Assembly (NCBI GenBank): GCA_038087875.1
Contig: CM075989.1
Location: 2,852,001-2,916,000, forward strand
Direction: 5' to 3'
Origin: Malacoraja senta
Lineage: Eukaryota
Length of the DNA: 64,000 nt
Shown here: one piece after another, positions 1 to 64,000 of the stretch
Layout of the letters: each line of letters starts with the position of its first letter
How positions within the stretch are numbered: the stretch's first letter is position 1
Program-made: the position numbers and the translations under genes
Notes under the pieces: generated by a model
The model's database searches: none
What the model was told of the DNA's origin: nothing
The model's input: the letters and a program-made list of their open reading frames with translations, nothing else

Positions 1-245
1 ACCTTGCCGTCCGTCCTATATAACCCAGTAAAATCTTGTAGTAGACCTCACCTCAGCAGTACACAAGTGTTGCCACACTACGTTCTATGTAAACCCAGCT
101 GACTAAGACTACCTTAGATGGGGCATTTTGGTTTTGATTAGCATGGACAGGTTGGATTGAAGGGCATGTTTCTGTTCTGTACTGTTCCATCTTCAATGTT
201 CTATGTAAACGTGGGCAAAAAGGTTGACATGGACATTGGGCAGTC

Positions 246-680
246 GTAGAGTCATAGAGGGATACAGTGTGAAAACAGGCCCTTCAGCCCAACTTTCCCA
301 CACTGGCCAACATGTCCCAGCTACACTAGTCCCACCTGCCTGTGTTTGGCCTGTATCCCTCCAAACCTGTCATATCCATGTACCTGTCTAACTGTTTCTT
401 AATGGTTGGGATAGTCCCAGCCTCAACTACCTGCTCTGGCAGCTTGTTCCATACACCCACCACTCTTTGTGTGAAAAAGGTACCTCTCAGATTCCTATTA
501 AATCTTTTCCCCTTCACTTTAAACCTATGTCCTCTTGTCCTCAATTCGCCTACCCTGGGCAAGAGACTGGGCATCTACCCGACCTATTCCTCTCATGATT
601 TTATACATCTCTATAAGATCATCCCTCATCCTCCTGCATTCCAAGGAATAGAGTCCCAGTCTACTCAATCTCTCCCTTTA
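246..680 (-). mobile_element. CR1-clade LINE 3' fragment
   Basis: ORF 326-574(-) 'TRGHRFKVKGKRFNRNLRGTFFTQRVVGVWNKLPEQVVEA...KKQLDRYM' is the CR1 ORF2 C-terminus; typical CR1 3' tail at the left. Confidence 0.9.
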
Positions 681-699
681 GCTTATTTGTCTCGATCTC

Positions 700-1370
700 A
701 GCAAAGCATTCAACAAGGTTCCACATGTTAGGCTGCTCTGGAAGGTTAGATCTCATGGGATCCAAGGAGAGATAGCTGAATTTGCTTCATGGAAGGAAGG
801 AGAGGGTGATGGTGGAAGGTTGCTTCTGTGACTGGAGGCCTGTGACTAGTGTAGTGGTGTGCCTCGGGGTTCGGTGCTGGGTCTGTTACTGTTTGCCATC
901 TCCATCAATGATTTGCATGAGAACGTAAATGGCAATATTAGCAAATTTGCAGATGATCCAAAAGTGGGTGGTTTTGCAGAAAGTGAAGATGGTTGTGAAA
1001 AATAGCAGCAGGGTATTGATCGGTGGGCTGAGGAATGGTTGATGGAATTTAATACAGAGAAATGTGAGGTGTTGCATTTTGGTACGTGTAATATGGACAG
1101 GACCTACACGGTGAAGAGTAGGGATCTGGGGAGTGTTGTAGAGCAGAGGGATCTAGGAGTGCAGGTGCATGGTTCCTTGAAGGTCGAGTCGCAGGTGGTT
1201 AGGGTGGTCAAAAAGGCTTTTGGCACATCGGCCTTCATCAGTCAGAGTATTGCATAAAGAAGTTGGGAGGTCATGTTGCAGTTACAATATATAAGACATT
1301 GATGAGGCTGCTTTGTGTTCAGTTCTGGACACCATGTTATAGGAAAGAGGTTGTCAAGCTGGAAAGGGTA
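700..1370 (+). mobile_element. CR1 RT-domain fragment (decayed)
   Basis: Translates to 'SKFADD' and 'MEFNTEKCEVLHFG...EQRDLGVQVH', with stops and frameshifts. Confidence 0.85.
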
Positions 1371-2734
1371 CTTTTCAGTACGAGCTCCTTTTAAGTACTT
1401 TTATGTGCTCCTCCTGTTTCCGTGCTGTATCTCTAAACTAAACGAAACTAAACTAATCACGGACATTGTGAGGCAAAGGGCCTGTTCCTGTGCTGTACAT
1501 AAAACACTAGGTGTCGGAGTAACCCAACAGGCCAGGCAGCATCTGTGGCGGGAATGAACAGCCGACATTTCAGGTCGGAAGCATTGGATTTCCCAAGAAG
1601 CAGATAGCGGGTTGCAGTTTAACCTTGTTGATTGTTACGGCTGCTGCACACTCATCTCCAGTTTACAGGAGCTTGTTGTATTTTCTACAGGAGCTGGGGA
1701 ACTACTTTGTAATGAAGACAGACACAAAATGCTGGAGTAACTCAGCAGGAGAGGCAGCATCTCAGGACCTGAACCGTCAGCCATTACTTCTCTCCAGAGA
1801 TGCTGCCGGTGCTGCCGAGTTACTCCAGCATTTTGTGTCTACCTTTGGTGTAAACCAGCATCTGCTGTTCCTTCCTAGACAAGTACTTTGTAATCACAGA
1901 GGGGGAGCAGCAATTTTACAAAAAAGCTGGAGTAACTCAGCGGGACAGGCAGCATCTCTGGAGAGAAGTACTTTGTAATGTGGTTCAAAAGTTAGCCAGT
2001 GTTATTTTCAGTTCTTGTGCTTTCCCAAGAGTTAACTACAGTATGTGAGCTGTTGGGAAAGATGGTGCTTCAGGTTGTTGATGTGTCTCACTCACCTTTT
2101 TTTAATCAGACTCTCTTCACCCTCTAATATATATATATATAGACACGATTTATATTAAAGTTGGGTCTTTATTTTAAATGTCTCTAGTTTCAAGGATGGG
2201 AGAGGGGGGGTCACTTTACAGATGTTGATTTCATAGTTTGACTTTAATCAATGCTAGTGATGTATTCGCGGACAGAATTTGACAGCACCAAGGGAAAGTG
2301 GATGAAATACCAGCTCTAAACGTCCGTGGTGAGATCAAACAACATAAATCCAGCAGGTATGGAAAGCAGTAAACTTTGATGGTGGCCCTCATCGCAAGAA
2401 GGTACGTTTTTTATTTTGGTTTTGTCAAAGTTAATGCCAAGCAATTTGTGGGGAAATGGAACACCCTGTGTAATGGCACCGTTCTCGACAGGAGACCACA
2501 GGCCGTTTTTTAAGAATTAATACTGACACTGCTATTAATGTCATTATTGTTCCAGGTAACTTATAACCTCAACTATTCTCTGCTTCTTCCACAGCTAAGT
2601 ATTAATCTAAGGCAGCAACTATTGATCATGTGCCCAGCTGACATCAACCTCTACTTGCTTGTCCAGGGGGTTTTGATTGTGTTTAGAGTTTTTAAAGTCT
2701 GGACATACAGCATGGAAACAGGAACCTGCTGCTC

Positions 2735-3012
2735 GGTGGCGCAGCGGTCGAGTTGCTGCTTACACCTCCAGAGCTCCCGGTTCAATCCTGACTACCGGTG
2801 CTGTCTGTACAGAGTTTGTATGTTCTCCCTGTGATCTGTTTCTCCGGGAGATCCGGTTTCCTCCCACACTCCAAAGACATGCAGGTTTATAGATTAATTG
2901 GCTTGGTGAAATTGAAAATTGTCCCTAGTGAGTGTGGGATGGTGTTCGTGTGCGGGGATCGCTGATCGTCTCGGGCTCGGTGGGCCAAAGGACATGTTTC
3001 CACACTGTATCG
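2735..3012 (+). mobile_element. tRNA-derived SINE (HE1/V-SINE-like)
   Basis: A-box-like 'tggcgcagcgg', B-box 'ggttcaatcc', core 'ggtttcctcccacactccaaagac', CR1-like tail. Confidence 0.85.
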
Positions 3013-3661
3013 CTGCAGATGGAATAGTCAAGTCCTGATCCAAATCCTACCACTCAATGAGGAGAATACAGGACCATCACTGTGAGTAAACCACAGGTGG
3101 AAACCTAATTTCACATTGCTCTTCGAACCTTTGCAAACTCCTTCCAATCTTTCATGGACTCCAGAGACATCCTTGTATCCTTCCACATTGGGAAGCTCAG
3201 ACCAATTCCCTTCATTCATAGGAAGAAGCACAAGTGTCCCATTATCCCTAAGATAGTTGCTACACTCAACCTCTCTGTGGATTATTCCCCACCTTAGGTG
3301 CACAGCTCATCATTCCATTTGCCAACTGCAGTTCCCGACTTTTTTCTCTTTTCTCCACATTGTAAAATGGAAGAGATTGCGTGCCTTAAGTCAGATATTG
3401 ATTGTAAGTCTGCCCTTGCTGATGTCATTTTAACCCTTATCAACTGAGGGTATTAATACTCTACGAACACTGAAAAACTTGATGGAACTTGTAAAGACAG
3501 GAACCAGAAAGATTGGGTGACCCCAAAATATAATTGATATCCAACACAATCTAACAATGTCATGCAGAGCCATTCTAACATCCAACAAGAAAATGACGTC
3601 ATTTAATGGAATACTGAAATAAATTTTCAGTTCATCCAAATCAAGTTCCTTCAGTTTAGTT

Positions 3662-3790
3662 TAGGAAGGAACTGCAGATGCTGGTATCAACCGAAGATAG
3701 ACACAAAAAGCTGGAGTAACTCAACATATCAGGTAGAATCTCTGGAGAAAAGGAATAGGTGACGTTTCGGGTCGAGACCCTTCTTCAGTT
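3662..3790 (-). mobile_element. Penelope-like terminal-repeat fragment with minimal type I hammerhead motif
   Basis: Minus strand 3758-3790 reads CTGAAGA-A-GGG-TCTCGA-CCC-GAAACGTC. Confidence 0.75.
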
Positions 3791-4092
3791 TAGTTTTTTA
3801 TTTAGTTTAGTTTAGAGATGCAGCCTTGTAAACAGGCCTTTTGGCCCACCAAGTCCATGCCGTATACTAGCACTACCCTACACACAAGGGACGCTTTACA
3901 ATTCTTTCCAAAGACAATTAACCTACAAACCTGTACGTCATTGGGGTGTGGGAGGAAACTAGAGCTCCTGGAGAAAACCCATGTGGTCACGGGGAGAACG
4001 TACAAACTCTGTACAGACAGCACCCGTGGTCAGGATCGAACCCAGGTCTCTGGCCCTGCAAGGCAGCAACTCTACCGCTGCACCATCATGCC
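3790..4092 (-). mobile_element. HE1/V-SINE-like SINE
   Basis: Reverse complement of the same SINE family with a (TAAAC)n tail. Confidence 0.85.
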
Positions 4093-4696
4093 GTCCTAAT
4101 CCAACAGTGAAGAAGCAAACTTACACCCAATATTAATGTCAATTTTGAATCCACCCTAAATTAAAACAGCAATGAATACATGAAATATGGAGAATTAAAC
4201 AAAAACAAGATTAAGGAGTTGATGCAACAGTTGAGCAATTAGCTGGAGAAAGAGGTCTTTAATTTGGATTCAGGAACTCTCCAGAGATTCTCTGGCACAC
4301 ATAGAGAAGCAAATTTGTTTCATCAATCATTGGAATGTAGCCCTTCCTCATCGTTGGTAGCTGCCATCTGTGATCCAGGAAGCAAGAACGTAGTCTGTTA
4401 GCGTCGATGCCCATCTTATACACACATAATCTTTTAAAAATAGCAACATGGGCAAGAGCCTGATCTGAGGACCGTTTATTGGCAGATACTCATCAAACTA
4501 ATGGCAAAACAAACTGATACATTTGTCGCCCTTTCTATTCCTATTAAACGACTTACGTTCTCAACTAAAAACGCACAAAATGCGTAGGAAGGAACTGCAG
4601 ATGCTGGTTTACACCGAAGATAGACACGAAAAGCTGGAGTAACACAGCGGGCCAGCAGGCATCTCTGGAGAAAAGGAATAGGTGACGTTTCAGGTC

Positions 4697-4831
4697 TTCT
4701 TCTTGCGTATGGCGTGCACAGCCTAAAGTTGTAAGACAACTTGTTCTGTTTGATCTTCTGTTTGTGCACGCCAGGTTGATTGCATTCGTCGAAACAGGGT
4801 GGACCACGTGAAGGTTGCAATCTCCCACCCC
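4697..4831 (-). mobile_element. 135-bp non-autonomous retroelement: 5' HDV-like ribozyme, 3' stem-loop, (AAG)n tail
   Basis: Flanked by 10-bp TSD gtttcaggtc (4687-4696 / 4832-4841); 11-bp stem 4710-4720 / 4763-4773; ends ...ccatacgcaagaagaa on the minus strand. Confidence 0.8.
4778..4831 (-). ncRNA. Minimal HDV-like self-cleaving ribozyme (predicted)
   Basis: GGGGUGG GA GAUUGCA ACC UUCACGU GGU CCACCCU GU UUCG A CGAA UGCAAUC: P1 7 bp with G1-U wobble, P2 7 bp, P3 3 bp, L3 UUCACGU, catalytic-type CGAA J4/2, P4 nearly absent. Confidence 0.8.
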
Positions 4832-6239
4832 GTTTCAGGTCGAGACCTTTCTTAAGACGGAGAGTCATGGGAGATGGAAACGAGAGATATGAAAAAGTAT
4901 GAAAGAAAAAAAGCATGAAACCGCATTAAATCAAATATAAGGTCATAAGATCATGTGATAGGAATAGAATTAGGCCATTCAGCCCATCAAGTCTACTTTA
5001 CCATTCAATCATGGCTGATCTATCTCTCCCTCCTTAATTCCATTCTCCTGCCTTCTCCCCATTACCTCTGACACCCGTCAATATGGTCAACAATTTGGTG
5101 ATGTGACCCAACTTTCAAACAGCTTTTAAACTTCTGTACCAATACTCAATAGGATGAATTATTTCCATGTGAATATTTTTCATCTGTGCAAGGTCCACGT
5201 TATCACCATGGGATTATCGAGCTCACTACAGATGGAATGTAACATGTTTATCAGGCACATTCTAATTTGTCTCTCCACTCGAATGATCAATAGTCTAGAC
5301 CTCATTTTGCAACAAATACAACAATCCATGTTTTAGCTCAATGTCATTGTATAGTAAAAGAAAAAGACACAAAGTGCTGGAGTAACCCAGCAGGTCAGGC
5401 AGTATCTCTGGAGAACATGGATAGGTGACGTTTCAGGTCGGGTCCCTTCCAACATATCGCCTATCTATGTTCCCCAGAGATGCTGCCTGACCCGTTGAAT
5501 TACTCCAGCACTTTGTGTCTTTTTTTGTAAACCAGCATCTGCAGTTTCATGTGTCATTAATGGCCATTAGTGTGCCTGGTCCTAGAGTATACACACTCCT
5601 GAAGGGGACAATTCTACAAGGCTCTTCACAGATCCAAATCCATCCCGTCAGGCAGAGGGTTGAAATTCCAGGCGTTAATCCTGGGTCCTGGTATTGTCCG
5701 CACTTTGTCCATTCCAAATGGCCGCCCTGTTAGAGTCATAGAGTCATACAGTGTGAAAGCAGGCCCTTCGGCCCAACTTGCCCACACCGACCAACATGCC
5801 CCATCTACACTAGTCCCACCTGACTGTCATATAATCCCTTATATAATCCCATAATCCCTTTAAACCTATGTTATCCATGTGCCTGTCTAAATGTTTCTTA
5901 AATGTTGCAATAGTACTTGCCTCAGCTACCTCCTCCGGCAGCTCATTCCATACACCCACTACCTTTTGTATTATTCATGTCAAGCAACCAAAACATGTAT
6001 CCAGAAGATTCAATGTAATATTTTAGTTTGAACAGGTTGCCAACCATTTCTCGTGGCTAATGCTCTTGGAAACTGTAAATAATAGAAAATCAGGAACAGG
6101 GGAGCACTTGAGATATTTTTTTAAACAAATGATGCATTTATTTAAAGAGTGAGACTTCATGATGGAACTTTGTGAGGTCACAGCTGGAGGATACAGTGCC
6201 TAGCGGTCATTCACTTTCATGAAGAGATGTGATCATAAC

Positions 6240-6510
6240 CGGCTTTTATCAGGCAACTGAACCATCCTACCAACAAATAGAGAGCTGTCCTGAACTACTA
6301 TCTACCTCATTGGAGACCCTCAATGTCTGAGGGTCTCCATTAAGATTTACTGGCTTAATCTTGCACTAAACACTATTCATGTTATTCCCTTTATCATGTA
6401 GCTGTACACTGTGGATGGCCCGATTGTAACCATGTATTGCCTTTCAGCTGACTGGTTAGCACGCAACAAAAGATTTTCACTGTACCTCGTGACAATAAAC
6501 TAAACTAAAC
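6240..6510 (+). mobile_element. Rex1/Babar-like LINE 3' end
   Basis: The 'ttatcaggcaactgaaccatcc...ttttcactgtacctc...gacaataaactaaac' tail recurs in the window next to Rex1-like ORF2 C-termini (e.g. 'PSGKRHRRLKTHTSRFR'). Confidence 0.6.
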
Positions 6511-7339
6511 CCAATATATATGGGGGTGAGATAAATTTCATGAAGATGTTACCAGCTGGTTGAGTTTTTGTGATGAGGAAAGGTTGCTAAGGCCGGATGT
6601 TTTGATGAAAAAAAAGTTTTGTTTAATAGAGGAGCATAAAAATTATGAGGCCCTAATTCTGGTTGAAGAGCGATCAATTATTAAGGAAGATGGGCTTAAT
6701 TGAAATAAACATTGGAGAGGTTTTGAGGGAACTTTACCCCAAATGTTTTTGAGTCTGGGATAGACTCCTGAAAAGGTGGAGGTGGCAGAAACCAACGTTA
6801 GCTTGAAGAAGTGTTTGATGAACATTTGGAGCAAAGGGCGTAAGGTCATAAGGTGATAAGTGACCTTACAATGTACAAGGGAAGGGATGGGGAGGTAGGA
6901 AGTGGCATTCGGCCAGATGGCATTTGTATGGCTGGTACTAACAAAATGGGCCAAGAATGAATCAAGTACTATTCATGTCAAACAAACGTCAAAACAAGCT
7001 CTGATCTAAGTAGGGGCATTGGTTTCTGTCTTTTTGCACTATTATTACTTATTTGATTTATGTGAATGTATGTATGTATAGACGGTAGACAAAAGTGCTG
7101 GAGAAACTCAGCGGGTGAGGCAGCATTTATGGAGCGAAGGAAATATGCAACGTTTCGGGCCGAAACCCTTCTTTAGACTCTGGCTCAGACTATGTATGTA
7201 TATAAGTATATTGAAGATTTTTTCCTCGTTTATTTTATTGATCACAGTGTACATATTGTGTTGTGCTGTTGCAAGTAAGAATTTCATTGTTCTGTCTGGG
7301 ATATATGACAATAAAATTAGACTCTTGACTCTTGAAAAA

Positions 7340-7650
7340 GGCGGCACAGTGGCGCAGTGATGGAGTTGCTGCCTTACAGCGCCAGAGACTTGGGTTCAAT
7401 CCTGACTACGGGTGCTGTCTGTACGGAGTTTGTACGTTTTCCCCATGATCTGCGTGGGTTTTCTCAGGGTGCTCCGGTTTCCTCCCACACTCCAAAGACG
7501 TACAGGTTTGCAGGTTAATTGGCTTGGTAAAATTGTAAATTGTCCCTAGTGTGTGTAGGATAGTGTTAGTGTGTGGGGATCGCTCGTCGGTGCGGACTCG
7601 GTGGGCCGAAGGGGCCTGTTCCTGCGGTGTATCTCTAAACTAAACAAAAC
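7340..7650 (+). mobile_element. HE1/V-SINE-like SINE
   Basis: Full-length copy with A/B boxes, core and tail. Confidence 0.9.
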
Positions 7651-8157
7651 TGCTCAACTAGAAACCCTGACGAAACTCCATCCTTGCTACTATGTGTGGT
7701 CCAATCCTCCATAAGGCATGTTAACCAAAGTCAACATCGGTAAAATACATAGAAGCATTTCAGTTCTACCACACAGGATCCTCATCACATTAGAGCCAAG
7801 CAGTATGGGTGGCCTGTTGGGGGGAGTGTGCAGTGAGCATGGCTCAGACCAGATTTGTCAAAAAAAACAGCATGTTGATTTTCAATTAAAGTTGATACTA
7901 AGTGACTGCATATTGCACTGTTCATTGTTGTGTGTTGTATCCTGAGGCAGCACTTTACACATTTTTGCTCAGTGACATTTTGCGTGAATGAGTAAATATT
8001 GTGTGGGCTCCTTGCCAACCAGCCTGCTGGGGTTTGCATCCTCATTGCAGATGCACAAGTTCACCAAAGTAACTGCCTCAGATCTACAGCAACAAATTGC
8101 AGGGCTCGTGCCTTCTCTCCATGACGAAACTTCCTTGAAAGGACCAAGCTTTATTTT

Positions 8158-8351
8158 GTGTAGGAAGGAACTTCAGATGCTGGTTTCAACCGAAGATAGA
8201 CATAAAATGCTAGAGTAACTCAGCGGGTCAGGCAGCATCTCTGAAGAGAAGGAATGATTCGCAAGAAGGGTCTTGACCCAAAACGTCACCCATTCCTTCT
8301 TTCCAGAGATGCTGAAAGTCCCGCTAAGTTACTCCAGCATTTTGTGTCCAT
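8158..8351. mobile_element. Fold-back Penelope-terminal-repeat element with TSD
   Basis: Inverted arms (tgctagagtaactcagcggg...agcatctctg / cagagatgctg...ccgctaagttactccagca); flanking duplication ccaagctttattttg. Confidence 0.65.
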
Positions 8352-8421
8352 CCAAGCTTTATTTTGGCAGCTTGAAGCTTGGCTGTTCCCGTCATCTTGC
8401 TTAACTCAACTTGTTCCCCCG

Positions 8422-8732
8422 GTGGCACGGCAGCGCAGTGGTAGAGTTGCTGCCTTACAGCACCAGAGACCCCGATTCGATCCTCACTACGGATGCTGTC
8501 TGTACGGAGTTTGTATATGCTCCTCATGACCTGTGTGGGTTTTCTCCAGGATCTTTGGTTTCCTACCACACTCCAAAGACGTAAAGGTTTGTAGACTTAT
8601 TGACTTGGTAACATTGTAAATTGTCCCTAGTGTGTGTAGGATAGTGTTAATGTGTGGGATTCGCTGGTCGGCGCGGACTCGGTGAGCCGAAGGGCCTGTT
8701 TCCGTCCTCTATCTCTAAACAAAACTAAACTA
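8422..8732 (+). mobile_element. HE1/V-SINE-like SINE
   Basis: Full-length copy. Confidence 0.9.
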
Positions 8733-11127
8733 AGGTATGAATTTATTTTTTGCAAAGAGTCAATAATTGAGGTGATGGGGAAGGGATAACTTGGGTTGAT
8801 GTAAAGATAAATGAATATCCATTCTTATTGTACTGGCAAGTAATTTCTCCGAGTTGGAACATAATATGGAAAATGAGATCTGGATAGCAAGATGGAAAGT
8901 TGGAAAAGGGAAAAAGTCTAACTACTAAAAACAAGCGGGTTCGCAAAAGGAAAAAAAATATCTGAACCCAAAACAATACATCTTTCTTTCTTTCTTTTAA
9001 AATCTTTTTATTGTTTTGTTTCCAAAAAACAAAAACAAAACATAAAAAACAGAGCAAAAAGAATAATGATAAACATAACAATGGTATTGATACATAGGGA
9101 TCAGGATTACATTAATAACAGGTATAACCTAACATGAGACCAGTGTCAAAATACACATTGAATATAGACCTCTATGTAAATATAGTTAAATCTTTAAAAG
9201 AGAACTTATAAATGTAGAAAAAAACAAAGATAAAAAGACAAAAAGAAAAGGAAAATAGGAAAAAACAAAACCCCCCTAAACTAAAGAAAAAAAGAAAGGA
9301 AGAAAAAAATATATATATATATAAAAATAAAATAAATAAAAACAAAGCAAAGCAAAACAGAATCTGAACTGAGAATTTCAACAATTTAAGTCTGTTTGTC
9401 GTCAAGTCCGTTCCACCATATACAGGTAAAATAGTTTTTATAACGGTTAAAGAGGGAGCAATTTATGTTGTATGAAAGTGTTGAATAAAATTTCCCCAAG
9501 TCTTATCAAATTTAACCAAGGGTTCAACAATGTCACTTCTGATTTTTTCTAAATTTAAACATGATATCGTTTCAGAATACCACTGGAGTGTGGTCGGAGG
9601 GTTGGAGTCTTTCCATTTAAATAAAATAGATCTTCTGGCGATTAATGTGGTAAAAGCAATCAACCGATGGGCGGAGCGGGACAAATGAATAAAATCTAAC
9701 ATTGGTAGCCCAAAAATTGCAGTAATAGGATGAGGTTGTAAATCTATACCTAAGACTACAGAAATAGTATCAAAAATGTCTTTCCAATATTTTTCTAAAA
9801 GTGGGCAGGACCAAAACATATGGGTCAGTGAGGCCACTTCAGAGTTACATCTGTCACAGGTAGGATTTATATGACCATAAAAACGAGCCAACTTATCTTT
9901 TGACATATGAGCTCTGTGAACCACCTTGAATTGTATCAGAGCGTGTCTTGTACACATTGAAGAGGTATTGACTAATTGAAGAATCCTCTCCCATTTCTCT
10001 ATAGATAGAGAAATTTGGACTTCTCTTTCCCAGTCATTCTTAATTTTATCAAATATATCTATTTGTAATTTCAAAATCAACTCATAAATAGTCGTTATTA
10101 ATCCTTTCTTTTTTAAATTTTTTTATTAGAAGTATTGTACAATGCAGTGATCTCAAACAAACATAAAATTATAAATTTCTTGTACCACTTCTTATTTTAA
10201 ACTTTAATAAGAAAAAGGATAGAAAGGATAGAAAGAGTTAGCAGAATAGTAAGTGAGTGAGTGAAAGAGTGGTCCAGGGAAACCCATTGGGACCTAAACC
10301 ACAAGAAAGAGTTAAACAAAAAGAAAAAAACAAAAGAAGGAAAAAGAAAGAAAAGTAAAATAAGATAAGACAAGATAAAAGGGATGTACCTACATTTTTC
10401 CACATTTTTATCGTTGGCGTGGGAGCGTTTTTCCAGAATTTCAGTATAAGTTTTTTTGCCATTATTAAGCCATAATTAAGGAAGCTCTTTTAAAACGAAG
10501 TCAGCTCCAAACTGGCTTCGATTGTTCCAAAAATGATCAGTTCTGCATTCAGTTTTATTTTAAATAATTTCGTAAAAATTTCAAAGATTTCATTCCAAAA
10601 TTTTTGAATTTTTATACAAAAAACAAAAGAATCAGCTATAGTTGCTTCTTGGGTTAGACATTTATCACAGATAGAAGAGACATTTGGGTAAAATTTACTT
10701 ATTTTAGCTTTTGAGTAGTATAGTCTATGTAAAGTTTTAAATTGAATTAGAATGTGTCTTACATTAATCGAGCATTTATGCACATATAACAAGTGTTTAT
10801 CCCAACTCTCTTTCGAGATTTTTATAGCAAGTTCTTGTTCCCAGTCTCTTCTAATCCTATCAGATGATGGTATTTCTATATTTAGGATGGTATTATACAA
10901 GTATGATATTAAATTAGTTGATACCGCTTTTATATTCATTGCATCGTCTAATAGGTCTGGAGACATCTTTTGATATTCTTGTGTATATTTTTTCAAATAG
11001 TCACGGATTTAAAAATATTTAAAATATTGATTACTACTCAAGTTGTATTTAAGTTGTAGTTGGTGAAATGATTTTAAAAAAACTTCCATTATCATACATG
11101 TCTCCAAATGTTTTAATTCCTAATCTA

Positions 11128-11969
11128 GATACAAGATACATTTATTTGCCACATGTACCAGTTGGTACAGTGAAATGTGTGGTCACCATACAGCCATACA
11201 ATAAAATAAAGAATACAACACACGATAGAGTCCAACATAAAACATCCCCACACAGCAGAATCAATTGTTTCCCACTGTGAGGGAAGGCACCAAAGTCAGT
11301 CCTCTTCCTGTGATGTTTCTCCGTGGTCAGGGCCTCCGGAGCCCTCCACAGTCGGCGCTACGGGTGGCCCGCCGCTCAGGCCCGCTCGCCGGGATGTTGG
11401 AACTCCGACGTCGGAACGGGAGGCCAACCCCAGCGGCTTGGACCTATGAATCGGCAGGCTACCCACCGGAGTCTGTGACTCCCGAAGTCCCCAGGCCGCG
11501 CCGGGCGGGGACTCACACAGGCGGCCCTCGGCAAAGGACTCCAGGGACTCCCCGATGTTGGTCAGCGCCGCCCGCGCTGGGTGCTCCACGGACCACAGCT
11601 CCATGATGTCGACGCTGCAGGCCCAACGCTCCGGAGCTTCAAACGGCGACCCAGGTAGGCATCGGCCGCTCCGTGGTGAATCCAGCGCCGCGCCGCCGCA
11701 GCTCTGGTCCGGTCCCCGGTCTCCGGTAGGAAAGGCCGCTCTGATCCAGATGGTAGGCCGCGTGGAGGGGGGTGAGGACGCGACTCGGAGAAATAGTCAC
11801 ATCCTCGCCAGGAAGCGACTGGGAAACGTTATCCCCCTTACCCTACCCTCCTCCCCCACATAAAAAACTAAAGAATTCCCAAAACAAACTGGTCAGACAA
11901 ACTAAAATAAAAAAATGATAGGAAAAAATGAACAGACAGTAGGCAGAGGCTGCCTTCAATGCGGCGTCC
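11128..11969 (-). mobile_element. GC-rich non-autonomous element with Rex1/L2-type 3' tail
   Basis: Interrupts L1-B ORF2; CpG-rich body; minus-strand tail ...catttcactgtaccaactggtacatgtggcaaataaatgtatcttgtatc. Confidence 0.6.
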
Positions 11970-12100
11970 CAGTGTGTAAAAGATTTATCTATAATAGATG
12001 GTTTAAACGACGGATTATTCACTATAGGTGAAAGAAGCGATAGATTTCTTAATTTTAAAGTTAATTTTATTTGTTTCCAAATTCTAATTGTACTGTGAAT

Positions 12101-15100
12101 AATAGTAAGATTAAACGAGAACTTACCAAGTTTGAAGTTTGATCTTTATTTTATGAGGAGTTACGTTGGTGATTACGTGAAGAAGACCCGTCAGGGCGCA
12201 TGCGCGTCAATCTTCAAAGCAGCGGTATGAAATCACAGATAACACAATATTTGAAGTAACATATTAAGATGAGCAACATGAGAACTACCATATGACCTTT
12301 TTTATGAGAGAGGGTTGGGCGTGGCGGGCATGTAATCACCAACGTAACTCCTCATAAAATAAAGATCAAACTTCAAACTTGGTAAGTTCTCGTTTAATCT
12401 TACTATTTTACTTCGGAGTCACGTGAGTGATTACGTGAAGGGTTCAAAGCTCTGTGATTTTATGCCGCAGATCCAAATCCCGGCTTCTCACTGCATTGAT
12501 TGACTTTCGATGAGAAACAATCAATAATGCGTTAAACATGAAATGTGAATATCATGCAATAACAATTGATTTGAATAATCAAAACAACCAGTAACCCCTC
12601 TATCCCAGGGGAAACTAAACAGGACTTAATCCTGAATTTGCAAACAGCCTCTCGCCGATCGGCAATCAGCCGATAGTAAGATTTTTAAAAACAATTCATT
12701 TGACCACCCGGCACCTGTAAGAATATGGCCGATGTGAACATCCATCGCCCTAGCCGACGACGTTGCTGCTGCACTAGTGGAAAAGGATATATACGCTTCA
12801 GTGTTAATACCTGCCTGAATCAACATTTGCTTTAAACCACCTTGAGATAGTCTGCACTGACATTCTCCTATGTGGCTACATGTAACTAATAAACAATGCT
12901 GTTTCCACATTTCTTAAGGTCTTTATAGCTTCAATATAATGAAAATAAATGTGCCATTACACATAAACATGGATCCATAGTTTATGCTGAAACACAATTT
13001 TAACAAACCTGTGACACCTGGCCTGCTCTGCTTAAGCAGGACGCAATTATATATCATAACATTCTCTTCAGCAACTTCCATCCTGTCTAGCAGAAGTTTT
13101 TGCAAAATCTGCACTTGCTATGCTGAACCAATGCCAAGAGCATAACCACTTTCATGATTAGTTTGGCAAATTCAGAGACATGACAGGAACCTACTGTCGA
13201 AGCATCTTGAGGAACACACTTACATCGCAGATCACCATATACCTGGGTTTAGGAGGTTTCGAGTTGAAATTCCTTTCATCAATCCAGCTATGATATGATG
13301 AAACTCAATAGGATCTTTCCTGACCCCATCAAAACCATACGATGACAAAGCACTTAAACCTGTATTAATGGTGCTATTACTGAGCCCCTCATCATCATAG
13401 AGTGTCAACAGGATCTCTAAAATATCCACAATACCTTGCAGTACTATAGTCAATATTATTTTGTACACAATATTGCTCCCATTTTTAAAAATATTTTTTT
13501 TTACATAAGTAATATACCCCTTTTGAGTACTCTTTCTCCAGGCTACAGTGAGCATGTCCACCGTTCACCCAGACAGTCCTTGCTCCAGGTATGGCCTTCT
13601 TAAAACCTGCAAATTAACATGTCAATACTATCACATAACAGATGACTGTCCCGTGTTAGCGGATGCCAGTCAATTCCTACCCTTGGGAACCACCAAAAAG
13701 AGGTTGGATCCCTAACTGTAACATCAAAGGGAACCATGCTTGATTCGGCCAATTAGGTATTACAAGCACCCCCAAAGCGGCATCGTGCTTAATTTCTTGC
13801 AGACTCCGACCTATTAGGCAAACTGGTAGGAAAAATATATAAAACATACCACCCCAATGTAACGTCAAAGTATCAATTGCAACTGCCACCTGGTCTGGTT
13901 CCCATGAAACCTATTTAGGCTGCTGATGGTTGAACCTTGATGCAAAACAAATCGATATCTGGCATTCATATATAAGTACTATATTATTGAACACCTCCTG
14001 GTTCAACATCCAATCTATGTTGTCATGGAACTTTCGTGACTTGGCGTCTGCTACTATGTAGAATCTACCTGGTAGATAAATAGCTGAAATATCTTTTTCA
14101 ATGCACCAGGCCCAAATGTGATTAGCCAATCTGTCACAAAATACCGACTTGATTCCACCGATGTGATTAATATATATGGCATTTGCATAGTATTGTCAAT
14201 CTGAAACTGAACATGCAGATCACATTTGTTAGAGCAATAAGCCTCTTAATAGTTAATTGCCATGTCTGCAGAAGCGATGCCTCTTGCTCAGTCCATCTGC
14301 CTCCACAGCTGAAACTCGTATCTGTGACACCCCACCTGAGTGCACTGACATTCATCTGCAAAATCATGGAAGGCTGGTCAAGCATTACCTTGCTATAACT
14401 ACTGGACACATGGTGAATCCACCATTGCAAATCAGAAATAGCCTTTACTGATAACTGCATAGGTTTATTATAATGACCCGAATGTATCCTTAATGCCTCC
14501 ATTAGCTTGATACACCTGTCAACTAGCTCTACCCTTTTTTCCCTGGGCAGAGTCACTTAATTCAATCAATTGTGACCCAAATAGTTAGGTGTTAATTTGG
14601 ATTCCTCTGGATGAATAATGCCCAATCTTTGAATATTGGATTTAACAACCTGTTACTTCAGCTGTTCTCTTGGATACCCCAGTAATCAAGATATCATCGA
14701 GCTAAGCCATGAGCACCTGACCCTGGCCTCTCAGCATGCCTATTATAGGTTTTTAACAATTTTGTTGCCATAGTTGATCCATCCAGGTGAATTTCAAATA
14801 TCCTTATCCTGCAAATAAACAGACATTGAGTAATGCGCATCTTTAAGGTCTATAGTCGCCATATAGCATCCTCTTGACCCAGTTGCTTGGCAGTGACAAT
14901 TCCATCTTACAATGTCTATACTATATCCCCCATCCTTTTTTGGCCTGGGAAAATATTAGACACAAATTTATGGGGTTGGTGAACCAACTTTACCATTACA
15001 CCTTTATCACATAAGCTTCCAAGCGCAGTCTGAACATCCATCTGTTCTGTTAATGAAAACTGATAAGTTCTCCCAAGAACATGCTGAATGTGCAAATCAC

Positions 15101-17175
15101 AATTTGGATTGAAATCCATTCAAAACCTTTGAATAACACTCTGTATAAACAGAGCTAAGGTAATTTGCTTCCATTCATCCCAGAAACAGATGTAATGCAC
15201 CCCAGATTTAAGTTGTGTCACATTTGATATGTGCACCTGAGAACCAGGCCCACCTACCTCCTTGGTACCTGGTGGATGACGTTGTCCCCGGCTCCTGACG
15301 GGAAAGCTGATGTTTGACCATGTTCCCGCTTCGTTTGTAGGGGTACTTTCTTTTTTGGAAACTTGCCAACTGCCGGTGGCTTGATCAAGCCCACCGTCTT
15401 TGCCTCGTCACCCATGCCCTTGACACACTTGGCGTGGTCCTCTCCGAAGAGTAGGTTGGCCGGCTGAATGTTGCTAGGCTGGAAAAATACTGCAATCTTG
15501 GAATTAATGGTGGGGCGAATGGCACTTTCCCTGAGACAATTTATCTCAAAAATGGGTGCTACAAAGCAACCCTAGTACGTCTTGATGCGTCTCAGACACA
15601 TGCCCTCCATCAACCGTTCTCTCGAACGCCGTGATTCCTGAGCCAAGTAATTTTAGGATTCTCTGCAGCTTCATCTCCTGGGCACTGCACGCCCACGCCC
15701 ATCTGGCTCCATATCACCCGGTTCACTGCTGGCACCTTCAGCAACTCGCAGTTACCCCGGTCTCTTGGTGATTCCAGACTCTGACTGGACAGCGAATCGA
15801 AATGTCAGAGATGGGAAATCTGACAACGGCCGTCTTTGCTTTCCCAGTGGCACTCCACACTCTGACGGGACAGCGAATCGTGCTGCCAGAGAATGGACCT
15901 CTGACAACGGCCGTTCTTCGCTGGTCAACAAAGTCTCCGTCAGAGTCGGGTCAAAACTGAGCTGACCCTCTGCAAGCGCCTTTTAAATGAGGGTGCTATC
16001 CAGCAGGTAAACAAAAATGCTGGAGAAACTCAGCGGGTGCAGCAGCATCTATGGAGCGAAGGATATAGGTAACGTTTCGGGCCGAAACCCTTCTTCAGAC
16101 TGATAGGGGGTGGGGAGAAGAAAGGAAAAAAGGAAAAAGGCGGAGGAGGAGCCCGAGGGCTGGGGGAGGGGAGGAGACAACCAGATGGCTGATGAAGGGG
16201 AGGGGACGTGCTATCCAGCAGCCTCTATATCGTGGAGGCCAACTCTTCTCCCAGTGGCACTCCATACTCTGACGGGACAGCGAATCATGCTGCCAGAGAA
16301 TGGACCTCTGACAACGGCCGTTCTTCGCTAAGTTCCAAGTCTCCGTCAGAGTCGGGTTCAGAATTTAGCTGACCCTCTGCACTCACCTCATGCATGAGGG
16401 TGCTTTAAGCAGCCCTCTACCAGGTGCTGCCAGCGTGGCCTTTCTGCAGCCTACCGCCCACACAACTCCTCCCCCTGGAGTGTGCGTTTCTGGAGCAACC
16501 TCTGGATGAGGTGCTCCATTTGGGAGAACCGTTTTAAAACATCTCCAGCCCCGTACAGGCTCGTTGTGGCCCGACTCGGTTGAGTCCGAGGGGCTCCCAG
16601 ACTTCCCCGTGCCTAACGCCTGACAGGCGTTGGCTTTTTTGCTTTTTAGCACTGAGTCTGAAGTCGCCCCGCTCCCGGTCGGCGACTGTGCCGGGGTACG
16701 AGGCAGCCGCTCACAGACCGCATTCCCGCGGCTCTCCTATGCTTTACCTGCGGCTGCCCTCCCCCTGGTCGTCTTCATCATGGTGCTGCCTGTAATAAAA
16801 ATTACAGAGCCCCAGAAAAAAAGGAACTTGCCCCTCCAGCTATGTTTCTCACTTAGCTGGAGCTTTAAAACTATAAAAGTACTTTAAAAGTACTTGCTAC
16901 AGGAGGAGCTCTGTCCTCCCCTGCTTGTCTTCACCATGGTGCTGCCTGTGACAAAACACAGAGCACAGCACCACAGTAAAGGAAACTGTTTTACTCCAGC
17001 TAAGTTTCTCACTTAGCTGGAGCTTTAAAACTCTTTAAAAATACTCTAAAAGTACTTACCACGGGAGGAGCTCTGTCCTCCCGCTGTCCGTGCGCCAATG
17101 CGACCGACATAATGACGCGCATGTGCCCTGACGGGTCTTCTTCACGTAGTCACTAACGTGACTCCGAAGTAAAAT
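12101..17175 (-). mobile_element. Full-length decayed DIRS1-like tyrosine-recombinase retrotransposon
   Basis: Inverted terminal sequences (12173-12209 vs ~17113-17150); internal complementary region 12332-12440; remnants of YR ('FSTSAAATSSA...ILTGAGWSNELF'), methyltransferase-like domain ('FASRFNHQ', 'AIDTLTLHW', 'VIPNWPNQAWFP') and RT/RNase H ('DLQWW', 'ISAIYLPG...ADAKSR'). Confidence 0.9.
16007..16207 (-). mobile_element. Penelope terminal-repeat fragment inserted in the DIRS gag region
   Basis: 14-bp TSD gtgctatccagcag (15993-16006 / 16208-16221); hammerhead motif CTGAAGAAGGGTTTCGGCCCGAAACGTT on the minus strand. Confidence 0.8.
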
Positions 17176-20084
17176 TGGATTTTTACTATATATTGTATTC
17201 TTCAATTTTGTTGGTGAGAGAAGGATCGCTCCTATATTAAAAGGGGAACAATCCTCTCTCTCCATTACTATCCAATCCACCTGCTGGGCCGAATTGTCCA
17301 ACAGGTGAATCATATTTTTGACATTTGCGGCCCAATAATAATACAAAAAATTAGGGAGTGTTAATCCGCCAAATTCTTTAGGTTTGCACAAATGTCTTCT
17401 TTGAATTCTATGGGATTTATAGTCCCATATAAAATTTGTGATATCAGCATCCAGTTTAAAAAAAAAATTGGGGTAAGTATATGGAATAGATTGGAATAGA
17501 TATAAAATTTGTGGTAAAAAAATCATTTTTATAGCATTTATTCGGCCTATTAGAGACATCGGAATAGTTTTCCAAAATTTAATCAGTATGTTTAGTATAT
17601 TGAGTAAGGGCATATAGTTTGCATTAAATAAAGATTTATATTTTCTAGTAATTTCAATTCCCAAATATTTGAATTTTTCTGAAGCAATTTTAAAAGGGAA
17701 TTTTAACAGGTGTGTTGAGTCTTGAGGTTTTATCGTCATAATTTCACTTTTATTCCAATTTATTCTATATCCTGAAAAGGATCCAAATTCCTCTATTAGA
17801 TTTAATATATTTGGTATACTGATTTGTGATTTTGTAATATATAATAGTACATCATCTGCATATAATGATATTTTATTATTTGAATATATTGTATTATAAC
17901 CATGGATATTCGGATGTATTCTAATACTTTTACCGCTAACGGTTCTATTACAAGAGCAAATAGCAGAGGTGATAATGAACATCCCTGTCTATTTCCCCTT
18001 GATAATTGAAATTTTGGGACAACATATTATTAGTTAATATTCTGTCAGTAGGCCTGCCATATAATAGTTTAACCCAAGCGATAAAATTCTCTCCCATTTG
18101 AAATTTTTGCAATACTATAACAAGGTAATCCCATTCCACTTGATCGAATGCTTTTTCTGCGTCCAATGAAATAATTGATAAGTCTTGTTCTTCGGTTTTA
18201 TATGAATGCATTATATTAAACAGACGTCTCAGATTGTTGCATGAGGATCTCTTGGGTATAAACCCCGTTTAATCCGCATTTATTAATTTACTAACATATT
18301 TACTTAATCTATTAATCCTTTCTGATAAGGGTTCATATGTAAAATGTTTCCAAAATTTTGGTTTGATGTGGTAGTGGAAAAAGGGGTAGAGTAGCCTTCA
18401 AAAAATGTCTAATTTGTAAATGTCTAAAAAAGTGTGAATTAGGTAAATTATATTTATTGGAGAGTTGTTCGAAAGACATAAAACAACCCTCCAAAAACAA
18501 ATCACTAAAAGCTACTAATCCCTTCCTCTTCCATGACAAAAAGACTTGATCAGTACTAGAAGGTTGGAAGAGAAAATTGGATAAGATAGGACTCGATAAA
18601 ATAAAATCATTTAGTCCAAAAACTTACGAAATTGAAACCATATTCGGAACGTATGTCTTATTATTGGGTTAATCGTATATTTATTCAATCTCGTCATTGT
18701 TAAAGGTAACGAGGCCCCTATAATAGAAGCCAATGATAGCCCTTGTAAGGAATCACGTTCAAGGTTTATCCATCCTGGTCATTGGGTATCTTCTAAATCT
18801 TTTGTCCAAAATGATAAATTACGAACATTGACTGCCCAATAGTAGAATCTAAGGTTCGGCAATGCCAAACCACCATCTTTTTTTGATTTCTGTAAGTATT
18901 TTTTACTTAGTTTGGAATTTTTATTCTGCCATATGTATCGTCTGAAATAAATACAGAAATGTAGGTAAAATGAACATTTTAATAGCATTGATTCGGCCAA
19001 TTAAGGATAAGGACATTGGTGACCATTTAGTAAGCTGATGTTTAATATGGTTAATTAAAGGCATAAAATTAGCTTTAAATAAATCCTTGTGTTTCTTGGC
19101 GATCTTAATACCTTAATAAGTAAAACTTTCGGTGGAAACTGTCCATAATTCGAAACAAGATTATTTAATGGAAAAAGCTCACTCTTACTAAGGTTTAGTT
19201 CATAACCAGAAAAACTACTAAATTGATTAAGTAATGCTACTATTGCCGGAATAGATTTCTCAGGGTTAGAAATGAATAATAACAGATCATCTGCATAAAG
19301 AGATAGCTTATGTGTCTTATTCCCACAGACAATACCAAAAATATTAGGGGATTCCCTAATAGCGGTGGCTAAAGGTTCCAAAGCAATATAAAATAGTAAA
19401 GGACTTAAGGGACAGCCCTGTCTAGTGCCTCGAAAGAACCTGAAAAAAGGGGATATCTGATTATTAGTAAATACAGAAGCCTGAGGTATATGATATATCA
19501 GCTTGATCCAAGAAATACATTTTGGACCAATCTTAAATTTGTCAAGTGTATTGAATAAGTATTCCCATTCTACTCTATCAAACGCCTTCTCGGCATCGAG
19601 TGAGATTACACATTCTGGGGTTTTATTTGACGCTGCATATACAATATTCATTAATCTAACGTTAAAGTATGAGTAACGATTTATAATAAAACCTGTCTGA
19701 TCTTCAGAGATAATTTGCGGTAAAATATTTTCCAATCTCATAGCTAATATTTTGGAATGAATTTTGAAATCTACATTTAACATTGATATAGGTCTATATG
19801 ATGTCACTTCAGTAGGGTCTTTATCTTTTTTAAGGTACATCTTGAACATCTCAGTTCTAGTTATTATTGTGAACACTGCCCAGTCCATCATGGGTTCTGA
19901 CCTCCCCCACCATCGAAGGGATTTACTGGAGTTTCTGCCTCAAAAAGGCAGCCAGCATCATCAGAGATCCACACCACCCTGGCCACGCACTCATTTCACC
20001 CTTGCCATCAGGAAGAAGGTACAGCAGCCTGAAAACTGACGGTACAGGAGCCTGAAAACTGTAACATCCCAAGTTCGGGAACAG

Positions 20085-20087
<3 letters not shown>

Positions 20088-20120
<33 letters not shown>
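20088..20120. repeat. (TA)n microsatellite
   Basis: Directly visible. Confidence 0.95.
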
Positions 20121-20122
<2 letters not shown>

Positions 20123-20394
20123 CACAAAAAGCTGGTGTAACTCAGCAGGACAGGCGGCATCTCTGGAGAGAAGAAATGGGTGACAATTGGGATCGAAACC
20201 CTTCTTCCAGTTTGAAGAGATGCTTCCTGTCCTGCTGATTTACTGTGGTATTTTGTGTCTATCTTCGGTTTAAACTAGCATCTGCAGTTCCTTCCTTCCT
20301 ATATATACGGAATGTATAAGTGAGTATGTGTAGATATACACACAGATTTTGCCACAGAAGGCTGTGGAGGCCAAGTCAATGGATATATATATAT

Positions 20395-21467
20395 ATATTT
20401 TTTTGATTAATATTTTTATTAGAAGCAAACATATTATAAGATATGGTAACATATTATAATAGAAATAAAAACTTTTCATATACATCAATCATACATTATT
20501 AAAATTGTCAATTGTCGATTAATTCTGCTTCTAGTGTTTTTTTTTATATAGATAGAAAAAGAAAGATAGAAAGAAAAAAGCATTACAAATATCATGAGAA
20601 AAAAAAAAGGTGGAATTAATTACTTATAATACGTCTTTGGAGATAAGTTCGTAGGTTATGAAATATATTCAAGCTTCAGTTGGGTTTTCGTGCTGGGCCC
20701 ATCTATCCCTTCAAATAGTTAATGAATGGAGCCCATATTTTAACAAAAAGTTCTTGTTTGTCCATTAAGACAAGTCTAATTCTTTCTAGATGTAGGGTCT
20801 CCGACATTTCCACAATCCACATTTTAATTGTGGGGTTTATAGGACCTTTCCAAAATTTTAATATTAATTTTTTCCCAGTTATTATACTGTAGTCAAGGAA
20901 GTTTCTTTGGTTTGTTGTAAGTGTTAAACTTTGTTCTGATATCCCAAGTATTATTAATTTTGAGTCTGGATCCAATTTTGTATTAACAACTTCAGAAACT
21001 ATTTCAAAAATATCAATCCAGAAGTTTTTAATTTGTATACAATTGGCAAAAGTATGTGTTAAATTGGCCTCTAGATGTAGGCATTTATCACAGATAGAAG
21101 AAATATGTGGGAAGATTCTATTTAGTTTTATTTTGGAATAATGTAATCTGTGTAAGACTTTAAATTGTATTAAAGCGTGTCTGGCATTTAACGAGCATTG
21201 ATGTGTTTGTTGTAAACTTTCGTCCCAAATGTCTTTCGTTATAGAGTGACCTAACTCATTTTCCCATGTGTGTCTAGATAGTTCCATCGGTGGTACCTCA
21301 TTGTTTAAGAGGGTGTTATAAATATAAGCTATTCATTTTTCAGTGTTAGGATGCTTATTCAAACATTCATCAAGAATTTCTGGTTCCCTAGTCCTATATA
21401 CTTGTGTATTAGATTTAACATAATCCCTAATTTGTAGATATCTAAAAAAATTATTTGAGTGTAGTCC
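20395..21467 (-). mobile_element. L1-clade 3' fragment (L1-C) inserted in a CR1
   Basis: ORF 20703-21287 'HALIQFKVLHRLHYS...CDKC...HTFANC'; atggatat duplicated at both ends; CR1 sequence resumes at ~21470. Confidence 0.85.
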
Positions 21468-21616
21468 ATGGATATTTTAAGGTGGAGATTGACAGATTCT
21501 TGATTAGTCAGAGTGTCAGTGGATGTGGGAATAAGGCAGGAGAATGGGGTTGACAGGGAGAGATAAATCAGCCATGATTGAATGGCGGAGTAGACTTGAT
21601 GAGCTAAAAAGCCTAA

Positions 21617-21957
21617 TGGGCCTGTCCCACTTACGCCACTTTTTCAGCGACAGCCGGCATCCGTCATAGGTCGTTGCAGGTCGCTGAAAATGTTCAACAT
21701 GTTGAAAATCCAGCGGCGACCAGAACAAGGTACGACTCTTTGGTCGACTACTCACGACCATACAGGCTTCACCCCGCGACATGTCGCCAGGGCGTCGCTT
21801 GTATGGTCGTGAGTCGTCTCCTCAGTCGCCCAAAGAGTCGTAGCGTCTTTCTGGTCGCCGCTGGATTTTCAACATGTTAAAAAATTTCGGCGACCTGCAA
21901 CGACCAAAGACGGGTGTTGGCAGTCGTGGAAAAAGTGGCGTAAGTGGGACAGGCCCA
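21617..21957. mobile_element. PIF/Harbinger-type MITE
   Basis: TIR tgggcctgtcccacttacgccactttt; TAA TSD at 21614-21616 / 21958-21960; almost wholly palindromic. Confidence 0.85.
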
Positions 21958-22477
21958 TAACTCTTTCTCATTTATTATATTGTTTACAGTGTACTATGTT
22001 CACATATTCCGTTGTGCCGCTGTAAGTAAGAATTTCATTGTTCCATCTGGGACATATGACAATAAAACATCTTGATTCTATTAGAAAGAAAACAGCAGAG
22101 TTTGGTATGGGGTGTAAGGGTTCTATCCAAGGCCAGAAGGTTTTTTGCCACTTCGGTATTTTAGCAAGGCTGTTATTTCCCTCTGTTAGTCTCTGATCCC
22201 ACTCAGATCCCTTGCTTCAGGTAGAGCAACGGCTAGCTAGTGAAGAGTCAAGAGTGTTTGATTGTCATAAATATTGACAACAGAATAATGAAATTCAGAT
22301 TTGCAGCAGCTCCATGGGCCCATTAATACAATATACACTAATTAAATGTAAAATAAAAAAACAATAAATTAAAAACCATAATACCCATTATACTGCAAAA
22401 ATCAAGGTCTGTAGTGCAACCAAAGACACTATCCATAGAAGTTCATAGCTGCTGAGATTATATATATTTTTTTACAG

Positions 22478-22762
22478 TTTAGAGATACAGCGTGGTAACA
22501 GGATCCTTCGGTCCACCAGAGTCCGCACCGCCCCGCGATCCCCATACACTAGCACTATCCTACACACACTAGGGACAGATTACAATGTTACCAACCTGTA
22601 CATCTTTGGAGTGTGGGAGGAAACCGGACCACCCAGAGTAAACCAACGCAGGTCACGGGGAGAACGTACAAACTCCGTACAGACAGCACCGTAGTAGTCA
22701 CGATCGAACCAGACTTGTTGGCGCTGTAATGCAGTGACTCTACCGCTGCACCACCATGCCGC
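22478..22762 (-). mobile_element. HE1/V-SINE-like SINE
   Basis: Reverse complement of the family sequence. Confidence 0.8.
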
Positions 22763-23511
22763 CCCTTCTCATCTTCTTCAAGACACACCCCAATAAGCAA
22801 GAACAATGATGCAGCTCAATGTTAATAGTCGCACTGGAACGAGTACTGTCTGGAAAAGAATGAACATGGTTTCCATGTTAGTAAAATAAAAAATGGAGAT
22901 GAAGACACTAGAAAACATAGAACATAGAACATAGAAAAATACATGCAGGAGTAGGCCATTTGGCCCCTTGAGCCAGCACTGACATTCAATATGATCATGG
23001 CTGATCATCTAAAATCAGTATCCTGTTCCTGCTTTTCCCCATATCCCTTGATTCCTTTAGCCCTAAGAGCTAAATCTAACTCTCTCTTGACTGCTGATAT
23101 CCCCAATATTTCCAGTTTTTAGTAAAACACAAAGTGTCGGAGTAACCAGGAGTAACCTAGGAACGGTAGATACTGGAGTCTGGAGTAAAACAGTGCTGGA
23201 GCGAGAAGGAGGGTCCCAGCCTAATAGAAGGGTCCTGATTCGAAATGTTGCCTATCCATTCAAGATTCAAGAGTCAAGATTCATGTCTTTAATTGTCATA
23301 TGTACAAACATGGAACAATGTCATTATTATCGAGTCCACACACAAGATTAGAAGTTGTTTCAGCCAGAGCTGAACACACTTCTCGGCATCTGCATACAAT
23401 GGTGTCCGTCTTGTCACTTGAAACCATGTTCAATGCAGCAGCACAACGGGTCTGCAAACATAGTTCTCAATAGATTTTTAAAAAACTAATAAATAAATAA
23501 ATAAATAAAAC

Positions 23512-24240
23512 AAGAGGCAGCAGCCCCAGCAGTCCATCTGTCCTTTAAAAAAATAAAATTGTCCTGTTTAATGTAGTTTGCTGTGTTTTTTTTATTTTTG
23601 ACTGTGTATATGTGGGCGGCAGGGGTGGGGGGGGGACTTTTAAATCTCTTCCCTGTACGGGAGTCCCGACCTTTTCCCTGTCGGGTCTCCATTGTCGTTG
23701 GGGCCTAGCACCGTGGAGCGGTCTCCAGCCGGAACAACCTGGGAGCTCCAGCCGCGGAGCCTGCAGACCTACCATCATGGAGCTGGCCGGCCTCGGAGCG
23801 TGGAGAGCTGTGGTGGCGCGCAGCTGTGACCGGACTTCGGAGCTTCGGAGGCTCCACCTGCAGGCCTGTGGACGGTGGCATCGGGAGCTCGCGGGTCCCT
23901 GGTGGGAGACCGCTTTTCGGCGCTCTCGCGGCGGCAGCTTCTCCCGCCCGAGTTGCTGCGCTGAGAGCGGTCCAGAGCGGGGGCCCGACATCGCCCGGCG
24001 CGGCTTTAATGGCCGCGGGACTTACCATCGCCCGCCGGGGTCTTTAACGTCAAGAGAGGATGGAGAACAGGGGAGAGACAAGACTTTGCCTTCCATCACA
24101 GTGAGGAGGAGACTCACTGTGATGGATGTCTGTGTGAATTGAGTTTGGTTGTGTGTCTTGTAAAATTGTTTTTTTTTGTTGTACGGCTGCAGAAACCAAA
24201 GTTCCTAACAGAAAAATAAAGTTCATTGGATTGTATAACA
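23512..24240 (+). mobile_element. GC-rich non-autonomous element (same family as 24573-25265)
   Basis: Shares 'gggtccctggtgggagaccgcttttcgg', 'ggctttaatggccgcggga' and 'ttgccttccatcacag' with the neighbouring copy. Confidence 0.6.
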
Positions 24241-24572
24241 AGACAAACAAAAATGTTTTTAACAAATTAAAAAATATATGAATGCAAAAGAAAACAAAAG
24301 CACAAACTCCCTCGTGCAACCAAGGCAATTTGGAGCTTGGAGTATACTTGGTGTTTGTAGTGTTCAATAGCCTGATGGTTGTTGGGAAGAAGCTCTTCCT
24401 GAACCTGGAGGTCACAGTGTGACCTGCTGGGTTACTGCGACTCCTAGTGTTTTACTAAAAACTGGAAATATTGGGGATATCAGCAGGTCAGCTCTGACGA
24501 AGGATCTTTGAGATAAAATGTTAACTCTGATTCTCTCTCTCCTCAGCTTTCAAGCAGGTTCTATTATTGTTT

Positions 24573-25265
24573 GTCGGGTCTCCGTTGTCGTTGGGGCTGG
24601 GCAACGTGGAGCGGCCTCCAGCAGGAACGACCTGGGACTCCAGTTGCGGAGCTGCGGACTACTCACCGTCGCGGGGCTGGCTGAGTCCGGAGCGGGTGGA
24701 GCTGTGGTGGAGACAATCGCTGCTGCGACCCGACCCCCGGAGATTCGGAGGCTACAACCGCGGGTCTGGCGGACGGCAACACCGGAAGCCCGCGGGTCCC
24801 CTGGTGGGAGACCGCTTTTCGGGGCTTCCGCAGCGGCGACTTCTCCCGCCCGAGTTGCGGGGTTGAAGAGCACCTGGAGCGGGGCTTTACATCGTCGCCC
24901 CGCGCGGCTTGGAGTGGCCGCCGGACTTTGCGAGCGCGCGCCGGGGCTCTAACACCAAGACCCGGTGCGCGACCTTGCATCACCCGGCGTGGCTTTAATG
25001 GCCGCGGGATAATCACCATCGCCCGCCGGGGGCTTTGACTTTGACTCTGACATCGGGGGGGGGGGGGGAGTGCAGTGGAGAGATAAGTTTTTTTGCCTTC
25101 CATCACAGCGCTGTGATGGATGTATGTGTAAATTGTGTTGTGTCTCGGGTCTTCTTCGTTTTGTAATGTATGGCTGCAGAAACAACATTTCGTTTGGACC
25201 TCAACGGGGTCCAAATGACAAATTTGTCCAAAAGACAAATAAATTGTATTGTATTGTATTGTATT
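24573..25265 (+). mobile_element. GC-rich non-autonomous element
   Basis: Paralogous to 23512-24240; ends aataaa(ttgta)n. Confidence 0.6.
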
Positions 25266-25810
25266 GTTTTACCACCTACATCAATGGATATGCCCGGAAT
25301 CTACTGTAAATGTAACTCCGTGCTGTTGCAACGTACAGTAACTTTTCATTACAGCTGCAGCATTCAGTGGGAGAGGCTTGTGCGAAGAAAAATATTTCTC
25401 AGGTGTTTTGTGACTTCTTTTTCACATTCATTGTCAAGTTCTATTCGAAGAAATCAGGGCTGGGTGGCCTTGGAAAGATATTGCCTATTTAGTGGATTAA
25501 CCTTGGAGGTTACATTATTTTCTGGTAAATTTCTTCTTTCTAAAAATTTCCCTTCCATTTCCTCTCGGTATCTGAAAGCACTGACTCTTATTACGGCAAG
25601 GTGCTGTGGGGAATAAAATTATGAGGGGTCTGGATGGTGTCAATAGGAGGCACCTGTTTCTATTCACAATGAGTTAAAAACCAGGGAGTGCAGGTTTAAA
25701 CTCATTGCTGCAAGGATGGTAAAGCCAAAAGTCTTATCAGGTTTAAAAAGTCAAATAATAGAGTCACAAGCCTTTTAACCCATTAAGCCCACACCAAGCA
25801 TCAAGCACGG

Positions 25811-26115
25811 TTAGTTTAGTTTCGTTTATTTCAGAGATACAGTGTGGAAACAGGCCCTTCGGCCCACCGAGTCCATGCCGACTAGTGATTCCCGCACACT
25901 ACACTATCCTACACACACTAGGGACAATTTACAATTATACAAGCCAATTCACCTACAAACCTGCACATCTTTGGAGTGTGGGAGGAGACGGGAGATCCTG
26001 GAGAAAGCCCACGCAGGTCACGGGGAGAACGTACAAACACCGTACAGGCAGCACCCTTAGTCAGGATCGAACCCGGGTCTTTGGCACCACAGCTGCAACT
26101 CTACTGCTGCGCCAC
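25811..26115 (-). mobile_element. HE1/V-SINE-like SINE
   Basis: Reverse complement of the family sequence. Confidence 0.85.
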
Positions 26116-26440
26116 TCTTTAAACTAATCGTAAACAGATCCATTTTATTTGCCTCACATTCCCGTCAACTGTGCCCAGAATTACCCATGCTCACGGGGCT
26201 ATATACAATGGTCATTGAACCTACCGACCAGCAAGTCATTGGGACTTAACAATAAAGCAAAGCATCTTGGAGACAAACCGACAGTCACAGGGAGAACGTG
26301 CAAACTCCACGCTGAAAGAAGCTGAGGTCAAGATGGAATCCTGGTTGGTGGATATGCACATGACAAACTAGGACCCACTGGCCTAGTCTTCACCCGAGCA
26401 TTCGTTCTTCATCCAAGGGCCTGGAAATGAAGCATACAGT

Positions 26441-26765
26441 GGCGGCACGGTGGCGCAGCGGTGGAGTTGTTGCCTCACAGCGCCAGGGACCCGGTTCGAT
26501 CCTGACTACAGGTGCTGTCAGTACAGAGTTTGCATGTTCTCCCTGTGTCCGTGTGGATTTTTTTCGGGTGCTCCGGTTTCTTCCCAAACTCCAAAGACCT
26601 ACATGTTTATAGGTTATTTGACTTTGGTGAAATTCTTAACTTGTCCCTAGTGTGTAGGATGGTGCTCGTGTACGGGATGATCGCTGGTCGGCGTCGACTC
26701 GGTGAGCTGAAGGGACTTTCTTTTCCGCACTGTATCTCTAAAGTGTAAAATCTAAAGTAAAGTAT
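26441..26765 (+). mobile_element. HE1/V-SINE-like SINE
   Basis: A/B boxes, core and tail. Confidence 0.85.
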
Positions 26766-28025
26766 AATGTCTACACTGGTAGATCATTAATGGACTGTAT
26801 TGTGGTTATCTGTAGTTAATGACCACACGCAGTCTCTTCAGGATGATCTCTGCAGAGATGCAGAAGCCCGGCTTTATTCGTATCCCACCACCCCCCCCCC
26901 CCCCCCCACCCCCCTAATGGGAGAGCCACCGCTGTGATTGATCTTCATAGCATGCATGTCCACACAGGTTCCTCATCCAAAACGCTAACCTACCAGGTTC
27001 CCTGTTGTGCCAGATTCATTGCTGACGAGACCACCAGGTGGTACACAGGGGGTTTGAAGAAGGAATGATAGGAACAGCATGGACTGAACTGATGTGTGTG
27101 TTGCTGGCATTCATGCAATGGGTGGCTGGAGAAAGACCAGGGGCTAATAATCAAGTATTTAATGAGAGACTGGAGAGCGAAACCTGTTTGGGCAGGGTAG
27201 TGTCGGAAGGAACTGCAGATGCTGGTTTTAAACTGAAGATAGACACAAATAGCTGGAGTAACTCAGCGGGGCAGGCAGCATCTCTGGAGCGAAGGAATGG
27301 GTGACGTTTCGATTTGACGTCTCCACCCGAAACGTCACCCATCCCTTCTCTCCAGAGATGCTGCCTGTCCCGCTGAGTTACTCCAGCTTTTTGTGTCTAT
27401 CTTGGGAAGGGTTGTGTTGTTTATTGTGCTTCAACTAAAAATATTTTGGCAATTTCTGCTGTTCTATTATTAGACTGGAGACAATTGCTCTCCCACTTAG
27501 AACATAAAACAGTACAGCATAGTAACAGGCAAGGAATCCAATTCTTTCTTGAAGCTCATGGGACCCCTGTCTCATGCTTCTTTCAACCCACTGGGGCCTT
27601 GTTTCCTACAATCCCTTTACATTTACTAAATTCACTGGAAAAAAATATGATTGTGGTACATAATATAGAACATAGAACAGTGATAGGCCCTTCGGCCCAC
27701 AATGTCTCAACACGATGCCAAGGTAAACTAATGCCAATGTGGAGGAAGGAACTACAGATGCTGGCTTACACCGAAGGTAGACACAAATGCTGGAGTAGCT
27801 CGACGAGTCAGGCAGCATCTCTGGAGAGAAGGAATGGGTGACGATTCTGGTTGTACCCTTCTTCAGACCAGACTAATTGCATCTGCCTGAACATGAATCA
27901 TATCTCTCCATTTCCTGCACACTTCCTCTGCATATCTAAAATCCTTTGCTAAAGCCACTATCGTATCTGCCATATCTCATCTCCTCTATCCGAAGAAATG
28001 GTCATTCCAGCACTACATGACAGCT

Positions 28026-29260
28026 GGTCATCATCACTGGCGGTCACTCGAAACGAGTGTGACTCTCCTCTCCATAGGGTCGTCTACTTGTGGGTCTGCA
28101 GATGTCTGTAGAGGTCGATCTGTGCTCCACACATCTTGGTGCAACGTGGGCAGTGGAGACTGGCGGTGGTTGGTAGTTGTCGAGCCCCCTTCTCTCTCTC
28201 CTTACGGAGCTGTCGCTTTGTCTCTGCGACACGGCGTAGTTCCGTTTCGTGACGTGCAGCTCCTTCCTGCACGGATTTCCTCCAGGAGCGCCTGTCCAGT
28301 GCAATGTGCTCCCAGTTGCTCGATGTGATGTGGAATTTCTTCAGACTGTTCTTGATGTTGTCCTTGAAGCGTTTCTTTGGCCCCCCGGGGGCTCGCCGAC
28401 CTTCCTTCAATTGAGAGAACAGCATGTGTTTAGGGAGACGTGTGTTGGACTTGCGGATGACATGGTCAGTCCATCGAAGTTGGTGCTGCATTATTGTGGT
28501 GGTGATGCTGGTCATGTTGGCTTCCTCCAAAACGCTGATGTTGGTGCGTTTGTCCTCCCAGCTGATCCTCAGAATCTTTCGTATGGATCTTTGATGGTAT
28601 TGTTCCAGGGCTCTCAGATGCCTGCTGTAGGTGGTCCATGACTCGGCTCCATACAACAGGGTGGAGAGGACAACGGCTCTGTAGACCAGCAGTTTAGTTA
28701 AGCCTTTAAGTCTCGGTCTTCAAAGACTCTTTTCCCTGAGTCTGGCGTAGGCTTCGCTGGCACAACTCAGGCGATGGTCGACCTCAGAGTCGATGTCAGC
28801 GTTTGAGGAAAGAATGGTGCCAAGGTAGGGGAAGTGGTCAACGGAAGTGGTGTCGTCCACTTTTATAGTGGGATGGGTAGACCGCTGGTTGGGTGGAGGT
28901 TGATGTAGGACCTGGGCCTTCTTGATATTTAAGGCTAGGCCCATGGCTCTGTATGACTTGGCAAAGGCATTCAGGATGCCCTGGAGGTCTTCTGTGGAGT
29001 GTGCTGCAATGGCACAGTCGTTCGCGTACTGAAGCTCCATGATGGCAGTGTTACTGACTTTGCTCTTGGCCTTCAACCTACTAAGGTTGAACAGCCCACC
29101 GTCAGTTCTGTAGAGGATTGGGATCCCTGTGGCAGCTCTTCACCAATGAGGTGAAGTATGGCAGCAATGAAGGCAACAAACAGGATGGGTGCAATGATGC
29201 ATCCCTGTTTGACCCCCGTTTCCACAGTGAAGGGCTCGGACTCAGAGCCACAGCTGCAGT
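28026..29260 (-). mobile_element. 5'-truncated RTE-clade LINE
   Basis: 'GVKQGCIIAPILF', 'ELQYANDC', 'YGAESWT...QLRWTDHV.R...RLPK', C-terminal C2H2 'CPRCTKMC...HLQTH'; 3' stem-loop and (TGA)n tail. Confidence 0.9.
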
Positions 29261-29516
29261 ACATTACAGCTGGTACTCAATAGTCTACATCCCCTGTGTC
29301 TCTGTATGAGATGGTACATTAATGATCAGCGTCTCCAGTCCAGTATCACCATTCAGTGCATTATAAATCCTTGTTAGAGATTTATATTTACATTCAAAAC
29401 TTACTCTTGTTTGTTTCTCTTTCTTTCCTAGTCTGAGCTATCATTGTTGAGTCCAATGGTTTTGGGCACAATCGGAGACTCACGACTAAGTACATAGAAA
29501 TATGAGTCAGGATGGG

Positions 29517-29853
29517 TACACAAATTGGAGGAAATGCACCTCATATTCCGTTTGGGCAGTCTACATCCTGGGGGCTTGAACATTGAATTTTCCCAATTCT
29601 GCTAGCCCTTGCTGTCCCCTCCCCTTCATCAGCCATCTGGTTGTCTCCTCCCCTCCCCCAGCCCTCGGGCTCCTCCTCCGCCTTTTTCCTTTTTTTCCTT
29701 TCTTCTCCCCACCCCCTATCAGTCTGAAGAAGGGTTTCGGCCCGAAACGTTGCCTATTTCCTTCGCTCCATAGATGCTGCTGCACCCGCTGAGTTTCTCC
29801 AGCATTTTTGTGTACCTTCGATTTTCCAGCATCTGCAGTTCCTTCTTTAACAC
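29517..29853 (+). mobile_element. Penelope-like element 3' end with hammerhead motif
   Basis: 'KLEEMHLIFRLGSLHPG' ORF end; CTGAAGAAGGGTTTCGGCCCGAAACGTT at ~29724-29751; 14-bp TSD tgagtcaggatggg (29503-29516 / 29854-29867). Confidence 0.85.
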
Positions 29854-30249
29854 TGAGTCAGGATGGGATTCAGCAATGACACTGCGTCTAGTTAACTACG
29901 TAGATAGCCTCTGCTCACTCTGCATATAAATTTCAACTGGAACCTTGAAAACTATAGACAAGAAACCTTAGACAAGACACGGTGGCACAGCTTCAAATGC
30001 AGAGACCAGGGTTCAATCTCCAAAGTACAACAGGTCTGTAGGTTAATCGGTTTGGTATAAATGTAAATTGTTCCCAGTGTGTGTAGGATAGTGTTAATGT
30101 GCAGGGATCGCTGGTCGGTGCAGATTCGGTGGGCTGAAGGGCCTGATTCCGCGCTGTATCTCTAAACTAAACAAAACTAAGAAGGACATCTGTGGAGGAA
30201 ATGGACAGAAGAAGTTTCTCGTCGGAGTTAATTCTGTGTCTCCTCTTTG

Positions 30250-30850
30250 TCCTGTAGTTCTCCTCCTCCCCCCACCAGCGTCCGTATCCAAGGCATCATT
30301 CGCTGAGAAGATGGCCACCTCCTACATAATCTCAACACCACCCGCATCTTCCTGTCCCCACCACATTCTGCTTTCCAATCAGGCTCTCCACAACTCCTTG
30401 GTTCATTCATCCCATCCCCAGGTACTTTTCCTTGCAACATCAGGTGCAACACCTGTCCTTATACCTCCTCCCTCACCTCCATCCAGGGACCCCAGTGGCC
30501 ATTCCAGCTGAGACAGAGGTTTGCATGCACCTCTTCTAACCTCATCTATTGCATTTGGAGCTCTTGATGTGGCCTTCCATACATTGGCGAGCCCAAGCGT
30601 AGACTAGTCATCTGCTTGGCCGAACATTAGCACTCGGTCCGTCAAGGCCTGCTGGACTTCACTAACAATTCTAACTCTCCTTCCCATTCCCATACAGACC
30701 TTTCTATCTTGGGTCTCCTCCATTGCTAGAGTCTATCCATGTGTATGAGCATTGAATTCTACAATTGTTGGCAACAATATAACCTGCTACTACCCGCCCC
30801 CATTCACCTTCCTTTATCCCCCCTCCCACCCTTCCCTGTGCCCCAACCGA
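30250..30850 (+). pseudogene. Penelope GIY-YIG endonuclease fragment
   Basis: 'FACTSSNLIYCIWSS*CGLPYIGEPKRRL...LAEH' is a Penelope-type GIY-YIG signature with stops. Confidence 0.8.
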
Positions 30851-30974
30851 ATGCGCATTCATTTCTCAAACTACCTTTTAAATGTGGCCGCTCGTATCTT
30901 AAAACTATGCCCTATAGTTTTGGGCATTTCCATCCTGGGACTAAGGTTCTGACTGTCCACCATGTCCAAGCCTC

Positions 30975-31420
30975 AATAGACAATAGACAATAGACAATAG
31001 GTGCAGGAGTAGGCCATTCGGCCCTTCGAGTCAGCACCGGCATTCAATGTGATCATGGCTGATCATCCCCAATCAGTACCCCGTTCCTGCCTTCTCCCCA
31101 TATCCCTTGATTCCGTTATCCCTAAGAGCTAAATCGAACACTCTCTTGAAAACATTAGACAATAGACAAAAGGTGCAGGAGTAGGCCATTCGGCCCTTCG
31201 AGCCAGCACGCCATTCAATGTGATCATGGGCTGATCATCCCCAATCAGTACCCCGTTCCTGCCTTCTCCCCATATCCCAGACTCCGCTATCTTTAAGAGC
31301 CCTATCTAGCTCTCTCTTGAAAGCATCCCAGAGAACCGGCCTCCACCGCCCTCTGAGGCAGAGAATTCCACAGACTCACCACTCTCTGTGAGAACAAGTA
31401 TTTCCTCGTCTCCGTTCTAA
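30975..31420 (-). mobile_element. Two tandem CR1 3' ends
   Basis: Repeated 'ggtgcaggagtaggccattcggcccttcgag' with (agacaat)n tails. Confidence 0.8.
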
Positions 31421-31619
31421 TATACTTCTATCAGGTCCCTCCGCAGACTCCAGAGAAAACAATCCCAATACCTCGTGAGTCACGTTACTGTTTAAACGTG
31501 TGGCTTGTTGTGCTTCCCCCATCCCTATGTGGCAGCTGTGTTGTTGTGCTTCCCCCATCCCTATGTGGCAGCTGTGTTTGACAGTGCTGTGCAAAGTCAT
31601 TAGTATGAACATTGACTCC

Positions 31620-31940
31620 TCCAACTTGTTTTCTCTCTCTCTCCAACCCTCCCCCGTCCTAGTTCTCTGACTAGTTTTACTGACCTCCTGATTAAATTGT
31701 ACTGATTGGACGCCCTGTTGTCACCTTCCACTTAGCTACCGATGATCCATTCTTCATATTCCTTGACTTTCATCCGCTTTGATGTCTCAATTTCACACCT
31801 TACCCTTCCATATCTCTATGTTTCCCTCTCCCCTGACTCTCAGTCTGAAGAAGGGTCCCTACCCGAAACGTCACCCATTCCTTCTCTCCAGAGATGCTGC
31901 CTGTCCCGCTGAGTTACTCCAGCATTTTGCGTCTATCTGT
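31620..31940 (+). mobile_element. Penelope 3' terminal repeat with hammerhead motif
   Basis: CTGAAGAAGGGTCCCTACCCGAAACGTC at ~31845-31872. Confidence 0.7.
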
Positions 31941-32837
31941 GGACTCGGACATGGTGGGCTGAAGGGCCTGTTTTCGCTCGATATCTCTAAACTAAGCTAA
32001 ACTAAATTGTTATCCTGTACTCACAGCCAAAAACAGTAAACATTTCTCAGAGCATGAAAAATATCAAACAGTCCAGGATAGGCAGAATTGACAGACAATT
32101 AGGGAGCTGTCAATTGCAGTGTCCTCATCCTCTTAACTAACGATATCTTCAGTGTCGTTGTTCAATGGAAGTACATTTAGAGTGAGCAAGGCAGGCTGGC
32201 AGGGGTATCGTTGTTTAACATTCCTTGGCTGCTTCTGGTGCTACAGTTTGTCATATCAGGGGGGAGGTCAACCTGTTTGATTTGCTGAGACAAGTTTGGT
32301 TCTGCAAATCAACAGCGGTTGTGGAACAGCAAGAAGAAAGAACAGCAAGAAGTGGGTATCAAGGAGAGCTACCAGGAAGCAGCTGAAAGGTCAGTGTGAC
32401 AAGACTCAGAGAGAATAACAAGTGGTGAATGACAGCCAGAGGAGGTTGTGCTTACAGTAACACTGGAAGCAATATTATTGGAATATGACTTTTAATGGGA
32501 AAAGTCAGCTGAGCACCTGGAAATGTATCTATGACCAGAAGGGCCAAACATAGTTAATGGTTCTTTACTTGTCACGTATGTAACTGCACAGTGAAATGTT
32601 TTTTGCATATATTACACGTGCGGGCGCCATTATTCAAAGTCCAAAGTCCAGTCGGCCCGCGTGCTCGATGGCTGGAGCAGTTCCCGCGCACCGACGTCCC
32701 TCTCCCCGTCCCGCGCCTCCTGCAGCTAACCTGTAGATGCTGGAGGCATTACCCCCTGTTCACCCTCCGACTGGTCCCTTGCTCCTCACGTCCGACTTCT
32801 CCAGCTCCCTCCCAGTTATCCCGACCGACAAGCCTTC

Positions 32838-33350
32838 ATAGAAACATAGAAACATAGAAAATAGGTGCAGGAGTAGGCCATTCAGCCCTTCGAGCCTGCA
32901 CCGCCATTTGATATGATCATGGCTGATCATCCAACTCAGTATCCCATCCCTGCCTTCTCTCCATACCCCCTGATCCCTTTAGCCACAAGGGCCACATCTA
33001 ACTCCTCTAAATATAGCCAATGAACTGGCCTCAACTACCTTCTGTGGCAGAGAATTCCACAGATTCACCACTCTCTGTGTAAAAAATGATTTCCTCATCT
33101 CGGTCCTAAAAGTCTTCCCTCTTATCCTTAAACTGTGACCCCTAGTTCTGGACTTCCCCAACATCGGGAATAATCTTCCTGCATCTAGCCTGTCCAACCC
33201 CTTAAGAATTTTGTAAGTTTCTATAAGATCCCCCCTCAGTCTTCTGATTCCAACGTGTACAAGCCGAGTCTATCCAGTCTTTCCTCATATGAAAGTCCCG
33301 CCATCCAGGAATCAGTCTGGTGTACCTTCTCTGTACTCCCTCTATGGCAA
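32838..33350 (-). mobile_element. CR1 3' fragment
   Basis: 'SRTRGHSLRIRG...FFTQRVVNLWNSLP'. Confidence 0.9.
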
Positions 33351-33970
33351 GACCACAAGCAAGGAGGCAAGGAGGGAGGGGAGGAGAGGTGAGGTGACGG
33401 CAATGTAAGATGAACTTACTCAAAATTAGAGAATTCAACCCCCTACTTTCAGTCTGAAGAAGGGTCTTAACCCGAAACGTCACCTATTCCTTTTTCTCCA
33501 GAGATGTAGCCTGTCCCGTTGAGTTACTCCAGCACTTTGTCAGTATCTTTGGTAGAAACCAGCATCTGCAGTTCTCTGCCTCTGCTGTGCCTGTTCTAAC
33601 CGGGGAAGAACCCTCTACTGAAGGAGAATTCGCAGTGGGTTTTGCTGGGCAAAGGCTGGATCAGAATTGAAAGTGGGACACACGAAATGGCCAATTTGTT
33701 TGAACTTTAACAATTGGGATAGATCGATTTTCTAAACATGAAGATATAATTTAAGAAAAACTAAAGCAATAATCGTCTAATTCTTTAAGGATTCTGTCAA
33801 GTTCATATATACATTGCCTGCCCCAGGCCAATGCCTAGAATAGTGATCTTGGGGAAATGAGCAATTAATTTTAATGGCAAATGGAGATATTATAAAATAG
33901 AGCAGATGCTGGAAATCTAAAGAATGGGAAAAGCTGGAAATACTCAAAGAGAAACAGAGTTACCATTTCG

Positions 33971-34300
33971 GGCGGCACGGTGGCACGGTGGCACAGCGGT
34001 AGAGTTGCTGCCTTACAGCGCTTGCAGCTACAGAGACCCGGGTTCAATCCTGACTATGGGTGCTGTCTGTACGGAGTTTGTACCTTCTCCCATGACCTGC
34101 GTGGGTTTTCTCCGATATCTTGGGTTTCCTCCCACACTCCAAAGATGTACAGGTTTGAAGGTTATCAGCTTGGTATAATTGTAAATTGTCCCTAGTGTGT
34201 GTAGGGTAGTGTTCAGGTGCGGGGATCGCTGGTCGGTGTGGGACTTGATGGGCCAAAGGGCCTGTTTTTGGGCTGTATCGGAAAACTAAACTAAACTAAA
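33971..34300 (+). mobile_element. HE1/V-SINE-like SINE
   Basis: Family sequence. Confidence 0.85.
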
Positions 34301-35871
34301 TTTCATGTTCAAGACTTTTCATGAGAATAATTTAATTCTTTATTCAACAATAGCCTGTGTCTGTACATTGAATCTGTTATTCCTCCTATTCTGTGGGCAA
34401 CCTGACTGGTCTGGTGGTGATTCTTGGTGTGCTGGTCCAGGAAGTGGATCTATTATCATTCATCACAATCGCTCCACTATTTTAAGTCTCTATTAATTCC
34501 CTGTATCCTATATCTGTACACGGTGGACGGCTTGATTGGAACCATGCATTGTCTTTCCGCTGACTGGATAGCTCGCAACAAAGAAGCTTTTCACTGTACC
34601 TCGATACACGTGACAATAATGAACAAATAATCAATCATTTTGCTCTCTTTTTCCAACGCATAACTGGATGTCAGGTCATCCATATGTTTCAAATCCAGAA
34701 CGGTCTGTCTGATGAACCTTTGAGGGGGGTCATCTTAAGACAATTATCAGTTTATCAGTCAGTTTAATTTATTGTACAGTGAAATGCTTTTGTTATGTGA
34801 CATCTAGTCAGCAGAAAGACAATACATGATTACAATCAAGCCATTTACAGTGAATAGATAAATGATAAAGGGATACCATTTAATCCAAGGTAAATCCAGC
34901 AAATTCCGATCAAGGATAGTCCGAGGGTCACCAATGAGGTAGATAGTTGTTCCGCACTGCTCTCTGGTTGTGGTGGGATGATTTAGTTGCCTGATAACAA
35001 CTGTCCCTGAATCTGGAGGTGTGCATTTTCACACTTCTATACCTTTGCCTGATGGGAGAGGGGAGAAGAGGGAGTGGCCTTGGTGCGACCCGTTCTTGGT
35101 TATGCTGCTGGTCTTGACGAGTCATAGAGTGATCAGCGTGGAAACAATAGACAATAGACAATGGGTGCAGAAGTAGGCCAATCGGCCCTTCGAGCCAGCA
35201 CCACCATTCAAACAGGCCCTTTGCGCCAAACTTGCCCATGCTGGCCAGCATGTCCCAGCTACACTAGTCCCACCTGCCTGCGTTTGGTCCATATCCCTCC
35301 AAACCTGACCTATCCATGTACCTGCCTAACTGTTTCTTAAACGTCCCAACCTCAACTACTTCCTCTGGCAGCTTGTTCCATACACCCACCACCCGTTGTG
35401 TGAAAAGGTTACCCCTCAGATTACTATGAAATCTTTTCCCCTTCACCTTAAATCTGGTCCTCGATTCACCTATTCAGCGTGAGGTATAAATGGAGTCAAT
35501 AGAAGTGAGGTTGGTTTGTGTGATGGTCTGGGCTGCGTTGTAGGGAACGGATTCTACGGGTGTGAACTGCGCTCAATTAAGGCCTAATATCAAAATTGAG
35601 GGTTGACTGTTGTTTTAAAGTGATGTGTTTGAGTATTAACCAACAACAATGCATTTAAGATGCTTGGTAATATTTTAGCAGGCCCGTCCGAAGAGATGTC
35701 TCATCCAATTTATTTTGGAACCACTAGAGGAGGAATCTACACTGACAGAATTACTCAGGGGAATATTGGACATATTGCTCCTGTTCTGGTGAGTTAGAGC
35801 TGTGTGATACTTAGCATCCAAGATCCGACACGCCCTGCCTGTCAGCACACGCCAACCTATCTGGGGTAAAG

Positions 35872-36172
35872 GTTTAGAGATACAGACCAGACACAGGCCC
35901 TTCAGCCCACCGAGTCTGCGCCGACCAGCGATCCCCGCACACGAATACTATCCAATACACACGAGGGACAATTTACAATTATACCGAGCCAATTAGACTA
36001 CAAACCTGTGCGTCTTCTGGAGTGTGGGAGGAAACCGGAGATCCTGGAGAAAGCCCACACAGGTAACGGGGAGAATGTACCAACTCTGTACTGACACCAC
36101 CCATGGTCAGGATCGAACCCGGGTCTCTAGCGCTGCAAGGCTGCAACTACCGCTGCATCACCATGCCGCCCT
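35872..36172 (-). mobile_element. HE1/V-SINE-like SINE
   Basis: Reverse complement of the family sequence. Confidence 0.8.
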
Positions 36173-37429
36173 GTAACGTGGAGGGAGCGGATTCTTCAGA
36201 TGTGATTTCAGCTCAAGTACCCCCTTGCACCCCCTCTCTCCCCGTCCCTCCCCACCCTAGTCATCGTACTAGTTTCACTGTCGTCCTGCTGAGTATCACT
36301 GCTTGTGTCGCTCATTTTCATGTTCCCCACAGCCAACATTGGACCATTGTGGGCTTTCCTTGATCATCGTTGCTGACCTTGATTTGACCTTTGGCATATC
36401 TTTCATTCACTTGTTCTATGAACCTTTTCATATCTCTCATTTCCCTCTCCCCTGACTCTCAGTCTGAAGAAGGGTCGTGATCCAAAACGTCACCTATTCC
36501 TTTTCTCCAGAGATGCTGCCTGGCCCGCTGAGTTACTCCAGCTTCTTGTGTCGATCTGACAGAATTCAGTATGGGCTTCTCTCCTGAATGAGACAGTGGG
36601 TGCTAATTTCAATTGTTCTAGAGACCAACAGCAGGGATCACACTCATTAATAGAGGTGCAGGCTACCTGCCAAGTATGTGCTGTCTGTTCAATTAAATTC
36701 AGTTCATCCAACTGCTATCATTCCTTGATCACCATCCTGACAGCATACGTGCCTGATATCAGCTAAAGCTAACAGTTCCCCAAACAAGCTTCAACCACTT
36801 CAGCAAAGTCATTGTGGCCAGTGGATAGAGGGAACTGCAGATGCCGGTTTACATTGTGGGCAGTGTAGATGCTGCCAGAGTATTAGTGTAACCAACCCAG
36901 AAAGCACTGAAGCAGAGTCTGAAGAAGGGTCTCGACCTGAAACGTCACCCGTTCCTTCTCTCCAGAGATGCTGCCTGTCCCGCTGTGTTTCTCCAACTTT
37001 TTGTGTCTATCTTCTGAAGAATAACACAGCATAGCTCAGACTCATCAAATATTCTTTCACCAAGGTCTCAGGTACAATGGAGAAATGATGTCCTTGATCA
37101 GGGAGGGCCAGGGCACGTTATTAATGGGCTGAAGCTGTAGATAACCATGGAGATTAATGTCAGCAAGTGTATCTTCAAGCCCACCCATTGCACCGTTAAC
37201 ATTCGCTACAACAGTAACCACAAGCCATCACACTTCTGCCGCTATTGTCAGTCAAGAAACACATGGAACAGTGATATGCTCCATCGTAGCCTCTTGCGCT
37301 AAACAGGACTTCTAGCCTCAGACTGCACCTCAGACTGACAACTATTCAACTGTGACAGGCATATCACTTGCACTTGTCACTAGAAACCAGCTCATGCATT
37401 CTTAGCAACGTCAGAGTCAAGAGAGTTGG

Positions 37430-37743
37430 GTGTCACGGTGGGCGCAGCAGGAGAGTTGCTGCCTCACAGCGCCAGAGACCCGGGTTCGAACCTGACTAGG
37501 GGTGCTATCTGTACGGAGTTTGTACGTTCTCCCCGTGACCTGCGTGGGTTTTCTCCGAGGGCTCCGGTTTCCTCCCACACTCCAAAGACGTACAGGTTTG
37601 TAGGTTAATTGGCTTTGGTAGAATAGTAAATTGTCCCTAGTGTGTGTAGGATAGTGTTAGTGTGTGGGGATCGCTGGTCGGCACGGACCCAGTGGGCCAA
37701 AGGGCCTGTTTCTGCGTTGTATCTCTAAACTAAACTAAACTAA
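37430..37743 (+). mobile_element. HE1/V-SINE-like SINE
   Basis: Family sequence. Confidence 0.85.
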
Positions 37744-38202
37744 GTCAAGTGTGTTTTATTGCCACATGTCCTGAAATGGAACAATGAACTTCTTCCTTGC
37801 AGCAGTAGCACAACAAGTTGTAAACACAGTACACAATAGACAATGTAATACACAGGCTTAATAAATTTAAAAACTCAATAGATTGCAAAAACTAAACAAA
37901 GCCCAAAGTGCAACCCAGGCAGCTTGTGGTTTGTAGTTTAGTTGGAGTTCTCTGTATTGAGTGAGAGATACAATGCCCAGATGAAGGATAACGGTACAAC
38001 ATTCAGTGCAAGATATAACACTGAAGTTCAATGAAGTTTGATTGAAGATAGTCCAAAGGTCTTCAATGATGCAGTTAGAAGGTCAGAAATTTACCTGAAT
38101 CTGGAGGTATGTGTTTTCAACCTTCTGTGCCTCTTGCCTGATGGGAGACGGGAGAAGAGGGGGTGTCCGGGGTGAGACTGATCCTTGGTCATGCTGGCTG
38201 GC

Positions 38203-38402
38203 NNNNNNNNNNNNNNNNNNNNNNNNNNNNNNNNNNNNNNNNNNNNNNNNNNNNNNNNNNNNNNNNNNNNNNNNNNNNNNNNNNNNNNNNNNNNNNNNNN
38301 NNNNNNNNNNNNNNNNNNNNNNNNNNNNNNNNNNNNNNNNNNNNNNNNNNNNNNNNNNNNNNNNNNNNNNNNNNNNNNNNNNNNNNNNNNNNNNNNNNNN
38401 NN
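38203..38402. other. Assembly gap (200 N)
   Basis: Run of N. Confidence 1.
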
Positions 38403-38970
38403 TGATGTGGATGAGATAAAGAACAATGATTGAAAGATATGCAAAAAAGTAACGGTGATAATAAAAAGTAAGTGACTTATACACTCTGCTGTAGGGAGTA
38501 ACAAGGCCTGTTTTCTATCCTGGCTGGGCTCAGCTAACTCGGCACACACCGAGCTGTCATTTCTCTGCCACTTTGAGGAAGTGCTGGTGCTTGACCTGAC
38601 CGTTAGTCCAGCAAGCCGAGGGTTGCGAGTTCAAATCCCACCACAGCAGGTTGTGTTATTGAATTGCTTTCACAGTAACCATAAAAGCTGCTGAAATGAT
38701 GCTGGAAAACAAAAAGAAACTGGTTCATGAATGTCCTTCAAGGAACGTCACCTCCCAGTGTTTCCAGACCTGACTGGGAATGGAACCCAAAGCATATGGT
38801 TATTTTTTATACGTGTGCAGCAATCTTACAAAGACCCACCCTACCCTGTTGGTAATACAAGAAGGAAAGATGAATGAGCAAGAAGGAACACCAGATGCTG
38901 GTTTACACTGAAGATAGTCACAAAAAGTTGGAGAAACTCAGCGGGTCAGGCAGCATCTCTGGAGAGAAGG

Positions 38971-39590
38971 AAACATAGACAATAGGTGCAGGAGTAGGCC
39001 ATTCGGCCCTTCGAGCCTGCACCGCCATTCAATATGATCATGGCTGATCATCCAACTCAGTATCCTGTACCTGCCTTCTCTCCATACCCCCTGATCCCTT
39101 TAGCCACAAGGGCCACATCTAACTCCCTCTTAAATATAGCCAATGAACTGGCCTCAACTACCTTCTGTGGCAGAGAATTCCAGAGATTCACCACTCTCTG
39201 TGTGAAAAATGTTTTTCTCATCTCGGTCCTAAAAGATTTCCCCCTTATCCTTAAATTGTGACCCCTTGTTCTGGACTTGCCCAACATCGGGAACAATCTT
39301 CCTGCATCTAGTCTGTCCAAACCCTTAAAAATTTTGTACGTTTCTATAAAACCCCCCCTCAATCTTCTAAATTCTAGCGAGTACAAGCCGAGTCTATCCA
39401 GTCTTTCTTCATATGAAAGCCCTGACATCCCAGGAATCAGTCTGGTGAACCTTCTCTGTACTCCCTCTATGGCAAGAATGTCTTTCCTCAGATTTGCAGA
39501 CCAAAACTGTACGCAATACTCCAAGTGTTGTCTCACCAAGACCCTGTACATCTGCAGTAGAACCTCCCTGCTCCTATACTCAAATCCTAT
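38971..39590 (-). mobile_element. CR1 3' fragment
   Basis: Open frame 39057-39596 'LEYCVQFWS...EGVQRRFTRLIPG...YEERL...TRGH...FFTQRVVNLWNSLP'. Confidence 0.92.
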
Positions 39591-39614
39591 ACTCAAGGAA
39601 TAGGTGACGTTTCA

Positions 39615-40063
39615 ATAGACAATAGACAAAATGTGCAGGAGTAGGCCATTCAGCCCTTCGAGCCATTCATCGTGATCATGGCTGATCATCCACAATCAGT
39701 ACCCCGTTCCTGCCTTCTCCCCATATCCCCTAACGGGATTAAGAGCTCTATCTAACTCTCTTTTGAAAGCATCCAGAGAATTGGCCTCCACTGCCTTCTG
39801 AGGCAGAGAATTCCACAGATTCACAACCCTCTGTCTGTTCTAAATGGCTTACCCCTTATTCTTAAACTGTGGACACTGGTTCTGGAATCCCTCAACATCG
39901 GGAACATGTTTCCTGCCTCCAAACCTTTAATAATCTTATATGTTTCAATAAGATTCCCTCTCATCCTTCTAAATTCCAGAGTATACAAGCCCAGCCACTC
40001 CATTCTATCAACATTTGACAGTCCCGCCATCCCGGGAATTAACCTTGCAAACCTACGCTGCAC
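39615..40063 (-). mobile_element. CR1 3' fragment
   Basis: 'VQRRFARLIPG...LIETYKIIKG' plus CR1 tail. Confidence 0.85.
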
Positions 40064-40773
40064 TCTCTGGTTTTGGGTCAAGACCATTCTTCAAACTGGG
40101 TTTAAACAAGTATCTGCAATTCCTTCCTACACAATGAAATACTGTAGATAGGTTTAATAGAATTGATTGAAAGATTGAGAGATGGGGCTGCCGAGAACAA
40201 AGGGGGGGGGGGCTGGCGGGGGACCTATTCTTTACCTCCAGAGATGCTGCCTGTCCCGCTGAGTTACTCCAGCTTTTTGTGCCTATCTTCAAGGAAAAAT
40301 GAATGCCAGCGATATGCGCATCCATAGAATCCTCAACACAGGCACAAGAAAGACGGTAATCTTCTGACGGTTTCCTTCTCCCTTGGTTCCTGCTGCTGAC
40401 AGATTCTTGCATGTAATCTCCCAAAGAGCTGTGTCAATGCAGATTTACATTTCTGCAATCTCAGCACCGTGAAAGCAGAGATAAAAATCATATCCAGGTG
40501 AATGTTGTGTAAATCCCCCGCAAAAAAAAATCCCTGCGGGGAACAGATCTGAATAAAGAAAATGGAAATAGTCTAATTAGTTTTTAAACAGCTGCATTGG
40601 GTAAACATATGGATTACTGACAATCCGAGCTAAGTTTGGTTCCATTAAAGTCGGTGCTGCCTTTCTCCCGCAGATTGTGAAAATTGACATGGGGTGCAGC
40701 AGACAGCTTATTAATGCAATAGTCCAACCTACATCTCAATGCTACAACAACACGCTGTTTTAATAGACAGGGC

Positions 40774-41075
40774 AGGCACGGTGCTGCAGCAGTAGAGTTG
40801 CTGCCTTACAGGGCCAGAGACCCAGGTTCCATCCTGACTACAGGTGCTGTCTGTACGGAGTTTGTACGTTCTCCCCGTGATCACGTGGATTTTCCCCGGG
40901 TGCTCCGGTTTCCTCCCGCATTCCAAAGACGGCCAAATTTGTAGGTTAATTGGCTTTGGCAAAAACCGTAAATTGTCCTTAGTATGTAGGACAATGCTAG
41001 TGTACTGGGATCGCTGGTCGGCGCAGACTCGGTGGGCCGAAGGGCCTGTTTCCATGCTGTATCTCTAAGCTAAAC
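40774..41075 (+). mobile_element. HE1/V-SINE-like SINE
   Basis: Family sequence. Confidence 0.85.
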
Positions 41076-41159
41076 TGTGCAGTTGGAGTCTGCAGAGTTA
41101 AGGACAAGGGGCACAATCTAAAATCCGAAACAGGAGGAAGGATAGGAAAGGTTGAATAG

Positions 41160-41561
41160 GCTAAGGCTTTATTGCTTGGAGTGCAGGAGGATGAGGGGTG
41201 ATTTTATAGAGGTGTACAAGATCATGAGTGGAATAGATTGGGTAACCGCACAAGCTTTTGCCCAGAGTAGGGCAATCGAGAACCAGAGGACAAAGGTTTA
41301 ATGTGAACGGGAAAGATTTAATAGGAATCTGATGGGTGACATTTTTACACAAAGGGTGGTGGGTGTATGGAACATGCTGCTGGAGGGGGTAGTTGAGGCA
41401 GATACCATTACAATGTTTATCAAACCTTTAGACAGGTACATGGATCAGACAGGTTTAGAGGGATATGGCCCAAAAGCAACCAAGTGGGACTCGTGTAGAT
41501 GGGGTATGTTGGCCGTTGTGGGCAAGTTGAACCTAAGGGCCTGTTTCCACTGCATGACTCT
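41160..41561 (+). mobile_element. CR1 3' fragment
   Basis: 'IFTQRVVGVWNML...LDRYMD' and 3' tail abutting the HERO-like element. Confidence 0.85.
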
Positions 41562-41687
41562 GAATCAAATACACAGGACAAGATGTTAAGAAGTCCCTTG
41601 TGCCAATACGTGGGGAGCATTTCACGACATTCGTTGATTGTTGAGAGTGGTAGACGCTCAACATCGGGGGGGGGGGGGTAACCTTCA

Positions 41688-41830
41688 GGACAGTTGGGCA
41701 CAGGACACATCATCAGTAGTGTACCCTTGCATCACTGGGTGTTTCGGCCTTTTAACACTATACACCCTCCACAAGGGCGGCCCGCTGCAGGATGATCAAC
41801 CCTCAGCGCATGTCCCGTGTCAAACCGTCC
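41688..41830 (-). ncRNA. Permuted hammerhead-ribozyme-like structure, copy 1 (predicted)
   Basis: GGGUGU-A / UAGUGU ... GGCC-GAAACACCC ... ACACUA-CUGAUGA, closed by a 22-bp stem. Confidence 0.6.
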
Positions 41831-41837
41831 CAAAGAT

Positions 41838-44800
41838 TCACCCCGACATACTTGGGGCCCAGCATGGGTCTTTCCGCTTGAGCCAAATCCACCGGCTGCT
41901 TCTTTCAGCCGCCTCTGAGAGTGATCTTATGGTCTTCCGCAGAGCCTGACCGTGGATTCCAAGCTCCTTCAGCAGTCTGATGGTAGATGACGCAACAAAT
42001 CCTCTGCATCCCACTTCAACTGGATAGACTTTGGTGTTCCAGCCACGCTGCGTTGCCTCTGCTGCAAGCTCTGCGTAGCGCAGCTTCTTACGCTCATAGG
42101 CCTCCTCAACAGAGTTCTCCCATGGAACTGTGAGCTCTATGATGTAAGCAGTCTTCTGTGAAGGGGACCAGAACACCAAGTCTGGCCTGAGGGTGGTGGA
42201 AGCAATTTCAGGTGGAAAAATTAGTTGTCGGCCGATGTCCGCCAGCATCCTCCAGTCACGGGCCCTGCATTGGCTTCCTTCTTCTGATCTGGTGGAAGGA
42301 AGTTTAGAAGTTTTCTGTCCTTCTCGGACAAAGGTTATTACCCTTAGGGGAGGGTTGCTTGCTCTTGGAGGCAAGGAGTTGGCCGCACACCGCCTGTTCT
42401 CAAGGGCTGATGCCAGGCTTTTTAGTACCTGATTATGCCGCCACGTGTATCTCCCTTGCGTGAGGCTGGTCTTGCAGCCTACCATGATGTGTTTGAGGGT
42501 CGCTGGAGTTGGGCAGATGGCACAGGTTGGATCCTCGCCGTACCACTGATGGAGGTTCTTTGGTGATGGAAGCACGTCATATGTCGCTCTGATGATGAAG
42601 CTGATCTTGCTTGCTTCCATTTCCCATAGTTCTTTCCAGCTGATCTTCCTCCGCTCCACACCTTCCCACTGCATCCATTGCCCCTGTTTGGCAAGAGAGA
42701 CCGCCTTTGCACTTCTTGCGGCCTCCTCCTGTCGCCGCACCTCCTCAACCACCAACGTCCTCCGCTCTGATGTTGTGGCCTTTCGCCAAGTTGGTTTACT
42801 TGTCGTAAGGCCAAAGCCTCCTCTTCCCTGCTGGACTTGCCCCACTATGTCTTTGTGCCTCAGGGCTGATGAAGCTTGCTGTACTGCATCAGATGGTGTC
42901 CACTTCCGGCCAGTTGCTAGGGGCGGCGCAACAGCACTGATGATCTTGTCTCTAGAATCCCTCAGTGTCATCTGGAGTCTTACTTTAGAACACTTATATT
43001 CCTCTGTTAGACTAGTGAGAGGTAGTTCCAGGACCCCTTTGCCATAGAGGCCGATGTTAGTTAGACATCGTGGGACACCGAGCCATTTCTTCACGTATGA
43101 AGTTATGGTTCGCTCCATCTTCTCCACAGTTGTTATTGGGGCTTCATAAACGGTCAGTGGCCACATTGTCCGAGGAAGGAGTCCAAACTGTAGGCACCAG
43201 AGCTTCAGTTTCCCAGGCAGTAGGGTCTGATTGATGTTCTCCAGTCCATTGACAATTTCTTGCCTTAGTTGTTGCACCTGCTCTTTGTCCTTGAGACTTG
43301 CGTTATACCATCTTCCCAGGCTTTTAACTGGCTGCTCAGACACTGTTGGTATTGGGTCGTCACCAATACAGAACCTTGTGTCTCTAAGCACCCCCTTGAC
43401 TATGGAGATGCTTCGAGATTTACTTGGTTTGATTTTCATTCGGGCCCACTTGATGTTCTCCTGCAGCTTTCCAAGTAGCCGCTTGGTGCATGCTGCAGTA
43501 GTGGTTAGTGTTGTCATGTCGTCCATGTATGCCCTGATGGGTGGCAGACGGAGCCCAGCCCTGGTTCGTTCACCGCCCACCACCCATTTTGAGGCCCTGA
43601 TGATGACTTCCATGGCCATTGTAAAGGCCAAGGGTGAGACTGTGCAGCCTGCCATGATGCCTACTTCCAAGCGCTGCCATGTTGTACTGAAGTCAGCTGT
43701 TGTGAAGCACAGCTGCAGGTCTTGGTAATATTTCTTGACCAGTGTGGTGATGAGCTCTGGTACATGGAAAAAGGCAAAAGATTCCCAAAGGAGTTCATGG
43801 GGAACTGAACCAAATGCATTGGCCAGATCGAGGAAGATCACATGTAGGTCTCTCTTCTCCTTCTTAGCTGCTTGGATCTGGTGCCAGATCATGCTTGTAT
43901 GCTCCAAGCAGCCCGAAAATCCTGGAATTCCTGCTTTCTGTACAGATGTATCAATGTACTTGTTTGTTACCAGATAGGTGGACAGCCTTTGTGATACAAT
44001 GCTAAAAAAAGATTTTTCCCTCGACGTTGAGGAGACATATTGGCCGGAATTGGCTGATATCTGACGAATCCGTTTCTTTAGGTATTAGCACGCCGCCGGC
44101 CCTTCGCCAAGCCTTAGGTATTGTTTGCTTCTTCCACACCACCCTCATGAGCTTCCATAGAAAGCGTAACACATCTGGTGCGTTCTTATAGAGCTTGTAT
44201 GGTACTCCGTTTGGCCCCGGAGCTGATGCTGCTCTTGCTCGCCGGACCGTGTTCTCCACCTCTTTCCATCTCGGAGGGCTGGTGTCCATGTTGAATTCAG
44301 GTGGTTGAATAGGTGGGATGTCATGTGGGATGACCAACTGCTCATGCCTTTTCGTGTCTTTGTGGGCCTTTTCCAGGTGTTCCTCCAATTCCTGTTTTGA
44401 TGTTTTCAAAGTTCCACTTTTTTCCTTTGCGAAGAGGTCTTTGATGAACTTGAAAGGGTCTTTATAGAACCGTATTCTTGTGTGTTCTTTCTTCTTGCGA
44501 AGTTTCCTCAAGTTCTCTGCTTTTCGCAAGGTTGCCAATCGGTTCTTGATGTCCTCTTGGAGTAGCATGAGACCTTCTCTCTCTGCGTCAGTTGCTTTTT
44601 TCCATTGCTTTTTCAACTGTCTCCTCTCTCTGATTAGCCTCTCGATCTCCTGCTGCCTCCTGGACTTGATTGGTGTTGGTAATTTCTTTCCACCTCTCCC
44701 TTTACTCACCCCAAACCGTTCTTCTCCATAGCTGTAGATTGTGTTGCCCATCCTTTCAAGCTTTTCCACTGCTGTGCCCGTTTGTTGCTTCAAGATATGT

Positions 44801-45379
44801 ATAAGGTCACTGTTGACCGTCTCCCACTCTTTCTTTTCAACAGCCTTGGGCCATTTCACTCCAGGTTTGTGCCCTTTGATCTTTCCCTCCAATGGAGGTC
44901 TTTGTAGTTGTTGCGTGGGCTCCTCCACCGGCATTTCTGTGCTTGTATCACCCTCTTCAGTGACATGGGTGCTGATGCTCTGCGAACTTTGGTTTGTGTC
45001 CCCGTCGCTGTGCTTCACTCGACTGATTTGACTGGTTGCTTCGTAAGAAGTACTGGTCAATGCGAGGCCCATGTTTCTGCTCTCTCAAGCACTTTTTCTT
45101 CCCTTGGTGGATCTTCAAGCCCTTCACTGATGTTAATTTCTCCCAACCACAGATGCACACCTGAAGTTTGTGTCCCGCAGCTGTTGTGGATGTCTCATGT
45201 GCCATGCTCTCCTTGTCAGTAGTCGTTTCCGTTCCTGGGTCTGTAACCGTGTTATCAATCGGTGAGCCATCTTCCGCCCCCGCTCTCGCAGGCTCTAGGG
45301 GTATTCTCTTTATTTTACTTTTAGTAGCATTTAGCGGGTGTCTCCAACTAGCTGAAACAGCGTTGGGGACTGCTGTCAT
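41838..45379 (-). CDS. Zn finger / reverse transcriptase / CCHC / restriction-like endonuclease polyprotein (two +1 frameshifts; ~1179 aa if corrected)
   Basis: N-terminal 'CICG...GLKIHQGKKKC'; RT 'FRPICLLNVEGK', 'FLDLANAFGSV', 'GCTVSP', 'YMDD'; 'CAIC...KHIMVGC'; RLE 'RHNQV...RPDL...IELTVPWE...KKLRY'. Frames shift at the C4 run ~45000-45003 and the A7 run 44004-44010. Confidence 0.9.
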
Positions 45380-45638
45380 GGGTAGCTAGCCCATGACGGC
45401 CCCAGTGGGGTCTGTTCCCTCCTGTCAGCTGTCTCTCCAAGCTGTCACATGGACTTTCCCATGTTGTCAGCTGTCCTTTCACAGCAGTCACTGGACGAGT
45501 CCAGATTATCAGAATCAAATACACAGGACAAGATGTTAAGAAGTCCCTTGTGCCAATAGGTGGGGAGCATTTCACGACATTCGTTGATTGTTGAGAGTGG
45601 TAGACGCTCAACATCGGGGGGGGGGGGGGTAACCTTCA

Positions 45639-45781
45639 GGACAGTTGGGCACAGGACACATCATCAGTAGTGTACCCTTGCATCACTGGGTGTTTCGGCC
45701 TTTTAACACTATACACCCTCCACAAGGGCGGCCCGCTGCAGGATGATCAACCCTCAGCGCATGTCCCGTGTCAAACCGTCC
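45639..45781 (-). ncRNA. Permuted hammerhead-ribozyme-like structure, copy 2 (predicted)
   Basis: Identical to 41688-41830 (offset 3951). Confidence 0.6.
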
Positions 45782-46293
45782 CAAAGATTCACCCCGACAT
45801 ACTTGGGGCCCAGCATGGGTCTTTCCGCTTGAGCCAAATCCACCGGCTGCTTCTTTCAGCCGCCTCAGTGATCTTATGGTCTTCCGCAGAGCCTGACCGT
45901 GGATTCCAAGCTCCTTCAGCAGTCTGATGGTAGATGACGCAACAAATCCTCTGCATCCCACTTCAACTGGATAGACTTTGGTGTTCCAGCCACGCTGCGT
46001 TGCCTCTGCTGCAAGCTCTGCGTAGCGCAGCTTCTTACGCTCATAGGCCTCCTCAACAGAGTTCTCCCATGGAACTGTGAGCTCTATGATGTAAGCAGTC
46101 TTTGCACAAAAGAATGGTATATATATAGCAGTAAAGATTGGTAGAAAGGTGGAACAGGGGCACGTAGCCCCAGTGACCCAGGTTCAATCCTGACCTCTAG
46201 CGCTGTCTGTGTGGAGTTTACATGCTCTCCCTGTGGCAATGTTGGTTTCCTCCAACTTTCCAAAGCCCTATGAGCAAGGAGTTTTATTAATTA

Positions 46294-47093
46294 CTAGACT
46301 AAGTGGGACCCGTTGGGTCCCAGCATCACACGGGACGGCTGGTCACCAACGCAGTATTCCACCACTCCACCAATTCCAATATTGCTCGCCAGTGGGGGGG
46401 GGAGGGGCTTTCTGTTGCGCTAGTATGGGTGTTGCAGCCACCTGACAACCAAAATTCATTTTGTGAACACAAACTTTTTTAAAAGGCGAGGCAAACAATT
46501 GGGCAGCAGCCACCTGACAACCACAATTCATTTTGTGAACACAAACTTTTTAAAAAGGCGAGGCAAACAATTGGGCAGCAGCCACCTGACAACCACAATT
46601 CATTTTGTGAACACAAACTTTTTAAAAAGGCGAGGCAAACAATTGGGCAGCAGCCACCTGACAACCACAATTCATTTTGTGAACACAAACTTTTTAAAAA
46701 GGCGAGGCAAACAATTGGGCAGCAGCCACTTTACAGACGCATCGAGGGGACTCACCGTGGAGTAGACGTGCGTTCAGTGTTATTCGCAGCTCTGAGAGCC
46801 GTGACCCTCTCACTTCCTGGGTCTGGAAGAGACTGAGTGAGGCACTACACTTCCGGGTTTTATAGTCCCTCCCCCCTGCCGCCAGCGGGGGCAGCAAAGA
46901 GAATGATGATTTTTAAAAAAACATTAATATCTCTCTGAATTTTCATCGATGGGAAAAAATCCTCTGGTCCCGGAAGGCGGAGGGGTCTCTGAGCGAGGTG
47001 GCCAAAAATGACAGCCGTAGGTGGTGGCGTTCTCTCGGAAATCGCAGTACAGCGAGTCAAAAGCAGTCAAGATCAGTCTTTTAGTAATATAGA
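46294..47093 (-). mobile_element. Non-autonomous Helitron
   Basis: Minus strand begins TC (TCTATATTACTAAAAG) and ends with hairpin GGGACCC-AAC-GGGTCCC then ACTTAGT-CTAG; sits between A and T with no TSD. Confidence 0.85.
46434..46728. repeat. 72-bp minisatellite x4 inside the Helitron
   Basis: Unit gcagccacctgacaaccacaattcattttgtgaacacaaac...aattgggca. Confidence 0.95.
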
Positions 47094-47967
47094 TTGTTAT
47101 ATTGGCCATGGTGCTGGAGAATGGTAGAATCTGTGGGTGCAGCAGAGGGCAGGGAGGGTGGGGGAGGTGGGAAGAAGTCACAGGAGTGATTAGCCATTGA
47201 ATGTATCCACTGAACAAGTTCCAGCTTAACCCAGCACCTGGTATTCCCACCAGTGTCCCAATGTCAGGATGCAGTCGGAATGACCACACCAAAAACTTTA
47301 TGTTAATTCATAAGTTCTTGGTGCAGAATTAGGCCATTCGGCCCATCAAGTCTACTCCACCATTCAATCCCTGGGTGTTGGGAATGTCTGTGTTTGTGTG
47401 AGTGGCTCTGAGAAGCTTTTTGGACCTTCAGTCTTTCCCCTGTTGCCAGGGTGTGTACCCTTTATTGCAAGTACAGTACATGGGCTAAGATAAATAACAA
47501 CCCAGGTATGACTAATAAGACCATTAGACAAAGGAGCAAAATTAGGCCACTAGGCCCATAGAGTCTACTCTGCCATTCGATCATGGCTGATCTATTTCTC
47601 CCTCTCAAGCCATTCTCTTACCTTCTCCCCGTAACCTTTCACTAATATGGGAACTGGGAACAGGCTGAAGAGGTTGAATTATGTTTCTACTCTTTCAATA
47701 TATGTTCGAAGAGCACGTTATGGCAGCGTTAATGAGGCAAATGTCCTGCAGTGGGTCATAGAATAGACACAACGACAAAATGTGCAGAAGTGTTGGCGCA
47801 GTGAAAGGTCGAGAGAGAGTCAAGAGTGTTTTATTGTCAAATGTCCCAGATAGAACAATGAAAATCTTACTTGCAGCAGCACAACAGAATATGTAAACAT
47901 AGTACAATATTATAACCAAAAACAAGTTTTTATGTATATAGAACTTGTTTTCATTTATTTATTAGAT

Positions 47968-48115
47968 ATATGTGTGTCTGCATATAGGTGTATATGTGTG
48001 TGTATCTGTGTGTGTGTGTGTATGTGTGTCTGTGTGTATATATGTTTGTGTGTGTGTGTATGTGTTTATGTGTGTGTGTGTGTGTATGTGTGTCTGTGTG
48101 TATATGTATGTGCAT
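47968..48115. repeat. Imperfect (TG)n microsatellite
   Basis: Directly visible. Confidence 0.95.
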
Positions 48116-50809
48116 GTAAGCACTGATGGCACCTTGGGGCATTTTACTATGTTAAAGGTGCCACACAATGCAAGTTGTTGCTCTATATTAATATACTTGC
48201 CTGCACAACCGTTAGTTGCTTGACTACCTACAACACTCGCCAAGCCAGTGAACACTGCAACCAGGAAGACAATCAAGTCGAGAGTGTTTAATTCTCTCAT
48301 GTTGCGACAATGGTTTCCAACCATTTTATCCCCTTCCCATACTGCCCATTCTGCCCATGACCTCCTCCACTATCAGTGTGTGGCCACACCCAGTGCCTCA
48401 TATTACACTCGGGTAGCTCACAACCCAACGGTAAGAACACTGAATTCTCTGATTTTAGGGAGCTAACCAACAACAATCCTTTCCCCATTTACTGGCCCCT
48501 TCCACCTAGATCCATCGGCAGGAGGCCACCATGGCAGATGCCACCAAGGAGACACCAAGAAGCCGGCTGGCAGTGCCCCAGAGGTGCAGGAGAACAAAGG
48601 TGGTCCTGGAGCCCGGGGAAAGCGCTGTGAGAGTGTCGGGGGGGGGGGGGGGGGGAAAGAACATAGAAACATAGCCAATAGGTGCAGGAGTAGGCCGTTC
48701 GGCCCTTCGATCCAGCACCGCCATTCAATATGATCCAAAATCAGTACCCCGTTCCTGCTTCCTCCCCATATCCCATGATTCCATTAGCCCGAAGAGCTAA
48801 ATCTAACTTTCTCTTGAAAACATCCAGCGAATTGGCCTCCACTGCCTTCACAACTCTCTGGGTGAAAAAGGTTATCCGCATCTTAGTCCTAAATGGCCCA
48901 TCCCTTATTCTTAAATCGTGACCACTGGCTCTGGACTCTGCCAACATTGGGAAATGTTTTTCCTGCATCTTGCCTGTCCAGTCCCTTAAGAATGTTATGT
49001 ATTTCTAAATTCCAGTCAATGTAAGTCGTCGATCCATTCTTCGAGCAAAGGAGGATGTGCCATGGAGGAGCCGCCGTTAGGTGGGGCGAGGGAAGAATAA
49101 AGGAGGTCCCAGCGCGGGGTAATTTACCATTTTGTAAGTGGCCTTTAAGTGGCCACTATTTGCATACCCAGGGTATGCAAGCAAATAATTTCACTGTGAC
49201 CTATCACACATGATAAAAAAAGTATTCAATTCAATTCCATTCCATTCTTCTGGCTTCACATTTCATGCCTTTTCTCTCCTTTTCTCCATATTTCGCTGCC
49301 CTTGGTCTTTATTTCATATTTCAGTTCAGTTTAGTTTATTGTCACGTGTACCGAGGTACAGTGAAAAGCTTTTATTACCTGCTATCCAGTCAACGGAATG
49401 ACAATACGTGATTACAATCAAGCCATTTACAGTGTACAGATACATGATAAGGGAATAACGTTTAGAGCAAGATAAAGCCAGTAAAGTCCAATCAACGATA
49501 ATCTGAGGGTCACCAATGAGGTAGATGGTAGTTCCGCACTGCTCTCCAGTTGTTGATAGGATGGTTCAGTTGCCTGATAACAGCTGGGAAGAAACTGTCC
49601 ATCGGGTACTTTCATCTCTAGCCTTCGTCCACCCATTGACCTATCAAACCCTCTCACTCCACCTGTATCCACCCATCACTTGCCAAACTTTGCCCCATCC
49701 CCACCTCTCTTCTTGGGGTCTCTTGGTCGGCATGTGCAGGTTAGGCCAAACGGCCTGTTTTGTGCCAGATGACTCTACGAATCTATAACTAAATCTTACC
49801 CTGTGAATATATAATACTTGCATAAGCATGGGCTTTGATAGAATTATTTTATAAATGGGGCCTGGAAGCTCCTGTTGGGAACATTAAACACAGTGTGCCA
49901 GGGGCAATGAGGGGAAATTGGATTGTGACCTTCGGACCTACATCTTAATCACTTATCCAAGCCTCGTGGAAATGCATGGATTCTATGCATGAGCATCATT
50001 GTCCCAGAGTTACAATGCATGGAGAAAATAATTTGGACCTTTACGCTTATTTGTAAAAAATAATCTGTCTTCTGGCGTGCAAACGAAATCAAGCACAAAT
50101 ATCAGGGAAAAGGGCAACAAATTACAAAAAATGACAAACTGAAAGGTGCCAATTGATTTTGGTTTAATTTTAAGTGAATCAGACGTGAACCTTCAGTGAC
50201 GCAGCAGGCAGCTAATACTGAGCAGAGAACAGTAATAGAACATAGAAAATAGGAGCAGGAGTAGGCCATTTGGCCCTTCGAGCCAGCACCGCCATTCATT
50301 GTGATCATGGCTGATCGTCCCCAATCAATAACCCGTGCCTGCCTTCTTCCCATATCCCTTGATTCCACTAGCCCCTAGAGCTTTTTCTATTTTTCCTGAT
50401 TGTTTGGATGAAGATGATTCCTTGGCAGACAGGATTATTCCTAGAAAATAAACAGAAAGTACTAGAGTAACTCAGCGCGTCAAGCAGCATCTCTGGAGGA
50501 AATGGATAAGTGACATTTCAGGTTGGGACCCTATGAAACAGTTCTATTGTCATATGCACCAAAACAGAACAATGACATTCTTATGTTATTCAACATACTT
50601 GGGCCATCTTCAGACTGATTGTAGTAGCAGGAGAAGTCTGGAAGAGAGGTGGGGACGGGACAAAGCGTGGGAAGTGATAGGTGGATGCAAGTGTGATGGG
50701 GTTTATTGGCAGATGGTTGGTCAAAGGCTAGAGATGGAAAGGAGATAAAAGGGTGTGAGATAAAGAGAATGGAGGAGTGAAATATGGAACCAGAGGGAAG
50801 AATAAGGTC

Positions 50810-51268
50810 ATAGGTTCATGTCCATAAGTAAAAAGAGCAGAATTAGGCCATTCGGCCCATCAAGTCTACTCCATCATTCAATCATGGCCGATCTATCTCT
50901 CCTTCCTAACCCCATTTTACTGCCTTCTCCCCATAACCCCTGACACCCGTACCAATCAAGAATTTATCAACCTCTGCCTTAAAAATATCCATTGACTTGG
51001 TCTCCACGGCCTTCGTGGCAAAGAATTCCACAGATTCACCACCCTCTGACTAAAATAATTCCTCCTCATCTCCTTCCTAAAGGAACATCCTTTAATTCTG
51101 AGACTATGACCTTTGGTCATGGGCTTTCCCTCTAATGGAAACACCCTCTCCACATCCACTCTATCCAAGCCTTTCACTATTCGGTAAGTTTCAATGAGGG
51201 TGCCCCTCATCCTTCTAAACTCCAGCGAGTACAGGCCCCAGTGCCGTCAAACGCTCATCATATGTTGA
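50810..51268 (-). mobile_element. CR1 3' fragment
   Basis: 'LIETYRIVKGLDRVD...GHSLRIKG...FSQRVVNLWNSLP'. Confidence 0.85.
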
Positions 51269-51792
51269 TGTAAGTGTGGAAAGGGATGGGGGTTGTAACA
51301 TGAAAGACGCAGAAGTCCACACAGAGTTCTCACTGGTTCTCTCTCTATATTTAGACTGCGGTGAGCTTCTGGCTTAAGTTCAGAAATACACGATCCTCAG
51401 CAACATCGTGCACCGGAGTTTTCAAAGTTTTCAAAGGTGTAATATCGTGGCAGAAAGCATAAGGGAGCGGTTAAAGTGGAAAGATACATCACTGAGTGAC
51501 AGCCAGCTAAATAAATCATGAGCAATGTGCAATATTCTGTACATGTGCTTAACAAGAGACCAGCAGTGAGTCTAGGGATCGCAGTCTGTAAAAACGACAC
51601 ACTCAACAATTGAATATGGAATTATTTTTATGTTGCTTCCTTTTTTTTGTGCTTTTTTTTTAACTTACCCACTCCAAAACTTTAAATACAAGCACCCCCC
51701 AAGATTCATCTTCATGTATGTGATCTGTTCTGTGAGGCGCATTCTCCCTTCCTTTCTCTACGTCAGGTCCTCGTATCGCATCACCCAGCATA

Positions 51793-52110
51793 GGGCGGCA
51801 CAGTGGCACAGCAGGAAGAGCCGCTGCCTCACAGCGCCAGAGACCCGGGTTCGATCCTGACCTCGGGTCTTGCCTGTGTGGAGTTTGCACGTTCTCCCCG
51901 TGACCGCATGGGTTTCCTCCGGGCGCTCCAGTTTCTTCCCACATCCCGAAGACGTGCGGGGCGAGAGGTTAATTAGGCTCCGTTAAATTGTCCCTCATTC
52001 ATCTCTCAACTCACACGGGGACGAATCTGGGGGAAAATAAAATGGGATTGATGTTAGATTACTATGATCAGCACAGGACTAGTGGGCCGAAGGGCCAGTT
52101 TCCATGCTGT
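51793..52110 (+). mobile_element. V-SINE-like SINE (divergent copy)
   Basis: A/B boxes and core 'ccagtttcttcccacatcccgaagacgtg'. Confidence 0.75.
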
Positions 52111-55100
52111 AAGTCACTCACTCTCACTCGCGTCACCTTGATCATTCTACAAATTACAATGCACATTATCAATACCAACACCAATACCCTCCTCCTTGGT
52201 GGTAATTCAATATATTTGCTTCCTTCCTGCTGCCTCAGGCTTTATCTTCTCCATGGCCATCTTCATTGCTTCTGTTGCAATCCAAACTCATTGCTTCAAC
52301 TTCTAATCTAGTTCTTTCTTCACCTCAATCTTATCTCCCTGCAGGTCAATGGCGATCCTCATATTTTGAATGGTGGGGGGTATGGTGATGGTAGTGCATT
52401 TGAATCTCAAGAAGAAGTCATTAGATTTTCCTTGGATAGGCACAAAATGGTGGAGTAGCTCAGCGGGACAGGCAGCATCTCTGGATAGAAGGAATGGTGT
52501 CTGCCCCGCCTGAGTTACCCCAGAGATGCTGCCTGACTGAGTTACTCCAGCATTTTGTGTCTATCTTCGGTGTAAACCAGCATCTGCAGTTCCTTCCTGC
52601 ACATTAGATTTTTCTTTACTGGTGATAGAAACATAGAAAATAGGTGCAGGAGGAGGCCCATTCAGCCCTTCGATGGATTATTGCCAGGCACATGAGTGGC
52701 ACGATATCTATTTTTGTGTTATCTAATTTCCTGGACATTCTCATTTCTACTTTCGTGGATCTTTCTATAAATTATAGAACATAGACCAGAACTGCAAAAG
52801 AACAGACCCTTCAACCACCTCCCCTGGCAGCGAGTTCCAGGCATGCCCAGTGATGGAGATTAGTGTAACCATAAATGGAATTGACCACTACAAACAGTGG
52901 CCACCCTGACATCGAACCTTATGAAGATGTGACATCAGTGATGAATGTTGTGCCTATATTTGAGAAGCACAGCAAGAACAAGCCAGGGAACTACAGACCA
53001 GTAGACACAAAGACACAGGCGATGATTTGGGTCAGGACCGTTCTTCAGATTCACCTGCATTTGCAAACGGCATAGGTGGATACAAAGTGCTGGAGTAACT
53101 CAGCTGATCAGGCAGCAACTCTAGAGAACAAGCAAGGGTCGGGACTCTTCTTCAAGCCAGTATCGGAAGCTCTTTGTTTCTACATTTTGGAAAGGCAAGC
53201 CCAGATCATGGGAGAATCAGCATGGCTTGTGGGGGATGGGCAATCATGGCTCATGAATGTAGTTTAGTTTAATTTAAAGATGCAGCAGGCAAACAGGCCC
53301 ATTGGCCCATCGAGCCCACCCCAACCAGCAATCCCCATACGGTAGCACCATCCTACACACTAGAGACAAATTACAAATTTTCCGAAGCAAATTAACCTAC
53401 AAACCTGTACGTCTTTGTAGTGTGGGTGGAAACCGGAGCTCATGGAGAACAGCCGTGCAGGGCACGGGAAGAACGACAAACTCCATACAGACAGCCGTGC
53501 CCCTAGTCAGGATCGATCCCGGGTCTCTGAGGCAGCAACTCTACCACCATGCTGCCCCCACGATTTGATTGAGTCTTTCCGAAGAGGTGACCAAGAGGGT
53601 TGATGTGAGCTGGGTGATAGACATCGCGTACGTGGACGTTTGTAAGGCCATTGACGAGGATCCACATGGTAGGTTGATCCAGAAGGTTGGAACACACGGA
53701 TCCAGGGTGAGCTAGCCAATTAGATACAAGATTGTGTAGTCAGAGGGAGTGGTGGTGGGTTGGAGGTCTGTGTCCAGTGGTGTAACCCAGGGATCAGTGC
53801 TGGCTTCCCTGTTGTTCCTCATCTATAACAATTACTTGCATGAAAATGCCGTTGTCATGGGTTAAGGAGGGTGGCAGATGGCACCGACATTGTGATGTGG
53901 TGGACATGATGAAGGTTGTCTCAGATTACAACAGGATCTAGATCAATGGGGCAAGGAATAGCAGAGGAAATGTAATTTAGACAAACTAGAAGTGTTCCCT
54001 TTCGAAGACATAGATTTAAATCATAGATTTAAGATGCGAGGAAAAAGATTTAAAGGGGATCTGAGGAGTGTGCTTATCAAATGGCCCCATGGGATAAGCT
54101 GCCAGAGGAAGTAGTTGCGGCAGATGCAATTACAATATTGAAAAAGATTTGGACAGGTATATTGTGGGGGAAAGAACTGCAGATGCTGGTTAAATCGAAG
54201 ATTGACACAAAATGCTGGGGTAACTCAGTGGGACAGGCAGCATCTCCGGAGGAGAAGGAATGGGTGACGTTTTGGGTCGAGACCCTTCTTCAGACTTTGT
54301 CAAGGAGCATCCAAATGAGATTGCCAGCAACATTCTCTGCCCAGTCTGCAGATGGAAGGGCTTCTATGCATTATATGTATGTACAGTAGAAGTCCATCTT
54401 CTGGTGAGAAACATTGAAAACACAAGTGAGAGTTGAAGAAGCTCTTGAATCCGAGCTCAATAGGACAGTGAAGAGGGAGTTCTGATTGGCCCTTGATTGG
54501 CCCATGAATGTGGAGGCTTTGGAAAGTGTGCAGAGGAGGTTTACCAGAATGATGCCTGGATTAGTTGGTATTATCATTAATGTTTTATTATTATTAATGT
54601 TTAGCGTGTTTCTGAGTAATTCGTAACTGTCACTGTATGTCATGTTGTTACTTGTGGGCGGAGCACCAAGGCAAATTCCTTGTATGTGAATACTTGACCA
54701 ATAAACTTACTTCCTTACCTATTATCTACAGGGAGAGGTAGGACAGACTTGGATTGTTTCCTCTGGAACGCCGGAGGTTGCGGGGAGACCAGATAGATGT
54801 CATTAAGATTATAAAAGACACAGATAGGAGAGACAGCCAGGATGGGAAAAATCAAAGACTAGAGGGCATAGGTTTAAGATGAGAGGGGCAAAGTTTAAAG
54901 ATGTGCAGGGCAAGTATTTTTTACACATAGAAGGATTTCAACCCGAAACGTCACCTATTCCTTTTCTCCAGAGATGCTGCCTGCACTGAGTTATTCCGGC
55001 ATTTCCACTTTGAAGAGGTCCACTTTCAAAGTATCGCTTCCATCGCCCCGACTGCGGATGGTTCGACTGCCCCGACCACGGGAAAATAAAGAGGGAGAAG

Positions 55101-56972
55101 ATTGGACTTTATTGCCTTCCATCACAGTGAGGAACGTGGGGGTGTTTGTGTTCACTTTTATGTAGTTGTGTGTCTTGTTGCTTTTTTTCAGTATGGCTGT
55201 TTGGTAATTCGAATTTCCTTGTACCTTAATTGGTACACGTGACAATAAACTGACCTTTGAACCTTTGAAAGTAAACCAGCATCTGCAGTTCCATCCCACA
55301 CATTGTTATACAGAAGGTGGTGAGTGCCTGGAACGCACTGCTGGAGGTGGTGGTTGAAGCTGATACGCTAGTGGCATTTAGTAGTCCTATGGATAGGCAT
55401 GTGGATATGCAGGAAATGGAAGGATATGGGGTTAAGTGCAGGCGTATGTGATGGTCATGGGATTATGTTCGACACGGACAATGTGGGCTGAAGGGCCTGT
55501 TCTTGTGCAGTACTGTTTTATGGTCTATTTCTATGTTTTGCTCTAATCTAGCAGTGCACCTGACCAGGGTACTTGGGTGTACTGGGAAGGGCTGCGCTCC
55601 GCATTACGCTCGTGAAGGTGCAAAAATGATTACAACAATCTGGTTGGGACTTCAGGGCTTGAGTTACAAGGGAAGAACGGATAGACTGGGAGTGTCTATC
55701 CTGGCACAAAGGAATATGCCAGGATAGACACTCCATCGCAGAGCGTAGCGGGCGATGCCTTGCCTGGGTCGCCGCGCTGGATCGACGCGCTGGACGGCGG
55801 TATCGACGGCGGTATGCAGTGACCGCCGAGATCAACACCTCCGGGCTGCGGGTCTGCGGAGCGACCAGCCGCGGGCGGCGGCGCCTACTTTAACATCGGG
55901 AGCCTCGTGGCTCCAACTCGGCGCGGCCCTGTCGGCTTCAGGTGCCATCGACTCCGCTGGGAAACCGGCTGTTCCAGCCGCTGCGAGGACTCTCCCGACG
56001 GCCAGGAACATCGGGCCTCCGTGGAGGCAATAGCGTGGGGCCTCATTGGGCCTGACTTTGGGTGAACTGGGGTTGGGGACTGGACATCGTGCCTTCCCCC
56101 ACAGTGGTGGTCATTGTGGGGGGATGATTTTTGTGTGCTGTGTCTGTTGGTCTTTGTTCAAGATGGCGGTCGGAGGGGAGAGTGGACGCTGGCGCGGTTT
56201 GGCTGCCGCTGCTCTCTCCTCAAATTGTGTTTCTTATTTTATTTTTTTTGTGCTTTTGTAATTGAATTCTGTCCTTGATTTGTGTACTGTGGTGTTTTTA
56301 TATTTAATTTACTCCGATTATGTGTTTTGTATTTTTGTGATGTTATGCCTTGTAAGGTGTCCTTGGGTGTTAGAAAGGCGCCAGCAAATAAAATGAATTA
56401 TTATTATTAAAGGAAGGGTGACCGCATAGAGATTATAAAGTCAGGAGGGGCACAGATAAGGTGGGTGGCCACAGACTGTAGCTAAAGAATCGAGGTTAAG
56501 TTGTGCAGGGAAAGACTTAATAATAACCCAAGAGGCAACTTTATCACAGAGGATGGTGAATACGTAGAAAGAGCTGCCAGAGGAAATATATATATATATA
56601 TATCATTCATTGATCAGACAATGTAAGAGATTTATTGACAGTGACCCTCACCCTGATGAGAACAACTGTCCTAATGGCTAAAGTGTCAGACTGTGAAATG
56701 AGAAGCAGTGTGTGTTCAGCTGGGGGTATTGTGAGCGTTTGGCGTGTGATATTTGACCTCTGCTTACGTACACTTGACAGGAAGAAGAGGCATGCCTTCA
56801 AATTCCTTTTCTGACTGGTAATGGACGGACACAGACAATGCGTCTGATGGGACCCATCAGAACACGAGGCAGCGGGAGCCAAAAGAAAAATCATTGCAGA
56901 GACGTCAGTCAAAAATATCAGTGTCAGAGTTATCAATTAGTTGTAAACAACATTGTCAAAAGTAGCATGGAC

Positions 56973-57403
56973 CAATTCTTCAGGAGTTGGTCCCCTTTCA
57001 TCGACTTTTTGGAATCATGCGTTGCAGCAGTACCGTAAAGATTACTGATTTCAGGTCAGGTCGTGGATAGATTTACATCTCCAAACAAAGATTTGAAAAT
57101 TTCTTTTTTAAGGGTCTTTTTCTACTATTTCTACTTTCTATTTTTTCTTTTCTTATATACACACTTCACGTTTTTCTATTTTCTACTATTTATTTTTCCT
57201 CTTTCCTTTCTCTATTTTTTTCTTTCTTTTTTTTTCTTTTTTACCTCCTTTTCAAAAACATAAAACTAGAGGTTGTACATAGAATGCATTACGTTATGAC
57301 ATAGTTGGCACCTAAAATTAGATGCCACTGTATTGTTTTGTATTGTATTAACTTCTAATAAAATAAAAAATAAAAAATAAAAAATAAAATAAATTTTAAA
57401 AAT
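56973..57403 (+). mobile_element. L1 3' end with TSD
   Basis: 'QFFRSWSPFIDFL' ORF2 end, T-rich 3'UTR, A-rich tail; 12-bp TSD agtagcatggac (56961-56972 / 57404-57415). Confidence 0.85.
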
Positions 57404-57622
57404 AGTAGCATGGACTGATGCTGCATCGCTCAACAACATCTTTTTTTTTTGCAGGAAGATTTCCCTCAGAGAATTCAGCTTTTATTTTGCAAATCCACAA
57501 ACACAAAAGCCTCCCTGGATAGCCCAGCGGGTGAACAGTTAGTAAGCAGTTGTAAAGTGCTCACTTCCTTCTCTTCAAAGTTAGCCCAGTGCCCTGCGTG
57601 GTGCTGCTGTTCACTGCCTTAA

Positions 57623-57924
57623 TAGCCCTGTCCCACGGTACGAGTTCATTCCAAGAGCTCTCCCGAGTTTGCTCTGATTCGAACTCGGAGATTTATGGTA
57701 ATGGCCACTCGTCGGTACTCGGGGCTCTCGTGGACATTTTTCAACATGTTGAAAAATCTTCACGAGTCTTCCCGAGTACCTGCCGTTAGCGTTACGAGCC
57801 GCTAAGAGACGTCCCCGAGCTCCGACGTACCCGCTACGTTCATTCTCCGTGCTTACGACGAGTTTGATTTTTTTTTACACTCGGGAGAGCTCTTGGAATG
57901 AACTCGTACCGTGGGACAGGGCTT
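57623..57924. mobile_element. PIF/Harbinger-type MITE
   Basis: ~45-bp TIR agccctgtcccacggtacgagttcattccaagagctctcccgagt; TAA on both flanks. Confidence 0.85.
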
Positions 57925-59124
57925 TAACCACTGCTCAATTTGGATGGAGTAGTCGGCTGGACAAGCAACTGTGCAGATGGATGACTCAGGATAAAGGGAA
58001 GCTGGAGGATTGTGATGAGGAAACTAGTGGGAGAGTCTAAGACCAGAGGCCGTAGCCTCAGAATAAAAGGATGCACCTTTAGAAAAGAGATGAGAAGGAA
58101 TTTCTTTAGTCAGAGGGTGGTGAATCTGTGGAATTCATTGCCACCGAAGGCTGTTGTGGCCAAGTCAAAGGATATTTTTTAAGGCGGAGATCGACAGATT
58201 CTTAATTGTACAGTGTTGTTCATATAGTTTAAATTATTGTCACGTGTACTACATTGCAGTGAAAAGCTTTTGTTGCATGCTAACCAGCCAGCGGAAAGAC
58301 AATACATGATTACAATCAAGCCAGGGTATCAGGGGTTACGTAGCGAAAGCAGGAGAATGTGGTTGAGAGGGAAAGATAGATCATCCATGATTGAATGGCG
58401 GAGTAGACTTGATGGGCCGAATGGCCCGATTCTGCTCCTAGAACGTATGAACTTACTTATGAACTTATGAATCTCATTAGGAATAGGAGCTGAAAGTATT
58501 CCTTTGCATCTTCAACAAACTTTGTAATTTTCAATGCCAGATAATTTCAGGGATCACAAAGAACATAGCTCGCTGAAAAAAATGCAGGTGGACAGAGTGG
58601 TAAAGCAGGTGTACGAGCCGAAATGTCGCCTAATGTTCTCCAGAGATGATGCCTGACCCGTGGAATTACTCCAACTCTTTGTGTCTTTTTGTGTAAACCA
58701 ACATCTGCAGTTCCTTGTGCCTACCTTATGCCAGAATGCTGCTGGATTAGATATAAGAAGAGGTTTGACAGTCATTGGGTTGTTTCCTCGAAATGATGGG
58801 GGTTGAGGGGAGCCCTGATATTCAAGAGTCAAGAGTGTTTTATTGCCACATGTACTGAAATGGAACAATGATATTATTACTCACTGCAGCAGCACCACAG
58901 GTTTGTAAATGCTGTACTCAATAGATAATAGAATACGAAACAAAAAAAAAGTTCAATAAAAATAACACAATATAGTGGCAACATTAAACAAAGCCCTAAG
59001 TCCCTAGTGCAACGCAGGTTGTTTGCAGTTTAGCTGGAGTTCGTAGTGTTCAATAGCCTGAATGTTGCTGGGAAGAAGCTGTTCCTAAACCTAGACGTAA
59101 TCGTTTTCAGACTCCTATGCCTTA

Positions 59125-59460
59125 GAAATATAGAAACATAGAAACATAGAAAATAGATGCAGGAGTAAGCCATTTGGCCCTTCGATCATCAATATGATCA
59201 TGGCTGATCATCCAAAATCAGTACCCCATTCCTGCTTTTTCCCCCATATCCCTTGATTCCGTTAGCCCGGAGAGTTAAATCTAACTCTCTCTTGAAAACA
59301 TCCAGTGAATTGGCCTCCACTGCCTTCTGTAGCAGAGAATTCCACAGATTCACAAGTCTCTGGGTGAAAAAGCTTTTCCTCATCTCAGTCCTAAATGGCC
59401 GACCACTTATTCTTAAACTGTGACCCCTGGTTCTGGACTCTCCCAACATCGGGAACATCT
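59125..59460 (-). mobile_element. CR1 3' fragment
   Basis: 'SRTRGHSLRI...FFTQRLVNLWNSL'. Confidence 0.85.
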
Positions 59461-59580
59461 TCCCGATGACAGGAATGAAATGTGAGTGTGGCCAGGGTGA
59501 GTGTGGGTCTCTGATGATGCTGATTGCCGTTTTGAGCTTCCTATAGTTCACCGCTGATGGGGAGGTCAGTATCCATGATG

Positions 59581-59885
59581 TTTAGTTTAGTTTAGAGATA
59601 CAGCACGGAAACAGGCCCTTCGGCCCACCAAGACCGCACCGACCAGTGATCCCGCACACTAACGCTATCCTACACACACCAGGGACAAGCTTTACATTTA
59701 CACCAAGCCAATTAACCTACAAACCTGCACGTCTTTCGGGTGTGGGAGGAAACCGAAGATCTCGGAGAAAACTCACGCAGGTCACAGGGAGAACGTACAA
59801 ACTCCGTACAGACAGCGCCCGTAGTCAGGATTGAACCCGGGTCTCTGGCGCTGTGAGGCAGTAGTTCTACCACTATGCCACCGTG
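59581..59885 (-). mobile_element. HE1/V-SINE-like SINE (inside a decayed Rex1-like LINE spanning ~59460-60440)
   Basis: Reverse complement of the family sequence; flanks translate to 'LRELGLCTSLCKWTLDFL'. Confidence 0.8.
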
Positions 59886-61717
59886 CTCACCATGTTTTGC
59901 AACCAGTCAATATGCTCCCCACACTACACCTGTAGTTCAAGAGAATTTTTGTCGACATAATGAATCTCCTCAATCTCCCAAGGAAGTAGAGGTGTTGATG
60001 GGCTTACTTTATGATTGCATCAATTTGAAGGGTCCAGGACATATCTTCATATATACGCGCCCCCAGGAACTTGAAGTTGTTGACTCGCTCCACTGCCGAC
60101 CCGTTGATGAAGACAGGTCTGTGGATCCGCTTCTAAAGTCAGCAATCAGTTCCTTGGTTTTACTGACGTTGGCACCACTCAATCAGACAATCGATCTCCC
60201 TCCTATACTCATCATCATCATTAACTCATCCAACAACCGTGGTGTCGTTGGTGAATTTAAAGATGGAGTTGTGACGAATAAACTTGACTTGACTTGGAAC
60301 TGAGCCCGGAGACACAGTCATGGGTATAGAGTGAGTAGAGGAAGTGTTGCTGCCAATTTATCCCAATGATGTTCTGATGATGAGGAAGTCGAGGGTCCAC
60401 TTGCAAAGGGATGTGCAGAGACCCAGTTCCCTGAGCTTGGTAACAGGTTTAGATCGGCTGGGCAAGTGCGCGGAGGAATGGTTAATGGAGTTTAATGCAG
60501 AGTTTAAAGTGGATTTTGGGAAGTCAAACCAGTGACCTTCACAGGGAAAAGCAGGTCTCCAGGAGAGGTTGTAGAGCAGAGGGATCGACGAGTACAGGTA
60601 CATAGTTCCTTAAATGTGGTATCACAGATAGATAGGGTGGTCAAGGAGGCTTTCAGTACACATTCTATCAGTCAGGGTATTGAGTACAGAGGTTGGAATA
60701 TTATGTTATAGTTGAGCTGCAGGGAGAGGTTGGGAAGGGTAGGACTTTATTAATTGGAGCATAGAAGGCTTGAGGGTAATCTTACAGAGGTGTAGAAAAT
60801 CATGAGGGGGTGAATGGCCAAAGTTGTTTCCCCAAAAGTAGGGAAATCAAGAACCATTAGCTTAAGGTGATAGGGGAAAGATTGAATAAGGACCCAAGGG
60901 GCAACATTAGTTACACAGAGGGAGGTGGGTAAGTGGAACAAGCTACCAGAGGAGGTACTGTAGCACAGTGGTCACGTTGCTGCCTTACAGTGCCAGAGAC
61001 CCACGTTTGATCTTGACCATGGGTGCTTGTCTGTATGGAGTTTGGACGTTCTCCCGGTGACCTGTGTGGGTTTTCTCCGAGATCTCTGGTTTCCTCCCAC
61101 ACTTCAAAGATGTACAGGTTTGTAGGTTAATTGTCATAGAGTCATTGAGTCGTAGAATGATACAATGTGGAAACAGGCCCTTCAGCCCAACTTGCCCACA
61201 CCAGCCAACATGTTCCAGCTACACTAGTCCCACCTGCCTGTGTTTGGTCCATATCCCTCCAAACCCGTCCTATTTCTTAAATGTTGGGGTGGTCCCAGCC
61301 TCAACTACCTCCTCTGGCCGCTTGTTCCATACACTCACCACCCTTTGTTTGAAAAAGTTACCACTCAGAATCCTATTAAATCTTTTCCCCCTCACCTTAA
61401 ACCTATGTCCTCAATTCTCCTACTCTGGGCAAGAGATTGTCCATCTACCCAATCTATTCTTCTCATGATTTTATACACCTCAATATGATCACCCCTCATC
61501 CTTCTGTACTCCAAGGAATATAGGGGGAGGGGAAACTTTCAAAACCTTCATAACTTTTGTGCTATTACACCGATCGGAACAAAACTCATTTGACTTGAAG
61601 CAGAGGAGAATGGTGAGTAAGGTGGCGAAAAATTGTTGCGCTATGGGGGATCGTTTTTGCGCAAATTTAATTACAATGCAGACAGGAAGTGGTCAAGATG
61701 AGAGTTTTAGTCATATA

Positions 61718-62987
61718 CTAGACTAAGTGGGACCCATTGGGTCCCATGTTCACAAGGGAGGGCTGGTCCCCCAACACAATATTAAACCTCTCCACCAATT
61801 CCAATATTGGTGACCAGTGGGGGGGGGGGCTTTCTGGAGTGCTAGTATATGGGTGTCGTGGGCTGAAGGGACTGGTTTCCAGAGGGCTCGTATGGACATT
61901 GTGGGCTGAATGGATTCTTGGGCTGGCTTCAGTCACTCAAGACTGGTGTGCCAGCTGCTCACTCACTCATGGCTGGCGGGCTGGCAGTTGACATGGCTAT
62001 TCCTTGAAATGCCACTTCAGGCAGGGCGCAAGGCCACCAAACTCAAGTGCAGTTTCCTGCCACTTCAGGCAGGGTGCAAGGCCACCAAACTCAAGTGCAG
62101 TTTCCTGCCACTTCAGGCAGGGTGCAAGGCCACCAAACTCAAGTGCAGTTTCCTGCCACTTCAGGCAGGGTGCAAAGCCACCAAATTCAAGCCCGCTTTT
62201 CAATAAGGCAACACCCGCTTTTCAATAAGGCATCACCCGCTTTTCAATAAGGCAACACCCGCTTTTCAATAAGGCATCACCCACTTTTCAATAAGGCAAC
62301 ACCCGCTTTTCAATAAGGCAACACCCGCTTTTCAATAAGCCAAAACCAGCTTTTGCATTTTCAAACCAAAAACAGATTTTGCATTTTCAAACCAAAAGCT
62401 TTTGCATTTTCAAACCAAAAACAGCTTTTGCATTTTCAAACCAAAAACAGCTTTTGCATTTTCAAACCAAAAAACACTTTAGCAAGCATTTTCAAACCAA
62501 AAAACGCTTTTGCATTTTCAAACTAAAAAACACTTTTAGCAAGCATTTTCAAACCAAAAAACAATTTTAGCAAGCATTTTAAAACCAAAAAAACACGTTT
62601 GCATTTTCAAACCACATTAAGGGCACTCACAGTTTAGCTGCAGTATTATTCACAGCTCAGACTGAGAGACGTGACCCTCTCGCTTCCCCCATCTTGCAGA
62701 GACTGACTGAGGCACTCAACACTGCTGGGTTTTATAGTCCCTCCCCCCTCCCACTGGAAGGGGCATGGCCTTCATGGCATGATTGACAGGATAGAGATTC
62801 TGAACATTTTTTAAACATTAATAAATCTTTTATTTTTCATCGATGGGAAAAATCCTCTTGTCCTGCCCAGCGGATGGGGACTGAGTAAAATGGCCAAAAA
62901 TCGCAGCCATAAGTGGTAACGTTTTTTCTAAAATCAATATGCAGTGCAAACAGGAAGTGGTCAAGATGAGACTTTTAGTAATATAGA
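61718..62987 (-). mobile_element. Non-autonomous Helitron with 48-, 22- and ~27-bp tandem arrays
   Basis: Same termini as 46294-47093 (TC start, GGGACCC hairpin, CTAG end); A|T insertion site; arrays at ~62010-62615. Confidence 0.85.
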
Positions 62988-64000
62988 TAGAAGATAGTTA
63001 GATGGGCCGAATGCAGGCAGGTGGGACTAGCGTTGATGGGGCATTGTAGTCGGCAAGGACAAGTTGCACAGAAGGGCCTGTTCTGTGCTGTCTGACCATG
63101 ACTCTCTGTGAATATGCCACTTAAAATGTTTCTATCTCCATAGGAGCTGCCGGAAGCAGTGAGTATCTCCAGTACTGTCTCACATTCCCCACATCGGCAG
63201 TACCCGGCCTTGTATTTTCATGGCTGGAGCTACATTCCGTATTTCTAGGAGGGCTGTACTTATTGTGACATTCTTACTGGGAGTACTTGGCCTCCAGCAG
63301 ACATGAGTGTGAATTTCATTTAAAGACTAACAAAATCTATCAAATCAAGTCCATCCTAAAAATATCAGCCAGGTTTCCTTGTTGGCTTCTAAACTCCTCC
63401 ACAACTCCCTTGACAGTTTGAAGATTGACTATTCACGTTGCAGTTAATTGAATATATAACTGATCTTGTAAGTGTAATACTCACATTGATCTATCTGTTT
63501 AATATCACCTGCCTTAATAATATCATTAATAGTTCATTTATTGTGTTCTATGCAGCCCGAATGAAACTCAGCTGGTTATTAAAATGAAATATCTCATTAC
63601 AAAAAATTCAATTTTACCAGTTTATTCTGCATTTGAGTGTTACTAATTGAATTTCCTCTTTATTAACTTGAGAAACTGAACAGACTTTAAAATGTATATT
63701 TATGTAAATCATTGAAAGATATTTAATTCATTTTATTTAAAGTCCAACGTAACACAAATAACAACAAAATAGTTCAGGTGACCAATGGGTAGAGATTTGG
63801 TTCTGGCAACTAGTGTATCAACCATGGTTGAGTAGTGGAACAGAAGAACATCTAGACGCCAATACTCTCATTTGAAGTGAAGGAAAGAACTGCAGATGCT
63901 GGTTTAAATCGAAGGTAGACACTCAGGAGTAACTCAGCAGGACAGGCAGCATCTCTCGAGAGAAGGAATGGGTGATGTTTCGGGTCGGAAGGACATTCTT

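Follow-up and report, generated by a model that had tools for sequence, protein, structure and literature searches.

A 135-nt element on the minus strand of the window (4697..4831), by which we mean the whole stretch of 64,000 nucleotides of Malacoraja senta DNA analysed here, begins with what resembles a self-cleaving RNA and ends in an AAG tail. This raises the question of what kind of element it is and how so short a sequence could multiply. An earlier note, made from the sequence of the window, had described it as a mini-SINE consisting of a ribozyme head and a LINE-type tail. The analysis presented here identifies it as a non-autonomous element that arose by internal deletion from a Vingi-like LINE, with a predicted ribozyme that it shares with its parent.

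The head of the element is a predicted HDV-like ribozyme

The first 54 nt of the element (4778..4831, minus strand) fit the nested double pseudoknot of the HDV ribozyme, and every helix named in the earlier note was found at its place. P1 is formed by 4831-4825 with 4802-4796 and includes the G1-U36 wobble, J1/2 is GA, P2 pairs 4822-4816 with 4784-4778 and P3 pairs 4815-4813 with 4805-4803, while L3 reads UUCACGU and J4/2 reads CGAA (4788-4785). On the 3' side of P1, G37 is followed by a U-UUCG-A stub where P4 would be, and P1.1 consists of one pair only, G37 with C22. HDV-like ribozymes are marked by a pairing of G1 with a pyrimidine and by conserved U, C and G residues in L3 (U..C..G). The head has both of these, together with a catalytic C as the first residue of J4/2 and with perfect P1, P2 and P3 helices and the single P1.1 pair. 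Based on the fit to the descriptor and on the conservation of the fold, we predict that this minimal, P4-less head is an HDV-like ribozyme that cuts 5' of G1 (4831), with C44 (4788) as the predicted catalytic residue. As P1.1 has a single pair and P4 is missing, cleavage may be slow.

Our own strict HDV descriptor (no mismatch, at most two G-U pairs, J1/2 of up to 60 nt and P4 of up to 120 nt) returned one site in the window, the one described above, and no site in 150 dinucleotide shuffles of 63.8 kb, both strands being searched. Rfam gave no ribozyme match on the window copy at E<=10, only chance matches to miRNA and lncRNA models. With a looser descriptor, further HDV-like matches appeared at 41989 and 45936 (plus strand), which fail the strict descriptor and are probably due to chance. 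These two sites lie on the strand opposite to the coding end of another element of the window (41838-45084, minus strand, with a partial second copy at 45683-46183), which has long frames of 748 and 360 aa and, by reading of these frames, would be a non-LTR element of the site-specific type, with an RT followed by a restriction-like endonuclease.

The element belongs to a large family with a common 5' end

A 10-bp target-site duplication (TSD), GACCTGAAAC, adjoins G1 as previously noted. Its 5' copy lies at 4841-4832 (4832..4841, minus strand) and its 3' copy at 4696-4687 (4687..4696, minus strand), and it extends to 11 bp when the first G is included. The insertion interrupts a host repeat (4586..4860, right boundary approximate, minus strand) that is abundant and carries a decayed minimal motif of hammerhead-like appearance. 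The hammerhead label is our assumption, as is the Penelope type that we presume for the repeat, and Rfam returned no hammerhead match for it. The repeat accounts for 33 BLAST pieces in the window and was noticed at about 30 other places (e.g., 3788, 29724, 31845, 33454 and 36919), and six intact-looking CUGAAGA..GAAAC motifs of the same kind are present. One ribozyme-like motif sits within a decayed copy of another, a location that follows from the abundance of the repeat.

A search of the 1.94-Gb genome yielded 1,805 candidate copies. All 40 of the 40 that were scored are 98.5-100% identical to the window element, and three other copies are 100% identical to it. Exact patterns, whose counts are floors, matched 1,369 times for a 26-nt ribozyme core, 517 times for the J4/2 variant, at least 3,838 times for a 24-nt tail and 308 times for a 33-nt middle marker of the window's exact subtype, against none for the reversed-pattern controls. 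Three pairs of copies (L040/L041, L048/L049 and L033/L034) have identical flanks 2-56 kb apart; they are local or assembly duplicates and inflate the counts slightly. The set of copies compared in detail comprised 121 distinct ones after removal of duplicates, 99 of them full-length.

The earlier note had staked its reading on the existence of other copies that begin at G1 and preserve P1-P3, and many were found. When 30 copies were chosen by their tail alone, 26 had their first base within nt 1-6; of the other four, one began within the ribozyme, two proved to be short 3' stubs and the last was a LINE 3' end. Choosing 30 by their middle gave 26 with a 5' end at nt 1 and 29 with one within nt 1-4. 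TSDs of 10-15 bp flank 76 of the 99 distinct full-length copies as opposed to 2/99 swapped-flank controls, and in 57 of these 76 the duplication ends exactly at G1. The family thus has its own history of amplification, bearing the marks of target-primed reverse transcription in its TSDs and tail. Target-site specificity is ruled out, as the flanks of the copies are unrelated. A search of genome contigs gave 44 partial matches, and viral contigs gave no relatives. A shared insertion in other organisms was considered and is not taken as support: one contig reaches over the 5' junction, with 23 nt of the element, which is below our 31-nt bar.

The element joins the two ends of a Vingi-like LINE

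One match to the ribozyme core continued into an endonuclease frame and led us to a partner LINE of about 3.05 kb, which has the same head as the element, an ATG about 107 nt in and the same 3' end. Its single, broken reading frame contains APE (PF14529) and RT (PF00078) domains according to Pfam. The genome therefore holds a LINE that shares both termini with the element, as the earlier note had anticipated, and this LINE is Vingi-like. Nucleotides 1-79 of the element (4753..4831, minus strand) align to the 5' end of LINE copy L083 over 80 alignment columns, 5 of which are mismatches and one a gap. Nucleotides 93-135 (4697..4739, minus strand) are identical to the 3' end of LINE copy L115 at 40/43 positions and, by this alignment, comprise the final ORF codons and stop, a short 3' UTR and the AAG tail. 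The 13-nt junction filler between them, nt 80-92 (4740..4752, minus strand), aligns with neither LINE end; from the look of the sequence, it resembles a local duplication of the bases just before it.

Both extreme ends of the element are thus common to a LINE of the same genome and it has no ORF, which makes it a SIDE (bipartite non-autonomous LINE) in which the 5' end of a Vingi-like LINE has been fused to its 3' end. The reading given in the earlier note is right in its essentials, with some corrections. The proposed mini-SINE with a separate ribozyme head has to be replaced by an internal deletion. The loss of P4 that had been attributed to the short element also has to be moved back in time, as the P4-less form is already present in the LINE, from which the ribozyme is inherited. 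Three different types of deletion junction occur among the short copies, which indicates that the LINE middle was lost at least three times independently.

The head of a Pol III SINE derives from a small RNA and carries A and B boxes, and the head of this element is instead a LINE 5' UTR. A search with the standard A and B box motifs of Pol III promoters gave no good match in the element, the best having one mismatch and lying in the wrong places, and ARAGORN found no tRNA in the window; both agree with the earlier impression that no Pol III boxes are visible. This absence concerns Pol III boxes only, and the word 'promoterless' in the earlier note goes beyond it. The 11-bp stem and the inner 7-bp hairpin that had been noticed are both present in the predicted fold (whole-element z -1.7, from a program that cannot draw pseudoknots). 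The stem joins the two ends of the LINE, its 5' strand (4763..4773, minus strand) stemming from the 5' UTR and its 3' strand (4710..4720, minus strand) from the 3' UTR. The hairpin (4726..4742, minus strand) spans the deletion junction, and only about three of its pairs exist in the LINE 3' end.

The parent LINE is rare and the copies read are broken

We found only 44 candidates for the partner LINE in the genome, and none of the 14 stretches read out of these 44 is intact, all being broken. The short forms outnumber it roughly a hundredfold. Relatives of the parent LINE protein are single-ORF proteins of about 1,000 aa, the closest intact one (P0001) being 72% identical, 1,019 aa long and without an RNase H match. 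Vingi elements are described as having a single ORF of about 990 aa with APE and RT and without RNase H (PMC13708176, PMC3708506). The parent LINE shows this architecture, with a single ORF, APE and RT, and a relative lacking RNase H; as no named Vingi or Ingi reference is among its relatives, the label 'Vingi-like' rests on architecture and not on an RT tree. In the PDB, the only matches were distant RTs, those of L1, R2 and group II introns. The C-terminal part of the parent protein has no similarity to a fragment of the window that we take to be RTE-like.

Non-CpG divergence from the column majority is 3.3% for the LINE, 2.9-3.0% for the two older short subfamilies, 2.1% for the window's subtype and 1.7% for the most abundant subfamily, so that, by this measure, the last two subfamilies appear to be younger than the copies of the LINE. 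The genome contains four further Vingi-like LINE families (L230, L237, L241-L244, L246 and L248), with about 93-99% identity within a family and intact ORFs of 986-1,002 aa in L237, L241 and L243. The protein that served the last waves of short copies may have come from a LINE copy absent from the assembly or from one of these four sister families, which are younger and include two with intact ORFs.

The fold of the head is conserved within and between families

Within the element family, only three lineage-level changes were seen in nt 1-54, all of which spare the fold: one at nt 8 in J1/2, one at nt 45, a free J4/2 position (U or G), and A32G, which converts U5-A32 into a still paired U5-G32 and is carried by 22 of the 30 copies picked by their tail. 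C44 is kept in 84/87 aligned copies outside the best-match set, and all subfamilies retain the catalytic C, the L3 residues and the G1-U wobble. The same HDV-like fold heads four of the five Vingi-like families of the genome and three families from metagenome contigs. Across these seven families, 114 of 119 P1/P2/P3 cells are paired, 14 of 17 pairs show changes on both sides, J4/2 follows C-N-A-A in 7/7 and L3 is near-constant. In the six families other than that of the window, the fold is the same and the stems are different; their ribozymes are 68-85 nt long and have a P4, in contrast to the 54-nt, P4-less form of the window family. The Rfam CPEB3 model passes its gathering threshold on two of the sister loci, L242 (63.8 bits) and L134 (55.6 bits), both with P4, and this constitutes an independent check of the fold. 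Three of the five sister loci scanned gave no Rfam ribozyme match. The family of L237, of which one 5' end was seen, gave no HDV-like parse, unlike the other three sister families, and of 18 metagenome loci matched at the N-terminus, 9 show no such fold, several of them being truncated or more distant.

Several side observations concern these relatives. At the 5' ends of L241 and L243, the initial ~25 nt of the ribozyme occur 4-6 times in tandem ahead of the intact copy, which suggests repeated template slips at the 5' junction. The sister family V4 yielded only four exact core matches for short derivatives, which speaks against a burst of them in that family. The 3' ends of L237 and L239 share an 11-nt identity with element nt 8-18 (the J1/2-P2 strand), probably by chance. 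Pieces of a Vingi-like ORF (L260-L262, 40-44% identity) were met in an archaeal genome bin and are likely eukaryotic contamination.

Possible pairing between the two ends of the LINE

The end stem comprises 8 perfect pairs between the 5' UTR and 3' UTR in the LINE and the older derivatives and 11 bp in the window element. A61G and C59U, which mark the younger subfamilies, each create a pair where there had been a mismatch, although C59U may in part be decay, since the site lies in a CpG. In eight families, we compared the sequence just downstream of the ribozyme with that just upstream of the tail, pairing each 5' end with its own and with the other families' 3' ends. Own-family pairing exceeded cross-family pairing both by duplex energy in 35-nt windows (20 of 40,320 permutations) and by longest complement in 30-nt windows (p 0.003); without the two families that had prompted the comparison, the values were 8 of 720 and p 0.06, respectively. 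Three of the eight families have perfect end complements (8, 9 and 10 bp), compared with 8 bp in 2 of 56 cross pairs, and the remaining five families have complements of at most 6 bp. End pairing like that of the window family was found in two of the seven other families.

A rival reading is that the ends share direct similarity rather than pairing. The GTGCAC core of the end stem is palindromic, and direct repeats between the ends reached p 0.063 over the eight families, against 0.003 for complementarity, and 0.065 against 0.060 without the two prompting families. These sequences hint at end pairing in Vingi-like RNAs, which we regard as a lead and not as a result. Our tentative proposal, which we hold to be somewhat doubtful, is that the RNAs of Vingi-type LINEs loop, with the stretch after the ribozyme pairing with the 3' UTR 3 kb away and the paired end, rather than only the 3' tail, serving as the target of the protein. 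If true, such a clasp would explain why these LINEs give only two-ended parasites and why the stem has grown from 8 to 11 bp in those short forms that have multiplied most. On this view, the 135-nt element would represent a minimal template of natural origin, consisting of a P4-less ribozyme and an end clasp.

Discussion

We consider it quite likely that the element is a SIDE of a Vingi-like LINE, cut from host transcripts by its predicted ribozyme and recopied by the LINE protein. The precedents of L1Tc, R2 and RTE suggest how read-through, cleavage before G1 and mobilisation in trans could be combined. Copies would be transcribed by read-through from host promoters and the RNA would cleave itself 5' of G1, which would give every copy the same 5' end, whatever lies upstream. 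The APE-RT protein of the LINE would then recognise the 3' ~43 nt and the AAG tail in trans and insert the RNA by target-primed reverse transcription, and a full-length new copy, carrying the ribozyme again, would seed the next round. If two ends suffice in this manner, it can be understood that the LINE middle was lost repeatedly and that the short forms outnumber the LINE.

A uniform 5' end is also expected from an internal promoter. In L1Tc and NARTc, the same 77 nt act as ribozyme and internal promoter (PMC3383444), and the head of the window family could resemble this Pr77, combining a ribozyme with an internal Pol II promoter and dispensing with read-through. The dual role is established for these Ingi-clade elements (PMC3383444, PMC4035085), Vingi is described as sister to Ingi (PMC13708176), and the dispersal of thousands of copies calls for a dependable supply of RNA. 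However, the head is constrained as RNA pairing and its sequence varies widely between families, unlike a shared promoter motif, and we find an internal promoter unlikely. The RNA contigs available contain short pieces of the element, in which strand and start are not visible, and the sole run recorded as RNA holds 0.14 of the words.

Less likely still, the fold might no longer cut in the window family and might cap and protect the 5' end or bind a protein, with the ends set by transcription or reverse transcription. P4 is missing, P1.1 has one pair, Rfam has no match and a protective function of the HDV fold has been described for R2 templates (PMC13708176), but the conservation of the catalytic C, of the L3 residues and of the G1-U wobble in all subfamilies speaks against such a loss, and P4-less HDV-like ribozymes are reported to cleave in vitro (10.1101/2023.06.13.544163). 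An ordinary Pol III SINE, a MITE or a chance fold, to which the small size and the internal inverted repeat might point, is scarcely credible: there are neither tRNA nor A/B boxes, the TSDs vary in length, the tail is a microsatellite and the shuffles gave no descriptor match. These readings are already refuted by the alignment of both ends to the LINE and by the pairing kept across families.

The results extend predicted HDV-like ribozymes to Vingi-like LINEs and place a P4-less predicted ribozyme, which at 54 nt is cheap to assay, in thousands of copies of an animal genome. They also confine the cis-acting signals of such a LINE to about 120 nt; an RNA gene-writing platform is based on Vingi-1, with templates carrying both UTRs (PMC13708176). 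The possible end pairing makes testable Kojima's question of why few LINE clades yield bipartite parasites. Should cleavage take place in vivo, host transcripts could be affected by thousands of self-cutting sites within introns.

The ribozyme-bearing LINE clades named in section 23 of a 2018 survey do not include Vingi (PMC5786205), and ribozymes come up for R2 only in the review of the Vingi platform, as far as its text was available (PMC13708176). Our literature search, which covered papers, found no report of a Vingi ribozyme, of a P4-less retroelement ribozyme or of long-range pairing between LINE ends, and no paper on elasmobranchs with Vingi. An earlier notice of a Vingi ribozyme or of end pairing is possible. 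Some elements that today go by the name Vingi may be part of the 'Ingi' set of Kojima 2011 and Ruminski 2011.

Ribozyme-headed, internally deleted elements are already known, namely NARTc, RIME and the R2 SIDEs (PMC4035085, PMC3383444, PMC3414825), and what appears to be new here is a very small and very successful SIDE with a P4-less HDV-like predicted ribozyme. NARTc and RIME, from L1Tc and ingi of trypanosomes, are likewise two-ended derivatives of Ingi-group elements with an HDV-like ribozyme at nt +1 (PMC4035085, PMC3383444), whereas the predicted ribozyme of the window element has 54 nt instead of 77 and lacks P4, its host is an animal and its parent is without RNase H. The non-autonomous derivatives of Vingi-1_EE in the hedgehog, the 'bipartite non-autonomous LINEs', are also internally deleted forms of a Vingi element, many in number, and their account as cited in PMC5786205 mentions no end pairing. 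The R2 SIDEs of Drosophila similarly consist of a ribozyme and a 3' end, have several independent origins and depend on co-transcription (PMC3414825). They are specific to a site in rDNA and are called rare (PMC3414825), in contrast to the thousands of copies at unrelated sites in the window family. The closest likeness in the ribozyme itself is to the minimal HDV-like or theta ribozymes, which also have no P4 domain and carry the catalytic C first in J4/2; these have been traced to gut phages and tRNA processing (10.1101/2023.06.13.544163), whereas the one predicted here heads an animal retrotransposon.

What the first reader, a model, noticed from the sequence alone, without database searches (positions are those of the whole stretch)
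41562..46102. RLE non-LTR element with Penelope/retrozyme-like partial tandem architecture, suggesting a ribozyme-cut, possibly circular, RNA intermediate
Seen: 41562-42155 (594 bp) is directly repeated at 45512-46102 (591 bp), with one substitution, one G-run difference and one 4-bp deletion. The upstream repeat consists of the ORF C-terminus plus 3' region and runs seamlessly into the 5' leader with no poly(A), filler or TSD. Each repeat holds the hammerhead-like fold, so cutting at both sites would release a 3951-nt monomer containing the entire ORF. Established: this layout is the hallmark of Penelope pseudo-LTRs and retrozymes, not of typical non-LTR elements. Inference: read-through transcription, self-cleavage, possible circularisation and more than one round of reverse transcription, which would be an unusual replication mode for an RT-RLE element.
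Basis: partly seen in the sequence, partly recalled or inferred. Interest (0 to 1): 0.85.

Follow-up and report, generated by a model that had tools for sequence, protein, structure and literature searches.

The report
LINE copied around a ribozyme-cut circle
A young animal jumping gene of the Hero LINE group often lands as head-to-tail copies joined at one exact seam and carries a conserved, predicted self-cutting RNA with a hammerhead layout not found in the papers searched, so it is likely copied from an RNA circle, a route so far proposed for Penelope elements and retrozymes but not for LINEs.

Summary
The repeat is real and family-wide. This is a young Hero-clade RT-RLE element (minus strand, 3950-nt unit). 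The exact 3'-end|leader seam occurs 109 times in the genome. Of 74 rebuilt insertions, 26 run past the unit start and 3 cross two seams; 5' ends vary, the 3' end is fixed (so not circularly permuted). Units within one insertion agree at 55 of 55 lineage-marking sites (34 expected). The same layout occurs in three other families here and in another species. 199 nt upstream of the 3' end lies a hammerhead core (CUGAnGA, GAAA, GUH) with covarying helices across families down to ~40% protein identity. Its topology fits none of the six published permutations: the A9-G10.1 step is opened by two extra helices. Cleavage and circles are untested. Since 66 of 74 insertions pass the predicted cut without a scar (88 of 89 units exact), the best reading is cleavage, ligation to a circle, and internally primed rolling reverse transcription (~0.6). 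Linear read-through RNA is the main rival. This copy's ORF has two frameshifts. The scan's earlier notes held nothing related.

The parts
41562..46102 (-). whole insertion: 1.15 units of a Hero-clade RT-RLE non-LTR element
45512..46102 (-). upstream partial unit (5'-truncated second round: ORF C-terminus, ribozyme, 3' region)
   Evidence: start point differs in every insertion
45500..45525 (-). fixed seam, 3' end joined to leader start (45512|45511)
   Evidence: 109 exact genomic matches; colinear homologous seam in family B and L178
45380..45511 (-). leader (132 nt) before the ATG at 45379
   Evidence: conserved across families
41838..45379 (-). single ORF (1179 aa in intact copies): N-terminal C2H2-like motif, RT, CCHC knuckle, RLE; frameshifted near 45000 and 44005 in this copy
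   Evidence: zinc motifs read from the sequence
43317..43916 (-). reverse transcriptase core (Pfam RVT_1, E 9e-19)
41838..42530 (-). CCHC knuckle and restriction-like endonuclease (PD..E.K)
   Evidence: motifs in the translation; weak second-domain alignment to the R2 RLE region in PDB 9nl3
41699..41819 (-). predicted hammerhead-type ribozyme, downstream copy: Pa 41819-41809 with 41709-41699; hairpin Pc 41807-41784; stem II strand 41782-41779; GUA at 41763-41761; GAAA at 41745-41742; CUGAUGA at 41716-41710; predicted cut 41761|41760
45650..45770 (-). same predicted ribozyme in the upstream repeat; predicted cut 45712|45711
41562..41575 (-). fixed 3' end = inferred internal priming site of reverse transcription

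Best explanation
This Hero-clade LINE inserts as one-to-three-plus head-to-tail units with a fixed 3' end and an exact seam, most likely because a predicted hammerhead-type ribozyme cuts read-through RNA into a 3.95-kb monomer that is likely ligated into a circle and reverse transcribed round and round. [quoted passage not shown] Only such more-than-unit copies have two ribozymes and can make the next circle.
For: Exact seam 109 times. 26 of 29 leader starts follow an exact seam, 1 more differs by two substitutions without indel, 2 stand (almost) alone. 26 of 74 insertions pass the unit start, 3 cross two seams; an array of at least 3.2 units. Units within an insertion agree at 55 of 55 deep polymorphic sites versus 34.3 expected, and differ by 0.38% versus 0.77% between insertions. 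66 of 74 insertions extend past the first predicted cut and 20 past the second, with 88 exact 20-mers across the cut in 89 spanning units. Terminal ends match the leader beyond chance: 5 of 104 by 5 nt or more versus 0.24 expected, so the template seems to continue past the 3' end. Truncation rate rises from 0.27 to 0.67 to 1.9 per kb in rounds 1-3 (ratio 2.7, p 2.5e-4). Seam is colinear and homologous across families with about 54-60% protein identity. Ribozyme: 1311 pattern hits versus 11 for the reversed control; N7 varies U/A/G/C and H17 A/C/U as in hammerheads; 94% of cells paired, 17 of 36 pairs with two-sided changes, 0 of 500 shuffles as high; in L170, left out of the alignment, all core helices pair with different letters.
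Against: No cleavage assay and no circular RNA were seen. The strand after CUGAnGA cannot form the usual stem II (first pair U.C in 17 of 17), so activity needs an undescribed junction. No 5' end falls at the cut site (0 in the 37 nt after it, 1.1 expected: uninformative), ends cluster 37-130 nt short of it (window chosen after seeing the data). Polymorphic sites are linked, and a homogeneous tandem source or gene conversion would give the same 55 of 55. Rising truncation could be selection or recombination against long tandems. The 3' microhomology could be target preference of the nuclease. The sample was chosen by an exact 3' 35-mer, which hides 3'-truncated and old copies. Short derivatives of families B, C1, C2 show only 50-320 nt of second round in 8 loci picked as close pairs, not long arrays.
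Confidence: 0.6

Rival explanations
1. No circle: long linear read-through RNAs from tandem master copies are primed internally at the fixed site; the ribozyme cuts rarely or serves another job (translation, RNP fold); arrays are kept long by unequal crossing-over in DNA.
For: Explains the exact seam, the 3' microhomology into the leader, allele sharing within insertions and rising truncation. Arrays of 3 or more units exist as possible masters. No 5' ends at the cut site.
Against: Daughters can never be longer than the transcript, so repeats would erode unless rebuilt; a catalytic core kept invariant with covarying helices across families at about 40-80% protein identity is hard to explain if it does not cut; several allele lineages each have their own tandems.
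Confidence: 0.22
2. The ribozyme cuts, the monomer stays linear, and the RT primes 199 nt from its 5' end and then jumps from the 5' end to the 3' end of the same RNA each round (R2-type end-to-end template jumping).
For: R2 RTs jump templates (PMC12222951 passages); same-molecule jumps would also give shared alleles; 5' ends are enriched in the 162 nt before the 3' end (15 of 72, 4.0 expected).
Against: 88 of 89 units are exact across the cut whereas R2 jumps usually add extra bases (recalled); 66 of 74 insertions would need a successful jump; no end lies at the cut itself.
Confidence: 0.12
3. Tandems arise by a second, independent insertion aimed at the 5' end of an older copy, or by template jumps between different RNAs at the seam, or are assembly artefacts.
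For: Two insertions start at or within 6 nt of the leader start (L101, L152); many RLE elements are site-specific (PMC3636483 passage).
Against: Units within an insertion share lineage alleles 55 of 55; genomic targets are otherwise diverse; seam exact in 26 of 29; seam bridged in independent runs and other organisms; units differ by private mutations, so they are not collapsed or duplicated reads.
Confidence: 0.04

Closest known systems
Hero clade of R2-group non-LTR retrotransposons (HERO-1_BF, HERODr; Kojima and Fujiwara 2004 as cited in PMC3636483, PMC9004415)
   Same: One ORF with RT then RLE; no fixed target; 49 of 68 residues identical to the HERO-1_BF row in a stretch compared by eye (supplement 6 of PMC5678591); R2 proteins in PDB are far more distant (E 1e-16).
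   Different: No paper found that gives Hero a ribozyme, partial tandems or a circular intermediate; Repbase entries and the 2004 paper could not be read.
Penelope-like elements with pLTRs and hammerheads (PMC4209133, PMC8557442)
   Same: 5'-truncated partial tandems forming pseudo-LTRs, a hammerhead in the repeat, and the same proposed cycle: cleavage, circle, more-than-unit reverse transcription.
   Different: PLEs have a telomerase-like RT and GIY-YIG nuclease, minimal type I hammerheads that act as dimers, inverted copies, 30-40-bp tails and introns; here the protein is RT-RLE, no inverted copy was seen in the 76 clusters, and the ribozyme has another topology.
Animal non-LTR retrozymes (PMC7229834; bioRxiv 10.64898/2026.07.22.740005)
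   Same: Tandem units cut by hammerheads into monomers that form circles (RtcB ligates them in vitro).
   Different: Non-autonomous, 170-400 nt, type I hammerheads, traced to PLEs; this element is autonomous and 3.95 kb. Its own internally deleted 535-1075-nt derivatives are the closer analogue.
Non-circularly permuted hammerheads, types SGC/CSG/GCS (Eckert et al. 2023, PMC10085705)
   Same: Core order cut site, GAAA, CUGAnGA; 3-5-nt linker from stem I to stem II; an extra helix joining the far sides of stems I and II (their 'I' helix).
   Different: Their blocks require CUGAnGA to be followed directly by stem II; here stem II's 5' strand lies upstream of the cut site and CUGAnGA runs into a separate helix Pa, with a hairpin Pc between, i.e. 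the molecule is opened between A9 and G10.1. Theirs came from metatranscriptomes; no animal or retrotransposon link in text or supplement searched.
R2 elements with 5' HDV-like ribozymes
   Same: RT-RLE protein; ribozyme releases the element RNA from a longer transcript.
   Different: R2's ribozyme makes the 5' end of a linear template primed at its 3' end; here the cut is 199 nt upstream of the priming site, which works only on a circle, a jump or an uncut RNA.

Membership tests
Hero clade (R2 group) | single ORF with RT followed by PD-(D/E)xK restriction-like endonuclease | tested here: met
   1179-aa ORF, Pfam RVT_1, RLE motifs and weak alignment to the R2 RLE region
Hero clade (R2 group) | RT groups with named Hero proteins rather than R2/R4/NeSL/CRE | tested here: inconclusive
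   72% identity (49 of 68) to HERO-1_BF by eye in one stretch (vs 76), much closer than to R2; no tree with reference clades could be built
Hero clade (R2 group) | no specific target sequence | tested here: met
   104 distinct 3' flanks, only a T-rich first bases bias
typical non-LTR (LINE) | fixed 3' end, variable 5' truncation, variable TSD | tested here: met
   (TSD of 8 nt or more in 4 of 71)
typical non-LTR (LINE) | no terminal repeats; copies at most one unit long | tested here: not met
   26 of 74 insertions exceed one unit
Penelope-like elements | PLE-type RT with GIY-YIG endonuclease | tested here: not met
Penelope-like elements | partial tandem forming a pLTR that holds a hammerhead | tested here: met
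   (works like, not a member)
retrozymes | short, non-coding, non-autonomous unit | tested here: not met
   3950-nt coding unit; only the deleted derivatives are short
retrozymes | circular RNA in vivo | not testable with these tools
   no raw RNA reads served
hammerhead ribozyme | core CUGAnGA, GAAA, NUH with stems I and III abutting | tested here: met
hammerhead ribozyme (six published permutations) | stem II formed by the strand directly after CUGAnGA and the strand directly before GAAA | tested here: not met
   first pair U.C in 17 of 17, at most 3 of 6 pairs; the strand before GAAA pairs with an upstream strand instead
hammerhead ribozyme | self-cleavage after NUH | not testable with these tools
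   needs in vitro transcription

The most novel reading that the evidence does not exclude
Hero LINEs as a clade are autonomous RNA circles: a seventh hammerhead topology (four-way junction at A9-G10.1, kink-turn between stem III and the I helix) cuts a protein-coding monomer that is ligated and copied by rolling, internally primed target-primed reverse transcription, and the circles have spawned their own retrozyme-like mini-elements. This would be the first LINE with a circular template and a convergent origin of the Penelope life cycle with an unrelated enzyme and ribozyme.
Probability: 0.5. Interest if true: 0.95.

Novelty: new variant of a known kind. Interest (0 to 1): 0.86.

Why it matters
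Textbook LINEs lack terminal repeats and are primed at the 3' end of a linear RNA. A Hero element that primes internally and makes more-than-unit copies would add a second replication mode to the R2 group, the group now used for RNA-only gene insertion, and would offer an RT-nuclease that may accept a stable circular donor. It makes the ten-year-old circle hypothesis for Penelope elements testable in a young, high-copy, protein-coding system. The RNA motif, if it cuts, is a hammerhead architecture outside the six permutations thought possible, present over 1300 times in this genome yet missed by Rfam. It also means consensus annotations of Hero elements may have the wrong ends.

Tried and rejected
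Rfam scans of the window region and six related loci found no ribozyme. Standard type I/II/III and plain type-SGC folds were tried by hand and rejected because stem II does not form. Circular permutation of ends: rejected. Pile-up of 5' ends at the cut site: not seen, test too weak. The motif scan of viral contigs (72 loci) was not followed up and is probably chance. Rows dropped before counts: of 76 clusters, L121 and L127 (segmental duplicates) were removed; L155 and L126 were censored; an unrelated upstream piece in L099 and the local duplicate in L161 were ignored; TSD test used 71 (70 plus the window). No fold or complex prediction was run, as it would not bear on the claim. Earlier scan findings: nothing related. 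Literature searches for a prior report; subscription papers, Repbase Reports and Fell et al. 2025 (which lists Hero elements) were not read.
Full report
OBSERVATION. The element lies on the minus strand. One search confirms the 594/591-bp direct repeat with one substitution, one G-run difference and one 4-bp deletion. The unit from leader start (45511) to 3' end (41562) is 3950 nt; positions in it are given as q1-q3950. The ORF of this copy is in three pieces, with frameshifts near 45000 and 44005; other copies carry an intact 1179-aa ORF.

WHAT THE ELEMENT IS. The protein has RT, a CCHC knuckle and an RLE (weak alignment to R2's RLE region). Its relatives are named from fishes, lamprey, lancelets and a bivalve. 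A stretch compared by eye with the HERO-1_BF row in supplement 6 of PMC5678591 is 49 of 68 identical, while R2 structures match at only E 1e-16. Hero is an R2-group clade with RT plus RLE and no target specificity (passages of PMC3636483; PMC9004415). I file it as Hero, without a tree.

THE TANDEM IS A FAMILY TRAIT. The exact 37-nt seam occurs 109 times and the exact 3' 35-mer 432 times in the genome, controls 0. I rebuilt the insertions behind the first 100 of those 432 matches (contig C1, 76 clusters) and dropped two segmental duplicates. All end at the same 3' base. 5' ends are scattered. 26 of 74 run past the unit start (one by 6 nt only, one with the seam removed by an internal deletion) and 3 cross two seams; C1053 holds at least 3.2 units up to the contig end. 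Of 29 leader starts, 26 follow an exact seam, one a seam with two substitutions, and two stand alone or nearly so. TSDs exist in a minority (11 of 71 at 6 nt or more, 4.8 expected; 4 at 8 or more, 0.4 expected). Three other families in this genome (B, C1, C2) show their own fixed 3'-end|leader seams in 8 loci picked as close pairs, mostly as internally deleted units of about 535, 830-850 and 1075 nt, and contig L178 from another animal has the same layout. The seams of A, B and L178 align colinearly although the proteins are about 54-60% identical: the seam evolves as ordinary contiguous sequence.

ONE TEMPLATE PER INSERTION. Units inside an insertion differ at 129 of 33,520 sites (0.38%) against 0.77% between insertions, and agree at 55 of 55 comparisons at nine deep polymorphic sites where 34.3 are expected (sites are linked, so this overstates independence). 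The three full units on C1053 share five derived alleles. This rejects independent self-targeted insertion and jumps between unrelated RNAs. Truncation rises from 0.27 per kb in round 1 to 0.67 and 1.9 in rounds 2 and 3, as expected if the RT must displace its own cDNA, but also if long tandems are lost later. Among 104 distinct terminal 3' ends, 82 continue with the leader's first base, 8 match it for 4 nt or more (1.5 expected given the first base) and 5 for 5 nt or more (0.24 expected): the template appears to continue past the priming site, unless this is nuclease target preference.

THE RNA MOTIF. Rfam finds nothing. Yet the 3' region has GUH, GAAA and CUGAnGA in that order; the pattern hits 1311 times against 11 for its reversed control. 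In 17 sequences from about eight families N7 takes all four bases and H17 is A, C or U, the hammerhead signature (established knowledge). This order is type SGC of Eckert et al. (PMC10085705, sections 13-15 and 18 read), but their rule that stem II follows CUGAnGA directly fails: the first pair is U.C in 17 of 17. Instead the strand before GAAA pairs with a strand upstream of the cut site, beginning with G10.1; CUGAnGA runs into a helix Pa whose partner lies further upstream, followed by a hairpin Pc that leads to G10.1. A further helix joins the far sides of stems I and II, like Eckert's 'I' helix. On this six-helix model 94.2% of 591 cells pair, 17 of 36 pairs show two-sided changes, no shuffle of 500 reaches that, and slid controls pair 32-44% (the model was drawn from these sequences, and related rows inflate counts; stem II has only one covarying pair there). 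L170, left out of the alignment, pairs stems III, I, II and the I helix at 5/5, 6/6, 5/5 and 7/7 with different letters and has its own Pc and Pa. Families carrying it reach down to about 40% protein identity. Core, Pa, Pc and stem II would meet in a four-way junction; between stem III and the I helix a 3-nt bulge with tandem GA pairs fits the kink-turn consensus (recalled, not tested by a tool). Single-strand folds recover Pa, Pc, I helix and stem III as the nested skeleton (z -1.3 to -4.3). Activity is predicted, not shown.

HOW IT LIKELY WORKS. The predicted cut (q3751|3752; window 41761|41760 and 45712|45711) is 199 nt upstream of the fixed 3' end. On a cut linear monomer the priming site would be 199 nt from the 5' end, yet 66 of 74 insertions pass the first cut and 20 the second, with 88 exact 20-mers in 89 spanning units. 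If the ribozyme cuts, the ends must be rejoined: a circle, copied by internally primed, rolling TPRT. This is the cycle proposed for PLEs (PMC4209133 passage) and supported by circles and RtcB ligation for retrozymes (PMC7229834 passages and discussion). 5' ends are enriched just 3' of and within the last ribozyme strands (15 of 72 in q3789-3950, 4.0 expected) and absent from q3690-3788 (3.0 expected, p 0.08), which suits a structure that stalls the RT better than a free end (windows chosen after the fact). I give the circle 0.6, uncut linear read-through with DNA-level array upkeep 0.22, and precise self-jumping 0.12.

INDEPENDENT DATA. Contigs from three of four laid runs bridge the seam, including one 3921-nt contig from another organism (X1); whether that run is RNA is a guess, so this supports the seam only. 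In two of 30 seam loci (L037, L041) the unit breaks off early downstream; I did not follow these.

NOVELTY. Ten searches found no paper linking Hero or any RT-RLE element to a hammerhead, partial tandems or circles; 'type-SGC' occurs in one paper only, whose text and supplement gave no animal or retrotransposon link for the terms searched. Papers seen as passages only: PMC9004415, PMC7650587, PMC10294476, PMC3636483, PMC13580325, PMC13725137, PMC8557442, PMC4209133, PMC12222951, PMC5678591, PMC6155905; abstract only: bioRxiv 10.64898/2026.07.22.740005. Repbase and the original Hero papers were out of reach and may mention the repeats. Verdict: known protein clade, a replication layout known only from unrelated elements, and an apparently new ribozyme topology: new variant of a known kind, interest 0.86.

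Noticed in passing
L312-L319 (G000 C1:317687269, C4:78959655, C5:414938, C2:66933778, C2:29971876, C2:40644561, C2:120712358, C5:65503729): Internally deleted, non-coding mini-units of families C2 (about 535 nt, three loci alike), B (830-850 nt) and C1 (1075 nt) keep leader, ribozyme and 3' end and sit in partial tandems: retrozyme-like offspring of a LINE.
   Followed up: partly
window 41790-41800 (minus), hairpin Pc loop: The loop carries the palindrome UGAUCA in most families but not in L170; it could be a kissing-loop dimer signal or tertiary contact.
   Followed up: no
window 45420-45505 (minus), leader: The first 130 nt of the leader are strongly conserved between families A, B and L178 (85 invariant columns of 146); possibly a protein-binding, promoter or translation element.
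   Followed up: no
L116, L135, L154, L029: The last 8 nt of the element are duplicated at the 3' junction, as from re-priming at the start of reverse transcription.
   Followed up: no
L101, L152: Two of 74 insertions start at or within 6 nt of the leader start, where a rolling RT would meet its own starting point.
   Followed up: partly
Many relatives lie on contigs of 3.7-4.3 kb, about one unit; near-identical DNA is held by runs of several coded organisms, hinting at wide spread or horizontal transfer.
   Followed up: no
L126/L127 and L120/L121: Pairs of identical insertions with identical flanks on C1 (segmental duplications or assembly duplicates); L126 has a deletion that removes the seam.
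   Followed up: no
window 46434-46721 and 62170-62376: 72-bp and 22-bp minisatellites; the rest of the window is dense in CR1/L2-like and SINE-like repeats (names recalled); a 200-N gap at 38203-38402.
   Followed up: no

Follow-up and report, generated by a model that had tools for sequence, protein, structure and literature searches.

A candidate new form of the hammerhead ribozyme in the 3′ UTR of a restriction-like-endonuclease retrotransposon

Introduction

What is a structured RNA domain that holds the parts of a hammerhead ribozyme in an unfamiliar order doing directly behind the coding region of an animal retrotransposon? The hammerhead is the best-studied small ribozyme. LINEs with a restriction-like endonuclease (RLE) are otherwise known for HDV-like ribozymes; in R2, such a ribozyme at the 5′ end releases the element RNA from longer transcripts. 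The hammerheads of Penelope-like elements and retrozymes are of type I or minimal and reside in GIY-YIG elements or in non-coding retrozymes. In the portions of the literature consulted, hammerhead topologies are considered fully listed, with three classic types and three non-circular ones proposed in 2023 (PMC10085705).

The locus lies in a 64,000-nt stretch of the Malacoraja senta genome (GCA_038087875.1, contig CM075989.1, positions 2,852,001 to 2,916,000 of the forward strand), here called the window. A first-pass annotation of this DNA had pointed to three hammerhead core segments on the minus strand and had read them as a pseudoknotted, self-cleaving hammerhead. Here, the host element, the fold and the conservation of the domain are described, and the readings that they permit are weighed.

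The host retrotransposon and its copies

The full-length copy of the element measures 3949 bp (41562..45510, minus strand) and ends in ...GTATTTGATTC without poly(A). Its coding region (41838..45072, minus strand) is split into two frames, 45072-44002 and 43907-41838, and specifies a reverse transcriptase (RT; RVT_1 match, E 3.7e-18), a CCHC motif and a restriction-like endonuclease; the homologous proteins are single ORFs of about 1080-1180 aa. The CCHC and RPD...E.T...K motifs are invariant in the protein alignment and mark the wider RLE group, not HERO elements specifically. By its predicted protein, the host is a 3.95-kb RLE-type non-LTR retrotransposon with RT, CCHC motif and PD-(D/E)xK endonuclease. 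A Penelope-like element was considered and rejected, as the C-terminus is of the CCHC plus PD-(D/E)xK type and not GIY-YIG.

Repeat and junction comparison places a 5′-truncated upstream copy (45511..46102, minus strand) head-to-tail with the full copy. It carries a second copy of the whole domain (45639..45781, minus strand), the 598-bp repeat around which is 98.8% identical; the 31-nt centre of the domain recurs unchanged at 45688-45718, and the window thereby holds two occurrences of it, spaced by 3951 nt, where zero are expected. The 1.94-Gb genome holds about 1000 near-identical domain candidates (991) and 635 candidate head-to-tail junctions, and the 120-nt junction sequence is 100% identical in 40 of the 40 scored places. 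In some arrays, successive units follow each other at intervals of about 3950 nt. At about 20 of 29 loci the sequence beyond this same element 3′ end is unrelated; in tandem copies the same 5′ sequence comes next.

Architecture of the domain

The domain comprises 143 nt of the minus strand (41830-41688), starts 7 nt past the ORF stop codon (TGA, 41840-41838, minus strand, read from the window sequence) and lies in the 3′ UTR, about 200 nt short of the element 3′ end. All hammerhead segments listed in the first-pass annotation are present on the minus strand at the coordinates it had given, namely GGGUGU-A-UAGUGU (41767-41755), GGCC-GAA-ACACCC (41749-41737) and ACACUA-CUGAUGA (41722-41710), together with the extra helix CCCUUGU/GCAAGGG and a closing stem of 22 positions with 2 mismatches (41830-41809 / 41709-41688). 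The observation of hammerhead segments in the window is thus confirmed.

In RNA order, all on the minus strand, the first half begins with the closing helix P0, whose 5′ strand (41809..41830) pairs with 41709-41688 and whose junction-proximal 11 bp are 41819-41809. The Pa hairpin (41783..41808), which is present in the minimum-energy fold, comes next and leads at once into the 5′ strand of stem II (GGCC, 41779..41782, with G10.1 at 41782), the latter assigned by a per-sequence pairing search in relatives. The Pb 5′ strand (41770..41778; partner 41731-41723) is followed by a block made up of the stem III 3′ strand (GGGUGU, 41762..41767, last base U16.1, assigned by pairing in relatives), H17 (A, 41761) and the stem I 3′ strand (UAGUGU, 41755..41760), which forms a pseudoknot with 41722-41717. 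The predicted cleavage would fall at 41761/41760. A short linker (UAAAA, 41750..41754), variable in length and sequence, leads from stem I to stem II. The second half opens with block G, that is the stem II 3′ strand GGCC, GAA and the stem III 5′ strand ACACCC (41737..41749), and continues through another linker to the Pb 3′ strand (UGCAAGGGU, 41723..41731), the stem I 5′ strand ACACUA with CUGAUGA (41710..41722), a core box kept in relatives, and the P0 3′ strand (41688..41709), which begins directly after CUGAUGA. The junction strands of the domain are exactly 1, 3 and 7 nt long. By our count, the 22 positions of P0 include several G-U pairs in addition to the two mismatches. Only 2 and 5 nt connect Pb with stem III, so that a sharp fold-back is needed.

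A 161-nt stretch folds at -70.1 kcal/mol compared with -50.9 +/- 4.3 kcal/mol for 200 shuffles (z -4.5), none of which equals it. Rfam returned no family matches over the whole window at gathering score, and between 41400 and 42000, at E values up to 10, no hammerhead model, the sole match being a meaningless snoRNA one. That no Rfam hammerhead model matches is unsurprising, as they are all built on the classic order of strands.

Conservation and covariation in relatives

Eighty distant protein relatives (35-79% identity) were sampled from metagenome contigs, out of 299 relatives confirmed by tblastn. Relatives occur in fishes, lamprey, sturgeon, amphioxus and a scallop, under generic names. 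A covariance model that omitted stems I and II and left the H17 column unconstrained located the domain directly after the ORF in 56 of the 80, and the counts given below refer to these 56 distinct aligned sequences. The gap between the protein match and the domain has a median of 25.5 nt. A helix-and-core descriptor gave sense-strand matches downstream of the ORF at 47 of the 80 loci, at one locus on the opposite strand and at none in reversed sequence. The arrangement is far from chance.

The core is nearly invariant. The GAAA box between stems II and III is intact in 53 sequences. CUGAnGA is intact in 51, where the n position holds U (29), C (10), A (9) or G (3). U16.1 is retained in 54 and the A15.1-U16.1 pair in 53; at the unpaired cleavage-site position H17, C and U each occur 20 times, A 16 times and G never. 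Deviations from the core include the lack of G12 or A15.1 in 3/56 and U3 in 4/56. In active hammerheads C3 and G8 form a tertiary pair, which a U3-A8 swap would also fit: next to the 51 intact boxes and one box with an insertion, a single subgroup has U3 with G8 in two sequences and U3 with A8 in two, changes that are probably a single evolutionary event.

Helices were scored by the fraction of alignment cells that pair. Over the whole structure 82.7% of cells are paired, compared with 54.7% in shuffles (0/500 reach 82.7%), and sliding the partners lowers the value to 37-44%. All 11 junction-proximal pairs of P0 covary (91-95% of cells paired); all six pairs of stem I, which is absent from the covariance model, are changed on both sides (92-97% paired), and stem III is paired in 96-98% of cells. 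Pb, which adjoins the stem I 5′ strand on its 5′ side and the stem II 5′ strand on its 3′ side, has changes on both sides in each of its seven modelled pairs. A plain MAFFT alignment, made without structure fitting, yields the same picture. The linker between stems I and II measures 0-6 nt, mostly 2-5, in fully parsed relatives, and in related species it shows U87>G and 1-nt deletions.

The first-pass annotation had proposed an alignment of post-ORF regions from related elements; in the 56 distinct sequences aligned here, CUGAnGA, GAAA and a non-G H17 are conserved and the helices covary. The hammerhead fold that it had suggested, with core nucleotides, stems I-III and pseudoknots, thereby gains strong support from conservation and covariation.

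A partner family that shares only the domain

A non-autonomous family, in forms of about 765 bp and about 290 bp, has nothing but the domain in common with the autonomous element; its pattern has 392 matches in the genome and none in the control. The two families differ by one compensated stem I pair, four compensated Pb pairs, the n of CUGAnGA (U versus A) and H17 (A versus C), and in Pa by G34-C57 to A-U and U36-A55 to C-G. A genome pattern with A at the cut site missed this family, because it has C there, and a pattern on the CUGAnGA side matched it. A search for a third domain family in the genome gave only 12 point mutants. The alignments show that selection has maintained all helices and core bases throughout a deep clade of RLE-type non-LTR retrotransposons and in the non-autonomous partner family.

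Stem II and the interruption between A9 and G10.1

In the first-pass annotation, the upstream GGCC (41782-41779) had been named as the stem II partner. Pairing at that position recurs in 50 of the 56 relatives, with at least 4 contiguous pairs starting at 10.1-11.1, compared with 30% in a permutation control and 16/56 in reversed sequence. There are 37 distinct sequence pairs, and G10.1-C11.1 is present in 48/56, with G-U in a further 6/56. These figures stem from a per-sequence search with controls; column-wise counts, which give only 71% and 67% paired on two alignments, are unsuited to stem II because its length varies. In the window stem II is only 4 bp long, and its outermost pair is lost in two related species.

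The strand after CUGAnGA pairs with the stem II 3′ strand over at least 4 bp in only 6/56 and belongs to P0. P0 itself was rejected as a candidate for stem II, since its 5′ strand runs into the Pa hairpin and not into GAAA. P0, Pa and stem II abut without linkers, with a hairpin filling the Pa slot, in 30 of 37 parser-resolved sequences. The break between CUGAUGA and stem II, raised as a caveat in the first-pass annotation, proves to be conserved in relatives, and it is the truly new feature of the domain.

The A9-G10.1 step adjoins a metal-binding site of the hammerhead. Known hammerhead alignments hold at most 1-2 extra nucleotides between A9 and G10.1 (Eckert et al. 2023, PMC10085705). Within the portions of that source consulted, an interruption by two helices that form a linker-free four-way junction is without precedent and breaks the rule used for listing permutations.

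Comparison with known ribozymes

With the classic type I, II and III hammerheads the domain shares all conserved core nucleotides, three helices around the core and the NUH triplet; it differs from them in its strand order, its pseudoknots and its broken link between CUGAnGA and stem II. The segment order had been described as non-canonical, and it is indeed none of types I, II or III, but it is not new: it equals the published order of type-SGC hammerheads (HRIMA-1 motif and variants), including the extra helix (Eckert, Friedrich, Weinberg and Weinberg 2023, PMC10085705).

As far as the consulted parts of that paper describe them, type-SGC hammerheads and the present domain share the cyclic order of blocks, from cleavage site to GAAA to CUGAnGA (S, G, C in 47/80 loci here), a short linker between stems I and II, two pseudoknots in the core and similar helix lengths. 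They also share an extra helix between a strand before the stem I 5′ strand and a strand after the stem II 5′ strand; this 'interaction' helix of stems I and II has its counterpart in Pb. For SGC-1, which cleaves experimentally, our parse of the oligos gives 5 bp each for stems I, II and III, a 3-nt linker and about 7 bp for the interaction helix, and the consulted text of PMC10085705 agrees; these helix lengths match those of the present domain. In type SGC, CUGAnGA runs straight into the stem II 5′ strand and the extra-helix strand at the 3′ end, whereas here both stand 5′ of the cleavage-site block and reach CUGAnGA only via P0 and Pa. The domain is in effect type SGC circularly permuted, with the opening placed inside 'block C', a block that in the text consulted Eckert et al. 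assumed to be uninterruptible. The habitats differ as well, type SGC being reported there from metatranscriptome sequences beside hairpin ribozymes and the present domain residing in an animal retrotransposon. Nothing further on type SGC was found beyond the 2023 paper in a search whose scope was the literature outside subscription journals.

In the parts of the sources consulted, hammerheads of Penelope-like elements and retrozymes (PMC7229834 and a 2026 bioRxiv preprint) resemble the domain in that a self-cleaving motif, here a predicted one, lies in the terminal part of the element, in partial head-to-tail tandems and in non-autonomous partners with the same motif. The present host, in contrast, is an RLE-type LINE, and the hammerhead topology is new. 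The HDV-like ribozyme of R2 and the twister variants in Schistosoma non-LTR retrotransposons (PMC8501958, consulted in part) share with the domain the carriage of a ribozyme, again predicted here, by a non-LTR element and a role in retrotransposition. Those 5′ ribozymes differ from the domain, which lies in the 3′ UTR and could act on a 5′ side only in the next tandem unit. No report of a hammerhead in non-LTR, HERO or RLE elements was found in the literature consulted, which covered sources outside subscription journals.

A search for footprints of the predicted cut in genomic copies and RNA

Copies that begin or end at the predicted cut site were sought in several ways. None of 30 upstream partial copies ends there, their ends being scattered from 41632 to beyond 43110, and none of 30 loci of the second family starts there. 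A genome-wide pattern that required a copy to begin precisely at this point had 0 matches, and one for a control boundary 10 nt away had 1. The RNAs that were copied into DNA were therefore intact at the predicted cut. One poly(A) RNA-seq run contributed 14 reads with no pile-up of ends, too few to bear on cleavage.

Discussion

The reading we favour, with a probability of about 0.6, is that the domain would be a true hammerhead-ribozyme fold, in a connectivity that was not found described, and that it would cut itself after H17. As it does in every hammerhead, stem II would stack on the G12-A9 / A13-G8 layer, with P0 and Pa stacking beside it to form a perfect four-way junction between A9 and G10.1. 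The RNA would cut itself after H17 (41761/41760), and the two halves would then be held by P0, Pb and stems I and III; being locked in this manner, cleavage may be reversible or tightly regulated. In head-to-tail arrays, the usual form of the element, the domain carried by the upstream element would release the unit behind it from longer transcripts. Given its place directly after the stop codon and its presence in the non-autonomous element, the domain probably also serves as an RT recognition module.

A possible but clearly less probable reading retains this last role alone: a non-catalytic 3′ UTR module for target-primed reverse transcription, perhaps an exapted former ribozyme, whose core is kept for its shape or for protein contacts and that does not cleave in vivo. 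LINE/SINE pairs with shared 3′ ends are a known pattern, and such a role agrees with the closeness of the domain to the end of the ORF (7 nt past the stop codon in the window, and in relatives a median of 25.5 nt past the protein match), with a non-autonomous family that shares the domain alone, and with reverse transcription through the predicted cut site in every genomic copy examined. R2 protein, moreover, binds a pseudoknotted 3′ UTR RNA according to the part of PMC12222951 consulted. Protein binding alone, however, does not predict an exact hammerhead pattern, and it leaves unexplained the free n of CUGAnGA, an H17 that is never G, G10.1-C11.1 in 48/56, the company of U3 with A8, and strands of 1, 3 and 7 nt. 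Recognition and catalysis are not mutually exclusive.

The boldest extension of the favoured reading takes the domain for a seventh natural hammerhead connectivity, of a kind that the scheme of three uninterruptible blocks ruled out, that works as an active, reversible cut-and-rejoin device. Two cuts in a tandem transcript would yield unit-length RNA, the ends of which would rebuild the domain and be ligated to a circle, and this circle would be copied repeatedly by the element's own RT; on present sequence comparisons we think this unlikely. If it were true, a circle-copying ribozyme would make this widespread LINE clade of fish, amphioxus and mollusc an autonomous 'retrozyme', and circle copying would account for the partial tandems seen at almost all insertions.

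The tandem structure of the element has a bearing on a related reading that we rate as very unlikely, in which unit-length RNA would be cut from tandem transcripts, its ends rejoined to a circle and the circle reverse-transcribed in a rolling manner, as an autonomous counterpart of retrozymes. Partial head-to-tail tandems are the rule here (635 junction candidates for 991 domain candidates, with an identical junction in 40/40), arrays repeat at about 3950 nt, two cuts would leave the halves of the domain at the ends of the unit, where they could re-pair through P0, Pb and stems I-III, and the absence of copies that end at the cut site is what a re-ligated template predicts. Against this, the element has fixed 5′ and 3′ termini and unrelated flanks in solo copies. 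RLE-type RTs are known to jump between templates, and such template jumping would explain randomly truncated tandems equally well. That an ordinary structured 3′ UTR resembles hammerhead motifs by chance can be dismissed, for although many windows were scanned, so that an isolated CUGAUGA, a GAAA and two short helices are expected somewhere, and although Rfam hammerhead models find no match, the descriptor detects 47/80 sense loci against one on the opposite strand and none in reversed sequence, and the core stays invariant while all helices covary, which already refutes this reading.

The domain seems to be a new natural version of a classic ribozyme, and on the favoured reading it would have consequences for both the ribozyme and its hosts. 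A conserved natural form with helices between A9 and G10.1 would show that the hammerhead core tolerates a four-way junction at the metal-binding step; the new connectivity would widen the descriptors used in hammerhead searches and give engineers a new place for the attachment of sensors. Within the literature searched, it would be the first hammerhead found tied to restriction-like-endonuclease LINEs. Its position in the 3′ UTR and its occurrence in a non-autonomous partner make a dual role of one fold, in self-processing and in recognition by the RT, testable.

The domain and its host retrotransposon

The ORF on the minus strand ends with a TGA stop codon at 41840-41838, and the 143-nt hammerhead-like domain (41830-41688) starts 7 bases after it. 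The core segments reported in the first-pass annotation, GGGUGU-A-UAGUGU (41767-41755), GGCC-GAA-ACACCC (41749-41737) and ACACUA-CUGAUGA (41722-41710), are all in place, as are the upstream GGCC (41782-41779), the CCCUUGU/GCAAGGG helix and a closing stem of 22 positions with 2 mismatches (41830-41809 with 41709-41688). In RNA numbering (p, 41841 minus the window position), the closing helix P0 pairs p 22-32 with 132-142 and extends outward, and is followed by the Pa hairpin (p 33-58), stem II (p 59-62 with 92-95), the extra helix Pb (p 63-71 with 110-118), stem III (p 74-79 with 99-104), the cleavage-site base H17 (p 80) and stem I (p 81-86 with 119-124); GAA occupies p 96-98 and CUGAUGA p 125-131. 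A 161-nt stretch folds at -70.1 kcal/mol compared with a mean of -50.9 for 200 dinucleotide shuffles, none of which is as stable (z = -4.5). No meaningful match of the domain to an Rfam family was obtained, E values up to 10 included. Just 3' of the domain lies a run of 14 C (41665-41678, minus strand) that holds most gaps between copies and is replaced by other letters in two other organisms.

The ORF product contains a reverse-transcriptase domain (RVT_1, E 3.7e-18) and, at its C-terminus, a CCHC motif and RPD...E.T...K motifs of the restriction-like endonuclease (RLE) type. Related proteins occur in fishes, lamprey, sturgeon, amphioxus and a scallop, where a single ORF of about 1080-1180 aa encodes them. 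Here the coding region (41838-45072, minus strand) is split between two frames, 45072-44002 and 43907-41838, so that the copy is probably a defective one. The full element, 3949 bp, runs from 45510 to 41562 (minus strand) and is directly preceded, head to tail, by a 5'-truncated copy (46102 to 45511). The 3' end (...GTATTTGATTC), which is without poly(A), is identical in 29 other loci of the element; the DNA that follows is unrelated in about 20 of these, two pairs have a flank in common, and five loci continue into the element's own 5' end. The 1.94-Gb genome yields 991 domain candidates and 635 tandem-junction candidates, and all 40 scored in each set are 100% identical (the junctions over 120 nt), which makes partial tandems the usual form. 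Tandem repeats with a 72-bp period (46434-46729) lie just past the 5' end of the truncated copy, and the window contains at least eight copies, 78-89% identical, of a repeat some 300 bp long (37434-37741, 40777-41076, 7345-7651, 8421-8734, 25816-26113, 59580-59861 and others), one of them about 500 bp downstream of the retrotransposon.

Conservation of the core and helices

Using an alignment of the endonuclease region as query, 80 loci of relatives 35-79% identical were fetched from metagenome contigs. A descriptor requiring perfect helices (stem III, U, H, stem I ... GAA, A, stem III ... stem I, CUGANGA) matches 47 loci on the coding strand, one locus (2 matches) on the opposite strand and none in the reversed sequence. 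In a MAFFT alignment of 15 domains, made without structure fitting, 83.2% of all cells are paired compared with 60.3% in shuffles (0 of 500 as high) and 36-47% with the partners slid; pairing reaches 96.6% in stem I, where 6 of 6 pairs are changed on both sides, 97.8% in stem III and 95.2% in P0, where all 11 pairs covary. A covariance model of the nested helices, with stem I left out, matches 56 of the 80 loci and 2 loci of a second family (E 1.4e-27 to 0.0018), always on the coding strand and at a median of 25.5 nt past the protein match. Among the 24 loci without a model match, the 3' flank is at most 83 nt long in 8 and about 140-150 nt in 2 more; the descriptor recovers 2 of the 24. Although absent from the model, stem I is 92.1% paired in the 56 sequences, with all six pairs covarying. 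The covariation behind the ORF that the first-pass annotation had proposed to look for in homologues is thus seen in stem I and P0 in both alignments.

Conservation of the core, its other test, was likewise found: GAAA is present in 53 of 56 distinct aligned sequences (AAAA in 2, GAAU in 1), CUGAnGA in 51 (n = U 29, C 10, A 9, G 3) and U16.1 in 54, and the base at H17 varies (C 20, U 20, A 16) and is G in none. Within one subgroup, four sequences (L097, L098, L108, L140) have U at core position 3, and two of them also A at position 8. C3-G8 is a tertiary pair of the active hammerhead, which the change to U3 and A8 is expected to preserve. Three other relatives (L160, L165, L164) have lost the G or last A of GAAA with their helices kept, and may be inactive copies. 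On one 9.1-kb metagenome contig, two clearly different clade members (L105 and L114) lie 3.7 kb apart in the same orientation, each with its own covarying version of the domain. The Pa loop (41794-41798) is UGAUC or a close variant in many otherwise diverged relatives, a recurrence that suggests a conserved contact.

Near-identical sequence is present in public runs of several organisms, and in the four runs compared with the window the differences mostly preserve pairing (p31 U>C, p25 G>A, p15 G>A, p13 A>G, p24 C>U, p54 C>U and p57 C>U, for example); both linkers differ in length. Three differences go against the model: two organisms do not retain the outermost stem II pair, G12 is altered in one 10%-diverged contig, and the G117>A change of one organism disrupts a Pb pair, barring compensation in a row not shown. 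Reads of a different element have only the cleavage-site (S) and GAAA (G) blocks in common with the window.

A second family in the same genome was sought with a pattern built to leave out the main family, giving 392 matches against 0 with the reversed pattern. This family (loci L031-L060) is non-coding and about 765 bp long; a shorter version of about 290 bp is also common. The family forms tandems, and pairs lie about 800-850 bp apart. The domain is the sole part that it has in common with the autonomous element, of which it looks like a non-autonomous partner. Compared with the window, H17 is C (GUC) rather than A, n of CUGAnGA is A rather than U, A82-U123 in stem I is U-A, four pairs in Pb and two in Pa are doubly compensated, and distal P0 retains its pairing with an unrelated sequence. 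Overall, comparative sequence evidence argues, with a probability of roughly 0.9, for a hammerhead fold that selection maintains in a deep clade of elements and in their non-autonomous partner.

Stem II and a predicted four-way junction

Because stem II varies in length, the helix was sought sequence by sequence, starting at the base that precedes GAA and taking as partner the upstream strand 12-24 nt 5' of H17; permutations and the reversed strand served as controls. At least 4 contiguous pairs are formed in 50 of 56 sequences and at least 5 in 42, compared with 30% and 14% in permutations and 16/56 and 10/56 on the reversed strand. The upstream partner proposed for GGCC therefore holds among the relatives, with 37 different sequence pairs (GCUCC/GGAGC, GAUGA/UCAUC, GUCAAG/UUUGAC and GGGCUC/GAGCCC among them) and the closing pair G10.1-C11.1 in 48 of 56. 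The strand directly after CUGAnGA offers at least 4 bases pairable with stem II-3' in only 6 of 56; P0 follows there instead, which bears out the original caveat that CUGAUGA stands apart from stem II.

A strict junction parser resolved 37 sequences. In 30 of the 37, P0 begins at the first base after CUGAnGA and Pa at the next base after P0-5'; in the same 30, Pa is closed by its own first and last bases and stem II starts at the next base. The abutment of P0, Pa and stem II is, in this predicted structure, a perfect four-way junction, with stem II-3' running continuously into G12-A13-A14 and with strands crossing from A9 to P0 and from Pa to G10.1. A single G before P0, noted by eye in one small group, would shift the junction one pair outward. 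As in other hammerheads, stem II would stack on the layer of sheared G-A pairs, and P0 and Pa would be stacked next to it.

Cleavage and alternative roles

Self-cleavage of the domain, predicted to occur after H17 (41761/41760), has somewhat better than even odds. P0, Pb and stems I and III would bridge both products and so prevent their separation, which makes reversible or restrained cleavage likely; the restraint could come, for example, from the reverse transcriptase, which leaves the ribosome a few bases 5' of the domain. Where copies stand in tandem, cleavage of read-through transcripts by the upstream domain could liberate the downstream unit. None of the upstream partial copies at 30 tandem junctions ends at 41760 (the ends range from 41632 to beyond 43110), none of 30 second-family loci starts at the predicted cut site, and a genome-wide pattern for copies starting exactly there gives 0 matches compared with 1 for a control boundary 10 nt away. 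Reverse transcription therefore passed an intact site every time. This is at odds with fast, irreversible cleavage and consistent with a role in recognition, with re-ligation, or with a ribozyme that is slow or regulated. A purely structural domain, serving for recognition by the reverse transcriptase, would agree with a site copied intact in every case examined, and is a tentative, rather unlikely alternative. Circular RNA with rolling-circle copying is improbable, though re-ligation is compatible with the intact site. Chance resemblance is excluded by the strand bias of the descriptor (47 of 80 loci against 1, and 0 reversed) and by the covarying helices.

Relation to type SGC hammerheads

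In the block scheme of Eckert et al. 2023 (PMC10085705), S comprises the cleavage site with stem I and III strands, G comprises GAAA with stem II and III strands, and C comprises a stem I strand, CUGAnGA and a stem II strand. A natural, cleaving type SGC was demonstrated there, with a short linker between stems I and II and an extra helix joining their far sides. The window has the same order S, G, C, with Pb in the slot of the extra helix, where it immediately precedes stem I-5' and immediately follows stem II-5'; the scrambled order reported in the first-pass annotation is thus present, but is already published as type SGC and not new. In SGC-1, as parsed from its oligos, stems III, I and II have 5 bp each, the linker 3 nt and the extra helix about 7 bp; the corresponding values in the window are 6, 6 and 4 bp, 5 nt and 9 bp.

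The placement of stem II-5' is the single difference, and a fundamental one: in type SGC this strand follows CUGAnGA, whereas in the window CUGAUGA leads straight into P0 and stem II-5' lies upstream, after the Pa hairpin. The scheme is founded on the statement that, in known hammerheads, no more than one or two additional nucleotides separate CUGAnGA from its stems (PMC10085705). Full-text searches, covering literature other than subscription journals, found neither a hammerhead linked to RLE-type or HERO elements nor one interrupted between CUGAnGA and stem II. The novelty thus lies in a hammerhead connectivity not listed before, together with a new genetic setting.
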